Below are positions 1-64,000 of a stretch of DNA of 64,000 nt, one piece after another. Every line of letters starts with the position of its first letter. Within the stretch, counting starts at the first letter, position 1. A program made the position numbers and the translations under genes. The stretch lies in assembly GCA_034520965.1 (NCBI GenBank), contig JAXHMY010000003.1:352001-416000 (forward strand), read 5' to 3'. The DNA comes from Spirochaetia bacterium. GTDB lineage: Bacteria > Spirochaetota > Spirochaetia > DSM-16054 > Sediminispirochaetaceae. The notes beneath the pieces are model-generated. The model searched no databases. It worked only from the letters and a program-made list of their open reading frames with translations, and had not been told where the DNA came from.

Positions 1-36
1 AATTGAGTAATAATTCCTAGAATAAGAGGTAGTTTA

Positions 37-1395
37 ATGGTAACACAGAAAGATGTGCAAAAACTTGAACATGCATCCGTAAAATTAACAATTACGGTCG
101 ACGGGACGGAAGCCCAGAAAAAATATGACGAATTGTTAAAGAAATATGCAAAAACAGCCCATATCAAAGGTTTTCGTAAGGGAAAGGTTCCACCAAAAAT
201 TCTCGAACAAAAATATGGCGAAGGGATAAAAGAGGAAGCCACAATCGAAATCCTGGACGAAGGCTTGAAAGAGGCCATTGAGGATGTTGAACAGAAGCCC
301 CTTCCCTACGCCCAGCCCCGTCTCGACGACGAAGAAAGCCTTAATTTAACTCTGGGTGAAGATTTCACCTTTTCGGTGATCTACGATGTATTTCCCGATA
401 TTGAAGTGGGTGAATACAAGGGCCTTGAAATTGAAGTGCCCGACGTAAAGGTGCTTAAGAAAGATGAAAAACGAGAGCTTGAAAATATCCAGGAGCAAAA
501 CTCCATGGTGGCCGAAAAGCAGGGCGGAGCGGTAGAAAAAGACGATATTGTAACCATTGACTACGTAGAGATTGATGAAGAGGGCAACGAAAAACCCGAC
601 ACCTCGCGCAGTGACTTTGTCTTCACCGTCGGCACCGGCTATAACATCTTCAAAATCGATGAAGATATCATCGGCATGCAGAAGGATGAAGAGAAGGTAA
701 TTGAAAAAGAGTTCCCCGAAGACTTCGAGCATGAAGAATATGCCGGCAAAAAGGTCCGCCTGAAGGTAAAGGTAAAAACCATCAAACAGAAGGATGTGCC
801 TGCACTGGACGACGAGCTTGCCCAGGATGTAAGTGATAAGTACGAAACCCTGGATGATCTAAAAAAAGACGTACGTGCACAACTGGAAGAGACCTTAAAT
901 CAGAAATTACGTGAAACAAAGATCGAAAAGCTTTTCGATCAAATTATAGAAAACTCAAAGGTTGATCCGCCGGAATCAATGATCGAAGCTGAGCTTGACA
1001 ACTCCTGGCAGCGGTTTATTCAGCAGTCCCGTATCGGAGAGGAGCAGGTACTGCAGATTTTACAAATGCAGGGCAAAACGAAAGAGGATATGATGGCTGA
1101 ATGGCGCCCCAATGCCAAACGCAGCCTAAAGTTCCAGCTGCTGGTAGAAAAAATCAGAGAGACCGAAGGCATAGAAGCCACTGATGAAGAGGCGTACGAG
1201 GAGCTCAAACAGCAGGCTGAACAGGCCGGCCAAAACTATGAGGAAGTAAAACAGCAATATGAACAAAATAACCTCATGGAGTACGTAAAAACCGATGTAC
1301 AGAATAGAAAACTCTTCGATTTTCTGCTCGAACAGTCGAAACTTAAGAAGGGTAAGAAAATAGATTACCTGGACTTTGTGCAAAATAATAATTAG
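37..1395 (+). CDS. tig: Trigger factor
   Basis: 452 aa; ribosome-binding motif [12 protein letters not shown]-like middle domain; canonical position before clpP-clpX-lon. Confidence 0.97.
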
Positions 1396-1433
1396 TTTAT
1401 AGGCAGAGTCTATATTCAAGAGGATACTTCAGT

Positions 1434-2051
1434 ATGAATGAACAGAGTAACACGCTTGTCCCCATCGTTGTTGAACAAACAGGTGCTGGAGAGCGTTCGT
1501 ACGACATTTACTCGCGTCTATTAAAAGATAGAATTGTCTTTATTGACGGAGAGATCATGGATCTAACCGCCGACTTAGTAGTAGCGCAGCTGCTTTTTCT
1601 CGAGTCCATCGATCCGGAACGTGATATAAGTATATATATCAACTCACCAGGCGGCAGTGTGACCGCCGGTCTGGCAATTTATGATACTATTCAGTACATT
1701 AAACCCGATATTCAAACTATCTGTATGGGACAAGCCGCTTCCATGGGAGCCCTTCTTTTAGCAAGCGGCACCGCCGGAAAACGCTTTGCCCTGCCAAGCG
1801 CACGAATACTGGTGCACCAGCCGTGGGGCGGTGCTCAGGGACAGGCAGTCGACATCGGCATCAGGGCCAAAGAGATTATCCGCCTTAAACAGTTGATTAT
1901 TGAGTATTTTGCCCAGCATACCGGTAAACCCCAGGATACCATTGCAAGAGACACAGAACGAGACTATTACATGTCCGCCCAGGAATCGATGGACTACGGA
2001 ATTGTCGATAACGTGTTAGTGAGGGATAAGAATGTCAAAGAACAAAAATGA
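1434..2051 (+). CDS. clpP: ATP-dependent Clp protease proteolytic subunit
   Basis: [29 protein letters not shown] (catalytic Ser), HQP motifs. Confidence 0.98.
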
Positions 2052-3273
2052 CGGAATGAAAGTATGTTCTTTCTGCGGAAAGAGCGCCGACCACGCCCGC
2101 CGTTTAATAGCCGGGCCGGGTGTGTATATTTGTGACGAATGTGTGCATGTGTGCAAGCGTATACTTGACGAGGAAGAACAAGTAGCCACCACCGAGTTTA
2201 TGGAAGACGTACCAACTCCCTTAGAGATAAAAGAGTATCTTGATGAGTACGTGATTGGGCAGGATCCTGCTAAAAGGGTACTTTCGGTGGCTGTGTACAA
2301 CCACTATAAGCGAATCGGACATAAGGAGCAGCTTGAAGACGGGGTTGAACTTGATAAGTCCAACGTACTTATCACCGGCCCTACGGGTACCGGAAAAACT
2401 CTGCTGGCAAAAACTCTAGCCCACAAGCTCAAAGTTCCCTTCGCCATTGCCGACGCAACTACCCTCACCGAGGCCGGTTATGTAGGTGAAGATGTCGAGA
2501 ACATCTTGCTCAAGCTGATCCAATCCGCCGGTAACAACATCGCTTCAGCGGAGCGCGGGATTATCTATATCGATGAAATCGATAAAATAGCCCGAAAATC
2601 GGAAAATGTCTCCATTACCCGGGATGTATCCGGCGAGGGAGTACAGCAGGCCCTGCTTAAAATCATCGAAGGCACCATTGCTTCGGTACCTCCCCAGGGC
2701 GGCCGCAAGCATCCTAACCAGGAGATGATAAAGGTGGATACCTCTAATATCCTTTTTATTGTCGGCGGAGCTTTTGTCGGCCTGGACCGTATTATCGAAG
2801 AGCGGACCAGTCAACACCCGATGGGTTTTGGTGCGGATATACGTGCCTCTAAAGAGAAAAATTTAGTAGAACTGTACAGCTACATGCATCCGGATGATCT
2901 TGTAAAATTCGGTTTGATTCCGGAGTTTATAGGACGACTGCCGATACACGTTACCCTAAACGAGCTGTCTAAAGAAGATCTCAAACGCATCATCACCGAA
3001 CCTAAAAACTCGGTAATTCGCCAATACCAAAGCTCCTTAAAAGTTGACGGTATTGAGCTGATTTTTGAAGATGATGCTATTGAAGCTATAGCTGAAAAGG
3101 CAATCGAACGCAGAACCGGAGCACGCGGTTTACGCTCTATCGTCGAGGGAATCATGATCGACATGATGTTTGAACTCCCCTCCATCGAAGGTGAGAAACA
3201 GGTAGTGGTAAAACGCAGTGTAATTGACGATTCCACAAAACCGGAGATTGTCTACAAAAAGAAATCTGCATGA
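2032..3273 (+). CDS. clpX: ATP-dependent Clp protease ATP-binding subunit
   Basis: N-terminal CSFC...CDEC zinc finger, Walker [29 protein letters not shown]. Confidence 0.98.
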
Positions 3274-5657
3274 AATTACCTGCACTTCCAAAGAGCGCCA
3301 AACGAGAGCTCCCTCTAATACCTATGAGGGAGCTTGTTGTGTTCCCCCATATGGTGGTCCCCTTCTTCGCGGGAAATCCGGAATCGGTAAAGGCGATTGA
3401 AGAGAGCATGAACCACGATCGCCAGGTGTTTCTAGTCTGTCAGAAGGGCGAGTCGGAAAACCCCGGCCGCGATGATATGTACCAGGCCGGAACAATCAGT
3501 AAGGTCCTTCAGATGCTCAAACTTCCCGACGGCACTACCCGCGTGCTGGCCGAAGGCCGTCAGCGAGCGTGGATGAAAAAATACGACGACCGCGAAGGGT
3601 ACCGTAAGGCTACTGTTATACCCTTCGAAGAGAGCCGCGAGGCGGATGGAAGCTTGCAACCTCTCATCACAACCATCAAAAGCGCCTTTGAAAATTACAC
3701 CAAACTTCAAAAGAAAGTGCCCCAGGAAACCATAGACTCCATCAATAAGACCGAAAACCCCAATAAACTGGCCGATTTGATTTCCGCCAACTCCAGTCTA
3801 AAACCGGATAAGAAGGTCGAGATTTTAGGTATTGGCGATGTACGCAAACGACTGGAAACTTTAGCCGTTCACATAGAGGCGGAAAGTGAAGTCGTTTCTC
3901 TGCAAAACAAAATTAACGGCCGAGTCAAGAAGAAGATGGAGCAGAGCCAAAAAGAATACTATCTCAACGAGCAGCTCCGCCAGATCAATAAAGAGCTCGG
4001 TAAAGATGAAGAGGATACCAGCGGCTCTAATGAGCTCATTGAACGGATAAAGGCCAAAAATCCGCCCCAAGAAGCCCTTGAAAAAGCAGAAAAAGAGGCT
4101 AAGCGCCTCTCGCGTCTGCAGCCTATGTCACCCGAATCGGGAGTGCTGCGTACCTATCTTGAATGGCTGGCCGACCTTCCATGGAGCAACAAGAGCGAGG
4201 ATAATCGTGACATAAACCGAGCCGAGGAAATTCTCAACGAAGACCATTACGATATGCAGAAGCCCAAAGAGCGGGTGTTGGATTTTCTCGCGGTCAGACA
4301 GCTGCAGGATAAGGCCAAGGGGCCGATCCTCTGTTTTGTAGGCCCCCCGGGAACCGGTAAAACGAGTCTCGGCCGTTCAGTTGCCCGGGCAATCAGCCGG
4401 GAGTTCATACGGGTCTCCCTGGGCGGCGTTCGCGACGAAGCTGAAATCCGCGGTCACCGCAAAACCTATGTAGGTGCATTGCCCGGCAAGATAATCCAGT
4501 CGCTCCGGAAGGCCGGAACGATCAATCCGGTTTTTCTGCTTGATGAAATAGACAAACTGAGCAATGACTTTCGCGGCGACCCGGCCTCAGCCCTGTTGGA
4601 GGTACTCGACCCCGAGCAAAACTCCACCTTCATGGACCACTATCTGGAAGTCGCCTATGACCTGTCCCATATAATGTTTATCACTACGGCCAATTCGGTC
4701 CACTCTATTCCACCGGCCCTTCGCGACCGAACCGAGATAATAGAAATACCCGGCTATACCGACCTCGAGAAAGAACAAATAGCCCGACAGTTTATTATCC
4801 CAAAACAGCTCCGTGAAAACGGACTCGCCTGGGCGGACGTTCAATTCCAAAAACCGGCCATTCTAGCGGTAATACGCAGCTATACCATGGAATCGGGTGT
4901 ACGAAACCTGGAGCGGCAAATTGCGGCCATCATCCGTAAAATTGCCCGGGAGGCGGTAAAAGAGGGGTATCTTCCCACTGAAGAAAACCCTGAGCCGGAG
5001 TTTAAGGTAGTGGTGGCTGAAAAAAGCCTCAAAAAATATCTCGGACCGGCACCCTTTGAGCAAGACCTGGTATACAGAGCACCCTCTCCGGGAATGGCCC
5101 ACGGATTGGCCTGGACCGAGATGGGAGGGAAAATGCTCCCGGTGGAAGTCTCTCTTCTGCCCGGCGAGGGCAAGCTTATTCTTACCGGCAGTCTTGGGGA
5201 CGTAATGAAAGAGAGTGCCCAGCTTGCCCTAAGCTTTATCCGCTCCCATACCGACCAATTTAACCTTGCTGAAGATTTTCAGAAGGACACCGATATCCAC
5301 ATCCATGTACCCCAAGGGGCCATACCAAAGGACGGCCCCTCCGCCGGAATCACTCTAACCGCAGCCATGGTCTCGGCTTTGACCACTCGTTCGATTCGTC
5401 CCTGTACCGCCATGACCGGCGAGATAACATTGACAGGACGGATTCTACCCATTGGAGGGGTAAAAGAGAAGGTACTGGCCGCCTATCGAAACCAGCTTGA
5501 GGCGGTACTGATGCCGGAAGAAAACCGAAAGGATACCGAGGAGCTGCCGAAGGAGGTGAAAGCACAGATAGAATTTCACTTCGCCTCTACAGTAGAGGAG
5601 GCACTTGAATTTCTGTTTTCACAATCGGATAGTAGGAATAGCGAAAACAGGCAATAG
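3270..5657 (+). CDS. lon: Lon protease (endopeptidase La)
   Basis: GPPGTGKTS Walker [16 protein letters not shown] catalytic Ser motif, KEK. Confidence 0.98.
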
Positions 5658-5758
5658 AGCAGCACTACGCGGCATGTGAAACTAATTCTAAAAATTACTT
5701 GATTTGGCATACCACTACCGCTATAATTGAACTGAGATTGGAACAGAAGGAGGCTCTT

Positions 5759-6172
5759 TTGAAACGAAGGGTAATTTTACTAACACTACTTATTCTTATA
5801 CTGCTAGGCGGCTTTGCATATGCCGAACAATCCAACTATTACGTAAAGTCTGTTCCTATCGCCAAGGTATACATGCACAGTCTTGGATACAGAATTGTAT
5901 ATCAAAAAAGCGATCTTAACTTCGGTGTGTTTTACGTACCTGAGCAATGGTTTGATATGCCGGCGGACAGAGAACAGGACCCAAAGGCTGAGCTTATCAT
6001 GGCGCGTAATCAGGCCTATCCTTACTTCTCTATCTTCTGGGAGGCAGGCGAGTTCAGTCATATAAGGCTGTATCTGCACAAAAATTTAAGCCATTTATCT
6101 TATGGCGATTTAGAAAACCCGGAAAACTTCGACGACCAGTTTAATATCGAAACCCTGTCGATAGAGTTCTAA
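5759..6172 (+). CDS. Hypothetical exported protein
   Basis: GGAGG RBS before TTG at 5759; signal-peptide-like N-terminus KRRVILLTLLILILLGGFAYA. Confidence 0.75.
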   Translation: MKRRVILLTLLILILLGGFAYAEQSNYYVKSVPIAKVYMHSLGYRIVYQKSDLNFGVFYVPEQWFDMPADREQDPKAELIMARNQAYPYFSIFWEAGEFSHIRLYLHKNLSHLSYGDLENPENFDDQFNIETLSIEF

Positions 6173-6243
6173 GACCGACACAGCATCAGAGTCCCAACAT
6201 CCTCAAGTTGCACTGCCCCTTTGGGGCGGAATAAGAGAAAATT

Positions 6244-7227
6244 ATGACCACAATACCACAGCATATTTTAGACGCCCTCGAAGGGTGGAACGAATATATC
6301 CTCATTGGCCACCGTGAACCCGATGGGGATTGCACCAGTTCGGGGCTCGCCCTCAGTAGGTTTTTAGAACGCAGGGGAAAAAGCTGCCATTTAGTTTCGC
6401 CCGGCCCGTTCCAGCGCCCGGAACTTGAAACTTTAAGCCCCCACTTCGCCGCCCATGTGCCGAAAGATATTAATCGGGAGAACACCGCGGTAATCATTTT
6501 AGATTGTTCAACCCTAGAAAGAATCGATTATCTGGCTGAAGAAATTGAAGGGCTTCCGGTAATAGTTATCGACCACCACTCCTCGGGTAATTCCTTTGGC
6601 GACCATCGCTTCATCGACGATACCGCGCCCTCGGTTACCTTCATGATACTCCATATCATTGAAGCCGCAGGCTTCAAACCGACCGAAGAAGAGGCCCAGA
6701 CTCTCCTATTCGGCTTAGCTACAGACACCGGATTTTTCCGGCACCTCGGAGCCCATACCCCCGAAACCTTCGAGGCGGTTGCACGGCTGACCGCCGCCGG
6801 TGCAAATCCAAACCAGATTCATCGCCAAATGTATGGAGGCCGCCCCTTGGCTTCAAAACAGCTGCTGGGCCTATTGATGCACAGAGCCCGTGCATATGCC
6901 GATGGCAAAGTCCTAATAAGCTATGAAACCCTTGAAGAACAACAGCAGTTCGGAATTGAAAACCGTGATTCCGACAGCTTGTACCAGCAACTGCAGAGTA
7001 TCGAGGGCTGTGAAGCAGTCGCTTTGATCCGCGAAGAGAAACCTGGGGAATGTTCCATCGGATTACGCTCTAACTTTTTTGTCGATGTAGGTAAAATCGC
7101 CCTCGAGCTTGGCGGCGGCGGCCACGCCCGCGCAGCCGGACTTAGCTGGCAGGGAAGCCGCCAGAGCGCCCAAGAACATATACGAAACGCCCTTGAAGCA
7201 GCTGTACATGCTGTTACTAATGAATAA
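6244..7227 (+). CDS. nrnA: DHH family phosphoesterase (NrnA-like oligoribonuclease/PAP phosphatase)
   Basis: GHREPDGD, LDC, IDHH, TDTG and GGGGH motifs of DHH/DHHA1. Confidence 0.9.
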   Translation: MTTIPQHILDALEGWNEYILIGHREPDGDCTSSGLALSRFLERRGKSCHLVSPGPFQRPELETLSPHFAAHVPKDINRENTAVIILDCSTLERIDYLAEEIEGLPVIVIDHHSSGNSFGDHRFIDDTAPSVTFMILHIIEAAGFKPTEEEAQTLLFGLATDTGFFRHLGAHTPETFEAVARLTAAGANPNQIHRQMYGGRPLASKQLLGLLMHRARAYADGKVLISYETLEEQQQFGIENRDSDSLYQQLQSIEGCEAVALIREEKPGECSIGLRSNFFVDVGKIALELGGGGHARAAGLSWQGSRQSAQEHIRNALEAAVHAVTNE

Positions 7228-7401
7228 AACCACCGTACTTCTGCACGATTTTTATTAATTCTTATTTTTTTAAGCCTCTTCAAAAGTGGTAGCTCCCAAT
7301 ATAATTATATTTACTTTAGTTACATCGGCAATTGAATTGTAAATAAATGTAAATTCGCCCTTTTAGAACCTCCATTTGATCGCCTTTACCCTAGCCCAGT
7401 T

Positions 7402-7417
7402 TGGCACAGAATTTGCA
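7402..7417 (+). promoter_or_regulatory. sigma54 (-24/-12) promoter
   Basis: TGGCAC-AGAAT-TTGCA matches TGGCAC-N5-TTGCW exactly, about 45 bp before the ATG at 7462. Confidence 0.8.
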
Positions 7418-7461
7418 ACCACATACTCCCACGTCATTACATATAACAAGGAGGGGTGAGT

Positions 7462-8301
7462 ATGTATGCATCACAACTTACTGCACTAGTTATGGAGGGG
7501 CAGCGCGACCCCTCACAAATTCAAAAGGCGGAATGGGCGGTTGCCTGCTGGATATATAAGGAGCTGAACAGGAAGTTTCAACTTGATCCGGATGAGGCGG
7601 GAAACTTTTTTTGTGACTTTTATCCAAAAATCCGTAAACTTATTCTGCAGTTTGAGAATCGCGGATATCCCTTCGAGGCCTATCTGTATACTACTTTGCG
7701 GTGGCAGGTGTTAAGCTATAAAAAGAAGCTAGGCCGCGAGCGACTTCAACGTCAACTCTTCACCTTCGAACCCTTTTGGGATGTTCATCAGGAGGAACCG
7801 CTTTATTCGGAATACTCTCCCTCGTACCTACCGAAGGAACCGCATAACTCTTTCACTACCTTCCGTAAGCGCCTCATCTACGTTGCCCTTCGGGAATCGG
7901 AATATCTCGATCACAGCCTGATCGAGGCAATCGTCCAGTATACACACATCGATCGACGGTGGTTTTTAAACTGCGTCATGGCTTTGCGCCGTAAAGTCGA
8001 AGACCGCAAGCAGCGCCTGGAGAGGGCTCGACTATACCACAACACCTGTTTTTACCGTTACTACATCATTCAGCTGCAGATTCAAAACTGTAACTCTCCG
8101 GCTCAAGTCCGGCTCTACCATCGCGAGCTTCTAAAGGTGCGCCGCCGTTTACGCAGGGTCTCACTGCAGTTGCAGAAAATACATGTCCACCCCACCAATC
8201 GAGAAATAGCGGAGGTACTCAACATCCCAAAGGGATCGATAGATTCAGGAATCTATTATGTGCTTGAAAGGGACAGCCATGAACAGCAATCGGCCGCCTA
8301 A
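7462..8301 (+). CDS. Divergent sigma-70-like factor / HTH regulator
   Basis: AAGGAGG RBS; region-2-like FENRGYPFEAYL and C-terminal region-4-like HTH TNREIAEVLNIPKGSIDSGI. Confidence 0.6.
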   Translation: MYASQLTALVMEGQRDPSQIQKAEWAVACWIYKELNRKFQLDPDEAGNFFCDFYPKIRKLILQFENRGYPFEAYLYTTLRWQVLSYKKKLGRERLQRQLFTFEPFWDVHQEEPLYSEYSPSYLPKEPHNSFTTFRKRLIYVALRESEYLDHSLIEAIVQYTHIDRRWFLNCVMALRRKVEDRKQRLERARLYHNTCFYRYYIIQLQIQNCNSPAQVRLYHRELLKVRRRLRRVSLQLQKIHVHPTNREIAEVLNIPKGSIDSGIYYVLERDSHEQQSAA

Positions 8302-8323
8302 ATTTAAAAGGTGGACGGCAGCG

Positions 8324-8363
8324 ATTCTGAATTTGGAAGTCTTTTGACTTCCAAATTCAGAAT
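8324..8363. repeat. Perfect 18-bp-stem palindrome (REP-like)
   Basis: ATTCTGAATTTGGAAGTC-TTTT-GACTTCCAAATTCAGAAT. Confidence 0.9.
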
Positions 8364-8411
8364 TCGCATCAGTTTCTTTGCAAAATTTTATATATCTCAA
8401 CCTTTGGAGGT

Positions 8412-8454
8412 ATTCTCAGTTTGGATAGTGCAATGCACTATCCAAACTGAGAAT
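8412..8454. repeat. Perfect 21-bp-arm palindrome related to the previous one
   Basis: ATTCTCAGTTTGGATAGTGCA-A-TGCACTATCCAAACTGAGAAT. Confidence 0.9.
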
Positions 8455-8496
8455 TTCTGTGTGGACGCAGGCCAGGCTTTTCATTATGCTGTCGGT

Positions 8497-9099
8497 ATGG
8501 AAATTTTGGTAGCAACGGAAAACACACATAAGTTAAAAGAGCTGTCCGCAATTTTTGCCGGCCACACTCTTCTCACCCCCCACGAGAGGGACATTGATTA
8601 CTACTTTGAAGAGACCGGCGAGACCTTTCTGGCCAACGCCCAGGGTAAAGCCCTGGCCCTTTTCGAGAAAGTCCGTTTGGAACAGGCCCTCACACCGGTT
8701 ATCGCCGACGATTCAGGCCTGGTAGTGCCCGCCCTCGGCGGAGAACCGGGGGTTTACAGCGCCCGCTACGGCTCGCCTGCAGGCGGCCCGAATTTAGATA
8801 CCCCGGATCGCAACCGCTACCTGCTCGACAAAATGGAGGGGCTTACCGACCGTCGCTCCTTCTTTGTCTGCTGCATGGTACTTGTGCTCACCCCGGAGCG
8901 TTTCTTCGTGGCCCAGGAAACCCTGCCCGGGAGTATCATCAGCGAGCCTCGTGGAAACCACGGCTTTGGCTACGACCCGCTGTTCTATCTCAACGAATAC
9001 GGACAAACCGTCGCCGAACTCCCGGAAGCGGAAAAAAATAAAATCAGCCACCGCGGCCGGGCAGGTATACGCCTCCGCGCCGTACTGGACTCACTCTAA
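8497..9099 (+). CDS. rdgB: Non-canonical purine NTP pyrophosphatase (Ham1 family)
   Basis: ATENTHK, ADDSGL, PGVYSARY, GFGYDPLF, KNKISHR; start at ATG 8497 rather than 8311. Confidence 0.95.
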   Translation: MEILVATENTHKLKELSAIFAGHTLLTPHERDIDYYFEETGETFLANAQGKALALFEKVRLEQALTPVIADDSGLVVPALGGEPGVYSARYGSPAGGPNLDTPDRNRYLLDKMEGLTDRRSFFVCCMVLVLTPERFFVAQETLPGSIISEPRGNHGFGYDPLFYLNEYGQTVAELPEAEKNKISHRGRAGIRLRAVLDSL

Positions 9100-9109
9100 T
9101 AACAAGGTC

Positions 9110-9167
9110 AAAAACAACGCCGAAAACAATTAAAGGATAAAAACAACGCCGAAAACAATTAAAGGAT
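9110..9167 (+). repeat. 29-bp tandem duplication over the pepF ribosome-binding region
   Basis: AAAAACAACGCCGAAAACAATTAAAGGAT x2 directly before AAAAACATG. Confidence 0.9.
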
Positions 9168-9173
9168 AAAAAC

Positions 9174-10990
9174 ATGCCGGAAAAACAGTCGGAAAACCCC
9201 AATCGCATCCCCGAGCGCCACGAAGTCCCCGACGAATACAAGTGGGACCTCTCCAAACTCTACCCCTCAAACAAGGAGTGGGAGCAGGGCCTCAAGGACC
9301 TAGAGCAGCGAATCGAAGGGGTGCAGCAGTTCCAGGGCAGCCTCGACCGCTCGGTGGCCCAGATCAAGCAGTGCCTCGAATACTTCAACGACACCGAAAT
9401 GCTGGAAGAGCGGCTGGGCTACTATGCCCACCTGCGAACCACCGAGGACGTGGGCAGCAGCGCCCACCAGGAGCGCTTCGCCCGCTACATGCAGGTAGCC
9501 ACCCGGCTCTCCGCGGCCACCAGCTATTTCACCCCAGAAATCCAGTCCATTCCCGAACAGACCATGCAGCAGTACCTGGCCGCCCCGGAGCTGGAAGACT
9601 ATAAAATCATGTTGGAAAAACTCCTGCGCTTCAAGGACCACGTGCTCTCCCAGAAAGAGGAAAAACTGCTGGCCCTGCAGGCCGAAGCACGTCAGACCCC
9701 GGAAAAGGCCTTCTCCGCCCTGACAAACGTGGATTTCGACTTTGGCCACATCGACACCCCCGATGGCCCCAAACCCCTCAGTCAGTCGACCTTCAGCTCC
9801 TTTATGATCAACCCCTCCCGCCAGGTGCGCCAGTCCGCCTACGAGCGGCTCTACCAAGTTTACGGCGACCATGTAAACAGCTTAGCCGCTCTGTATGACG
9901 GCAGCGTGCAGGACGATATCTACCGCTCCCGGGTGCGCGGCTACGACTCGGCCCGGCAGATGGCCCTTTTCCCGGACAAAGTTCCCGAGAGCGTTTACGA
10001 CAACCTTATCTCCGTGGTCCACGAAAACCTGCCCAGCCTGCACCGCTACTACGAGCTGCGCCGCAAGGCCCTGGGGCTTGAAAAACTGGCCCACTACGAC
10101 GTCTACGTGCCCATCGTGGGCGAGGTACAAACCAACTACCCCTACGAGCAGGCCGTGGACACCGTCACCGAGGCTCTGCATCCCCTGGGCGAGGAGTACC
10201 AAAACACCCTCAGACAGGGGCTCCTGGGCGGCTGGGTCGACCGCTACGAAAACCGGGGCAAGCGCTCCGGAGCCTTTTCCGCCGGCAGCTACGTAGGCGA
10301 CCCCTACATTCTGCTCAATTACCAGCCCACGGTCCTGCGCGACGTGTTTACCCTGGCCCACGAAGGGGGCCACTCCATGCACTCCTACTACAGCGCCCGC
10401 AACAACCCCTTCGCCCACTACAACTACACCATCTTCGAGGCGGAGGTCGCCTCTACCTTCAACGAGCAGCTCCTGGCCGAGCACCTGCTGGCCCATGCGG
10501 ACAATCCCAAAATGCAGGCCTACATCACCAACAAGCTGGTCGACGACTTTGTGGCCACCATTTCCGGCAGACCATGTTCGCCGAGTTCGAACACAGCGCC
10601 CACCACATGGTAGAGACCGGCCGCCCCCTCACCGTCGACTCCCTCCGCGCCGCCTACCGCGAACTGCTCCGCCGCTACTTCGGCCCCAAAGTCGACCTGC
10701 CCGAAGCCGCCGACATCGAATGCCTGCGCATCCCCCACTTCTACCGGGCCTACTACGTGTACAAATACGCCACCGGCCTCTCCGCCGCCGTTACCCTGGC
10801 CGCCCGTGTCCAAACCGGCGGCCCCCAGGAACGCCGCGACTACCTCGCCTTCCTCAAATCCGGCGGCAGCCGCTACCCCCTGGAATCGCTCCAGCTGGCC
10901 GGGGTCGACATGAGCTCCCCCGAGCCCATTCGCAGCGCCATGGAAAACTTCAACCGCCGCCTCCACCAGCTCGAGCAGCTTATTCTTTAA
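9174..10990 (+). CDS. pepF: Oligoendopeptidase F (frameshift near 10562)
   Basis: WDLSKLY, GKRSGAFS, TLAHEGGHSMH zinc motif, AEVAST; second frame continues FRQTMFAEFE...IPHFY; one T missing from a T run. Confidence 0.93.
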
Positions 10991-11070
10991 TAAGCCCCGC
11001 CACCAGGCTCTTATTCTAGGAAATCTGCAGAGGGTCAGGGGCCGCCCCCAACCCGTCAGTCCCTCCGGTC

Positions 11071-11096
11071 CCCGGGCACTTTTACAAGTGCCCGGG
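11071..11096. terminator. Hairpin between convergent genes
   Basis: CCCGGGCACTT-TTAC-AAGTGCCCGGG; no long U tract. Confidence 0.5.
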
Positions 11097-11140
11097 AGCC
11101 GTGATCAGCCGCCGGCCCAGCGCCTCAGGCCGTAACAGCC

Positions 11141-12181
11141 TTATTCATCTTCTTGAAAGCCTCCCAGCAGCTGTTCAAGATGCTCGGCTTCCACTGTGCT
11201 GCCGGCCACCAGCTCCAAGAACTGACGCTCCAGCAGCTGCAGCTCCTCCCCAGCCCGCTCTGCAAACTTTTCAATACCGATTTTACTGGGGATAGTATCA
11301 AAACGGTTCTTGATCATATTCACACTAATAAAAATCGGCACCCAACGATACATCTCCAAAGTATCCGGCACGGGACGCAGACCGGTTTTTTTCACCGCCC
11401 CCATCCCTTCCCGAATCGCCTTTATCATCAACCGCAACAAATCCCTCCGTGCCGCCAATTGGTCCAGCGTCCCTCCGGCTAATTGCAGAGCCGCTATCAT
11501 CGGCAGTCGCACCAGAGCCTGGCTTAAAAAAACAGCCTCCATCACCCCCGCAGCATGCACGGGAATCCCGGAACCGCGTAACAGCTGATAGGCCGCCTCC
11601 CTGTTCTTAGGATGCGTCGGGTTCTCCGGATTTTCCGAGTTCTCCGGAGCCTTGCCGCGCAGCCGCCCAAGAGTAACTCCCCAGGGCTCGGTATCATCCT
11701 CTCCCCGCTCACAAAACTCCACCACAACTCCCGACTCATCCCGCTCGAGCACCACCGACATCCCGGGAAAACCGAACACCACCCGTTCCTCCCCCAGCTT
11801 CTTAGCCCACTCACTCATCCCTTTTACATAGCTGCCGACCATGAGCACAGGAGGCTCGACCTCCGAGGGGTCTGCAACTTTTTTAATAAGCGGCAGGGCC
11901 GCTTCTACCTGATGTGCCCGCAGCACCACAATCAGCAGATCCAAAGCCCCCACTGCCTCACGGCTCAAACCGGGCTCCTCCGTCCCGGCTCCCACATCCA
12001 GCACCGGCAGCTTTGCCCTCAGCACCTGACCGGTCAGCGCATCCTTCAGCCTCACCCCTTCCCGGGCAATCTGAGCCGCCCGTGTACCACGGTCGAGCAG
12101 CAGCACCTCGTGCCCCCCGGAATCCAATTTATAGCCAAAATAACTGCCCAGGGCCCCTGCCCCGATTATCCCAATACGCAT
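11141..12181 (-). CDS. Ketopantoate reductase (ApbA/PanE) family protein
   Basis: N-terminal IGAGALGS Rossmann motif, DLLIVVLR segment, family-typical length. Confidence 0.75.
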   Translation of the reverse strand: MRIGIIGAGALGSYFGYKLDSGGHEVLLLDRGTRAAQIAREGVRLKDALTGQVLRAKLPVLDVGAGTEEPGLSREAVGALDLLIVVLRAHQVEAALPLIKKVADPSEVEPPVLMVGSYVKGMSEWAKKLGEERVVFGFPGMSVVLERDESGVVVEFCERGEDDTEPWGVTLGRLRGKAPENSENPENPTHPKNREAAYQLLRGSGIPVHAAGVMEAVFLSQALVRLPMIAALQLAGGTLDQLAARRDLLRLMIKAIREGMGAVKKTGLRPVPDTLEMYRWVPIFISVNMIKNRFDTIPSKIGIEKFAERAGEELQLLERQFLELVAGSTVEAEHLEQLLGGFQEDE

Positions 12182-12193
12182 TCCCCTCTCCTT

Positions 12194-12820
12194 CTACCCA
12201 TCTAAATACTTCAAAATAATCCGCCACTCATCCAGCTTATCCTGCCAACGCTTATGGCGCCGGGTTGGAATCGGACTGGTGGAGGGAAGCCGCCGGAACT
12301 CCCGCTCTCTCAGCTCCGGCAGTTCCAAAAGCTCCGTCAGCTTCGACAGCTTCGATTTCTTAGAAAAATCCGCCGCATTCACCGCCTCGCTATACAATTC
12401 CTTCACTGCCCTATAAAAACCCTGCTCCGCTTTCCTCCCGTTAAACACCACCAGGCGGATACTCGGGTACTTTCGCAGCAGCCCCGGTACATCATTCGGT
12501 ATTGCCTCCCGAATCGACTGGTCCAGGCTCCCCTCTCTTCGACAACTATCAAATACATCCCACACCGCAATTCCGGCCTCACACAGCATCGCTGTGCGCC
12601 CCGCATAGCCCCCCGGCATCGGCCGGCCGAGCAGCTCACTCATAATCCTCCAAAAGTGGTTCTGCTGGTGCCCGTAATACTGTCCCAATTCTAAAGATTT
12701 CACACCCGGCATGCTCCCCAAAATAAGCACCCTCGGTTGTTCGCCGATAATCGGAGGAAAGCCGTAAATCATCTCTGCAGAATCTCCCTCAGCCGCCACT
12801 CTGTACCCCCCGCAGCTCAA
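12194..12820 (-). CDS. Uracil-DNA glycosylase superfamily, DNA-deoxyinosine glycosylase-like
   Basis: LILGSMPG, YYGHQQNHFW, GSLD, FNG, LPSTSP motifs; true start probably near 12772. Confidence 0.88.
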   Translation of the reverse strand: MSCGGYRVAAEGDSAEMIYGFPPIIGEQPRVLILGSMPGVKSLELGQYYGHQQNHFWRIMSELLGRPMPGGYAGRTAMLCEAGIAVWDVFDSCRREGSLDQSIREAIPNDVPGLLRKYPSIRLVVFNGRKAEQGFYRAVKELYSEAVNAADFSKKSKLSKLTELLELPELREREFRRLPSTSPIPTRRHKRWQDKLDEWRIILKYLDG

Positions 12821-13658
12821 TCAACCTTTTTCCGGCCGTCATGGCATCCTGTAAAAATTCCCTGTCGTTTTTATGCCCGCTGTGACGTATGGAACACTCC
12901 AGACACAGGGGTTTGCGGTACTCGGCAGCATCAAGAATTCTCATCACCCGCCGCCACTCAATATTCCCCCAAAACGGCGGGAGGTGATCATCCTTGTTGC
13001 CGAGGTTATCATGCAGATGCAAAGCCGCCAGGCGTCTCCCGCCGCCCTTCTCCGCCATTTCAACCACCTGCTCAAGTAAGTCTAATCCGTTCCCGGCCAT
13101 ATTCCCGTGCCCGGAGTCGTAGCAGATTCCCAGAAACTCAGGGGGATACTCCTCACACAAGGCAATCATGGCCTCCATATGCCCTGGGGTCGGCAAATTC
13201 TCAAGGGCAACCCTCACCCCGGCACTCCGCGCATCAGTTTCGAGCTCATCCAGCGATCTGCGGGCAGACTTCTTCCATTCATCCCCCGCTGCAACACGTC
13301 CCTCCGGCAAATGCAACACCACCGCATCTCCCCCCAGCTTCGCGGTCATTTCTATCCGGTTTTTTATCTGTCCTACTCCAGCCCGCCTGCGCAGTTCAAT
13401 CGGTGAACTCCAGTCGGAAAAAATTCCCACCGCCCCATGCAAATCGATCATGTCCAGTCCATGCCTCTCCAACATCTCCCCGATCCTTCGTACTTCCCGC
13501 GGCCGGTAGCGGTGCTCTCCCAGCCACTGATGGCACCAGTGCACGCCGGCAAATCCGGCCTGCCCTATCAGCTGCAAGTAGGGCTCGGGGTTGCCGATGG
13601 AGCGGGCATAGTCGGTGGTGATGGTTAGGTTAGGCATGGGGAAAGGATAAAGCAACAT
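12789..13658 (-). CDS. Sugar phosphate isomerase/epimerase family (AP-endonuclease-2 TIM barrel)
   Basis: VALEN, CYDSGH, LHLHDN..DDHLPP.G, LE motifs. Confidence 0.85.
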   Translation of the reverse strand: MLLYPFPMPNLTITTDYARSIGNPEPYLQLIGQAGFAGVHWCHQWLGEHRYRPREVRRIGEMLERHGLDMIDLHGAVGIFSDWSSPIELRRRAGVGQIKNRIEMTAKLGGDAVVLHLPEGRVAAGDEWKKSARRSLDELETDARSAGVRVALENLPTPGHMEAMIALCEEYPPEFLGICYDSGHGNMAGNGLDLLEQVVEMAEKGGGRRLAALHLHDNLGNKDDHLPPFWGNIEWRRVMRILDAAEYRKPLCLECSIRHSGHKNDREFLQDAMTAGKRLIELRGVQSGG

Positions 13659-13821
13659 CCCCTCCCTGTCAAAACAGTTGTACGAAGCTTGGTGCTATTG
13701 CCGCAGCACTGCAGAAATGCCTTCTCCCACCCACTTCAATTGCGGTTTTACACAAATACATACCTTTATGCTGAACAAAAACCAAATAAAAATAGACAAC
13801 ACCAATCTTCGTGAAACTGAA

Positions 13822-13850
13822 TTGACAAAAGTTGGACAATCGTGTAAATT
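13822..13850 (+). promoter_or_regulatory. sigma70 promoter of tRNA-Leu
   Basis: TTGACA-N17-TAAATT about 20 bp upstream of the tRNA. Confidence 0.65.
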
Positions 13851-13871
13851 TGCACTCGTTCAATTACACAC

Positions 13872-13956
13872 GCTGCAGTGGTGGAATTGGTAGACACGCT
13901 AGCTTGAGGGGCTAGTGGGCATTGCGCTCGTGAAGGTTCAAGTCCTTTCTGCAGCA
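13872..13956 (+). tRNA. tRNA-Leu(GAG)
   Basis: GCTGCAG/CTGCAGC acceptor stem, GGAATTGGTAGAC D arm, CTAGC-TTGAGGG-GCTAG anticodon arm, long variable arm, GGTTCAAGTCC T arm; CCA not encoded. Confidence 0.96.
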
Positions 13957-13987
13957 CTATAATACATTATATTGTAAGAGATTATAG

Positions 13988-14015
13988 ACCACCCTTAAAT
14001 ATAGGGTGGTTTTTT
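13988..14015 (+). terminator. Rho-independent terminator
   Basis: ACCACCCT-TAAATAT-AGGGTGGT followed by T run. Confidence 0.85.
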
Positions 14016-14170
14016 ATTTTGAAAATTGGCATAAGTGTACCAAATTTGTACCATATTCATTATAAAAAGGCCTTATCTACTTAAAAAAGAGGTAACTATT
14101 ATTACTATCGATTACCTGATGAAACCAATTTTCACTCCACAGGGCAAACAACAAAGGCAAAAGCTGAGAA

Positions 14171-14390
14171 ATGGGACGAATGGGAAAGGCGATCAAGGCT
14201 CACCGAGGAAACTTGTCGGATTTTCTGTATACCCTACGTTACCGAAAGAAAGACGGATACGTATTTCCAGGAGAGACGAATGTATTCTATCTCCACGATG
14301 ATAAAGACGAGGTAAGCGGCTTTATCGGTCTCATACGAGACGTGAGCACCCGATTAGAAATTAAAAGAAAGCTTGAGGAGAGCAAGAAGA
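14171..14390 (+). pseudogene. PAS/PAC domain fragment
   Basis: RYRKKDGYVFPGE...GFIGLIRDVSTR is a PAC motif; no intact gene. Confidence 0.55.
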
Positions 14391-14891
14391 ATCTCAGAAT
14401 ACCGCGACGATCAGTTTACCGGATCGCTAAAGACGGTAGTAGGACTCATGGTGCTGAAATATCTCAGCCGCCGGCTCGACGGGGAGGCGGCCCGGAGACT
14501 GGTCGAGACAATGTACAGGGAAGGTCCAGTGCCGCTTTATTTAAGGGAGTTCTACGACAAGTGCTACAGGGTGCTGTCTCAGGTGAAGGAGGAACAGGAG
14601 TACGAGCTGCTTCTTGGCAAACTGGTTAGAGCAGGCTATACTAAAGAGAAGGAGAGAGCGATGACATACGCAGAAGCTGCTGAAAAAAGAGGGATACAAA
14701 GAGGTATGGAAAGGGGAATACAAAAGGGCGAACACAACACCCTTATCCGGCTGCTCGACAGGAAATTCAGCCTCAGCGAGGAGGAGAAAGAGCTGGTCCA
14801 CAACACCGAAAAGCTCGAGAAGATAGAAGCAGCCCTCGACGAGTTAGTCTTCGCCGAGAGGAAAGAACAGGTCCTCGCGCATCTGAAGTAG
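14373..14891 (+). pseudogene. C-terminal fragment of Rpn/YhgA-like (DUF4351-type) protein
   Basis: MTYAEAAEKRGIQRGMERGIQKG repeat, then LIRLLDRKF...IEAALD tail; N-terminus absent. Confidence 0.6.
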
Positions 14892-15020
14892 TAGCCTCCC
14901 CCGCAGGGACACGGGTTGTTACGTCCTACTTTCTGCTGTGTGTGATACTCCTGTAATATAGAAGGATAAAAATACATCCGAACAATTGCAGCTCGGGTTT
15001 ACACAATATTGTTCGAGGAG
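14890..15020 (-). pseudogene. SEC-C motif fragment
   Basis: YCVNPSCNC and KVGRNNPCPCGG in different frames. Confidence 0.45.
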
Positions 15021-15213
15021 TTCTTCAGTTCTGCAATGATGATTCGGGTAGCTGATCGACGGCGGTGAACATTTTCTGCTGACGGTGTGCTTCATCGCTT
15101 GCAGCTTCCCAATATTTCCTGTCCTTTTCTGCAAGCTCAGAATTATTTCCAAATGAGATTTGTATTTTATTACTTCTGTCTATTCCACAATTATGCTTTA
15201 ATCAAATATATTT

Positions 15214-15510
15214 TTATACTTTTGGAAATCTAATGGACATGGATGTCCCGTTGGAAGAGTCTACTGTAAGTTCTCCATCTATCTGTCTGGCAAGAATATT
15301 AACCAAACTGAGCCCAAGGGAACCGGCATTTTCCATAGAGAAGTCTTCAGGCAACCCTTTCCCATTGTCCTCAACAGACAGTGCAATAAACCCATCATCA
15401 ATATTCTTTAGCATAATCAGAATTTTTCCCGTATCCATACCTTCAAAACCATGTTTTTGAGCATTGGTAATCAACTCATTCACAATAATACCACAGGGTA
15501 CTGCTTGAAT
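15214..15510 (-). pseudogene. C-terminal HATPase part of IS-interrupted sensor kinase
   Basis: IIVNELITNAQKHGF, VEDNGKGLP, SLGLSLV; joins in frame to 18109-20196 when the IS is removed. Confidence 0.9.
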
Positions 15511-15703
15511 TGGAAAATCCGGCGCAAACCTGCCACCAATTCCGGATTTAATCTGCCGGGCATTCCGGTTTAAACCTGCCACCCATTCCGGGTTTAAACT
15601 GCCACTTTTTAGATGATTTCCGGAATCATTTACTGCTCTTCAATCGACCTCAAAAATAAGGCATGGTACCACCCTGAGAGCATGATCAACCAGGAGGAGT
15701 ACA

Positions 15704-17256
15704 TTGTCAAAAAAGAGGACGAGTATGAGCAAAATACGGGATATAATGCGGCTTACCGAAGCTTCGTTGAGCCAGCGGCAGATTTCAAACGCACTGAATA
15801 TCTCACGACCGGTAGTTGCAGACACTATTGAGAAAATTCGAGGTGCTGATCTAACCTACACGCAGATAAAATCATTGCCAGACTCTGAGCTGAGCCAGTA
15901 TCTTGCCACAGCCAGAAAGCCTTCCAGTAAATCGATGGAATTAAAGGAACAGTTTCCTTACTATGCAAAGGAGCTGAAAAAAACAGGTGTAACTCTTACG
16001 CATTTATGGGAAGAGTACCTGGCTCAGAATCCGGAGGGTCTTAAGTACACACAGTTTGCTACCATTTTCAGCAGTGGCGCAAGGATGAGAAACTCTCAAT
16101 GCATATCGAGCATAAGGCCGGCGATAAAATGTTTGTAGATTATACCGGGAAGAAGATGGTCCTCACCGATAGAAAAACCGGTAGGACCAGGGAAGTCGAA
16201 GTCTTCGTGGCTATTCTACCGGCAAGCCAACTGACTTATGCTGAAGCTTCCGAAAGTCAAACCCAGGAAGATTTTGTCCGATCAAATGAGCGAGCCCTCC
16301 GCTACATAGGAGGCGTTCCCGCCGCTATTGTTCCCGATAACTTGAAGGCGGGGGTACTCAAGGCAAGTAAATATGAGCCGGACCTTAACCCGATGTTTGC
16401 TGACTTTGCCGAACACTATCGGACAGCGATTCTCCCCGCCAGAGCTCGAAAACCAAAAGACAAAGCCCATGTCGAAAACGCGGTAAAAATTATCTATCAA
16501 CGGGTGTTTGCCCCACTCCGTAGTAAAACCTTTTACACCATCGAAGAGCTCAATTTCGCGATCAAGGACCGGCTCGATGACCATAATAACCGAAAGCTGA
16601 CAAAAATGACAGTTTCTCGGCGTGAACTCTTCGAAGAAGTCGAAAAGAGTGAGCTTATAACCTTGCCAGTCCATCCGTATCCCATCAAACATTTCCAGCC
16701 GAATAGCCTTGTTCAGTTCAATTACCACGTGGAGCTCAAGGAAGACAACAATTACTATAGTGTCCCTTATATTCTGAAGGGACAACGAGTAAAACTCATC
16801 TACGATGAGAGGAGCGTCTCAATATACCATAACAATATCCGCATAGCCCTTCATAAAAGAAGCCGTCGCCGCAGTAAATACACCACAGTGAGAGAGCATA
16901 TGCCAAAGAAACACCGATTTGATGAGAAGTGGAATCCAGAGAAGCTGAAGTGGTGGGCTGGGAATGTTGGCAATGATACTCTGCGGGCGATTACCCATAT
17001 TCTTGAATCCAAATCTCATCCGGAGCAGGCTTATAAATCCTGTATGGGCATACTATCTCAGGCAACAACACATGGTCATGAGATCCTTAATATGGCCTGC
17101 CGAATAGCCTGCAACGCAGAACGGATACACTACGGTTTTATTTCAAAGGAGGTTGAAAAACTTAAAAAACAGTACCAACAGGAGGAGGAGCAGAAACAGT
17201 ACAGTCTGCTTCCCGCCATTCACGAAAATGTTCGTGGTGAAAAATATTATAAGTAG
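15704..17256 (+). CDS. istA: IS21 transposase (frameshift near 16057)
   Basis: HTH, MFVDYTG, VPDNLK, PKDKAHVE DDE motifs; frames join as YTQFCYHFQQW if one T is restored. Confidence 0.92.
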
Positions 17257-17265
17257 GAGACGAAG

Positions 17266-18006
17266 ATGAACAACAATCAAGCAACAATTTCCAAATTGCA
17301 TGACATGCGTATGCATGGTATGGCAAGGGCCTTTCAGACGACTCTTGAAGCGGGAATGCAATCCCAATTTACTCTGGATGAGCTCTTATCACATCTTGTC
17401 GATGCAGAGTGGGATGACCGCCATTTTCGCAAACGTGAGCGGCTTCGTAAAGCAGCAAACTTTCGGTATCAGGCTTCTTTCGAGGAGCTTGATTTCACAC
17501 TTAATCGCAATCTTGATAAAAATCAGATTCTCAGGTTCTCCGACTGCGGATGGGTTAAGGAGCACCGTGATATTCTTATCACAGGACCGACTGGTGTTGG
17601 TAAAAGCTTTATCGGAAGTGCTCTTGGGAACCAGGCCTGCGATCACGGATATAGGGTTTACTACCAGATTGCGGGGCGTTTATTGGGCTCATTGAAAGCG
17701 GCAAAGAAAGACGGATCGTATCTCAAGACTCTACCTAAGATTCTAAAAAATGATGTTCTAATTTTGGAAGACTTCGGCCTCAGCCCTTTTGATGAAGAGG
17801 GCCGTCTGGCTCTACTCGATATTCTGGAAGATCGACACGGGCGTAAATCTACTATCTTCCTCTCTCAGCTTCCCGTTGCTTCATGGCATGGGGTTATCGG
17901 AGACTCTACCATTGCCGATGCCATTATGGATCGAATTGTCTATGATTCCTTCAGAATCGAACTTCAGGGAGAGTCTATTCGAAAGAAAATGTACCGGAAT
18001 AAGTAG
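17266..18006 (+). CDS. istB: IS21 helper ATPase
   Basis: GPTGVGKS Walker A, LILEDFG, ADAIMDR, GESIRK. Confidence 0.95.
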   Translation: MNNNQATISKLHDMRMHGMARAFQTTLEAGMQSQFTLDELLSHLVDAEWDDRHFRKRERLRKAANFRYQASFEELDFTLNRNLDKNQILRFSDCGWVKEHRDILITGPTGVGKSFIGSALGNQACDHGYRVYYQIAGRLLGSLKAAKKDGSYLKTLPKILKNDVLILEDFGLSPFDEEGRLALLDILEDRHGRKSTIFLSQLPVASWHGVIGDSTIADAIMDRIVYDSFRIELQGESIRKKMYRNK

Positions 18007-18108
18007 CACAAACCTGCCACCTCAGGTTATTATATCAGCAGGTCGATTGAGGGACACAAAGTGGCAGGATTGAACCGGAATCAGTGGCAGTTATAACCGG
18101 AATATCCA

Positions 18109-20196
18109 TTGAATAATATCAACAGATACAGGGTCTAAATCAAAATGATACTCGATATCTGTATATCCTTCTATACTATACTTCAGTTGTCCCGCCAAAG
18201 TTTGTATATACTGATCGAGGTCTATTTCAGATAGTTTATCCGATTTATACAGACTCTCATGTACGAGTGCCATAGAATAAATCCGCTTTTGGCTTGCTTG
18301 AAATGCCTCTATTGCTTTTTCTACGCTGTCTACCTCATCTTCCTGGAGTTTCAGAAGGCTTACAATTACATTTAAAATGTTTTTTACTCTGTGGTGAACC
18401 TCGGTGAGTAATGTTTGCTTTTCTTTCACAGCACCTTGAAGCCTAATGTTCGATTCTTCTATCTTCTTCTGATACGCATCGTTATCCATAATGAGGGTAA
18501 GAAAGTTTGCGTATTCCTCTAAAATGTGAATCTCGTGATCAGACCAAGCCGTTGGGGCAGACGAATCAAAACATAGCAAGCCTCGAATTTCATCCCTGAG
18601 GGGTATGGAAACGTCCAGTACCGCATGAGTATTTCCCTCCTTCATAGCCCCCTTCAACGGCTGAATTTTTGAATCATCTTCTACGTTCCCGATTCTGGTT
18701 ACTCTGTTTGTCTGCAGGGAATACAGATATTCTTTTGCAGGTTTTACGTCTGCTTCTAAACCTGTTAAGTCAGGCATATTCTCCGGCTGCACCGAATATT
18801 TTACTGCAAGATTTCCATCTATATCGATTGTAGAGTAGGCGGCCCTATATTGAGGGAATAATGAGTGTAGCTGCTCTATTGCTTCATGGATGATGGGCTC
18901 ATAGCCCTGCCGGGACAAATACTTTGCAGCGAGTTCGTTGAGCAGTTCTTTACTCAGTGTGTTCTCTCGTATAGTCTTTTCGTGTACTTTTCTCTCACTC
19001 ACATCACGTATAATACCTACATATCCAACAACATTCTTTCTCTTATCATAAAGATTCAGTGCAGTTAATTCCGCCGAAAATACTCTTCCATCTTTTTTCC
19101 TGAAAGATAACTCTAAAGCAGTAGTATTGTTGAGGTCTTTTGTATGTAAAAGCTCATTCCCTGCTTTTTCATAGTAATTAAATGATTCATATAATATTTC
19201 AGTACTCTCACCCGTCAATTCTGAAGGATCATAGCCAAACATCCTTTTTAGCGCCCGTTGGTTGATATCTACGATCGTTCTTTCACTATCTGTTACTACT
19301 ATTACATCTCTGATGCTGTTGAACAGGTTTTCATATCTCTCCTGCTGTTGTTTTGATCTCTCGGATACTGAAGAAAACTTCCGGGCAAACAAAACGATAC
19401 TTATAACTACAAGAATCGCTATGAAAAGTGTAATTAGAGAAAAAAGAAGATATTCATCTCGGTATGCCTTACTCCATCCCCCCAGAGGTATGGCAGCTAC
19501 AGACCATGACTCGTGTGCTATTGAAATGGGTATAATTATCGGGTTCTCTCTAAAAACTGAACTCTCACCCCATACTATTCTATCCTCTGAATCTTTTAGG
19601 GCTATGAGGAGATTCGCTGTTTTATCCAATCCGCTCTCCTCATATATATGCGGCATATCGATTACTATTGTCACTAATCCCCAAAACGTATCATCCTCGA
19701 AAACCGCTTTTCTTGCGATTATCCCCTCTCCGCCTTGCCTGAGTTCATAGGGACCACTTATCTCAATTTCTCCGCTTTCTATTGTCTTTTGGATGTCTTT
19801 CCTGACCTCCTCTCGTGAATCCTGCAACAGGTTATGCCCTTCAACTACTTCATTTCTTGTGTGAGGATATACATATTTTTGTATACCCTCAGGGGCTATC
19901 GACAGATTGCGAATACCATTTTTTATGGTATAGATGTCTTTTGCGTATGAGCCGAAGTGCGTACGTATTTCATCTTCATTAAGAGTGTGGGCGAAGCTAT
20001 AAAGTCCTTCGAGTAATGCAAATCGCTCTTTTAAGGGTGAACAAAACGACTGTGCGTACGGCAAGGTTTTATTCTTTATACCAAGCCTTACCTCCTCTTT
20101 AACACGGGAGTAATGCCAGTTGTTTATAATGACCCAACCGCTTAAAGCAACAATAATGACCGCCACAATAAACAGGACAAATTTTCTACTCATCAT
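18109..20196 (-). pseudogene. CHASE-PAS-GAF-HisKA_2 sensor kinase, N-terminal part, interrupted by IS21
   Basis: Two TM segments around CHASE-like APEG..YVYP..NE..GPYELRQGG; PAS/PAC; GAF-like segment; EVHHRVKN H-box. Confidence 0.85.
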
Positions 20197-20569
20197 AACC
20201 TCTCACCCGGGCAGTTATTTTTTCACATAATGCTCTTAGCTCATCCGGATTTACCGGTTTTGCCAGATAATAATCAAATAATGAATTGATCTCTTCCTCA
20301 TCGAATACCGACTGATCATATGCACTCATGTATACCAGAACAATGTGAGGGGTAGTATTTTTTCTTATATTACGTGCGAGCTCAACCCCATCAATTTCAC
20401 CCTTGACCTTGATATCAAGAAACACAATATCCGGGCTGTTTTCATCTACCATCTCAAGCGCTTCAGCTCCTTCTGAGGCCTCGAATAAATTTTCGTATCC
20501 CATTTTCATCATATTTCTTTTAATAAACATTCGTATCAAAATGTCGTCTTCTACCAGTAGCACCTTCAT
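20186..20569 (-). CDS. Single-domain response regulator
   Basis: VLLVEDD, FLDI, YMSAY, KP receiver motifs. Confidence 0.9.
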   Translation of the reverse strand: MKVLLVEDDILIRMFIKRNMMKMGYENLFEASEGAEALEMVDENSPDIVFLDIKVKGEIDGVELARNIRKNTTPHIVLVYMSAYDQSVFDEEEINSLFDYYLAKPVNPDELRALCEKITARVRGYDE

Positions 20570-20626
20570 ATCATTGCCCCATTTTCTGTTTCGCCGTCTA
20601 CAATACTTTTCCATAATACATAAAAT

Positions 20627-21907
20627 TTAGAATAAAACGACATCACCTTCAAAATCTTCACTTTGCGATGAGGTACCTTCTGAGTTGTTATCTTGTGGTC
20701 TTTCATATCCAAACTCATCATGCTCTTCATCGGTAGTAAAGTAACGAGCGGCTCTCTCTACCATTGTCTCTTTGATGCTCTCTTGTTCATTTTTACTTAC
20801 TTTATAATAGATAGAGGCAGTCTTCCGGGCTTCCTGTCCCATTTCATCGAGAAACTGTATGAGGTGCGTAATGATTTGTTGAATACGGTCTTGATACTGG
20901 AGCTCCTTTGCCATCCCATCTACATTCTCATGAATCTCTGATGAAAGATTGCTGGAAGAACTAACGACTGCCGAAAGACTGTCAATTTGCGGAGCAAGTT
21001 TTTCAATTAGAATCGAATGCATATCTCCGCTCTTTTTAAGACTCTTCACCGCCGAGCCAATTCTCTCTTCATACAGACTGATTGAGCTGCTGATCGCCTT
21101 ACTTGCCTCTGCAATCGTTGAGGTAATCTGCTCTGCGATACTCATTGTCGTTTTTGACAGCTCCTGTATTTCATTACCGATAACTGCAAAGCCCTTCCCC
21201 AACTCCCCTGCACGAGCAGCTTCTATCGAGGCGTTTATTGCCAAAATGTTCGTCCTGTCGGCAATATCATCTATAGAAACAGTGAACTCCTCGACGGACT
21301 TCATGTACGACTCTATGGTTTTCATCTCTTTGGAATATCCATCTCGTATCCCGGTAAACTCCTCTATGAGTACTGTGATCTTCTCTTGTTCTTCCTCTAT
21401 AAGCTGTACATCGTTTTTCAGCCCCTCTTCATCAGCAGACAGCCCTCCTATGACCTTTTGAATCGTTGCATTGAGCTCTTCACTCAACTCCAGGATGCGA
21501 TATACCCTATTGGTAAGATCCAATGTTGCATCTTCGGTCTTCTCTTTCACAATAGAAGTGAGTCTTCTTCCGATCTCCCCTCCAGTCGAGACACAATGGC
21601 ACTGGCGGCTCAATGCCTCTATTGCAGATGAGCTATCTGATTGTTCCTGATTTTGCTCTCTGCTTCTCTCTTCAACCTGCCGCTTTTCATCCTCTATAGC
21701 TTCGTATTTTTCTCGCAAAACGCGGTTTTCCTCTCGTAGCTCTTTTAACTCCCCATTCAACTTCGACTGTTTTTTATTTGAATATATCACCCCTATGATA
21801 CCCACCAACGATGCAAAAATGAGTATGAAGGACGAGAGTAGGGAGCTAAAGAATATAAGTGAGGTTCCTGTACATATGAGAAAAGCGGCGATTATCGTTA
21901 TATACAT
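20627..21907 (-). CDS. Methyl-accepting chemotaxis protein
   Basis: [25 protein letters not shown] hairpin, LQYQDRI.Q, C-terminal GDVVLF. Confidence 0.92.
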
Positions 21908-21932
21908 GACAACTATTCCTTAATATGAGAAA

Positions 21933-21965
21933 AGGCGGAGAACTCTCTGGAGAAGTCCCCCGCCT
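21933..21965 (-). terminator. Hairpin downstream of cheW copy 1
   Basis: AGGCGGGGGACTTCT...AGAGTTCTCCGCCT-TTT on minus strand; related hairpins follow the other cheW copies. Confidence 0.6.
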
Positions 21966-21984
21966 ATTGGGTTATGTGAATAGT

Positions 21985-22497
21985 CTAATTCACTCCTGCT
22001 TGAATACTCTCTATCTCTTCTTTCCCCACAAGCTTTTCCATATCGAGCAATATAATGACCTGATCGTCTATTTTACCCAAACCGGCAATGTACTTGTTCT
22101 TCTCCCCGCTTTCCTGAAAACTCGGCGGAGGGTCAATGTTCTTCTCGGGAATATCCTGCACCTCCGTGGCCGTGTCTACTATAAAGCCTATAGAGAAGTC
22201 TTTGATCTTTACCACAGTAATTACCGTGCGGTCGTCGTACTCCTTCGACTCCAGTCCAAAACGAAGCCGCATATCGATTACCGGTATTACGTTGCCCCGC
22301 AGATTGATAACCCCCTTTACATATTCTGGCATATCCGGCACTTCCGTTATCTTCTGCAGCTCTATTATGTCGGTCACGTGCTGGATATCGATCCCATAGT
22401 ACTCGTTGCCGATTCTGCACATGAGAAACTTGTTCTCCTGTATCTCGTCGTCGGTCTCGTCAAAAAAATCACTGTCCTGCATTTCATTTTTGCTCAT
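21985..22497 (-). CDS. cheW: Chemotaxis coupling protein CheW (copy 1)
   Basis: YGIDI..V.DII, VKGVINLRGNVIPVID, GFIVD. Confidence 0.95.
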   Translation of the reverse strand: MSKNEMQDSDFFDETDDEIQENKFLMCRIGNEYYGIDIQHVTDIIELQKITEVPDMPEYVKGVINLRGNVIPVIDMRLRFGLESKEYDDRTVITVVKIKDFSIGFIVDTATEVQDIPEKNIDPPPSFQESGEKNKYIAGLGKIDDQVIILLDMEKLVGKEEIESIQAGVN

Positions 22498-22535
22498 ATC
22501 TGCCTCCAGTGTCCCTCTTCTTTGTTAAAATCATC

Positions 22536-24790
22536 TTAGAATCGATCAAAATCATCATCCTCAAGTGATATCTGATCTTCAGGTTTCACCGGGGTAATCC
22601 CGGTCTCATTCTTAGACTTTTGGCCGCCTTTACCCCATCCGCCGGCAGTATTCTGCTGAGTCTTTCTCCGAGTCTGTTGCTGCTGTCCAAGGTTATTCAG
22701 ATGACTCCCCTGGGTAAGGAGCTTGGCTCCCCCGCCGATGGAGCGCTCATTGAGTTTGAACTGTGCAACCATGCTGCGCAGCTGCTGGGCCTGTCCGGCA
22801 AGCTCTTCGGAGGCTGAGGCACTCTCCTCTGCACTGGCGGTACTCGCCTGGGTGGCCTGGTCTATCTGATCGAGCCCCTCGGTTATCTGCTCAATTGCCT
22901 GGGCCTGCTCACGGCTGGCCTGGGCTATCTCCTCTAGGAAGTTTGCCACCTTTCCCGAACCTTCAACAATGGATGTGAGCTGTTTGCCCGTCGCTTCGGC
23001 GGCCTCGGTACCCTGCTTAATGTTGGTCACCGTCTCGGTTACCATCTGGGTGGTCTCTTTTACCGAGTCGGTACTCTTTACCGCGAGGTTCCGCACCTCG
23101 TCCGCCACTACCGCGAAGCCCTTGCCGTACTTCCCGGCCCGGGCAGCTTCCACATTTGCGTTGAGCGCCAGAAGATTGATCTGGAAGGCGATGTCGTCTA
23201 TAACCTTTACCACCTTGTTTATTTCATCTGAGGAGGCGTTTATCTTCTCCATTACTTCGGCAAGCTGCTGCATCTGCCTGTTTCCCGCCTCCGCGTCCTC
23301 GGTGGCTTTTTTGGCTATTCCGTGGGCCTCGGTGGCGTTTTCGGCGTTCTGCTTGCTACTGGCTGTTTATCTCGTTGGCAGAGCTGGTTATCTCCTCGAG
23401 GCTGCTCGCCTGTTCGGTTGCCCCCTGGCTCAGGTTCTGGCTGGCCTGGCTCACCTGATCGGCTCCGCTGTTTACCTGCTCAACCGAACTGTTCACCTGG
23501 CCGAGGAGCTCGTTAAGAGATTCTACCATTGCGCGCAGGGAGTAGCCAAGTTTATCCTTGTCCGAGGCGGGTTCCACCTCTACGGTAAGATCCTTCTGTG
23601 CTATCCGTGTTACCATCTGCTCCTTGTACTGCAGGCTTTTGAGCATAAATCGCAAGGCATCGGCAAGCTTGCCCACCTCGTCTTTCTGCTCTACATCCAG
23701 ATGCGATATCGAGATTGCCCGAAGAGACATCCTCGGCAAATCGCACTCCCTTCGCCAGCGGTGCGGTAATACCCCGGGTCAAAATGACTCCCAGAATAAG
23801 GGCCAGGACAACTCCTAAAATCATCCCGATTAATGCTATCAATTCCACCTGCGCCCCATCTGCATCGGCAGTTGCTACGCTCTCTTTGGCTATATTCTCA
23901 TTTATATGAATAATCTCATCGAGGACAGCCATAGCCTCGTAGGCTTTATCTGTTAGGGGGCCAACCACGAGCTCGATCATCTCATTACGCCGGGCATTCG
24001 CTTTATCTGCAATCCCGAGAATGTTTTTAAAACCTTCGAAGACCTCATCCGAGGCAGTCAGCATCTCATTTTCAAAAATACCTATGGCCGCCTCGATGTT
24101 CCCCGCCCGGTACTCATCCCGTATATCATTCACGGCGTAGTGGAAGCGGTCGTGGGGCTCCTGTATCTCTTCAAGAAGTCCGTCCAGTTCCGAATTGCGG
24201 GTGGAAAAGTCCCGGAGCCATCGGCCAAAGTTACAGGCAGTGGGATCCCCCCCGCCTTCGAACTCTCTGTCGCTAAGCAGAAGCTGCGCCACATTAAGCT
24301 CCAGGGCATAGTGGTCCTTCTGAAACCGCTCGATCAAGGCGACCAGGCCGGTAGGACTCAAAATGTTGAAGGCCTCGAACTCTTTGTTGAGCTGCAGCCA
24401 TCTATCGTTCTCCTTGGCCCAGTCACCGATCTCCTCTTCAAACTGACTGCTCAGCTGTTCCTCTTCGGCGGTGGCGGGGAGGGTAAGGAAGTACTCCCAT
24501 ACTTCGTGGTACTCAGCCCGAGACTGGTGAAAATCCTCCAAATAATCTGCCCGTGCGTCGGCATCGATCTTTCCGGACAAAAGCGTCCGCTGGACGACCA
24601 TCAACTCCTCCAGGGCAATTTCAGCTTCCAGCAGACTCTCTATACTCGGCAGGCGTACATCTCCGATCTCATGCAGATGTCCCTGCAGCTGGCGCGACCC
24701 GTTCCAGCCGAAAAACCCGACTGTCAGCACGATTAGCGCGACAATGGAAAATCCACCGATCAGCTTTACTCCAATTTTAATGTTCTTCAT
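22536..24790 (-). CDS. MCP with 4HB+CZB periplasmic domain (copy 1; single-base insertions near 23358 and 23703)
   Basis: Three ORF pieces collinear with the intact paralog at 41219-43495; [18 protein letters not shown]-terminal DFDRF. Confidence 0.9.
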
Positions 24791-25294
24791 TCCTTTTTCC
24801 TCCTGATATCTTTGTCTTCACTATTGTAAAGCCGTATAATCTCTTCTACGACTCTTTCATACTCTTCAGTTTTGTCGAAAAATAGATCGGATCCCAGCTC
24901 CAGACTCTTCTCCCTCACCCTCTTACTCAGCAGAGGTAAGAATCGCGGTGAGGTCTTCTTCGATTTTATCAACAAGGCGCATTCTTTCGGGATCTTGAAT
25001 ATCGGTCTGGGCAGTCACTACAAAAGAGCTCGTCTCCTCATAATACTCATTAACCTCTTCAACATCTGTCTCTTCACCTCGAATGAGAAAATCCTTCACA
25101 TTCATCCGAACCATCAGCATATTCTCTTGAAGCTCATTCATCATGTTGGAATCAACCGCCCATTTCTTGTACTGAACAAAGTCTTCTGATGCCCGGTTGA
25201 AAAAAAATACTGCAACGCCGCTTACAAGCAGTAAAAGCATAATCAGTAACAAAAAACCGCTTGTAATATTAGTACGCATTTTCATTTGAGCCAT
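24787..25294 (-). pseudogene. Orphan chemoreceptor-type N-terminus (TM1 plus part of periplasmic bundle)
   Basis: MKMRTNITSGFLLLIMLLLLVSGVAV then LQENMLMVRMNVKDFL; no TM2, HAMP or signalling domain. Confidence 0.6.
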
Positions 25295-25308
25295 ATTTCT
25301 CTACTTAT

Positions 25309-25683
25309 TTATGTTTTTTTCTTTGTACTTTTCATACTGCCAAGCAGTGTAATAACCTTATTAAACTCAGTCGACTTATCGAAAAAATGCTGAGCCCCTA
25401 GCTCAAGAGACTTTTTTTTGTAGTATTCCGTTGCATAGTTTGTGAGCACAATTACCTCTACTTCGATATTCTGTTCTTTAATATAAGAAAGGACATCCAG
25501 TCCCGAGCCTCCCGGCATATGGAGGTCGAGTATTACCACATCCGGCAGGCTATGCCTTATGTGCTCGATGGCATGGGGTACATCCACAGCCTCGGAAATC
25601 TGTTCTACCCCTTCGATACGGCTTATCAAATTGATCAAGTTTCTTCTTATTAATCGAGAGTCATCGGAAAGTAAAATATGCAT
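25309..25683 (-). CDS. Single-domain response regulator
   Basis: LLSDDS, ILDLHMPGGSG, VLTN, FFDK. Confidence 0.9.
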   Translation of the reverse strand: MHILLSDDSRLIRRNLINLISRIEGVEQISEAVDVPHAIEHIRHSLPDVVILDLHMPGGSGLDVLSYIKEQNIEVEVIVLTNYATEYYKKKSLELGAQHFFDKSTEFNKVITLLGSMKSTKKKT

Positions 25684-25758
25684 CCCTTTAGTCCTTCCTC
25701 AGTGAACTACATTAAAGGAGGATGATTGAGTTGTATGTAGTAGATTTTATGATTTTTC

Positions 25759-25776
25759 TGTAGCAAAAACGCTACA
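25759..25776. promoter_or_regulatory. Putative NarL/GacA-type operator palindrome
   Basis: TGTAGC-N6-GCTACA upstream of the 25683 gene. Confidence 0.4.
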
Positions 25777-25780
25777 AAGT

Positions 25781-26416
25781 TCAGGAATCGAAAAGTTTAT
25801 ATCTGTATGCATAGTGAATGAGCTCTCCGATTGTGTTGAGGCCGAGTTTTTCCATAATGCGTTGTTTGTAAGTATGGACGGTACTTACCCCAACATGAAG
25901 CGCCTCGGCAATATCTGAGACTCTTTCGCCGTCTGCCAGGTGCAGGAGAACCTGAAATTCCCTGTGTGAGAGTCGATGGTGGGGAAGGTCGGGGTGTGTT
26001 TTCCCGACTTCAGAGGCAAGTTCCTCAGCCAAAGTATCACTGATATATTTACCCCCACTAAAAGCTTTTCGTATCGCCCTCTCCAAGTCTTCCGGCGAAC
26101 TTCCCTTTGTGAGATATCCGCTGGCACCATTCTCAAGAGCTCTTTTTGCAAACCTCTCTTCGGAATGCATACTGAGTATGAGAACACCTATGGTGGGATG
26201 GGAGTTTTTGATATCATTCAGAACTTCGAGTCCATTACGGTCGGGCAGCCCAATGTCGAGAATGATGATATCGCAGGTTACACTCTCGCAAATGCTCAAG
26301 AGTTCTCCGGCAGTTTCAGCTTCCGCTACATACTCCATGTCCTCTATCCGATCGATATACTGCCTAAACCCTCTTCTAATCAAGTGATGATCATCGGCTA
26401 TGACAATTCGTATCAC
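25781..26416 (-). CDS. NarL/UvrY-family response regulator
   Basis: IADDH receiver plus LSHREFQVL...STVHTYKQRIMEKL LuxR HTH. Confidence 0.93.
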   Translation of the reverse strand: MIRIVIADDHHLIRRGFRQYIDRIEDMEYVAEAETAGELLSICESVTCDIIILDIGLPDRNGLEVLNDIKNSHPTIGVLILSMHSEERFAKRALENGASGYLTKGSSPEDLERAIRKAFSGGKYISDTLAEELASEVGKTHPDLPHHRLSHREFQVLLHLADGERVSDIAEALHVGVSTVHTYKQRIMEKLGLNTIGELIHYAYRYKLFDS

Positions 26417-26420
26417 TTAC

Positions 26421-27494
26421 TCAATCTCCATTGGATATCGGCATGTGCATATAGACCTCGGTACCGTGCCCAGGCGTGCTTTGTATATTTACGTCTCCGC
26501 CGAATTGCATTGCACGCTCCTTCATCCCCAATAGTCCGAATGAATCCCTCATGCATTTGCCCTCCGGATCAAAACCACGACCGTTGTCACGTACCCGCAC
26601 TTTGATATTTTTTTTATCCAAGGAACTTATTACCTCCACTTCAGAAGCTTCTGCATACCTGGCACAATTCGTGAGAGATTCCTGCACTATGCGATATATT
26701 GCCAGCGCCTTATTCTTCTCAATTTCACAATCCTTATTCGGTTTCGTAAAACGTATCGGAAGAGCCATTCTTCTTTTGATCTCACTCACTTGCAATTCTA
26801 AAGCCTCTATTATTCCCGAAGAGTCGAGTACGGAGGGTTTTAACTGCCACGAAAGTTCTCTTGTCTTCTGTATTGTTTCGCCTATGGTATTTTTCATCTC
26901 AGAGATTATTGCTTTTATACTTTCACAGCCATGTAGATCTTTGTGATTACTCATGTCACTTTCGATCACCGCAAGACTCATCTGCAGGGAGGTAAGAGAC
27001 TGTCCTAACTCATCGTGTATTTCTTTAGCTATAAAGGCGTTTTGCTCTTCCCGTATGGTATGGCTGTGCTGTAATAGCTCTCTGTATTTGTTCTCACTGT
27101 TGATGTGAGCCTTTGTGCGTTCAAATAGTTTTAATGCCATTTCCACAGTAGCGAGGATAAACTGTTCATTGCCGGGTACTTTCTGTATATACCCGTACTT
27201 AGTCATATCTCGAGTGGTGTCGAGGGTGGCTTTATCGGTGTATGCTGAATGAAGGACTACCGGAATATCATACCTTTCATAAATCTTCTTCGTTACCTCG
27301 GGTCCCTTCATTCGACCTTTTCCGAGGTTGATGTCCATGAGTATCACATCAGGAATAACACCTTCGGCTAATCTATCCAAACAGGGTTCCCCATGGGGAA
27401 AGATCTCCACAGAGTACCTGTTCTTTTCGAGAAACCTTTTTAACTGCTCACTGAGGATCATCTCATCTTCTACTATGAATAACTTTTTGCGCAT
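26421..27494 (-). CDS. Hybrid receiver-HisKA_3 histidine kinase
   Basis: N-terminal receiver; IAKEIHDELGQSL, RIVQESLTN, DNGRGF, GLLGMKER. Confidence 0.92.
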   Translation of the reverse strand: MRKKLFIVEDEMILSEQLKRFLEKNRYSVEIFPHGEPCLDRLAEGVIPDVILMDINLGKGRMKGPEVTKKIYERYDIPVVLHSAYTDKATLDTTRDMTKYGYIQKVPGNEQFILATVEMALKLFERTKAHINSENKYRELLQHSHTIREEQNAFIAKEIHDELGQSLTSLQMSLAVIESDMSNHKDLHGCESIKAIISEMKNTIGETIQKTRELSWQLKPSVLDSSGIIEALELQVSEIKRRMALPIRFTKPNKDCEIEKNKALAIYRIVQESLTNCARYAEASEVEVISSLDKKNIKVRVRDNGRGFDPEGKCMRDSFGLLGMKERAMQFGGDVNIQSTPGHGTEVYMHMPISNGD

Positions 27495-27737
27495 ATCTAA
27501 TTATCAACCTAAAAATGATTATTTTCACTACTATTATCGTCTTGTATCTATTGGTTTTTTAATAATAAAAAAATTTCGAAAAAACATAATTGCCCATAAA
27601 TTGAAGGCACTAATAGCAGGCTGTCTGGTTTAAGGAATTAGAGCAATTTGTTAAATTAATTTGACATAGGTGGTTATTAAAATTATTTTATAAACACAGT
27701 CTATTCTCCAAAGCTAAAATATAAAAGACGGGGACCA

Positions 27738-28373
27738 ATGATTAGAGAAAAACACTATTCCACCTACCTTCAGGCCCTGCTAAGTGGAGACCAAAAACGG
27801 TGCACAGAGATAGTGTCACAACTCTTGGATGAAAAAGTTGATATTAAGATGCTCTACAACCAATTGTTTCAACGAAGCCTTTATGAGACCGGTGAATTAT
27901 GGGAGATGAACAAGATTTCTGTTGCTACAGAACATCTTGCTACATCAATCACAGAAAGTCTGCTTACACTTGTATATCCTATTATTTTTTCAAAGCCCCA
28001 CAATGAACGTACTGCAATCGTTAGCTGCGTGGCGAATGAGTTCCATCAAATTGGTGGTAAGATAGTTGCTGATTTCCTAGAGTTGAATGGCTGGCACGCA
28101 CATTTTCTTGGAGCTAATACACCTGTTAAGGATTTAGTTGAGTTTATAGACAAAAAGGAACCGGATCTTGTAGCGTTATCTTTATCTTTGTATTTTAATT
28201 TGCCCAAATTGCATAAGACAATTGAGGTTATTAGAGCACATAACCAAAAATTGCCTATTCTTGTTGGTGGTCAAGCTTTTCGGTGGGGAGGTCAAGAACT
28301 TCAATATGGTTATGAAGGGGTTAGACTCCTTACCTCCCTTGATGAGTTAGAATCAGTCATGAAAACTTACTAA
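27738..28373 (+). CDS. Stand-alone cobalamin (B12)-binding protein
   Basis: Helical cap with GELW-x9-EH and Rossmann part with EFHQIGG, LGANTP, VGGQAF. Confidence 0.9.
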   Translation: MIREKHYSTYLQALLSGDQKRCTEIVSQLLDEKVDIKMLYNQLFQRSLYETGELWEMNKISVATEHLATSITESLLTLVYPIIFSKPHNERTAIVSCVANEFHQIGGKIVADFLELNGWHAHFLGANTPVKDLVEFIDKKEPDLVALSLSLYFNLPKLHKTIEVIRAHNQKLPILVGGQAFRWGGQELQYGYEGVRLLTSLDELESVMKTY

Positions 28374-28374
28374 G

Positions 28375-29481
28375 ATGAATTTGAAACTTATAGAGCACAT
28401 AAGAACCAATGCTCCCATATTATATATTGAACTAGACTCTAAAGGCTATATTGATATGGTCAATGAGTTCACTACACAACTAGTAGGGAAAAATCCATCA
28501 GGCTTACATTACCGTGAAGTTATTATAGATTTTACAGAATCGATTGATATACAAGCGCTTTCACAAAAACCGGAAAACTCTCACCGTATCAGCATTTCAA
28601 ATTCTTCTAATCTTCCTATAGACTTTCAGTGTGCGTTTCTATTTATGAACGATCGATATCTCATAATTGGTTCGACCGATTATCAGGAGTTTGCTATCGT
28701 TCAGAAGGAGATATTAAATCTTAATCAACAACTCAGCAATACAACCCGTGAACTCCATAAAAGCAATGCAGAGCTCTCTCGCTTAAATAAAATGAAGAAC
28801 GAGTTTCTTGGGATGGCCACCCATGATCTTCGGAGTCCATTAGGTTTAATAATGACTTTCAGTGAGTTCCTGATTGATGAAACAGGAGAAAATCTATCGG
28901 AGGAACACAACTATTATCTACAAAAAATACACTCTTCTTGTTATTATATGAGACAAATAGTTGACGACTACCTTGATGTTACTAAAATAGAATCAGGTAA
29001 TATCGACCTAAACATACAGTTCACTAACATTCCAAAAATTATCGAGCAAGTGATCAGTGTTGCCGAAATTCAGGCTAAAAAAAAGAGTATAGAACTTATA
29101 GTGAAGCAGGATGCGGATATACCACAAATAGAACTCGATCCTGAAAAGATTGAACAAGTTTTGAGGAATATCATAACAAATGCCGTCGACCATTCTAATG
29201 AGCACAGTAGTGTATTCCTTCGAACTAAACTTGTTGATAACTCAATTCATATAGAGATCGAAGATCATGGTGTAGGAATCCCTAATAAGGATCTACCTAT
29301 TCTTTTCAATCCCTTTGAAAGAAAAACTTCCAGGAAAACTGGAGGAGAAAAAAGTACTGGTTTAGGTTTAGTTATAGCACGGAAGATAATAGATGCGCAC
29401 AAAGGTGAAATAAAAATTGAAAGTAAGGAAGGTGAAGGAACCACCATCAAAATATTATTACCAATTACCAATAAGGAGTAA
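28375..29481 (+). CDS. Cytoplasmic sensor histidine kinase (PAS-like, coiled coil, HisKA, HATPase)
   Basis: ATHDLRSPL, NIITNA, DHGVGI, STGLGL; no TM segment. Confidence 0.92.
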   Translation: MNLKLIEHIRTNAPILYIELDSKGYIDMVNEFTTQLVGKNPSGLHYREVIIDFTESIDIQALSQKPENSHRISISNSSNLPIDFQCAFLFMNDRYLIIGSTDYQEFAIVQKEILNLNQQLSNTTRELHKSNAELSRLNKMKNEFLGMATHDLRSPLGLIMTFSEFLIDETGENLSEEHNYYLQKIHSSCYYMRQIVDDYLDVTKIESGNIDLNIQFTNIPKIIEQVISVAEIQAKKKSIELIVKQDADIPQIELDPEKIEQVLRNIITNAVDHSNEHSSVFLRTKLVDNSIHIEIEDHGVGIPNKDLPILFNPFERKTSRKTGGEKSTGLGLVIARKIIDAHKGEIKIESKEGEGTTIKILLPITNKE

Positions 29482-29486
29482 AATGT

Positions 29487-29957
29487 ATGACACGAGAAGA
29501 ATTCATACAATCGGCACAGACCTTAGAACAGCCAAGCACCGAGGCCTCCCAAGAATTTGAAGCTGCTGCTGAGCACATTGCCAATGAGCTAAATAAGCAC
29601 ATGACCGCACGTGCTGATCTTGAGAATTTGATTGGAGATATTGCAAATAAAGCTATGCTGGAAGACAATAGCCGTAACTTTTGTAGGTTTATGTCTGCTA
29701 ACTTTCAAAGTTACAAACCTGAGGTTTTTGTCGATACAGTTTTGTGGGTGTTCCGAACTTACCGTTCTCACGGATTCAATATTAGTTTTTGGCCCGCAAA
29801 TGTAGATACTTGTGTGGAAATTATTCGTGAAATTCTTTCAACAGATAGCTTTAATGAGGTATATCCTTTTTATAAATGGATTATTGTAAATATTCCTTCT
29901 TTTACCATCATAAGCGATTCATTCGTTGAACCTTGCAATGAAGATTATTCCGAGTAG
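29487..29957 (+). CDS. Hypothetical all-helical (globin/phycobiliprotein-like) protein
   Basis: 156 aa, AAGGAG RBS; FVDTVLWVFRTYRSHGF resembles helical domains often fused to B12-binding proteins (from memory). Confidence 0.6.
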   Translation: MTREEFIQSAQTLEQPSTEASQEFEAAAEHIANELNKHMTARADLENLIGDIANKAMLEDNSRNFCRFMSANFQSYKPEVFVDTVLWVFRTYRSHGFNISFWPANVDTCVEIIREILSTDSFNEVYPFYKWIIVNIPSFTIISDSFVEPCNEDYSE

Positions 29958-29975
29958 CTCAAAATAGGAAGGTGT

Positions 29976-31400
29976 ATGTCAGCTAAAGATAGACAGGAGA
30001 GTTCAGAGTCTAATGGAAAGCCGCTCATCCTTATTGTGGATGACGATCAAGATATATTGATGATGACCTCTCGTATTTTAAATAAAGCTGGATTTGAAGT
30101 TATTGAAGGATCTTCAGGCGAAGAGTGCTTAAATCTTGCAAGGGAGCATAAACCCGAACTAATACTTCTCGATGTGATGCTGCCTGATATCAATGGTACA
30201 GAGGTATGTCAACGAATAAAAAATGATCGAACTCTCAAGGACTCCTTTTTAATATTACTTTCGGGACAAAGAACCTCCTCAGATGAGCAGGCAGATGGAC
30301 TCACATGTGGTGCAGATGGATATATTGCTCGACCAATTTCACAGCGAGAGCTTATAGCCCGAGTAGAAATAATGCTGCGCTTAAGAAGAGCTCAAATGGA
30401 GACAAAAGCCCATGCAGAAGCTCTTACACTTGAACGGAACAAGTTAACTTCATTATTCGATGGTATTAGCGATATTATCTATGTAGTCGACCCGAATTCA
30501 TATGAGTTACTATACTCTAACCCTGCATTCCGTGAAACCTTTGGGGAGCATCATGAATATGAAAAATGCTACAGAGTACTACATGATCATACCAAACCAT
30601 GCTCATTTTGTGACGTCAATCAGACATTTGGCGATAACTGTTGGAATCATTATTCCTGGGAGTATTTTAATGAAAAAAATAGCCGATGGTATCGCTGTAT
30701 TAATAGATCTATACATTGGCCTAATGGAAATATTGTTTGTTTGCAACAGATGTCTGATATCACTGAACAGAAAAAATTAGAGAACGAGTTAAGACAAACA
30801 GTTAAAGAAAAAGACTTTCTCATGAAAGAACTCAACCACAGGGTAAAAAACAACCTCAATATGGTCTCCTCTCTTATCACTCTGAAGAATGATGAAATCG
30901 AATACGACTTGTCCGATTTGACACACCAAATAAAAGCTATCGGCCTTATCCATGAAAAACTCTACCAAACCGAAAGCCTAACGGAGATTTGTTGCAGGGA
31001 TTACTTCGATGACTTGCTCAATTCCATTTTCTCCTCCTTCACTACACGACGGGTGAGAATTGAAAAAGATATAGAAGATATTTGTGTTTCCACCAAAACA
31101 GCCATGTCCCTCGGGCTCATTATTAATGAGATTGCTACTAATGCGATAAAATATGGTTTCAACGAGAAGGAAGAGGCGGTTTTCTTCGTTATGATGAAAA
31201 AGGACATAGCGAATAGTGAGTACCAGCTCTCCCTTTCAAATACGGGTAATCCTTTCCCGGAAGATATAGATATTAAAAATACCAACACCCTTGGGTTACG
31301 ACTGGTTGATGCTTTGGTTGCACAAATAGACGGTGCTTTAGAACTGCAGAAGAAACCGAATCCAATATTTACTATAAGATTCCCGGATGCAGAGGAATAG
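29976..31400 (+). CDS. Receiver-PAS-HisKA_2 hybrid kinase
   Basis: LIVDDD receiver, PAS with CY...PC.FC, ELNHRVKNNL, NEIATNAIKY. Confidence 0.9.
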   Translation: MSAKDRQESSESNGKPLILIVDDDQDILMMTSRILNKAGFEVIEGSSGEECLNLAREHKPELILLDVMLPDINGTEVCQRIKNDRTLKDSFLILLSGQRTSSDEQADGLTCGADGYIARPISQRELIARVEIMLRLRRAQMETKAHAEALTLERNKLTSLFDGISDIIYVVDPNSYELLYSNPAFRETFGEHHEYEKCYRVLHDHTKPCSFCDVNQTFGDNCWNHYSWEYFNEKNSRWYRCINRSIHWPNGNIVCLQQMSDITEQKKLENELRQTVKEKDFLMKELNHRVKNNLNMVSSLITLKNDEIEYDLSDLTHQIKAIGLIHEKLYQTESLTEICCRDYFDDLLNSIFSSFTTRRVRIEKDIEDICVSTKTAMSLGLIINEIATNAIKYGFNEKEEAVFFVMMKKDIANSEYQLSLSNTGNPFPEDIDIKNTNTLGLRLVDALVAQIDGALELQKKPNPIFTIRFPDAEE

Positions 31401-31679
31401 AGAGCTGTCAGAATAGTCACTATTCTAAATCTGCTAGAGGCTACTGGGCTGTCACTTCTCCCAAGGGAAGAGTCGAACCGATAGCTATCCAGGCATCAGA
31501 GTCCGGTTCCAGTGCTGCACACATCGCTCCGTGAAGCAGGGTAAGCGCTCCGCCCCTAGCCCGCCGGCAAACAGAGGTACATCGACGGCGAATGCAAAGC
31601 CATAGTTTGTCAGAATCTTAACACTTACTCCATATTTACTTGTTACATAGTTATTATGCTTACAATAGGAGGTACTCCA

Positions 31680-31863
31680 ATGAAACAGAGTATAGTTACA
31701 TTGAAATTATTCATGGTACTACTTGGCGTAGGGCTTATCGCCGCCGGCTGTGCAAGCATCCAAAAAACGGCGGAGCCGCAGGTTCGAACCTTCGCTGAAG
31801 GCGAGGTTTACATATCACCGGCTTCTTCACCGGGAGTGCAGGATAGTTTCCAAACCGGAATAA
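31680..31863 (+). pseudogene. Lipoprotein gene truncated by transposon end
   Basis: GGAGG RBS, lipobox IAAGC; reading frame runs into the terminal repeat at 31864. Confidence 0.7.
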
Positions 31864-32087
31864 TGTTCCCCGCCAGCAGTTCCTTCCAGTAAACCTGCAA
31901 ACTTGCCGATAGATATTTCTGTAGGCTGACAGAAAGTTTTTCTCCCTCGCCTGCCAACGAAAAAAGGGTGCCCAACTCCGGTAAGAGTTAACGGGCACCC
32001 GGTAACTGTGAAAGCACCACAGTCATATATACTCTACCCGAATTTACACAAGAATGCCACCTCCTGTATGCACATTATCCCTGTCCA

Positions 32088-32648
32088 TTGTGCGGAAAGG
32101 TTCATCCGCTGACGATTCACACGTCCCCGCGACGCAGTTGGTTTGACGCCAATGGTGAACGCGTATGGATTCGGGTAATAGTAATCAAGTGTGCCCATGC
32201 CCGGGCGGCCGGAAAACAATACACCAAGCGTCTGCTGCCGGATTTCCTTATCCCCTATAGTCCTATCCGGTTGGATCGTGTGCTGGAAGCTGAACGCAGC
32301 CGCCGAGAGGAAGGTGCGAGACTTGAGGACTGTAGTTATATTCTGGGGTGTCTGGAACTGCGGACCGTCCGAAAACATCTCAAGCGCCTGCATACCGCAG
32401 CAGCCTCAGTTGCTTTGCAGTTATCCGAGTACCTGGCACATATCCCGCAGTATGCTCGTTTGCCGGAACCGCAACCGGGGCAGTGCACAGTCCTTCGACT
32501 GAATAGCCTATACCACCGAACCACTGAGGCTGCCGGTGCAGCAGGCCGCCCGGTGACCAGTCTGCGGCAATCCCTGCAGGAACAGTGGTGGAAGCTTGTC
32601 GGTAAACCACCAACCAGTTGTGTATCACGTGTTGCCCGTCCCCCATGA
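32088..32648 (+). CDS. DUF6431-like zinc-finger protein
   Basis: CPLCG (begins just upstream of the TTG), IKC, LLPDFLIPY motif; start codon uncertain. Confidence 0.65.
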   Translation: MCGKVHPLTIHTSPRRSWFDANGERVWIRVIVIKCAHARAAGKQYTKRLLPDFLIPYSPIRLDRVLEAERSRREEGARLEDCSYILGCLELRTVRKHLKRLHTAAASVALQLSEYLAHIPQYARLPEPQPGQCTVLRLNSLYHRTTEAAGAAGRPVTSLRQSLQEQWWKLVGKPPTSCVSRVARPP

Positions 32649-32680
32649 TATATCCAGGGTACTACTGTGAAGGAGGCCCT

Positions 32681-33387
32681 ATGAACGGGAATGACTGGAA
32701 GAATCTGAATTCGAAGGAACTCGACGCATTTCAACGCCGCGTGGCGCTGGTTGAGACGTTGCTGGATGACAACATCGATGAAGCCGTGCGGCAGGAGGTG
32801 CGGCGTGCCTACCTCTATACCCAGGGAGTCAGTGACCGGACGATCCGTAACTACATTCGTCGGTATCGCATGCAGGGACAGCATGGACTGCTGTTCTATC
32901 GTCACACACGATCGGCTTCACCGCGTATTCATGACGAAGCTCTCCGTAACAAAATTCTGGAGCTGATAGAGGAACGGCCGCGACGAACGGTTCCTCAGCT
33001 GCGCAGACTGCTCACCGTTGATGAACAGTTTGCCCCACGCATCGAACTGGTCTCGGATCGTACCATCTACCGGTTTTTGTATGAGCAGGGCCTTACTCAG
33101 AAGGCTCGGATGGCCAAGCGGATACACGGAGACAGGGCGGCATTTCATCGCTTCGAAGCAAGCTGCTCTCTGCAGCTGGTGCAGGGAGATGCCCGTGACG
33201 GAATATGGCTGCCGGCACAGCCGGGCGACACAAAGACCCGGAAAACTTATCTGTTTGCCTGGGTTGATGACTATTCGCGGCGAATCCTGCATGCCCAGTA
33301 TTTCTGGGATGAAAAGCTGCCCAGAATGGAAGCGACCTTCAAGACCATGGTGCTGCGTTGGGGAATACCGGAAAAGCTGTACCTCGA
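32681..33387 (+). pseudogene. DDE transposase (rve/Mu-like), 5' part
   Basis: AAGGAGG RBS; HTHs (SDRTIRNY, SDRTIYRF), LVQGD, YLFAWVDDYSR, PEKLYLD. Confidence 0.92.
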
Positions 33388-33479
33388 TTATGCCGAAGAA
33401 AGCGTAATGCCGAAAACGATGTGCTTCTACTTTCTTTGAAACGAAATAGCCGCAAAAACTTCGGCATAATGTTTTGTGG

Positions 33480-34511
33480 CTATAATCCGCACAGCCTCCG
33501 CAAGGTTTCCTCGTTCTTCCATGACGGCACTTCACCGGCGATATCAGGATCAGCCGTTTCCAGTGCGTTGCGGAGCATGTCGGTACTTGCGGTAGCGTAA
33601 ATCTCGGTAGTGGTAATACTTGCGTGTCCGAGAAATTCCGCGACATAGGATAGCGGCATGCCGGCGCGATAAAGGTGCATCGCTCGAGTGTGCCTGATAA
33701 GGTGCGGGTTAACTCTATCAGGAACATCCGGACATGTTTTCGCGGCCCTTTCACCACACGTTTTGAGTATTACGCTAACCGCATCGGTAGACAGCGAGCG
33801 CGGATTACCCCGGTGTATGGAATAGAATAGTGGAGCAGAGTTTACAGACACCTCGTTAGGATGGAACCGGTCTATATACTTCCTCAAGTGTGAAACGGTC
33901 TTGTCCATAAGGGGGATGCTTCTTGGTTTGTTTCCTTTTCCCGTCACGATCACGAACGGATCGCCTACTGCCAGGTTAAGATCCCCAACTTTCAGGTCCA
34001 CAAGCTCCTGCACTCTACATCCAGTGTCGTATAGCATAATCAACAACATTCCGTCTCTCGCAGCCTTCGTGGTTTTTCCACTTGCTTGTGCCAATATGGC
34101 TTTCATTGCCGGTTCCGACAAGTATTGAATCGTCGACTTCGGAACCTTCATCATGGGAACGCTTTTGATCTCCAGATACATGGAATATAGACGCAGGTCC
34201 TCGTCGGCACAGTACTTGAGAAACGACTTGATCGCAGAAAGTCTGAGATTGCACGTTGTTGATCGGCAGTTTCGTCGGCGCAACCATTGGAGAAACTCAA
34301 CGACTGTCGTTCTGTCGAAATGGCTGAACGAGATAGCAGAGAATTCGGTTTGGCACGTCTCCTTGAGAAACGTGCAGTACGTTGCGATCGATTGCCTGTA
34401 TGATTCGGATGTTTTCGGGCTGAGGCAACGGATTCTGGGTAGATAGACGGTAAGGTACGAACGAACATACTGCCAAAATTGCCGTTCAGATTTCCTGTTA
34501 TTACTGGTCAT
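33480..34511 (-). CDS. Tyrosine recombinase (third RIT gene)
   Basis: YDTGCRVQE, GKGNKPR, HLIRH, LGH, TTEIY. Confidence 0.95.
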   Translation of the reverse strand: MTSNNRKSERQFWQYVRSYLTVYLPRIRCLSPKTSESYRQSIATYCTFLKETCQTEFSAISFSHFDRTTVVEFLQWLRRRNCRSTTCNLRLSAIKSFLKYCADEDLRLYSMYLEIKSVPMMKVPKSTIQYLSEPAMKAILAQASGKTTKAARDGMLLIMLYDTGCRVQELVDLKVGDLNLAVGDPFVIVTGKGNKPRSIPLMDKTVSHLRKYIDRFHPNEVSVNSAPLFYSIHRGNPRSLSTDAVSVILKTCGERAAKTCPDVPDRVNPHLIRHTRAMHLYRAGMPLSYVAEFLGHASITTTEIYATASTDMLRNALETADPDIAGEVPSWKNEETLRRLCGL

Positions 34512-35463
34512 GGCGAAACTCCGGAATGAGATTTTCTGTACTTCGCAGCTTCTCGCGAAACGTGTGGAAGAACTCGGGTACGAGGTGAAGGTAGTAGTCG
34601 GTGCTCTGCAGACACGCGTGCCCCATGTACGTACTGAGATAGGGAAGCATGCTATTGAGATCGGCGCCGGCGACTACCCATCTATTCAGATTAGTGAGTG
34701 CAAAGTGATGTCTGAAATCATAGGCACGAGCCTTATTCCCGTACCCGCCTCCAGGCACTGCCGTATTCCAGATTTTCCGAAACGCTATACCCAGACTTGA
34801 TTGCGCATAGCAGCGCGATGGTGTCGTGGGGAAAAAGAAGATTCTGTCCTGGTATACGGTCGATATCTGCGTATTGTACGTTTGCAAGAGTTCCAGGAGA
34901 TCGCGACCTATTGGTATTCGACGGCTTCGTTCTTGTTTCGAAGCAACGATATCGATCTGCCCGAGATGTAAATCAACATCCTCGACCCGCAACGTTCGCG
35001 CTTCACACGTGCGCAAACCGCAGCAATACAGCAGTCGGAACAAGACCGGCAGGACCCAATGTCGAATGGGGAACGAACCGTGAGGTTTCAAACTGTCGCA
35101 GGCATGAAAAAATGAGAAAATCTCATCTTTGGTGAAGAAATGCGGTACATAGCGCGCAGTTTTACGGTGCAACCCGGTGGGAAGCACAAACGCTTCGGAA
35201 ATCCCAATCGATTGGAGGTATTTGCCGAACTCTCGTACCGGTGATATCCGTACTTTGTGGGATGCCGGTTTTTCGTTTGTAGCTTGTGCCCACACAAGGA
35301 TCAGCTCTCGGGAAAAACATCCGTCTTCCGCATGCTTGCACGCATATCGATCAAACCGCCACAGCGAATACTCGGCGCTTTCATAGCGGTATCCTGCCGC
35401 TCGTTTCAATGCGACAAAATCCTTAAGATCGGAGGCGAAAACACTGCAATACCGGGGGCTCAT
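34501..35463 (-). CDS. Tyrosine recombinase (second RIT gene)
   Basis: CGLRTCE, YDFRH (His replaced by Tyr), LSTYMGH, TDYY. Confidence 0.95.
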   Translation of the reverse strand: MSPRYCSVFASDLKDFVALKRAAGYRYESAEYSLWRFDRYACKHAEDGCFSRELILVWAQATNEKPASHKVRISPVREFGKYLQSIGISEAFVLPTGLHRKTARYVPHFFTKDEIFSFFHACDSLKPHGSFPIRHWVLPVLFRLLYCCGLRTCEARTLRVEDVDLHLGQIDIVASKQERSRRIPIGRDLLELLQTYNTQISTVYQDRIFFFPTTPSRCYAQSSLGIAFRKIWNTAVPGGGYGNKARAYDFRHHFALTNLNRWVVAGADLNSMLPYLSTYMGHACLQSTDYYLHLVPEFFHTFREKLRSTENLIPEFRHDQ

Positions 35464-36702
35464 TTCAGTTCTCCAAGAGACAGTGGAATCCCGGCAAGAT
35501 TAAGCGCACACTCTCGTAAGCGGTTTTGATCCGTTGATAGATATACTTCGGTAGATGTCTTGTTGGAATGGCCAAGCATTGACGCTATAGTCGTTACCGC
35601 TACCCCTTTCGCCAACAGTCTGCGAGGCGACGGAATGACGGATCAGGTGTATCCCTTTTCTCTCGGAACCGAGTCTGATTCCCGCTTGGTGAAAGGCCTT
35701 GCGCACTATAGCGTAGCACGGTGAATGACCGGATAACGGTCTGAACGGCGCCTGGACACGAAGAAATACATGCCGGCTGTCCACTTGGGGTCTCTCTTCG
35801 AGAATATAACGACTGAGCGCATTCCCGACGTCGACGGTCAATGGAATCCGGAAAGGCTTCCGAGTCTTCACCTGGGGTATAACGATGCTTTCGTGTATCC
35901 ACTCGATATCCGACAATTTCATATTCACGATGTCGATCGCCCTCAAGCCGGTACGGAGTGCCAATGTGATAATGGCGTTATCCCGTAGCGACACCATATC
36001 CGTCTGCAATAGACGCTTGAGAGCTGAATTTTCTTCTTCCGAAAGAATCGGTACGATCGGATTCTTCCTGACACAACGTGATGGAACCGCGCGGACAAGA
36101 CGCGGCTCATCTTCGGCGTATGTAAGAAACGAACGAACGTGTGAGGCGACGGTCCGTATACTTGTAGATTGGTAGGTGGCCAGTAGATGTCGGAAGAATA
36201 GGGGTACAGAAGCAGGAGGTACCGTTGACAGGTTGTGGTACCCGCTATTTTCCAGAAACATGAGGAACTGCCGTATGATGTTTCTTGATGACTGTATCGT
36301 GTTTGAGCTCTTGCCACGTTGCCGCAGATCACCAAGAAATTCGGAATACAGCAGGACGAACTCCTCCGCTTCCGGCCCTCGAGGAACCGCCAAACCACCG
36401 TATTTAGGCCATGCAACTGATCCCGATGCGGCATAATCCCGCAGTATGAAAGCGGCCCGCCTCAGGTGATTTCTTCGTGAACGCCCATATTGTCCCTTTT
36501 GGTAGCATTCCTCGACGTGCTCCATGAAACGTTCATGCATCGTCTCGGTGTAAGAACTCATTTCCTCCATTTCGAAAAAGCACCAAATTCGTGCGAATGC
36601 CCGTTCATACTGATAAATTGATCCGGTACACAGCCCGAGTTCGGGTAGTCGTTCGAGTACTCCCTGAAAAAGGTCACTGGATAGTAAAGAATTCGTTTCC
36701 AT
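35460..36702 (-). CDS. Tyrosine recombinase (first RIT gene; +1 frameshift near 35621)
   Basis: AAGGAGG RBS, TGLRAID, HLIRH; shifted frame supplies MLGH...TEVY and a stop overlapping the next ATG. Confidence 0.9.
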
Positions 36703-36866
36703 CTGATTGTCCTCCTTGAATGTATGTGGACGGTATGTCCAGCTAACATTATAGAAGGGTCTCAATCAGGGAAAAACATTATGCCGAAGTTTTTGCGGCT
36801 ATTTCGTTTCAAAGAAAGTAGAAGCACATCGCTTTCGGCATTACGCTTTCTTCGGCATAATCAAGG

Positions 36867-36886
36867 TTATCCCGAATTCGGGATAA
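36867..36886. repeat. 20-bp perfect palindrome at RIT end
   Basis: TTATCCCGAA-TTCGGGATAA, flanked by TCAAGG and CCTCGA. Confidence 0.9.
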
Positions 36887-36892
36887 CCTCGA

Positions 36893-37574
36893 CAACGGCA
36901 ATGTCTATATTGCGAAACAATTTGCACGTATCCTGGCCGATCTGAAAATCAAAAAGATTCATCATGGTCCCTATCAAGCGTGGGCAAAAGGCAAAGTTGA
37001 GTCGGTTATGAAAACCCTCAAGCAAGAGTTTCAGGCCGAGGCACAACAGGCAGGGTTTGTCACCCTTGAAGAGCTCAATACCGCCTTGTGGGCATGGATC
37101 GATGTCGAATACAACCGGCGTAGTCACAGCACCACCGGCGAACCACCTGAGCAACGCTTTGTGAACGGACTACCCGAAACCCATCGCCGGGTGGAAGACC
37201 TGCAATGGTTTGAGAACCTGTTTCTGCAGCAGGACACCCGCAAAGTAACCAAATACGGAGACGTCAAGCTTGAGGGGAATCTGTATAAAACCACTGCCAG
37301 GCATGGGACAGTGGTCGAGGTGCGCTACAATCCGTTTGATCTGAAAAAGGTCTGGCGGTTCGAAAAAGGATTGGCTGTTGAAACCTTGGGGGTCAAAAAG
37401 CTTGTCCATGACCAGGCCAAAACCATCGCCGAAGAAAGCCCGGATGCGCCGCAGAAGACAAGCCGTGACTCGGCTCGCTATTTCGAAAAGCTACGCGAGA
37501 GTCAGGCTGCGCTCACTGCCGGGCAACAGAAGGTAAGCTTTAGCAAACTCAAGGGGCAGGAGGCAACACAATGA
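36893..37574 (+). pseudogene. DDE transposase, 3' part
   Basis: NGNVYIA...PYQAWAKGKVE...YNRRSHS...VRYNPFDL; in frame with 32681-33387 after RIT removal. Confidence 0.92.
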
Positions 37575-38356
37575 TCGACACCATTCTGAATCACTACGGG
37601 TTTTCCCGGCTGCCCTTCGGCAAGAATATTTCTGCTGATGAAATCTATCCCACCGAGAGCATGAACGAGGCCGGTGCCATGATTGAGCTGGGACTGGAAA
37701 GCGAGGATATTATCCTCATTACCGGTCCAATCGGCTGCGGAAAATCGCTGGCGGTGCGGCGGGTGGCCGGACAGCTGGATACCAACCGATACCAGCTTAT
37801 CTATCTGCGCGGCAGTATTGCCTCAGCAGCCGAGCTGTACAAAATGGTGCTGTTGGGAATGAAAATTGATCCTCCACACTCAATCGGGAAGGCCAAGCCG
37901 GCATTCTTTGCGGCAGCCAGCGAAGCAGCCCGCAAGTCGGTAGTGATCCTGGATGATGCCCAGGATGCCTCCCCCGATGCCCTGTTAGCACTCAAGGCAA
38001 TGACCAACTTCGAATCGGATTCGCGCACCCGAATCACCTTCATTCTGGCGGGGCAACCGGAGCTTCTTACCACTCTTGGCTATGCTCACTTCGATTCGCT
38101 GCGGGCCCGTATCCGGTTGTCGAACCACATGTCGGGTATGAGCCTTAGTGAGACCTGCGAGTACATCGACCATGGCCTACAGGTTGTGAAGCGGCAGGAA
38201 AAGCTTTTTTCAGACAACGCTAAAATGGAGATATTCAAACGCACCAATGGTATCGCCCGCCATATAAATTCGCTGTGCTATAAGGCCATTGTGCAGGGAG
38301 CCATCGACAAGAGGAGCATCATCGACACTGCCGACCTGCCGCAGGATGTGATATAA
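37571..38356 (+). CDS. ExeA/TnsC-like AAA ATPase
   Basis: HYGFSRLPF, GPIGCGKS Walker A, ILDDAQ Walker B, ILAGQPEL, GIARHIN. Confidence 0.9.
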   Translation: MIDTILNHYGFSRLPFGKNISADEIYPTESMNEAGAMIELGLESEDIILITGPIGCGKSLAVRRVAGQLDTNRYQLIYLRGSIASAAELYKMVLLGMKIDPPHSIGKAKPAFFAAASEAARKSVVILDDAQDASPDALLALKAMTNFESDSRTRITFILAGQPELLTTLGYAHFDSLRARIRLSNHMSGMSLSETCEYIDHGLQVVKRQEKLFSDNAKMEIFKRTNGIARHINSLCYKAIVQGAIDKRSIIDTADLPQDVI

Positions 38357-38381
38357 TTGTCACAGAGTTCCGGCAGTTGCC

Positions 38382-38420
38382 AGGAAGTTCCGCGGGTATA
38401 CCGCTGGAACTTCCTTTTTT
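38382..38420 (+). terminator. Rho-independent terminator inside transposon right end
   Basis: AGGAAGTTCCGCGG...CCGCTGGAACTTCCT-TTTTT. Confidence 0.75.
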
Positions 38421-38475
38421 CAGGCGGCGGAAATCAGCCGTGGCAAGGCGGGGAAGGAACTGCTGGCGGGGAACA

Positions 38476-38740
38476 CCATCAGCGCATCGATTTGCGGGGC
38501 AGATAAATGGGATGATATAGAGCGCTCGAGCGAGAAGTTGTACTATATTTCAAGCTGTAAAGCCGACGCGCCACTGCTGGCTTCTGCTATAAGCGGGCAC
38601 TGTGGAATAGAAATTTCTCTGCATTGGTTTCTTGATATAGCTTCCTGCACACGGAGTATCGCAGGTAAACAGCTGTTGGCCGGCTGGGACACCGGGTATC
38701 TTGAAAAAGTTTTGTTTAAGGTCTAACTGCGTTTGCCCTG
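38476..38740 (+). mobile_element. Internally deleted ISAs1-family remnant
   Basis: ISASICGADKWDDIE, YYISS...HCGIEISLHWFLD and AGWD.GYLEKVL pieces; ends in GCCCTG. Confidence 0.7.
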
Positions 38741-38839
38741 GACCAGGTTGGTCTTGATTTTGACTTCGTTTCTATACCTGATGCGTACAGGTTCATTCTG
38801 ACCGACAAAATGCTGATGTTCGCCCCGAAGTAACAAAGA

Positions 38840-38958
38840 AAGAAGAATATGGCTTTGGGCTTACCCTGGTCGAAGGCTATACAAAACAGTTTGACGGAAC
38901 CATGAGTATAAGCACCGAGGGAGGAACAAGGGTAAGTGTGGTTCTTGAGCTTGAATAG
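38840..38958 (+). pseudogene. Histidine kinase HATPase C-terminal remnant
   Basis: GLTLVEGYTKQFDGTMSISTEGGTRVSV. Confidence 0.55.
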
Positions 38959-39075
38959 TTTATATGAAGAGGAGATAAAATAACATCATTTTTTCTAATT
39001 ATGGCATTGAATACCTGGATCATTTTTCCTACCATTGGTCGGAGCAAAACAGCATCGGTTTTAGGAGTAAACAGA

Positions 39076-40563
39076 TTGGAGAGATTACTTAGCAAATTTA
39101 AGCATATAATAATAATTTTACTGGCCATTATAATGATCTATATTTTCTCAACACAATATACAAATATTATAGAAGTAGTAGAAGAGAAGTATAATAGTCA
39201 GCAGCAATTGGTCGAGAAAAATATTCTACAGACGGTAAATTATATAAATAATGCGTATAAAATTGCCGAACAGCAACTAAATCAGGAAATGAAAGAATAC
39301 TCAGAGCAGATGGTAGAAAAATACAAAGAGAACCCTAATGTTTTGGAATGGGATTTAGCTGAGCTGCAGGAGCATTTTTCCGGTTATGATATTTATATTG
39401 TCAATGAAGATTTAGAAATTATTGAAACAACCTATAAAAAAGACCTTGGCCTTGATTTTTCTAAATTTGGTAGTTTTGCTTCCATATTAAGAGATAGAAT
39501 GGCTGGAAATGAATTTGAAGTTGATAGAATAGATCTTTCCACTCAGGCAGGAGAGATTAAAAAGTACAGCTATATGCCTAGCCCGGATAATCAATATTTA
39601 TTTGAACTCAGTGTCAGTATTGACGAGAAATATCCTTCTTTTCAGAGTTTGAATCTATTTAAAAATGCTACTTCTTTGACTCAAGAATATAAGATGGTTG
39701 AGGACATAGGCTTTTATAGTGTGGAGCCGCTTAATTATGGAGTTGCCAAACTTAGAAGCAGCAAGCGGCCATATTTGAACCCGGATGTTCCTGATTTTGA
39801 AGAGGAACTTGCCAGACAGGCAGTTATTAATAATACCATGCAGAGCAGCACAAAAACTACAGAGGGAATACAGCAAAGCTATCGATTTTTTCCAGCATTA
39901 ATTAGTGAAGAAAAAAATGGGCAAGGCTGGAATTCTTATGTAGTTGGCATTATCTATAATAATCAGGTGATGCAGAAAGAGATACTAAAGCACAGGAATT
40001 TATTTTTAGTAAATGTTATTTTAATGGCTGTGCTATTTGTCAGCTTCATTACTGTTGTAGTATATTTGCTCAAGTATTTTGAACATCAGGCCCATCACGA
40101 CAAATTAACCGGACTGACAAATAGAAAATATTTTGTAGAAGAATTTAACAAGCTAAAAAATAAAGCTAGTTATAATAAAGGTAATATTGGAGTTGTTTTT
40201 ATTGACATCGATAAGTTCAAAGAAATTAACGATAGTTATGGACATGATACTGGTGATGAGGTATTAAAAAAAATTGCTTCCAGAATGGAAAATAGTCTGA
40301 AGGGGAAAGACTTAAAATCCAGAATGGGAGGAGATGAATTTGTAGTTGCTCTGACTGATTTATCCTCAAAAGAAAAAATAATAGAAGTAACAAATAGATT
40401 GATTATTGAACTTAAAAAACCACTATTCATTGATGGGAAGGAAATTCCTATCAGTGTCAGTGCAGGAGTGAGTTTTTATCCGGATGACAGCTACGAACTT
40501 GAAACTTTGATTAAAAATGCTGATTCAGAAATGTATAAGTCAAAGCGAAAAAAAAGGATATAG
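39076..40563 (+). CDS. Membrane-bound diguanylate cyclase (GGDEF)
   Basis: Two TM segments, HDKLTGLTNR, DIDKFKEINDSYGHDTGD, RMGGDEF; AGGAG RBS before TTG 39076. Confidence 0.92.
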   Translation: MERLLSKFKHIIIILLAIIMIYIFSTQYTNIIEVVEEKYNSQQQLVEKNILQTVNYINNAYKIAEQQLNQEMKEYSEQMVEKYKENPNVLEWDLAELQEHFSGYDIYIVNEDLEIIETTYKKDLGLDFSKFGSFASILRDRMAGNEFEVDRIDLSTQAGEIKKYSYMPSPDNQYLFELSVSIDEKYPSFQSLNLFKNATSLTQEYKMVEDIGFYSVEPLNYGVAKLRSSKRPYLNPDVPDFEEELARQAVINNTMQSSTKTTEGIQQSYRFFPALISEEKNGQGWNSYVVGIIYNNQVMQKEILKHRNLFLVNVILMAVLFVSFITVVVYLLKYFEHQAHHDKLTGLTNRKYFVEEFNKLKNKASYNKGNIGVVFIDIDKFKEINDSYGHDTGDEVLKKIASRMENSLKGKDLKSRMGGDEFVVALTDLSSKEKIIEVTNRLIIELKKPLFIDGKEIPISVSAGVSFYPDDSYELETLIKNADSEMYKSKRKKRI

Positions 40564-40667
40564 AAAAATAGCAACACAAGTAAAAGTATATAAAGCCAGC
40601 GATTCTGATATAAAGCGGAGAACCTCTGCAACAGAAGCCCTCCGCATTTTTCGAATATAACGGTAAA

Positions 40668-41180
40668 TTAACTCACACCGGACTGGATAGACTCGATCTC
40701 TCTTTCTCCTACGAGTTTTTCCATATCAAGTAAAATAATTACCTGATCCTCCAGTTTTCCCAATCCGGCAATATATTTATTCTTACCCCCACTTTCCTGG
40801 AACGTTGGTGGTGGATCAATGTTCTTTTCGGGAATATCCACTACTTCGGTGGCCGTATCTACAATAAAACCGATTGAGTAGCTTTTGATGTTGACCACGG
40901 TTATCACCGTCCGATCGTCGTACTCCTTCGACTCCAGTCCAAACCGAAGCCGCATATCAATTACCGGTATCACATTCCCCCTCAGGTTTATCACTCCCTT
41001 TACATACTCGGGCATATCCGGCACTTCTGTGATTTTCTGCAGTTCTATAATATCGGTTACATGTTGTATATCAATCCCGTAAGTCTCGCCTCCAATTTTA
41101 CACATGAGAAACTTGTTCTCTTGAATCTCATCATCGGTCTCATCAAAAAAATCACTGTCCTGCATTTCATTTTTGCTCAT
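40668..41180 (-). CDS. cheW: CheW (copy 2)
   Basis: Near-identical to 21985-22497. Confidence 0.95.
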   Translation of the reverse strand: MSKNEMQDSDFFDETDDEIQENKFLMCKIGGETYGIDIQHVTDIIELQKITEVPDMPEYVKGVINLRGNVIPVIDMRLRFGLESKEYDDRTVITVVNIKSYSIGFIVDTATEVVDIPEKNIDPPPTFQESGGKNKYIAGLGKLEDQVIILLDMEKLVGEREIESIQSGVS

Positions 41181-41218
41181 ATCTGCCTCCGGCGCCTTCC
41201 TTTAAGTTTAGAACTTTT

Positions 41219-43495
41219 TTAGAATCGGTCGAAATCATCATCCTCGAGGGAAATCTGATCTTCAGGTTTCACCGGGGTTATACCTGTCTCGTTGTTCGCC
41301 CTTTGACTGCTCCCGTCCCATCCGGAAGCCGCTTTATTCGTCCGAGCATTTTTACTCTGCTGAGTCTGTCTCCGAGGCTGTTGCTGCTGCTGACCAAGGT
41401 TATTCAGGTGGCTGCCCTGGGTAAGGAGCTTGGCTCCCGCGCCGCTGTAGCGCTCATTGAGTTTGAACTGTGCGACCATGCTGCGCAGCTGCTGAGCCTG
41501 TCCTGCAAGCTCTTCTGAGGCTGATGCACTCTCCTCGGCACTGGCGGTACTCGCCTGGGTTGCCTGATCTATCTGATCGAGCCCCTCGGTAATCTGTTCT
41601 ATCGCCTGGGCCTGCTCACGGCTGGCCTGGGCTATCTCCTCTAGGAAGTTGGCCACCTTTCCCGAACCTTCAACAATGGATGTGAGCTGTTTGCCCGTTG
41701 CTTCGGCGGCCTCGGTACCTTGTTTTATGTTGGTCACCGTCTCGGTTACCATCTGGGTAGTCTCTTTTACCGAGTCGGTACTCTTTACCGCCAGGTTGCG
41801 CACCTCGTCCGCCACCACTGCAAAGCCCTTGCCGTATTTACCCGCCCGGGCCGCCTCTACGTTTGCATTGAGCGCCAGAAGATTGATCTGGAAGGCAATG
41901 TCGTCGATTACTTTGACAACCTTGTTGATTTCATCGGAAGAAGCATTTATCTTCTCCATTATCTCGGAGAGCTGCTGCATCTGCCTGTTTCCCGCCTCCG
42001 CGTCCTCGGTGGCTTTTTTGGCTATTCCGTGGGCCTCGGTGGCGTTTTCGGCGTTCTGCTTGCTCTGGCTGTTGATCTCATTTGTCGAAGATGTAATTTC
42101 CTCGAGACTGCTCGCCTGTTCGGTGGCTCCCTGACTGAGGTTCTGGCTGGCCTGGCTTACCTGATCGGCTCCGCTGTTTACCTGCTCAACCGAGCTGTTC
42201 ACCTGGCCGAGGAGCTCGTTAAGAGATTCCACCATTGCGCGCAGGGAGTAGCCGAGTTTATCCTTGTCCGAGGCGGGTTCCACCTCTACGGTAAGATCCT
42301 TCTGAGCTATCTGTGTTACCACCCGCTCCTTGTACTGCAGGCTTTTGAGCATAAAGCGCAACGCATCGGCAAGCTTGCCCACCTCGTCTTTCTGCTCTAC
42401 ATCCAAATCGATATCAAGATTGCCCGAAGAGACATCCTCGGCAAAGCGCACACCCTTCGCCAGTGGTGCGGTAATACCCCGGGTCAAAATGATTCCCAGA
42501 ATAAGGGCCAGGACGACTCCTAAGATCATCCCGATTAATGCTATTAACTCCACCTGCGTCCCATCGGCAGCGGCGGTTGCTACGCTCTCTTCGGCTATAT
42601 TCTCATTTATATGAATAATCTCATCGAGGATAGCCATAGCCTCGTAGGCCTGATCGGTTATGGGGCCAACCACGAGCTCGGTCATCGCATTACGCTGTGC
42701 ATTCGCTCTATCTGCAAGCCCGAGAAGCTCGTCAAAACCTTCGAACACCTCTTCAGAGGCAGCTATCATCTCATTTTCGAAGATATCTATGGCGGCCTCT
42801 ACATTCCCCGCCCGGTACTCATTGCGAATATCATCTACCGCAAAGTGAAAGCGGTCGTGGGGCTCCTGTATCTCTTCAAGAAGTCCGTCCAGTTCCGAAT
42901 TGCGGGTCGAAAAGTCACGGAGCCATCGACCAAAGTTACAGGCGGTGGGGTCTCCCCCGCCTTCGAACTCTTTTCCGCTGAGCAGGAACTGGGCTACATT
43001 CAGCTCCAGGGCATAGTGGTCCTTCTGAAACTGTTCGATCAAAGCGACCAGGCTGGCGGGATCCAAAATATCAAGAGCTTCAAACTCTTGGTTGAGCTGC
43101 AGCCACCTGTCGTTCTCCTTGGCCCAGTCGCCGATCTCCTCTTCAAACTGACTGCTCAGCCGTTCCTCTTCGGCGGTGGCTGGGAGGGTGAGGAAGTACT
43201 GCCATACTTCGTAGTACTCGGCCCGTGCCTCGTTAAAATCTTCCAAATAGACAGCCCGGGCGTCGGCATCGAGCTGTTCGGACATAAGCGTCCGCTGGGC
43301 AAGCAGCAACTCCTCCAGGGCAAGCTCAGCTTCCAGCAGACTCTCTATACTGGGAAGCCGAACTTCACCTATCTCGTTAATGTGCCCCTGCAGTTGACGG
43401 GAACCGTTCCAGCCAAAAAACCCGACTATCAGCACAATAAGTGCGACAATGGAAAATCCACCGATCAGCTTTACTCCAATTTTAATGTTCTTCAT
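41219..43495 (-). CDS. MCP with 4HB+CZB periplasmic domain (copy 2, intact)
   Basis: TM1, LPSIESL bundle, DHY...ACNFGRW...HDRFH, TM2, HAMP x2, signalling hairpin, C-terminal DFDRF. Confidence 0.95.
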
Positions 43496-43576
43496 TCCTT
43501 TTTCCTCTCGATAGCTTCGTTTCAACTATTGTTAAGCGTTATTATCTCCACAACGACTTTTTATATTCTTCTTATA

Positions 43577-43605
43577 ATTGTAAAAGTATCCGTCCTTAAT
43601 AGCAA
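43577..43605 (-). promoter_or_regulatory. sigma70 promoter of MCP copy 2, abutting G11 and A11 tracts
   Basis: Minus strand TTGCTA-N17-TACAAT; plus-strand C11 at 43611-43621 and T11 at 43623-43633. Confidence 0.55.
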
Positions 43606-43738
43606 ACTTTCCCCCCCCCCCGTTTTTTTTTTTGCATTTATTATTCGTAAGAACAATAATAATTGGGCCTGGATCCACTGATCGATCAGTGTTTGTAGTG
43701 CGACCAAGAAAAACAGCTCGATTATTCCATACTTTTAA

Positions 43739-43904
43739 AAGGCACTACAGGTTTTTGCGGAGCAAAATACCTTGCGCATACCCCATATAAGGCACTACAG
43801 GTTTTTGCGAAGCAAAATACCAGCTCTACCCCATATAAGGCACTACAGGTTTTTGCGAAGCAAAATACCAGCTCTACCCCATATAAAGAACTACAGGTTT
43901 TTGC
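43739..43904. repeat. Tandem repeat, 48-50 bp unit, 3 full copies plus a partial one
   Basis: AAGGCACTACAGGTTTTTGCGAAGCAAAATACCAGCTCTACCCCATAT; internal hairpin TTTTGC-GAA-GCAAAA. Confidence 0.92.
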
Positions 43905-43991
43905 CAATTCTTTATCCCAATTTCTCCGATATTTCCGGGTTCCGGCTTGTGCTTCTCAATTATTTTTCCTATTGTTAATAAATGGTGACAT

Positions 43992-44834
43992 GTGAGTACT
44001 TCAATAGTTAAGAAAATACGATGGATAACTGCTTTACTGGGACCCCTCATCTTGCTGCTCGTCTCCTGCATGTTGACCCCGGTGAGCGAAGTCCCTGGAA
44101 CCGGAACACGAAAAATCTCCGTGATGACCTGGAACGTACGGTTCGACACTCCTGACACCCCTGCGGAGACACTCGAGGCGAAGCTCACACACATTCGGGA
44201 GGCGGGTGCCGATATCGTGCTGCTGCAGGAGGTCTTGACGATCGAAGACAAGGTGGTGAGGGAACCGGCGCGTTTCCGCCGTCTGCTGCAGAAAGAGGCG
44301 GAAGAGTACGGTATGATCACGGCAGAAGGAGCCTCGAAAACCGGCGGCTCGAACATGATACTCTACAACCGGGAGCGTTTCGTACCTATAGATCAGGGCA
44401 TCCGGTGGCTTTCTTCGACCCCCGAGATTCCCGATTCGACCTCCTATGGCAACACAATTGCCCGAAACTTCGTCTGGGCGGTGCTCTACGACAACAATCG
44501 TAATAGGCTTTTCACGACGGTTACCACCCATTTGTCACCCGAATCCGCGGAGACAAACGAACGCTGCGCCAAACAGCTCATCGGATTTGTATCTGATATC
44601 GCCGGTATCAAGATCATCGGTGGAGATTTCAACAGTCAAAGGGGAAGCACCCCATATCAGACAATGATAAATGTCTATCGTGATGCGGTTGATGCAGGAG
44701 CGACACTGGCTACGATGCCCGTACAGATCGACTACATTTTCACATCTTCCGGAGTGACGGTCAGCGATGGTATGGCGATCCATGCGGAAGGGTTGAGTGA
44801 TCACCGTCCCGTGTTTTGCGCGGTTGACTGGTGA
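43992..44834 (+). CDS. Endonuclease/exonuclease/phosphatase family lipoprotein
   Basis: Lipobox LVSC, VMTWNV, LQE, THL, GDFN, IDYIF, SDHRPV. Confidence 0.9.
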   Translation: MSTSIVKKIRWITALLGPLILLLVSCMLTPVSEVPGTGTRKISVMTWNVRFDTPDTPAETLEAKLTHIREAGADIVLLQEVLTIEDKVVREPARFRRLLQKEAEEYGMITAEGASKTGGSNMILYNRERFVPIDQGIRWLSSTPEIPDSTSYGNTIARNFVWAVLYDNNRNRLFTTVTTHLSPESAETNERCAKQLIGFVSDIAGIKIIGGDFNSQRGSTPYQTMINVYRDAVDAGATLATMPVQIDYIFTSSGVTVSDGMAIHAEGLSDHRPVFCAVDW

Positions 44835-45104
44835 TGATGCGCTGTAGGAGAAGCGTTATTTGGTACGTCGTACTGAAAATATATTACCAACGATATATTC
44901 GGAGAGACAATTGAAGAATATCCTGAAAGCTAACATGGAAATATTTCCTCATTAACCTTGGGATAGATGTTCCCACAGATTTAATTAAAGCTATATCTTT
45001 TCAGTTATCGTCAATTGATATTAAGAAAACCTGCCTATTAGAATCTCTTTAACCCAGGTTGGATCGGCTCTCCGATTTAAGCATACCGCCGGAAGGAGAC
45101 AAGA

Positions 45105-45507
45105 ATGAGGCATTTTGGAGGCGTTATGTTGTGGATTTTAGGTGTTGTAGCTGGATTAGGACTGGTGAATTTTTCTCCCATGATAAGTCTACACACTCCA
45201 GGGATGAATATGTACGAGGCAGAAGGAATTATAGTCTATGCAGTAGAGGCCGACGTAGATGAGGTTCCTCGAATAGCTGGACGGATTGCCAATAACAGAG
45301 ACAGAGTTGTTTCTTCCTTAGGGGATGCAATTCGCCAAGGTAGGGGGTTACTCCCTTGCCTATAAGATGATGGAATATCTTGAGACGCAGTACGGACGGG
45401 AAAAAGTCTTGGGTTTTCTCACTCCAGGGACCACTTATGAGGATGTTACCGGAAATCTCAAACAGGAGTTTTTCACTCAATGGAAGGAATGGTTAGCAAC
45501 TCTGTAA
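45105..45507 (+). pseudogene. Fragmented exported protein (peptidase-like C-terminus)
   Basis: GGAG RBS, signal-like start, frame change to GGYSLAYKMMEYLETQYGREKV. Confidence 0.4.
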
Positions 45508-45763
45508 CGGGTGAGAGCCGCCGGAACTGAGTTTAAATGTTCTGGTCTTCGGAGTATATTTTGCTAATTGCCCCACGAATAGCAGAACAGCATTTTATGC
45601 ATAGCTCAATAGTCGCGATTTCTCGCCGGCCATTTGTTCCAGATAGAGCTGTCAGCTAATGCGCCAAGTGCTATTTACTCCAGTACTCCTATGAGAGTAA
45701 TCGATAAAAGCAGAGCTGCCCCTAAACCTATTTAATTGACAACTATCCGGCTCGAAGAGTGGC

Positions 45764-46102
45764 TCAAAAGGTAAGGACCCTACGATCTTCCTTGAGATAC
45801 TCACTGAGGGGTTCGCCCATCAGTTTTACATCTATACCTAAGTTCTTGAGATCTTCGACTACTCCATAGTTCTCGGCGCAGCGCAGACAGGCCTCAAGCC
45901 TCACCCCCTCATCGATCATCTCTTTCACGGTCCCCTGTAACTCCGTATCCTCAGAGAGAAGCTTCGAGGAAGGCCCCCACACGATAAAGGTCACGTCCTC
46001 GAACCAGCCCCTCTTCTTTGCATTGAGGGTGTACATGAAGACCATATTCTTAGCCACCCCCTTGTCCCCGCTGGTCCATACCACTACCAGTTTCTCATTC
46101 AT
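45764..46102 (-). CDS. DsrE-family protein
   Basis: VVVWTSGD, IVWGPS, EACLRCA; GGAGG RBS before ATG 46102. Confidence 0.85.
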   Translation of the reverse strand: MNEKLVVVWTSGDKGVAKNMVFMYTLNAKKRGWFEDVTFIVWGPSSKLLSEDTELQGTVKEMIDEGVRLEACLRCAENYGVVEDLKNLGIDVKLMGEPLSEYLKEDRRVLTF

Positions 46103-46199
46103 CGCGCTCTCCTCCCTTGTTATTGCAGTCTGCAATTCATTATACTTAAACCTTAGAGAAACAATAAGCATAAGTCAAAGGTATTGGGAGAAGAGTACA

Positions 46200-46850
46200 A
46201 TGGTAGTTGGAATACATTCAGGGCGGAGAGGCAAGATTTCAGAAGGCGCCCTCCGATATGTCTTAGAACACACAAGAGAGGAATATAAAATCTTTGCTCT
46301 TACAGATTTGCCCCTTGAAACCTGCGATGCCTGCCTGGGCTGTCTGACGACGCACCGTTGTGTGAAGGATGATGGAGTAAATGAGATAGTAGATGAGCTA
46401 TGTAAAGCCTCCGCTGTAGTATTCGCTGCCCCGGAGTATTGGGATGGAGTCCATGGGAAAGCCCGCGCATTCTGGGAGCGGGTCTGTTTTATGAGTCGGC
46501 ACAATAGTGCCTTTCCCCTGAAACAGCTGTATGGAATCATTATTGGAGTTGCCGGTCACGGTGATGCTACTGCTGCAATTCGCGACCTGTCGGCTTTCTT
46601 TGAAGATGCTCAAATTCGTATAGTCGATACGGTGCATGTACAAGGCTCCTACGCCTGTTTCAAATGCGGCTTCGCTCAGACATGCGATGTAGCCGGAGTG
46701 TGGGATATCTTTCCTCAAGGTACCGAGATTCTTCCGGCAACAGTGCCGGGCCTATCCAATCAGGATCCGCAGCTATGCGAGAAAGAGAGACGAAAGGACA
46801 TACATCTGCGCTTAAAAGAGGCTGCAAAAAGGTTGAGCTCAAATTTTTAA
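46200..46850 (+). CDS. Flavodoxin-fold iron-sulfur flavoprotein / FMN reductase family
   Basis: CDACLGC-x5-C cluster, AAPEYW, second CFKCG..C motif. Confidence 0.8.
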   Translation: MVVGIHSGRRGKISEGALRYVLEHTREEYKIFALTDLPLETCDACLGCLTTHRCVKDDGVNEIVDELCKASAVVFAAPEYWDGVHGKARAFWERVCFMSRHNSAFPLKQLYGIIIGVAGHGDATAAIRDLSAFFEDAQIRIVDTVHVQGSYACFKCGFAQTCDVAGVWDIFPQGTEILPATVPGLSNQDPQLCEKERRKDIHLRLKEAAKRLSSNF

Positions 46851-46969
46851 TAACCGCGGGTTCAAATCGTTTCCGACACTCTCATCCCATCGCCTATTGA
46901 CCCTTATATATTCGGTTTGACACCGCCCCGCTAAATTAAGATACTCAATTAAGGAGAGTTGGATTGCAC

Positions 46970-47653
46970 ATGAAGATATTGGTTATCGATGATGAAACCG
47001 CCATCGTAACTACAGTTCAGGCCTATTTCGAGCGTGAGGGTTATGAGGTCAAAAGCGCCCTCGAAGGACTGCAGGCGCTTACGATCGCAAGAACGTTTAA
47101 ACCTGATGTGGTAATATTAGATATAATGCTTCCCGGAATCGACGGACTGGAGGTATTGCGGGAACTCAGGCGAAACGCCGACCCTTATATCATCTTACTA
47201 ACTGCTAAAACGAGCGAAGACGACCGGATAATCGGACTCAAAATGGGAGCCGACGATTACGTTCTAAAACCCTTCAGTCCCCGCGAGTTGGTGGCCCGAG
47301 TGCAGGCAATCGTCCGACGACAGAGAAAACAGAGCGACAATGAACTTGAGGTGCTGCAGAGTGGTGAGTTTTCCATTGATCCTTCCGCCAGAAGAGCCTG
47401 GCGGGAAGGGCATGAACTCGAGCTTACCCGCATCGAGTTTGATTTACTACTGACTTTGATGGAAAACAGTGGCCGTGTGCTTAGCCGTAATCAGTTAATC
47501 GAACATGTGTGGGGAGATGAATATTTTATCGAAGAGCGCGTAGTTGATGTACATATCCGCCGGTTGCGCAATAAAATGAGATTCTCAGAGGATGACAAGG
47601 AGTATATTACCACGGTTCGCGGAAGCGGCTATCGTTTCGAGGCCGAGCAGTGA
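46970..47653 (+). CDS. OmpR-family response regulator
   Basis: ILVIDDE, LDIMLP, GADDYVLKPF, VDVHIRRLR, TVRGSGY. Confidence 0.95.
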   Translation: MKILVIDDETAIVTTVQAYFEREGYEVKSALEGLQALTIARTFKPDVVILDIMLPGIDGLEVLRELRRNADPYIILLTAKTSEDDRIIGLKMGADDYVLKPFSPRELVARVQAIVRRQRKQSDNELEVLQSGEFSIDPSARRAWREGHELELTRIEFDLLLTLMENSGRVLSRNQLIEHVWGDEYFIEERVVDVHIRRLRNKMRFSEDDKEYITTVRGSGYRFEAEQ

Positions 47654-48802
47654 AAATAAAGAAGCTGGTGACCAGCCGCCTGGGCCGTAAAATCTTTGTT
47701 TCTCATCTATTAGTCATAGGGGTCGGCGTAGTAGTCCTGTTGCTCACAGCCCGGCTCCAGGCACCCTACGCATTAAACCAGCATATCCGGCAGATGGAAC
47801 ACCTTATCGGTGAGAACGATTTGTTACGACAGAATTTAATGAACACTTTTCAGACTGCCCTAAACGAGGTGCTACTAATTGCTGCGTTCGGTGCCTTCCT
47901 GGCAGCTGTAATCGTAAGCAGTTTTATTGCGTGGCGAATAGTTTCTCCCATTCGTTCAATGATAAAAACGGTGGTAAAAATTGCAGATGGAGATTACCGA
48001 CAGCGAGCCCACTTCGTCTGGGACGACGAGTTAGGCGAATTGGCCAGAAACTTCAACCGAATGGCAGAGGCACTGCATTCCACCGAAACCCGCCGCGTCG
48101 AGCTTATCGGTAACGTTGCCCACGAACTAAGGACTCCCCTGGCATCAATGCGCAGTCTGATAGAAGGGGTTATTGACGGAGTCTTGCCGGCGGATTTTTC
48201 TACCTACTCGGCAGTACAAAGCGAACTTTCACGCCTGCAGCGCCTTGTTGGCGATCTGGAAAACCTTTCACAGGCTGAGGCAGGGCAGATCAAACTGAAT
48301 ATCCAGGAATTCGATCTGAAGGAACTGTTGGACCACGTAGTGCTGAAGTTGAAGCCCCAGTTCTTAGAAAAACAGATCGAACTGGAAATTGAAATGTCCG
48401 AGACAAAAATACTAGTACAGGCCGACTGGGAACGCCTGCAGCAAGTGCTTATTAACCTCCTCGGTAATGCACTGCAGTATACACCGTCCGGGGGCACGGT
48501 TCGTGTTAACACGGAAGCCCTCAATGATAAGGTCGTCTGCAGTGTCGAAGACAGCGGGATCGGCCTTACTGAGAGCAATATAGCTCAAATTTTTCGAAAG
48601 ATTTTACCGGGTCGATAAATCCAGGTCCCGCGCCGGCGGCGGAAGCGGTATCGGCCTGACAATAGCTCATCATATTGTAGAAGCTCACGGCGGCAGTCTG
48701 CAAGCCGACAGTCCCGGACCGAACCGGGGCAGCCGGTTTTATTTCACTCTTCCACTAAATGAGCTAATCTTGTCATATTCCCGTAATATTTCCTTCACCT
48801 AG
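47650..48802 (+). CDS. HAMP sensor histidine kinase, BaeS-like (frameshift near 48592)
   Basis: [19 protein letters not shown]; shifted frame gives [22 protein letters not shown]. Confidence 0.9.
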
Positions 48803-48857
48803 CTTCATATTCCTCTTGTATATTCACACTACACACTATTTAAGAGGAGAAGAAAAA

Positions 48858-49382
48858 ATGAAGCGTGTAATAATTTTATCTGTAGTTCTGTTATCAGTTG
48901 CTTTTATCGCCTGGACGCTTACCGATACAAATTCCGACGAACATTCGGCAGATCCGGAACAGGTAATCAATGAGATTCGGAGCGAGATGGGGCTGAGTGC
49001 AGAAGAGACTATTGACCCCGATGCGGTTTCTGAGCCGTTTCTTGAAGAACTCGGCGATGCGGTCATGTCGGAGGTTCACCCCAATGAGCGAGTTCATTCA
49101 TGGATGGACAGAATGATGGGCGGTGAAGGTTCGGAGTCCCTGGCATCGGCACACCGCTGGATGGGATACCGGTATCTCACGGATAGCTCGGAATACGGCT
49201 ATGGCCGAGGGCGCATGGGTATGATGGGATCCGGCATGATGGGCCGAGGCTGGAGTCGAAATGGTTCTGAGTTCCAGTCTATCCCCTATAATTCACCGGA
49301 AGAAGTACTGAAGCAGCGTTATGCCCGCGGTGAAATAAACCGGGAAGAGTATCTGCAAGCTCTGGAAGATTTGGAGCGCTAA
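48858..49382 (+). CDS. Exported Met/Gly-rich protein with C-terminal SHOCT domain
   Basis: HSWMDRMMGGEGSESL..H, GMMGSGMMG, LKQRYARGEINREEY. Confidence 0.8.
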   Translation: MKRVIILSVVLLSVAFIAWTLTDTNSDEHSADPEQVINEIRSEMGLSAEETIDPDAVSEPFLEELGDAVMSEVHPNERVHSWMDRMMGGEGSESLASAHRWMGYRYLTDSSEYGYGRGRMGMMGSGMMGRGWSRNGSEFQSIPYNSPEEVLKQRYARGEINREEYLQALEDLER

Positions 49383-49401
49383 AACGCGAAGGCAGTTGAA
49401 T

Positions 49402-49506
49402 ATGCAGTGGTTTATCAGGTGCCCGGAGATGTATGTGGGATGGTTTGTCATCATCCTAATAGGAATTGCCGCAGTTATGCTGCTGTTCCCCAAGAAAAAT
49501 TCATAA
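49402..49506 (+). CDS. Possible 34-aa membrane peptide
   Basis: MQWFIRCPEMYVGWFVIILIGIAAVMLLFPKKNS fills the gap in a co-directional operon. Confidence 0.4.
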   Translation: MQWFIRCPEMYVGWFVIILIGIAAVMLLFPKKNS

Positions 49507-49527
49507 ACATTTATTAGGAGGAATACT

Positions 49528-49926
49528 ATGAAATTTTACATAAGTACAAAGTTAAACGGAGATTTTGATGCAACAGTTGAACGCGTAAAATCCGAGCTGG
49601 CAGAGGAAGACTTCGGAGTGCTGTCTGATATCGATGTCGAAGCAACATTACAAAAAAAACTCGGCGTTGATTTTCGCAAGTACCGAATATTGGGCGCATG
49701 CAATCCGCCCTTTTCATATAAGGCTCTGCAGGCGGAGGATAAAATCGGAACTCTGCTTCCGTGTAATGTGATTGTACAGGAAACGGAACCCGGCTCAATC
49801 GAAGTTGCTGCAGTTGATCCGCAGGCTTCAATGCAGGGAGTTTCCAATGCGGAAATTGAAACGATCGCCGGAGAGATCAAAGACAGATTGCAGAAAGTAA
49901 TCGATCGCTTGACAACTAATAAATGA
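49528..49926 (+). CDS. DUF302 protein
   Basis: FGVLSDID, YRILGACNP, IGTLLPCNV. Confidence 0.9.
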   Translation: MKFYISTKLNGDFDATVERVKSELAEEDFGVLSDIDVEATLQKKLGVDFRKYRILGACNPPFSYKALQAEDKIGTLLPCNVIVQETEPGSIEVAAVDPQASMQGVSNAEIETIAGEIKDRLQKVIDRLTTNK

Positions 49927-49943
49927 ATCAAAAGGAGTAGGAA

Positions 49944-50135
49944 ATGGGAATTATATTATTAATAGGAATTATAGCGCTCGCGTATGTAGCGTTTAACAAT
50001 TTTGCGAGCAAAACTTCGGACTGGGCTCCCTCACACGGGGAGTCCTCTTCACTCGAGATCGCTAAAGCCCGCTATGCAAAGGGTGAGATCAGCCGGGATG
50101 AATTCGAACATTTGAAAACAGAGCTCGGTTATTAG
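49944..50135 (+). CDS. Small membrane SHOCT-domain protein
   Basis: TM helix plus LEIAKARYAKGEISRDEF. Confidence 0.8.
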   Translation: MGIILLIGIIALAYVAFNNFASKTSDWAPSHGESSSLEIAKARYAKGEISRDEFEHLKTELGY

Positions 50136-50166
50136 TATACTTATATTACTACCGTAAGGAGGAGTT

Positions 50167-52164
50167 ATGAGTACTGAACATTCTCACCATGACCATACCC
50201 AGCACCATCGGATGATGATCCGTGATTTCAGGAAACGCTTTTATATCACCCTCGTTTTGAGTGTGCCGGTGCTGGCGCTCTCGGAACTCATTCAACAGTT
50301 CGTGGGGTACAGTCTCGAATTCTCCGGCGACAGTATTTTTGTATTTGTGCTTGCAACAGTTATTTTTGTGTACGGTGGTTGGCCATTTCTAAAGGGGCTG
50401 GTGGATGAACTCAAGTCAAAAGTTCCGGGGATGATGACCCTGATCGGTCTGGCAATTAGCGTTGCATATGTATACAGCGCTGCGGTTACCTTCGGCCTGC
50501 AGGGAACCCCCTTCTACTGGGAGCTGGCCACCCTGATAGCTATTATGCTGGCCGGGCACTGGATCGAAATGGCCTCGGTGGTCAGCGCCTCTTCGGCGCT
50601 GGAAAAACTCGCCCAGCTGATGCCCAGCGAGGCCCATCGTAGGAAGGATGGAGCAACCGAGGATGTTCCCTTGTCGGAAGTGCAAAAGGGGGATGTCCTG
50701 CTTATTAAACCGGGCGAAAAGATACCCTCCGACGGTAAAGTTGTGAAAGGCAGCAGTTACATCGACGAATCGATGCTCACCGGCGAATCAAAACCGGTCA
50801 GCAAGGGCGAGGGCGATGAGTTGATCGGAGGTTCGATCAACGGCGACGGCTCCCTCGAACTGCAAGTAGAAGGGGCCGGTGAGGATTCTTATCTGTCCAA
50901 GGTAATCGACATGGTCCGCGAAGCCCAGTCCGCTAAATCCAAAACCCAGGCGCTTTCCGACCGGGCGGCCATGTGGCTCACCATAGTTGCGCTTACCGTC
51001 GGGGCGGCAACATTGGCCGGGTGGCTGATTGCCGGTCAGGGGCTGCAGTTCTCGATTGCCAGAATGGCCACGGTAATGATAATCACCTGTCCCCACGCCC
51101 TCGGATTGGCGATTCCGCTGGTAGTTGCCCAGTCAACAGCCAAATCGGCCCAGAACGGACTCTTGATCCGCAACCGCACAGCCTTCGAGAATGCCAGAAA
51201 GATTTCCACCGTGGTCTTCGACAAAACCGGTACATTGACCAAGGGAGTTTTCGAAGTCGGCAGCGTGGATGTCCATAACGACAGCTATGAAAAAAACGAT
51301 ATTCTAAGGCTGGCCGCGGCGCTGGAAGGGCAATCCGAACACCCGATCGGCAAGGGAATTGTCGCCGCCGCCAAAGATGCAGGTGTATCAATTGGATCCG
51401 CCGACGATTTCGAAGCAATCAAAGGCAAAGGCGTACAGGGAACCGTGGATAAGAAACCGGTTGCGGTTGTAAGCCCGGGATACCTTGAAGAGCAGAATAT
51501 TGCAGCGCCTGCGGAGGCCGAACGTCGGGGCGGCGTGACCCGGGTCTTTGTTTTGGTCGATAATCAGATAGCCGGCTCGATTGCCCTCTCCGACACTATC
51601 CGCCCGGAATCGCACCAGGCAATCAAAGCCCTGCAGAAACGGGGAATCAAATGCTGGATGCTGACCGGCGATAACAGTGAAACCGCGGAGGCTGTATCGA
51701 AGGAGCTTGGCATGGACGGGTATTTCGCCGAGGTGCTGCCCGATGAGAAGCAGGACAAAATCAAGGAACTCCAGGAACAGGGAGAGTATGTGGCCATGAC
51801 CGGCGACGGGGTGAACGACTCCCCCGCCCTGGCCCAGGCCCAGATAGGAGTAGCGGTAGGCTCGGGCACCGATATTGCCGCCGCCTCAGCCGATATAGTG
51901 CTGGTAAACTCCAACCCTCTCGATATAACCGCACTAATCCTGTTCGGACGCGCAACCTATCGCAAAATGGTCCAGAACCTGATATGGGCCACCGGTTACA
52001 ATGTAGTCGCCATACCTCTGGCCGCCGGCGTTCTGTACAGCGCGGGAATCGTTCTGTCCCCCGAAGTGGGAGCAATTCTCATGTCACTGTCTACGGTTAT
52101 AGTGGCCATCAACGCGCAACTGCTGAGAGTAAAGAAGGAAGAGCTTGAAGAAGCGGTATCATGA
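50167..52164 (+). CDS. copB: Copper-translocating P1B-type ATPase (CPH subtype)
   Basis: His-rich N-terminus, TGES, CPH, DKTGT, SEHP, GDGVND, YN and MSLS motifs. Confidence 0.9.
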   Translation: MSTEHSHHDHTQHHRMMIRDFRKRFYITLVLSVPVLALSELIQQFVGYSLEFSGDSIFVFVLATVIFVYGGWPFLKGLVDELKSKVPGMMTLIGLAISVAYVYSAAVTFGLQGTPFYWELATLIAIMLAGHWIEMASVVSASSALEKLAQLMPSEAHRRKDGATEDVPLSEVQKGDVLLIKPGEKIPSDGKVVKGSSYIDESMLTGESKPVSKGEGDELIGGSINGDGSLELQVEGAGEDSYLSKVIDMVREAQSAKSKTQALSDRAAMWLTIVALTVGAATLAGWLIAGQGLQFSIARMATVMIITCPHALGLAIPLVVAQSTAKSAQNGLLIRNRTAFENARKISTVVFDKTGTLTKGVFEVGSVDVHNDSYEKNDILRLAAALEGQSEHPIGKGIVAAAKDAGVSIGSADDFEAIKGKGVQGTVDKKPVAVVSPGYLEEQNIAAPAEAERRGGVTRVFVLVDNQIAGSIALSDTIRPESHQAIKALQKRGIKCWMLTGDNSETAEAVSKELGMDGYFAEVLPDEKQDKIKELQEQGEYVAMTGDGVNDSPALAQAQIGVAVGSGTDIAAASADIVLVNSNPLDITALILFGRATYRKMVQNLIWATGYNVVAIPLAAGVLYSAGIVLSPEVGAILMSLSTVIVAINAQLLRVKKEELEEAVS

Positions 52165-52243
52165 GTGCGCGCATTTTTTCATTTTTGTTTGACTACTCGG
52201 ATTAAGTGGTCTACCATTCGCTCAAGACTAATAATCGAAATTA

Positions 52244-53164
52244 TTGAGGACTCCAATGAACCTATTTAAAAGTTATGCCAAACCCGGAACCCTTGACGAA
52301 GCGGTAAAAATCCTCTCCGAGGGACCGGAAAACACGGTGGTGATGGCGGGAGGGACGGATTTACTGCTGGACATCCGCCAGGGACGACACCCAGAAGTAG
52401 ATTTACTGGTAGATATCTCTGAGGTGAAAGAGATGGGCGCTATTACCCTCGAAGAGGACTGGGTTTTCCTAGGCGCAGGAGCGACTCACCAACAGATCAT
52501 CAGCAACCCGATTATCCGGGAAAACGGTCAGTGTGTCGTCGAGGGTTGTGGTTTGGTCGGCGGACCCCAGGTAAGAAATATAGCTACTATTGGAGGGAAT
52601 GTGGCCCATTCACTTCCAGCCGCAGATGGAACCGTAGCCCTACTGTCGATGGACACCGAGGTACAGTTAGCTTCCCGGGAGGGAACCCGCCGGCTGCCCT
52701 TGATTGAGATCTTCGCCGGTCCGGGCGAAGTTACTTTTGACCGTGGCCGGGAATTAGTTGTTGGTTTTCGCTTCCAGAAGAAAAGAGAGGGTGAAGCATC
52801 GGCTTTTCACCGGGTGATGCGGCCTCAGGGGGTGGCCATTGCTATCCTCAACATGTCCGCTTGGGTCAAGGTGGTCGGGGAAAAGATAATAGACCTCCGG
52901 ATTGCCTGCGGACCGGCAGGCCCAAAGCCCTTCAGGGGCCATGAAACCGAAGAATTTATCAAGGGAAAGACGATATACGAAGGCTTCTTTACAGAAGCCA
53001 GTCGTATTCTTGGGGAAGAAGTAAGTTTACGCACCAGTGCCCACCGGGCTACCCGAGAGTATCGCCGGCAGCTGCTGCCTGTCCTGCTTCAGCAGGTGCT
53101 CGAAAGGGCCGTTTCGCGCAGCATCAAGAAACCCTATCACCTTAAGGATGGAAGCCATGAATAA
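52244..53164 (+). CDS. Xanthine/CO dehydrogenase family FAD-binding subunit
   Basis: AGGTDL, QVRNIATIGGN, PAAD, EYRR. Confidence 0.92.
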   Translation: MRTPMNLFKSYAKPGTLDEAVKILSEGPENTVVMAGGTDLLLDIRQGRHPEVDLLVDISEVKEMGAITLEEDWVFLGAGATHQQIISNPIIRENGQCVVEGCGLVGGPQVRNIATIGGNVAHSLPAADGTVALLSMDTEVQLASREGTRRLPLIEIFAGPGEVTFDRGRELVVGFRFQKKREGEASAFHRVMRPQGVAIAILNMSAWVKVVGEKIIDLRIACGPAGPKPFRGHETEEFIKGKTIYEGFFTEASRILGEEVSLRTSAHRATREYRRQLLPVLLQQVLERAVSRSIKKPYHLKDGSHE

Positions 53165-55941
53165 ACTTACTTGTTGGGTAAATCATAAGCAGGTAACCGT
53201 ATCTGTTGAACCAGGAGAAATGCTTTCGGACATTATCCGCTATAGTTTGGGCTTGACCGGGACCAAAGTCAGCTGCAATGAAGCAGAATGCGGTGCCTGC
53301 ACCGTGTTGGTGGACTCCGTCCCTGTTCTCTCCTGTAATTATCCCGCACTAAAAGCCCAGGGAAAGAAAATTGTAACCATTGAAGGCTTGGAAGATAAGG
53401 GAACCCTGCATCCCCTGCAGGAAGCGTTTATCAAATACGGTGCCTCCCAGTGCGGCTTTTGCACCCCCGGGCAGATTATGACGGCAGCAGCCTTATTGGA
53501 AGAAAAACCCGAACCTACCCGGGAGGATATTGAATACGCCTTGAACGATACCCTCTGCCGCTGCGGGGCTTATCCGGCGATCACTAACGCCGTTCTGGCT
53601 GCAGCAGATTACATTCAGCACGGGAAACCAATTGAGTTCCCGAGCCTTGAGTTTGAAGGGGAACTGGATGTAGTCGGACAAACTGTACAGCGACCGGAGG
53701 CAGTGGAAAAAGTTACCGGCAAGGCGGTGTATACCGATGATATCACCTTTCCGGATATGCTTTACGGAGCGACCCTCAGAGCGGGAATTCCCCATGGAAA
53801 AATCCTATCGCTGGATACTTCCCGGGCAAAGAAGCTGAAAGGTGTCCGTGCGGTGTTGACGGCCGAGGATATTCCAGGACGAATTAACCACGGGCTGATC
53901 GTTCAGGATTGGCCCGCCCTGGTGGGAGTTGGAGAAAAGGTCCGTTATGTCGGCGATGCAGTGGCCGTGGTGGCTGCGGATACCCGGCATATTGCCGCAA
54001 AAGCGCTGACGTTGATTGATGTAGAATATGAACCGCTCCCGATTGTCACTGATCCTGTGGCTGCTAAAGAGCCGGATGCGCCCCTGGTTCATGAAGAGGG
54101 GAATTTGCTCAAGCATATCAAAGTAGATAAAGGAGATATAGTGCAGGGATTCGCTGAAGCGGATATCATCATGGAAGATCTTTTTACTACCCCAACGTAC
54201 GAGCATGCCTTCATGGAGCCGGAGTGCAGTATCGCCCGGATCACTGAGGATGATCGGGTGGAAGTGTATGTCGGTTCTCAGATTCCCTATTCAGACCGTG
54301 ATCAGATCGCCGCTGCACTAAATATCCCCAAGGAACAAGTCCGAGTCAGAGGGCCTTTGATTGGGGGCGGCTTCGGAGGGAAAGAGGATATAGCCGGCCA
54401 GATCCATGCTGCATTGCTTTCACGGGCGACTCGGAAACCGGTCAAAGTTCTGTATGACCGCCACGAAAGCATGCTGGTTCACCCCAAACGACATGCTACC
54501 CGGATCCGTGTAAAACTGGGGCTTAAGAAAGACGGTACTATCACAGCCGCTCAAACCGAGCTTTACGGCGACACCGGGGCTTATGCCTCCCTGGGCGCTA
54601 AGGTGATGGGCCGGGCAACCACCCATTCTACCGGGCCTTACATAGTGCCGAACGTCAAAATTGACTGCTATGCAATGTACACCAATAATCCCCCGGCTGG
54701 TGCCTTCCGGGGGTTTGGGGCTCTGCAGGCGGATTTCGCCATTGAGGTTATGATTGACCAGGCGGCGGAAGAATTAAAACTGGATCCTGATAGAACTCAG
54801 GCGGAAAAATGTCCTTAGAACCGGATCGATTACCAACACCGGGCAGTATTTGAAGGACAGCGTCGGCCTGCTGGAATGTATAGAAAAAACCGAAACAGCT
54901 ATGCGTGAGTATCTGCCGGAGGGAGATCTTTTCCGCTCCCGCCCTGTCCCCGGGGTACCCGATAAACGCCGAGCCTGGGGCTATGCGCTGGCTTTCAAAA
55001 ACACAGGCCTTGGCGAGGGGGCTCCGGATAAAGCTACCGCCGAAGTCGAACTGCTTCAGGATGGAACTGTAGAAGTGCGTACCTCCTCTGCCGAAATCGG
55101 GCAGGGCTTGGTCACTGTACTGCAAATGGTCACCGCTCAGGAACTGGGAATGAAACTTGATCAGGTCAAAGTGCTGCTGTCGGACACCGATTTGACCCCT
55201 GATGGGGGACCAACCACCGGCTCCAGGCAAACCTATATCTCCGGCAACGCGGCTAAGTACGCTTCAATTACTTTGCGAAAAGCGATGCTGGCCACCATTG
55301 CTGAAAAATACGATATTGCTTACGACAAAGCATACGAAGAAATCTCCATCATTGATGGTTCAGCCCGGATAAACCGGAAGAGCCTTTCCTTTGCAGAGAT
55401 CGGGAAGGCAATGCGGGAGAAAGGCCGGGACCCAAAATTTGAGTATGAATACTGGGCTCCGGAAACTACACCGCTGGGTGAAGAAGGGGATAAACACTTT
55501 GCTTATTCCTTTGCGGCCCAAGCGATAGAGGTGGAAGTCGATCTTAAAACCGGTGAGGTTGAGGTGCTCAAAGCCGTCGCTGCTACCGATGTCGGGAAAG
55601 CCATCAACCCTTTGGGTTTGCAGGGACAAGTCGAGGGCGGAACCATCATGGGCTTAGGTCATGCGCTTACCGAGGAGTTCATACTGGAAAACGGACGGGT
55701 AATCACTGATCATCTTTCCAGGTATCGGATGCCTTCTATCAAGCACGTACCCGAGGTAATGAAATCCTTTATCGTTGAAGACCCCACCGCGGATGGGCCT
55801 TACGGAGCAAAAGGGGTTGGCGAAATCTCTACCATGCCGGTTCCCCCGGCAGTGGTCAACGCAGTGTATAATGCAACGGGGGTCCGTTTTAAACGGCTGC
55901 CCGTGGACCAGGACTGGCTGGCCCGCCGGCTTCAGGACTGA
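53157..55941 (+). CDS. Molybdenum hydroxylase, fused [2Fe-2S] and Moco-binding subunit (frameshift near 54789)
   Basis: C-x4-CGAC, QCGFCTPG, LCRC, GGGFGGK, AFRGFG, EIGQG, GQVEGG, AKGVGE. Confidence 0.9.
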
Positions 55942-55999
55942 CCGCACTGTCGGCACCTGGAGTACTTGATAACGAGTGTACGCAATATAATATACCCGT

Positions 56000-56371
56000 C
56001 TATCTAGGCTTCAACTCCGGGAACTCGTAATACACTATTCCCGCATCATCTACTTCCATGCGAATTCGCACACCGTCGGCCATAGATTCCAGCATCTTTT
56101 CAGCCTTTTTCGGTTCAATACCCATATCCGTAACTACATCGGAAACTGTAATTGTACCACTAAGTTTTGCGGCTAAGCGATATATCGATGTTTCAACAGA
56201 TTCTTGCCCCCGCCCATAGGCTTCAGTCCTATCGGCAGAAGCGTGCTGCCTATTGGGTTTGGAATTAAAGAAACGGCGCATAATAAAATATCCGGCCACA
56301 CCAATTATCAGCCACAGAAAAGGGCCTCCCATAAAAAAAGGAAAACCAAAGCCAAATCCATTCATCATCAT
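56000..56371 (-). CDS. Hypothetical membrane protein with winged-helix-like C-terminus
   Basis: AGGAG RBS, MMMNGFGFGFPFFMGG, TM helix, IYRLAAKLSGTITVSD...YEFPEL. Confidence 0.7.
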   Translation of the reverse strand: MMMNGFGFGFPFFMGGPFLWLIIGVAGYFIMRRFFNSKPNRQHASADRTEAYGRGQESVETSIYRLAAKLSGTITVSDVVTDMGIEPKKAEKMLESMADGVRIRMEVDDAGIVYYEFPELKPR

Positions 56372-56459
56372 ATTAAGTGCTCCTATAGGGCGGTTATAGT
56401 TTCTTACTCTAAAGTATAGTAAAATTGTAAACAAAATGTGAAGGAGATGTAGATTATTC

Positions 56460-56488
56460 TTGACAATTCAAGTAAGTTTTTATATACT
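56460..56488 (+). promoter_or_regulatory. sigma70 promoter of rrf2-cysK
   Basis: TTGACA-N17-TATACT. Confidence 0.75.
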
Positions 56489-56535
56489 TCTTTGTAGACC
56501 TCTTTGGTAGTATTTACGTAAGTTTTGGAGGATGT

Positions 56536-56946
56536 ATGAAAATGTCTACCCGCAGCCGATACGGATTACGATTCATGTTTGAGCTGGCACTTCACTATAA
56601 AGAGGGACCGGTTTTACTTAGGGATATTGCTGAGCGTCATAACATTTCAGAAAAATATCTGAGTAAACTGGTTATCCCCCTTAAAGGGATCGGACTTATC
56701 AATACCTATAGAGGCGCTCATGGCGGGTACAGCCTTGCAATTGAGCCGGAAAAAATCACGGTCAAACAGATCGTCGATGTACTGGAGGGTGATACATCCT
56801 CGGTAGAGTGCATACAGGATCCATTGGATCCTACATGGGAAGTGTGGAGCGGGCTTGATAAAACCATTTCGGATTACCTGGAGAGTATAAATTTGGAAAC
56901 TGTGGTTCAGAATAACCGGAACCGTCAATTTACCTATGTTATATAG
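56536..56946 (+). CDS. Rrf2-family regulator, CymR-like
   Basis: STRSRYGLR, ISEKYL, RGAHGGY; only one Cys; adjacent to cysK. Confidence 0.88.
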   Translation: MKMSTRSRYGLRFMFELALHYKEGPVLLRDIAERHNISEKYLSKLVIPLKGIGLINTYRGAHGGYSLAIEPEKITVKQIVDVLEGDTSSVECIQDPLDPTWEVWSGLDKTISDYLESINLETVVQNNRNRQFTYVI

Positions 56947-56974
56947 GTGTTCAAAGTAAAGGGAGTCACACAGT

Positions 56975-57904
56975 ATGAATATTGCAGAGAACATTACAGA
57001 ATTAATCGGCAATACCCCCCTCGTCCGCATCAATAAGCTTAACAAGGGTGGTACCGCAAAAGTGGCAGTAAAACTTGAGTCCTTCAACCCGCTATCCAGT
57101 GTCAAAGATCGCATCGGCTTTGCCATGGTCGAAGAAGCTGAGGAACGCGGTCTGTTGCACCACGGTTCAGTAATTATCGAACCGACCAGTGGAAACACAG
57201 GAATTGCACTTGCCTATGTGGGCGCCGCAAAGGGATACAAAGTTATCCTTACTATGCCCGATACGATGAGCGTTGAACGGCGGAAACTCTTAAAAGCCTT
57301 AGGGGCGGAGATTGTGCTAACCGACGGGAAACTGGGCATGAAAGGCGCCATCGCAAAAGCCGAAGAGTTGCAAGCTTCCATTGAAGAAAGCTTTATACCT
57401 CAGCAGTTTACAAATCCGGCAAATCCCGATATGCACCGTAAAACTACCGCGGATGAGATTTGGAGAGATACTGAGGGCAGCGTCGACATTTTTGTTGCCG
57501 GGGTCGGGACCGGCGGAACCATTACCGGTGTAGGCGAGGAATTGAAAAAACGCAAACCAACAGTGCAGGTGGTAGCAGTTGAGCCGGAAAAATCTCCAGT
57601 TATCTCGGGGGGAGAACCGGGTCCCCATAAAATTCAGGGAATCGGAGCAGGATTTCTACCGGAGGTGCTGAATACAGATGTAATCGATGAGGTTATTAGA
57701 ATAAAGGACGAGTCCGCCGGTGAAGTTACGCGGAGCTTAGCCGTTGAAGAGGGAATACTAGTCGGGGTTTCATCGGGAGCCGCCCTCCAGGCTGCTCTGG
57801 AGCTGGCGAAACGTCCCGAGAACAGCGGCAAGCTCATTGTCGCTCTGCTGCCGGATGCCGGAGAAAGGTACCTTTCAACCTGGTTGTTCGACAGCGAAGA
57901 ATAA
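56975..57904 (+). CDS. cysK: Cysteine synthase A
   Basis: IGNTPLV, SVKDR (PLP Lys), PTSGNTG, GVGTGGT, HKIQGIG, ERYLST. Confidence 0.97.
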
Positions 57905-57941
57905 TCATATACTGCAGGTGGACGTAGGCGGAGTTTTCTTG

Positions 57942-58058
57942 CGGTAATATTTTGCTTCGTAGCGGCGGAGGATAACCCCACTAATTCCCTGCCGGTAATA
58001 TTTTTAGTTTACTATAGCGGCGGAGGATAACGATTAAATTACGGTAATATTTTTAGCG
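57942..58058 (+). repeat. Degenerate ~50-bp repeat downstream of cysK
   Basis: CGGTAATATTTT x3 (57942, 57993, 58042) and TAGCGGCGGAGGATAAC x2 (57960, 58015). Confidence 0.75.
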
Positions 58059-58142
58059 GAATATACTATTCTGCTATGACAAAATCTGACACCGAAAGGT
58101 CAAGAGCTAACCTTTGTTCTCCCAGACTGTAAGGAACTGCTG

Positions 58143-59613
58143 ATGATAAAGTATAGAAATATGAGTTTGCTGCATATCAAAGCATTGCTCTTGGGCGTTA
58201 TTGCCATGAGTCTTCTTGCATTCGCCGTAAGATGGTATTACCAAAGGCGAAACTCCCAGGAAGAGTCCCACTTACAGTCTCAAAGGATTCACTATCTCGA
58301 TGTGATGCTCTGGTCCCCTGACTTTGTTGAAAAGCAGAAGTTTTCTTTCCCGAAATCCAAAATAACGGCCGGAAATGCTCAAGATGCCGACCTCAAATTG
58401 CCGAGACGGAAAGGAAATACCGGACCAGACAATTTTTCCATCGAAATTACGGAGCATGGAGTTTTCTTTAGCGCTTCGCATTTTCTCCTGGTAAACGGGG
58501 TTGCTGCGAAGCAAAAAAAACTTTCACCGGGAAGCAGAATTGCGTGGGGCTCAGAACGAATTCTTTTTCAAGGTACCCATAGTGTCCCCATATACCCTGA
58601 AAAAAAGCCGGATTTCCTTCCTGCATACAGTATCCCCATTTTTGTAGTATTGCTCACTCTTGCTGCGGGTCTTGCACTGCAAAATCTCTCCGGTACTAGA
58701 GAGGCTACTATACCGGGGGGAGAATCAGAAAGCAGCACTGCAATTATTAAAACAGATTATCCGACTCTTCATGATGGTAGCAAGGAGTACGGAGGACTCC
58801 CCCTGCTCAAGCCACGCATGATTAAACCCGGCGAAACACCGGAGTTTTTCGATGCGGATATCATGTGCATCCACGCTCACCCGGATGACGAATCGATAGA
58901 TTTTGGGGGCTTCACGGCTAAAGCATCACGGCACGGGAAAAGGATTGTTACTGTTCTTTTTACTGATGGGGAGTCCGGCGTTGTAAGGAGTGACTTCCCT
59001 GGTCAATATCCCTCACCTCGTGAGCTGGCGGTAATCAGAGTAGGAGAAACCGAAAGAGCTCTGAGCCACCTTGCTGTTGCAGAGTACGTGCGTTTGGGTT
59101 TGAAAAATCACCCCTATAGCAGCAGTACACAAGTTCTGGGTAAAGCAGAAGTGCTTAAGGCTTGGGGAGGGGAAGCGGACCTTATAACAACCCTTATAGA
59201 ATTGATCCGGGGGTACAGCCCTTCAGTTATCCTCTCTCCCAAAAACGACAGTGAAGCGCACGAGCATTTCGAACACAAAACGGTAGGATACCTTGTTAGC
59301 AAAGCCATCGACCAACTAATGGAAGAAGGCCAGAGCTCCATCAAGGGACACCTGGTTCCGGTCGATGCCATGGAAAATACTATAGGAGATGCGCACTACC
59401 CCGCAGTAGTGGGGATTTCGATGATGGAAACCGGAAAACCCGGCAGCTCTGCCGAGGAGAATTAAAGCTCAGGCTCTGCGCCAACACCGGACCCAAAGGG
59501 ATGCTTCGATTATAGCACTTGCCCATACACTTGACGTGCTGCACGAATATTATAGTATTAAATTGTGGAACTACCCTATAACTGTAGAGGAGTATCTCTC
59601 AGGCAATGAATAG
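58143..59613 (+). CDS. Membrane-anchored PIG-L family deacetylase with FHA-like N-terminal segment (frameshift near 59440)
   Basis: HAHPDDE, TDGE, HFEH; shifted frame gives KAQALRQHRTQ; two TM segments. Confidence 0.8.
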
Positions 59614-60691
59614 AAAAAGAACACAAGTACACGGATTTCTCTTAATTGTCCCAGTTGGAATGGCTTTAATCTTACTTCTGAGCGGATGCGCCTCCACCGC
59701 ATCTGTAGATGAGGAATTTGACAAAGAAACAGCAAAATATAGCTTCGAATACCGTATAGCCCCCTGGTATGGGTTTAGCCCTTCGGCTTGTTCCATAACC
59801 TTCGATGATGGTACCCTCGACCAATATCTTATAGCCTTTCCCGAACTGGAGAAGCGAAATATTAGGGCCACTTTTTTCCTCATTACCGATCCGCGGGAAA
59901 CCGGGATATGGGAAGACGGATCTATCAAAAGATTGCTGTTTTCTTGGGAACAAGCCCGAACCATTACCGCAGCTGGTCATGAAATCGCAAGCCACAGTAG
60001 CACACATACCGATTTATCCGGAAGAACCGTTAATGCATATAGAGAATTTGAAAAATCGAGAGATACAATAAGGATGCACATTCCTGCACTTCCAAAGGGA
60101 ATGACCCTCAGCTGGCCGTACTGGCGCAGTAGCGCTGCAACCCAGGAAATCGCACATACCTACTTTATCGGGGCAAGATCAGGCGGTGGAAGGCTAAGCC
60201 ATTATCCCCACAGATTCGGCGGTATCCCCCAAAAGACTCCGCAGAACTTCTACCAGATCAATTCTATGCGGATAAGTGAAAAATTCGATATTCGGGAGAT
60301 GAAGAGACTCGGGAACCAAGTCTTCGAGGAAGGGAACTGGTTAATAGGCGGTTTTCACGGCATCGACGACGGCAACATCCCCAAAGATGCTCTTGGCTGG
60401 GATCCTCTTTCGCTCCACAACTTTAAGGCTGTGCTCGATTACATTGAAACTAAGGATTTTTGGATTGCCCCATTTGGAAATGTGCTCCGATATATAAAAG
60501 AAAGAGACGCCGCATCGGTAAGACTACTAGGGCATTCACCCACTACCATAACCTTTTCGGTGGAAGATGACCTGGAAGATGAAGTGTTTTCACAGCCCCT
60601 CAGTATTGAGTTCGTTGTACCGGAACAATGGCGTGCAGTAGAAATCTACCGCAACGGTATTTACGATTCCCGCAGGTGTGATATCGCCTGA
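59606..60691 (+). CDS. Polysaccharide deacetylase lipoprotein
   Basis: Lipobox LSGC, ITFDDG, ATFF, HEIASHSSTH. Confidence 0.88.
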   Translation: MNRKRTQVHGFLLIVPVGMALILLLSGCASTASVDEEFDKETAKYSFEYRIAPWYGFSPSACSITFDDGTLDQYLIAFPELEKRNIRATFFLITDPRETGIWEDGSIKRLLFSWEQARTITAAGHEIASHSSTHTDLSGRTVNAYREFEKSRDTIRMHIPALPKGMTLSWPYWRSSAATQEIAHTYFIGARSGGGRLSHYPHRFGGIPQKTPQNFYQINSMRISEKFDIREMKRLGNQVFEEGNWLIGGFHGIDDGNIPKDALGWDPLSLHNFKAVLDYIETKDFWIAPFGNVLRYIKERDAASVRLLGHSPTTITFSVEDDLEDEVFSQPLSIEFVVPEQWRAVEIYRNGIYDSRRCDIA

Positions 60692-60769
60692 TGGGAGTGA
60701 GATTGTATTCGTGGGGCAGCTTTACACTGCTAATCAGAGACGATAGTCCTGTTATTGTCTATGAAAATA

Positions 60770-60798
60770 CGGAGGGCTTCTGTTCCAGAAGCCCTCCG
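60770..60798. terminator. Hairpin downstream of cheW copy 3
   Basis: CGGAGGGCTTCTG-TTC-CAGAAGCCCTCCG between convergent genes. Confidence 0.7.
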
Positions 60799-60822
60799 CA
60801 GCATAATAAAAAGAATCGTGGT

Positions 60823-61335
60823 TTAACTCACTCCGGACTGGATAGACTCGATCTCCTCTTGTCCTACAAGTTTTTGCATGTCAAGCAATATTATTACCTG
60901 GTCTTCCAGTTTTCCCAAGCCGGCAATATACTTTTGCTTTCCTCCGTCCTCTTGAAAACTCGGGGGCGGATCGATGTCCTTCTCTGGAATGTCCACTACT
61001 TCGGTGGCTGTATCTACTATAAAACCGATTGAGTAGTTTTTTATATTGACCACGGTTATCACCGTGCGGTCATCAAACTCCTTCCACTCCATTCCAAAAC
61101 GAAGACGGAAATCAATTACGGGTATCACATTGCCCCGCAGGTTTATTACTCCCCGTACGTACTCGGGCATGTCCGGCACTTCGGTTATCCTCTGCATTTC
61201 TATGATGTCGGTTACATGTTGTATGTCGATCCCGTAGGTCTCGTTTCCGATCTTGCACATGAGAAACTTGTTTTCTTGGATCTCATCATCGGTCTCATCA
61301 AAAAAATCACTGTCCTGCATTTCGTCTTTACTCAT
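60823..61335 (-). CDS. cheW: CheW (copy 3)
   Basis: Close paralog of copies 1 and 2. Confidence 0.95.
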   Translation of the reverse strand: MSKDEMQDSDFFDETDDEIQENKFLMCKIGNETYGIDIQHVTDIIEMQRITEVPDMPEYVRGVINLRGNVIPVIDFRLRFGMEWKEFDDRTVITVVNIKNYSIGFIVDTATEVVDIPEKDIDPPPSFQEDGGKQKYIAGLGKLEDQVIILLDMQKLVGQEEIESIQSGVS

Positions 61336-61373
61336 AGTCGCCTCCAGCGCCTCCTTGTATTCTTAGGACCTTC

Positions 61374-64000
61374 TTAGAACCGGTCAAAATCATCATCTTC
61401 AAGGGATATCTGATCTTCCGGCTTTACCGGAGTAATCCCGGTCTCGCTCTTAGACTTTTGGTTGCTTCCGCCCCATCCTCCGGCAGTATTCTGCTGAGGC
61501 TTTTTACGGGCCTGCTGCTGATGTCCGAGATTTTTCAGATGACTTCCCTGGGTAAGGAGCTGCTGTTCCCCGCTGCTGTAACGCTCATCAAGCTGGAATT
61601 CTGCCACCATGCTGCGAAGCTGCTGGGCCTGTCCGGCAAGCTCTTCTGAAGCTGAGGCACTCTCCTCGGCACTGGCGGTACTCGCCTGGGTCGCCTCGTC
61701 TATCTGATCGAGTCCTTCAGTTATCTGTTCAATGGCCTGGGCCTGTTCCCGGCTCGCCTGGGCAATCTCCTCTAAGAAGTTGGCCACCTTTCCCGAGCCT
61801 TCTACTATCGCGGTAAGCTGCTTGTTCGTCGCCTCGGCCGCTTCGGTACCCTGTTTGATGTTGGTGACTGTGTCCTCCACCATCTGGGTGGTCTCTTTTA
61901 CAGAGTCGGTACTCTTTACTGCCAGGTTCCGCACCTCGTCCGCCACTACCGCAAAGCCCTTTCCGTACTTGCCTGCCCGCGCTGCTTCTACGTTTGCATT
62001 GAGGGCAAGGAGGTTGATCTGGAAGGCAATGTCGTCAATTACCTTTACCACCTTGTTAATCTCATCGCTGGAAGCGTTTATCTTCTCCATGCTCTCGGCG
62101 AGCTGCTGCATCTGCTGGTTGCCCTTCTCCGCGTCCTCGGTGGCCTGTTTGGCTATTCCGTGGGCCTCGGTGGCGTTTTCCGCATTCTGCTTGCTCTGGC
62201 TGTTTATCTCGTTGGTGGAACTGGTTATCTCTTCGAGGCTGCTGGCCTGTTCGGTGGCCCCCTGGCTGAGGTTCTGGCTGGCCTGACTTACCTGGTCGGC
62301 TCCGCTGTTTACCTGCTCTACCGAGCTGTTGACCTGGCCGAGCAGCTCGTTCAGGGCACTGACCATCTGCTGGAAGGATTTTCCAAGGGTATCCTGTTCC
62401 GAAGATACCGAGGCTTGGACCCGAAGGTTTTTATTCGCTATTTTCTCGGCGATCTCCGCTTTTTCCGTCTGATAGTCAATTACACTGGAGAAGGAATCTC
62501 CTATAACTCCCAGCTCATCACTTCTCTCTCGTTTAATCTTGTCGAACTCGTTCTGGATTTACACTCGAGAGGCTAATGTCGCCTATCGCAAGGTTTTGTG
62601 CTCCCGCAACAAGCAGTAGTATCGGCTTCGATATCGTCCTCGCAAAGAGTACCGCCGCTACAATAGCGATAAGGATCATCACCAGGGCGCTTATGAGGAT
62701 AAACATGGTAAGGGCATTAATCGGCTCGCGCACCTCCGCCTCGTCTATCTCCGACATGAGGGCCCACTGCGTGTCGTATACCTCGACCGGTCCATAGGCC
62801 GAGAGCACCGGATTGCCGTTGTAGTCGATAATGATTTTTGCGTCGGTTTCTCCGGCCAGCGCAGAGTTGGCTGCCTCAGTATCGACGCTTCCCGTGGATG
62901 GACGGGCAAAGGAGGCCGTTACGCTGTGGTTCTCCGGGTCGAGATAGGAATCCGACCGCATGAGTTTTTTCGGTCCTACGAGGTAGCTCTCTCCGGACTC
63001 TCCCATGCCGGTGCGTTCCCGCATGATCGAGTTTACCCGGTCCAGGGGCAGCTGCAGGGCGACGATGAGTTCCACATCTCCCTGACGAACGATAGGCTGA
63101 GCGATAAAGGAGGCCGGCTCACCGCCGGAGGGCTCGTAGGGGCTGAAGTCACCGAAACCAAAATCCTGGGTATCTATAGATTCCCGTACCGCCTCTCCCA
63201 AACTTGAGTCTGCATACTGCCCATCTATGATGTTGGTCCCGTAATCGGCCTCTTGCGCGACAGTGTAGAAGATCCTTCCCTCGGGATGGATGAGAAAAAG
63301 GTCGGAGTAGCCGTACTCATCGATGTATTCGGTAAAGTAGTCGCCCGTCCGCCCCTTGAGGGTCGGCACAATCGCCTCTTCCATATTCATCTTGCTAATC
63401 ATTACAAAATCGTAGCCATCGACAGTAACCGGAGAGTAGACGACCATGACCAGTTCTCCCGCGCTGTCGGTAAATACCTCCGAGCCCTCTCTTCCTTCAA
63501 AGGCTAGCTCTAAATACGCGGGGGCAATGTCGGTGGCATCGTAGCCGAAGACGAAGTCGCCCCCTCCCATAGTCTCCATCGCACTGCGGAAATACATACG
63601 TCCGTCTACCTGTTCCATAAGATAGCTCTCGCCGGTCTCTCCCATACCCGTACGGTTATCGAAAATTCGGTTCATAGCCCGGTTAAAGGTGCTGTCCGGG
63701 CTTATGTCGTTTCGGCTAACCTCGTTTGTGCGAAAGTAATTCTCCACCGCATCCCTTTTGTTAGAATGTACCGCCTGGAGCTTCCTGAATGCGGCTTGGC
63801 GTATGGACCCCACCGTCTCGTTGAGCACATTCATGTCACCCCTGCGCTCCCCGAAGTAGTTCTCGATCTGACCCTTTTTAATCTCCCGTATTGCCGACAG
63901 CTGCCCGTACTGCGCCTCCATAAGAGAATCGGTAGACTGCTGCACCGCTAAAAAGGTGACCACTCCTATGGCAAGGGCCACCACAACCACAAACATCAGG
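61374..64000 (-). CDS. MCP with Cache-like periplasmic sensor (copy 3; frameshift near 62555; 5' end outside window)
   Basis: Signalling domain nearly identical to copies 1 and 2; sensor with [17 protein letters not shown], two GMGE.GESYL repeats. Confidence 0.88.

Follow-up and report, generated by a model that had tools for sequence, protein, structure and literature searches.

RIT elements, in which three tyrosine recombinase genes stand in the order ritA-ritB-ritC (Van Houdt 2012, PMC3414803; Janssen 2010, PMC2864759), are described in the excerpts of that literature used here as ending in 28-29 bp inverted repeats (IRs) with an overlapping palindrome, features that do not suit the usual core and arm sites (PMC3414803), and imperfect palindromes of 47 and 51 bp have been reported at their ends (PMC5737581). 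Their movement had not been reproduced in the laboratory as of 2023 (PMC10214605), and the same excerpts (PMC3414803 and others) give no crossover points. SEs (strand-biased circularizing integrative elements) and Tn554 obey a left-to-right 6-bp rule (PMC10214605), and the element analyzed here appears to resemble them in its 6-bp spacer, in having the target hexamer on the left and the element's own on the right, in carrying away the donor's left hexamer and in keeping the donor. SE and Tn554 differ in having one joint and one carried spacer and in their genes (IntA, Tfp, IntB and Srap in SE; TnpA, B and C in Tn554), whereas in the RIT element a palindrome would give two sites, a hexamer would pass through two carried positions and orientation would flip. 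A likeness of another kind is offered by IntDOT of CTnDOT, a tyrosine recombinase tolerant of overlap mismatches, for which 1-2 matching bases at the first site of cleavage are enough (PMC2817482), and heteroduplex spacers are described for Tn916 (PMC10214605). Both systems, however, employ a single integrase and one attachment site on a conjugative element and exchange both strands, whereas the RIT products look strand-biased.

The window, by which we mean the whole 64,000-nucleotide stretch of a Spirochaetia bacterium contig that was analyzed, contains a feature that is real and belongs to a RIT element of 3499 bp (33388-36886) with 88-bp terminal IRs that differ from one another by 1 mismatch. 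The element lies within a transposase gene of another mobile element, and its parts are as follows.

31864..38475, plus strand: host element with a DUF6431-like ORF, a DDE-type transposase and an AAA ATPase, delimited by 24-bp terminal IRs.
31864-31887 and 38452-38475: terminal IRs of the host element, 24 bp, a repeat in the window sequence.
32681..33387, plus strand: 5' part of the host transposase (HTH_32), cut within a Y-L-D-N-G motif; from domain and paralogue comparison.
33382..33387, plus strand: left hexamer L, CCTCGA, probably the host gene's own six bases.
33388..33475, no strand: 88-bp terminal IR next to ritC; the arm motif stands at IR positions 1, 18 and 73.
33480..34511, minus strand: ritC, tyrosine recombinase of 343 aa with R-H...H...Y motifs; ORF and PF00589.
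34501..35463, minus strand: ritB, tyrosine recombinase of 320 aa with R-H...H...Y motifs; ORF and PF00589.
35500..36765, minus strand: ritA, tyrosine recombinase of 421 aa, frameshifted in the window copy; ORF and PF00589.
36773..36860, no strand: 88-bp terminal IR on the ritA side, the inverted partner of 33388-33475.
36861..36866, minus strand: inner spacer, TCAAGG (CCTTGA on the minus strand), equal to the outer spacer of a flipped copy on contig C8 of the same genome.
36867..36886, no strand: palindrome P, 20 bp, perfect in the window sequence.
36887..36892, plus strand: outer spacer O, CCTCGA; from the window sequence and comparison of copies.
36893..37574, plus strand: 3' part of the host transposase (Mu-transpos_C); from domain and paralogue comparison.
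37571-38356: AAA ATPase gene of the host element.

Along the direction of the host gene the order is thus L (CCTCGA), IR, genes, IR, inner spacer, palindrome and outer spacer. The sequence-only reading, which had described the right end as IR-TCAAGG-palindrome-CCTCGA and the arm motif as recurring three times per 88-bp IR, proved accurate in each sequence detail, the 10-bp motif standing at IR positions 1, 18 (with one mismatch) and 73 (inverted). The arm of the IR and that of the palindrome face each other in inverted orientation across a 6-bp spacer and agree in 9 of 10 bases, so the inverted arms and 6-8 bp spacer that characterize lambda- and Cre-type sites are present as 10-bp arms around 6 bp. 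From this arrangement and from the comparison of copies we infer that the palindrome comprises two back-to-back recombinase arms, one per spacer, that the outer spacer is carried by the element and was the spacer of the present insertion, and that the inner spacer would both record the previous target and serve the site of the next move. That L is the native hexamer is indicated in another family by an empty allele and sibling copies. A computed fold of the right end (z -5.4) mirrors no more than the visible palindromes.

The host element has two paralogues in this genome (window 31864-38475; contig C8, about 9269-15918), with a RIT inside both; its ends read TGTTCCCCG...CGGGGAACA, and no obvious target duplication was seen at either. 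The empty site encodes L-Y-L-D-N-G with CTC or CTT alike. Judged by eye from the flanks, most RIT targets appear to be conserved motifs (D-N-G and Y-F-E of transposases, H-E-L-x-H, W-Q-x-H, P-C-Q, L-R-H of recombinases), and each RIT family keeps to one type of target. Elsewhere in the window, four 48-nt direct repeats, two of them identical, lie at 43729-43922 upstream of an ORF at 43992.

PF00589 was found in all three adjacent, co-oriented minus-strand genes, which overlap briefly, and the R-H...H...Y residues were read in RitB and RitC of the window and in RitA of the C8 copy. The sizes of 421, 320 and 343 aa and the tblastn order agree with public trios, the labels A, B and C having been assigned by position and size; these are the only recombinase ORFs between the IRs, and by ORF content the SE set of intA, tfp, intB and srap is absent. 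The frame of ritA in the window is shifted ahead of the last catalytic motifs by one extra base near 35622, which is missing from the C8 copy, where ritA reads through, and from runs X1, X3 and X5; the C8 ritC lacks one base, matching window position 33983, that both the window and X1 have. The extra base in ritA and the missing base in ritC are probably assembly errors. Contig C8 has two more tyrosine recombinase genes at about 171996-175500, which lack the RIT arm motif. The locus resembles described RITs in its three overlapping tyrosine recombinase genes, its length of ~3.5 kb, its terminal IRs, its identical copies and its insertion in a transposase.

The second copy, on contig C8, is 99.9% identical to that of the window, with two single-base indels between the outer IR ends, and interrupts the same codon of a paralogous host whose DNA is 67% identical; identical copies at different sites, by which RIT mobility is judged, are therefore present in this genome. 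In the C8 copy the genes are flipped while the palindrome remains on the 3' side of the host gene, L and the inner spacer (reverse strand) both read CCTCGA and the outer spacer reads CCTTGA, so that the inner and outer spacers are swapped between the two copies. The two copies therefore represent two openings of the junction IR-spacer-P-spacer-IR, and with this the central prediction of the sequence-only reading holds: the comparison supports two back-to-back sites, both used, with opposite gene orientation relative to the target. Its statement that the unused spacer, read on the other strand as CCTTGA, is synonymous with the CTC codon of the target was likewise borne out in the window. In C8, though, a CCTTGA spacer faces a CCTCGA left hexamer, from which it follows that full identity was not needed, and the need for spacer identity that the sequence-only reading had assumed is not supported for this element. 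By the hand-on rule set out below, the C8 copy would descend from the window copy or one like it, and the CCTTGA of the window would be the hexamer of the previous host. Contigs of run X1, which may share its origin with this assembly, hold a C8-type right flank beside the palindrome and also a C8-type left end; on one of them a C8-type flank is joined via the palindrome to the window's flank, a structure that a graph assembler could make from two flipped copies.

We found the pattern of arm, six bases and palindrome at no fewer than 122 genome loci from many phyla, at least 128 metagenome stretches and 19 viral stretches; these sets were selected by the pattern itself and are no guide to prevalence. 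Each match was listed with a length of 34 bases (a 20-bp palindrome), even in a scan permitting other lengths, a reversed control pattern matched in 1 of 25 genomes, and the layout is not due to chance. Among Rhizobium plasmid copies found by their genes, 14 of 15 have exactly one palindrome; ten distant trios yielded a palindrome with its own arm sequence in 6 (one imperfect, one with two), none in 2, and 2 were truncated. A DNA search of 100 related genomes recovered no full RIT copy and fragments in 3 only; when 301 genomes of one order were scanned with the pattern, 8 had a match, and a single family could be used. Bases 5 and 16 of the palindrome are paired in 288 of 306 ends, with more variation at its centre, and inner and outer spacers are equal in 120 of the 306. 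For the counts below we used 115 complete single-palindrome elements (113 fetched and the two of this genome), which are not mutually independent. This set excludes 14 two-palindrome ends, 4 elements in which RIT genes were not detected, and ends whose left hexamer could not be read.

Some ends depart from the common form. At one RIT end (L093:732-777) two palindromes stand in tandem with a 6-bp spacer between them; at another locus (L174/L175; G104 C1 2786000-2824900) one RIT has inserted into the R-H motif of a second RIT's ritB, and 15 kb from this nested RIT a palindrome stands alone between ritB-like and ritC-like 3' halves. Five loci (L158, L188, L189, L149, L169) have the same ends without a detectable RitA, RitB or RitC match, those three with both ends measuring 2.2-2.3 kb, and are possibly non-autonomous derivatives or belong to other recombinases; longer RITs carry extra DNA between the IRs (L170-L173, 5.8 kb; L165-L168, 4.1 kb). 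We considered several forms as trapped intermediates and rejected them: other origins are possible for solo palindromes between two right target halves (L004, L140/L175, L187), and recombination between flipped copies can account for the two-palindrome elements (14 ends, including L016, L055, L232, L238, L258 and L291) and for two complete plasmid records, one with two palindromes and two right target halves (L382), the other palindrome-less with two left target halves (L370). Because assembly collapse and recombination between flipped copies can yield solo, double or missing palindromes, such forms were kept out of the evidence.

Comparison of copies within families gives a well-supported rule for the fate of the spacers, under which a child would have the hexamer of its target on the left, the left hexamer of its parent as inner spacer and the inner spacer of its parent as outer spacer. 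The rule was drafted from the first families with a gene flip, and the opening of the same joint at the other site, without a flip, was permitted later. It links 28 of 35 possible parent-child pairs in 15 multi-copy families (50 copies, the pair of this genome included) and leaves 7 unexplained, whereas 1000 within-family shuffles of the spacers gave a mean of 9.7 links (sd 2.1, maximum 16); the copies of a family are not independent, several of the genomes are MAGs, and G108 and G112 show flanks shuffled among their copies. Ten families had their left ends read only once the rule was fixed, and in these 17 of 22 links were recovered. The chain L167-L166-L165 of genome G111 agrees with differences of 1, 1 and 2 SNPs, and a fourth copy, L168, which is 7-9 SNPs off, is unlinked. 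Since the rule fits most links, the spacers would record earlier targets, as the sequence-only reading had suspected. The SE-type 6-bp rule, by which the target's hexamer comes to lie on the left and the donor's left hexamer is carried, would thus be followed here with an extra step via the inner position.

The same rule reversed in time links 25 of 35 pairs, so its direction needs other evidence, which consists of one clean empty allele, one partial case and a sibling count. An empty allele identical over 300+300 nt (L147 vs L356) has the left rather than the outer hexamer of L147; empty alleles that match the right flank of L150, a partial case covering the right flank only, differ from its outer spacer; and among same-orientation pairs the inner and outer spacers are common and L different in 9, the reverse in 2. 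Two copies, L374 and L376, have matching flanks and the same L with different outer spacers. For the empty allele of L088, the closest full-length match in a plasmid search reached only 92.5%.

The left hexamer and the outer spacer are identical in 40 of the 115 elements and differ, by up to 5 bases, in 75, and the identity between partners that lambda- and Cre-type recombination requires is accordingly not seen. By position, identity runs.68,.74,.75,.56,.93 and.95, against.33,.29,.26,.37,.40 and.42 for shuffled pairs. Where inner and outer spacers differ (78 cases), L is closer to the outer in 35 and to the inner in 36, with 7 ties, and a choice of site by overall spacer match is rejected. 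Where the two spacers differ in their last two bases, L agrees there with the outer spacer in 11 of 16 cases, with the inner in 2 (one with tandem palindromes) and with neither in 3, and these comparisons suggest that a match to the target is likely needed at no more than the last 1-2 spacer bases. Positions 5-6 often coincide with the first two bases of a conserved codon, and since positions 1 and 4 usually fall at wobble bases, protein constraint may account for some of the conservation at 5-6. For 79 elements with a frame guessed, roughly, from open reading and GC3 (of the 113 fetched, 10 had short flanks and 24 no open frame), the outer spacer equals L in 28 and differs from it synonymously in 21 and non-synonymously in 30. 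The sequence-only reading had proposed two keys for synonymous codon variants, a view at odds with the 30 of 51 differences that are non-synonymous; the synonymy of the window's spacers reflects instead their having been taken from homologous genes.

Genes point toward the palindrome in 57 of the 115 elements and away from it in 58. In nine families with an asymmetric palindrome its orientation is locked to that of the genes in 32 of 34 copies; the two exceptions, L177 and L219, each with three equal spacers and flanks identical to those of a sister copy, look like in-place inversions. Opposite orientations therefore appear to arise by a flip of the whole element and not by later inversion. 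Children for which only a flipped parent is available number 17, those with only a same-orientation parent 4, and those with either 8. In a toy model that uses real family sizes and spacer pools drawn from the data, 50% flipping attained the observed ratio in 0.1-0.4% of runs and 70% in 3-7%, while 85% attained it commonly, as did 100% if some copies were lost. A free 50:50 choice of site is rejected under this model, and the simulated flip rates suggest that the inner site is strongly preferred; the notion of free integration via either site is disfavoured, since flips dominate. In G431 the five copies all have the same orientation and are linked by same-orientation steps, which an always-flip model fits only if copies were lost; we had regarded this family as proof of optional flipping, and the simulation with lost copies removed that proof.

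Tyrosine recombinases cut 5' of the spacer on each strand. The observed pattern would then need three top-strand cuts in the donor (target|L, P|O and IR|inner) and one bottom-strand cut in the target. One donor strand would likely be peeled out and joined to the target, and replication would likely complete both molecules with the donor left in place, a retention that coexisting parents and children imply. The inner site, consisting of palindrome arm, spacer and IR, would be a ready attachment site while the element is integrated, its use would reverse the orientation of the genes, a fresh inner site, available to the following hop, would be restored once the palindrome is joined to the left end, and each copy would carry its present target and the two preceding ones. 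A strand-biased, mismatch-tolerant transfer via the inner site, akin to that of SE and Tn554 with an extra site, is likely the mechanism; no intermediate appeared among the contigs of the runs, for which no joints were listed. We lean, by a modest degree, toward two back-to-back sites at the right end of which the inner is used next, producing a child that is usually flipped and whose spacers have shifted by one place. A stricter version, which we offer tentatively and rate at somewhat below even chance, is that RITs somersault, each hop moving one strand via the inner site of the integrated element with no free circle, with strict alternation and a three-place record (present, previous and one before); hops that always went through the inner site without a circle would alternate in orientation strictly from parent to child.

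The balance of the two orientations and the four children linked by same-orientation steps alone (in G431, strain 4B) are what would be expected of a free double-stranded circle, IR-spacer-palindrome-spacer-IR, copied out as in SE and integrated by either site, with the excess of flips a mere preference. Such a circle would follow the same spacer rule as those of SE, and 85% flipping in simulation fits the counts; equal use of both sites is rejected, however, so that an extra bias must be assumed, and in the excerpted account of a mobilome study the coverage of RITs was raised but circles could not be determined (PMC5737581), and we consider this explanation unlikely. Flipping is explained without an added assumption if the top strand of the donor forms a single-stranded circle whose junction folds, IR to IR and spacer to spacer with a hairpin tip in the palindrome, into a duplex site at which one strand exchange forces the flip. 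The attP of CTX phage and the attC of integrons are folded single-stranded sites of this kind. The pairing of palindrome positions 5 and 16 is consistent with such folding, and exonuclease-protected, possibly hairpin, RIT DNA has been proposed in the same excerpted study (PMC5737581). Covarying arms equally fit one protein that binds both, though, and the reciprocal join should require a match to the unused spacer too, whereas at the last two bases 11 of 16 targets agree with the used spacer alone, 7 of them missing even the last base of the unused one. This frequent mismatch weakens the hairpin form, which we regard as quite improbable.

Less still can be said for two fixed keys, each with full identity, kept for synonymous target codons. 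The synonymous spacers of the window, and the many ends with equal inner and outer spacers or with L equal to the outer spacer, speak for them, yet L and the outer spacer differ in most elements, often non-synonymously, the C8 copy is mismatched and spacers change among near-identical copies; we hold this explanation very improbable. Scarcely credible is insertion by the outer site alone, with the genes afterwards inverted, between the left and inner sites or between the IRs, to give the opposite orientations. L177 and L219 resemble such events, but inversion would uncouple the genes from the palindrome, to which they are locked in nearly all copies, and would leave the parent's inner spacer unmoved to the outside.

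The excerpts of the literature covered (including PMC3414803, PMC5737581, PMC10214605, PMC2817482, PMC2864759 and PMC8138268) contain none of the two-site reading, the hand-on rule or the flip bias, part of which Ricker 2013 may describe; nor did these excerpts yield another mobile element that combines two alternating attachment sites with a shifting record of targets. RIT elements are widespread, and their likely cut positions, moved strand, next site and spacer fates can now be named. Should the proposed mechanism be true, mismatch-tolerant, motif-targeted integration would join the repertoire of the tyrosine recombinases, and the spread of copies could be ordered within and between genomes, making genealogies of transposition legible.
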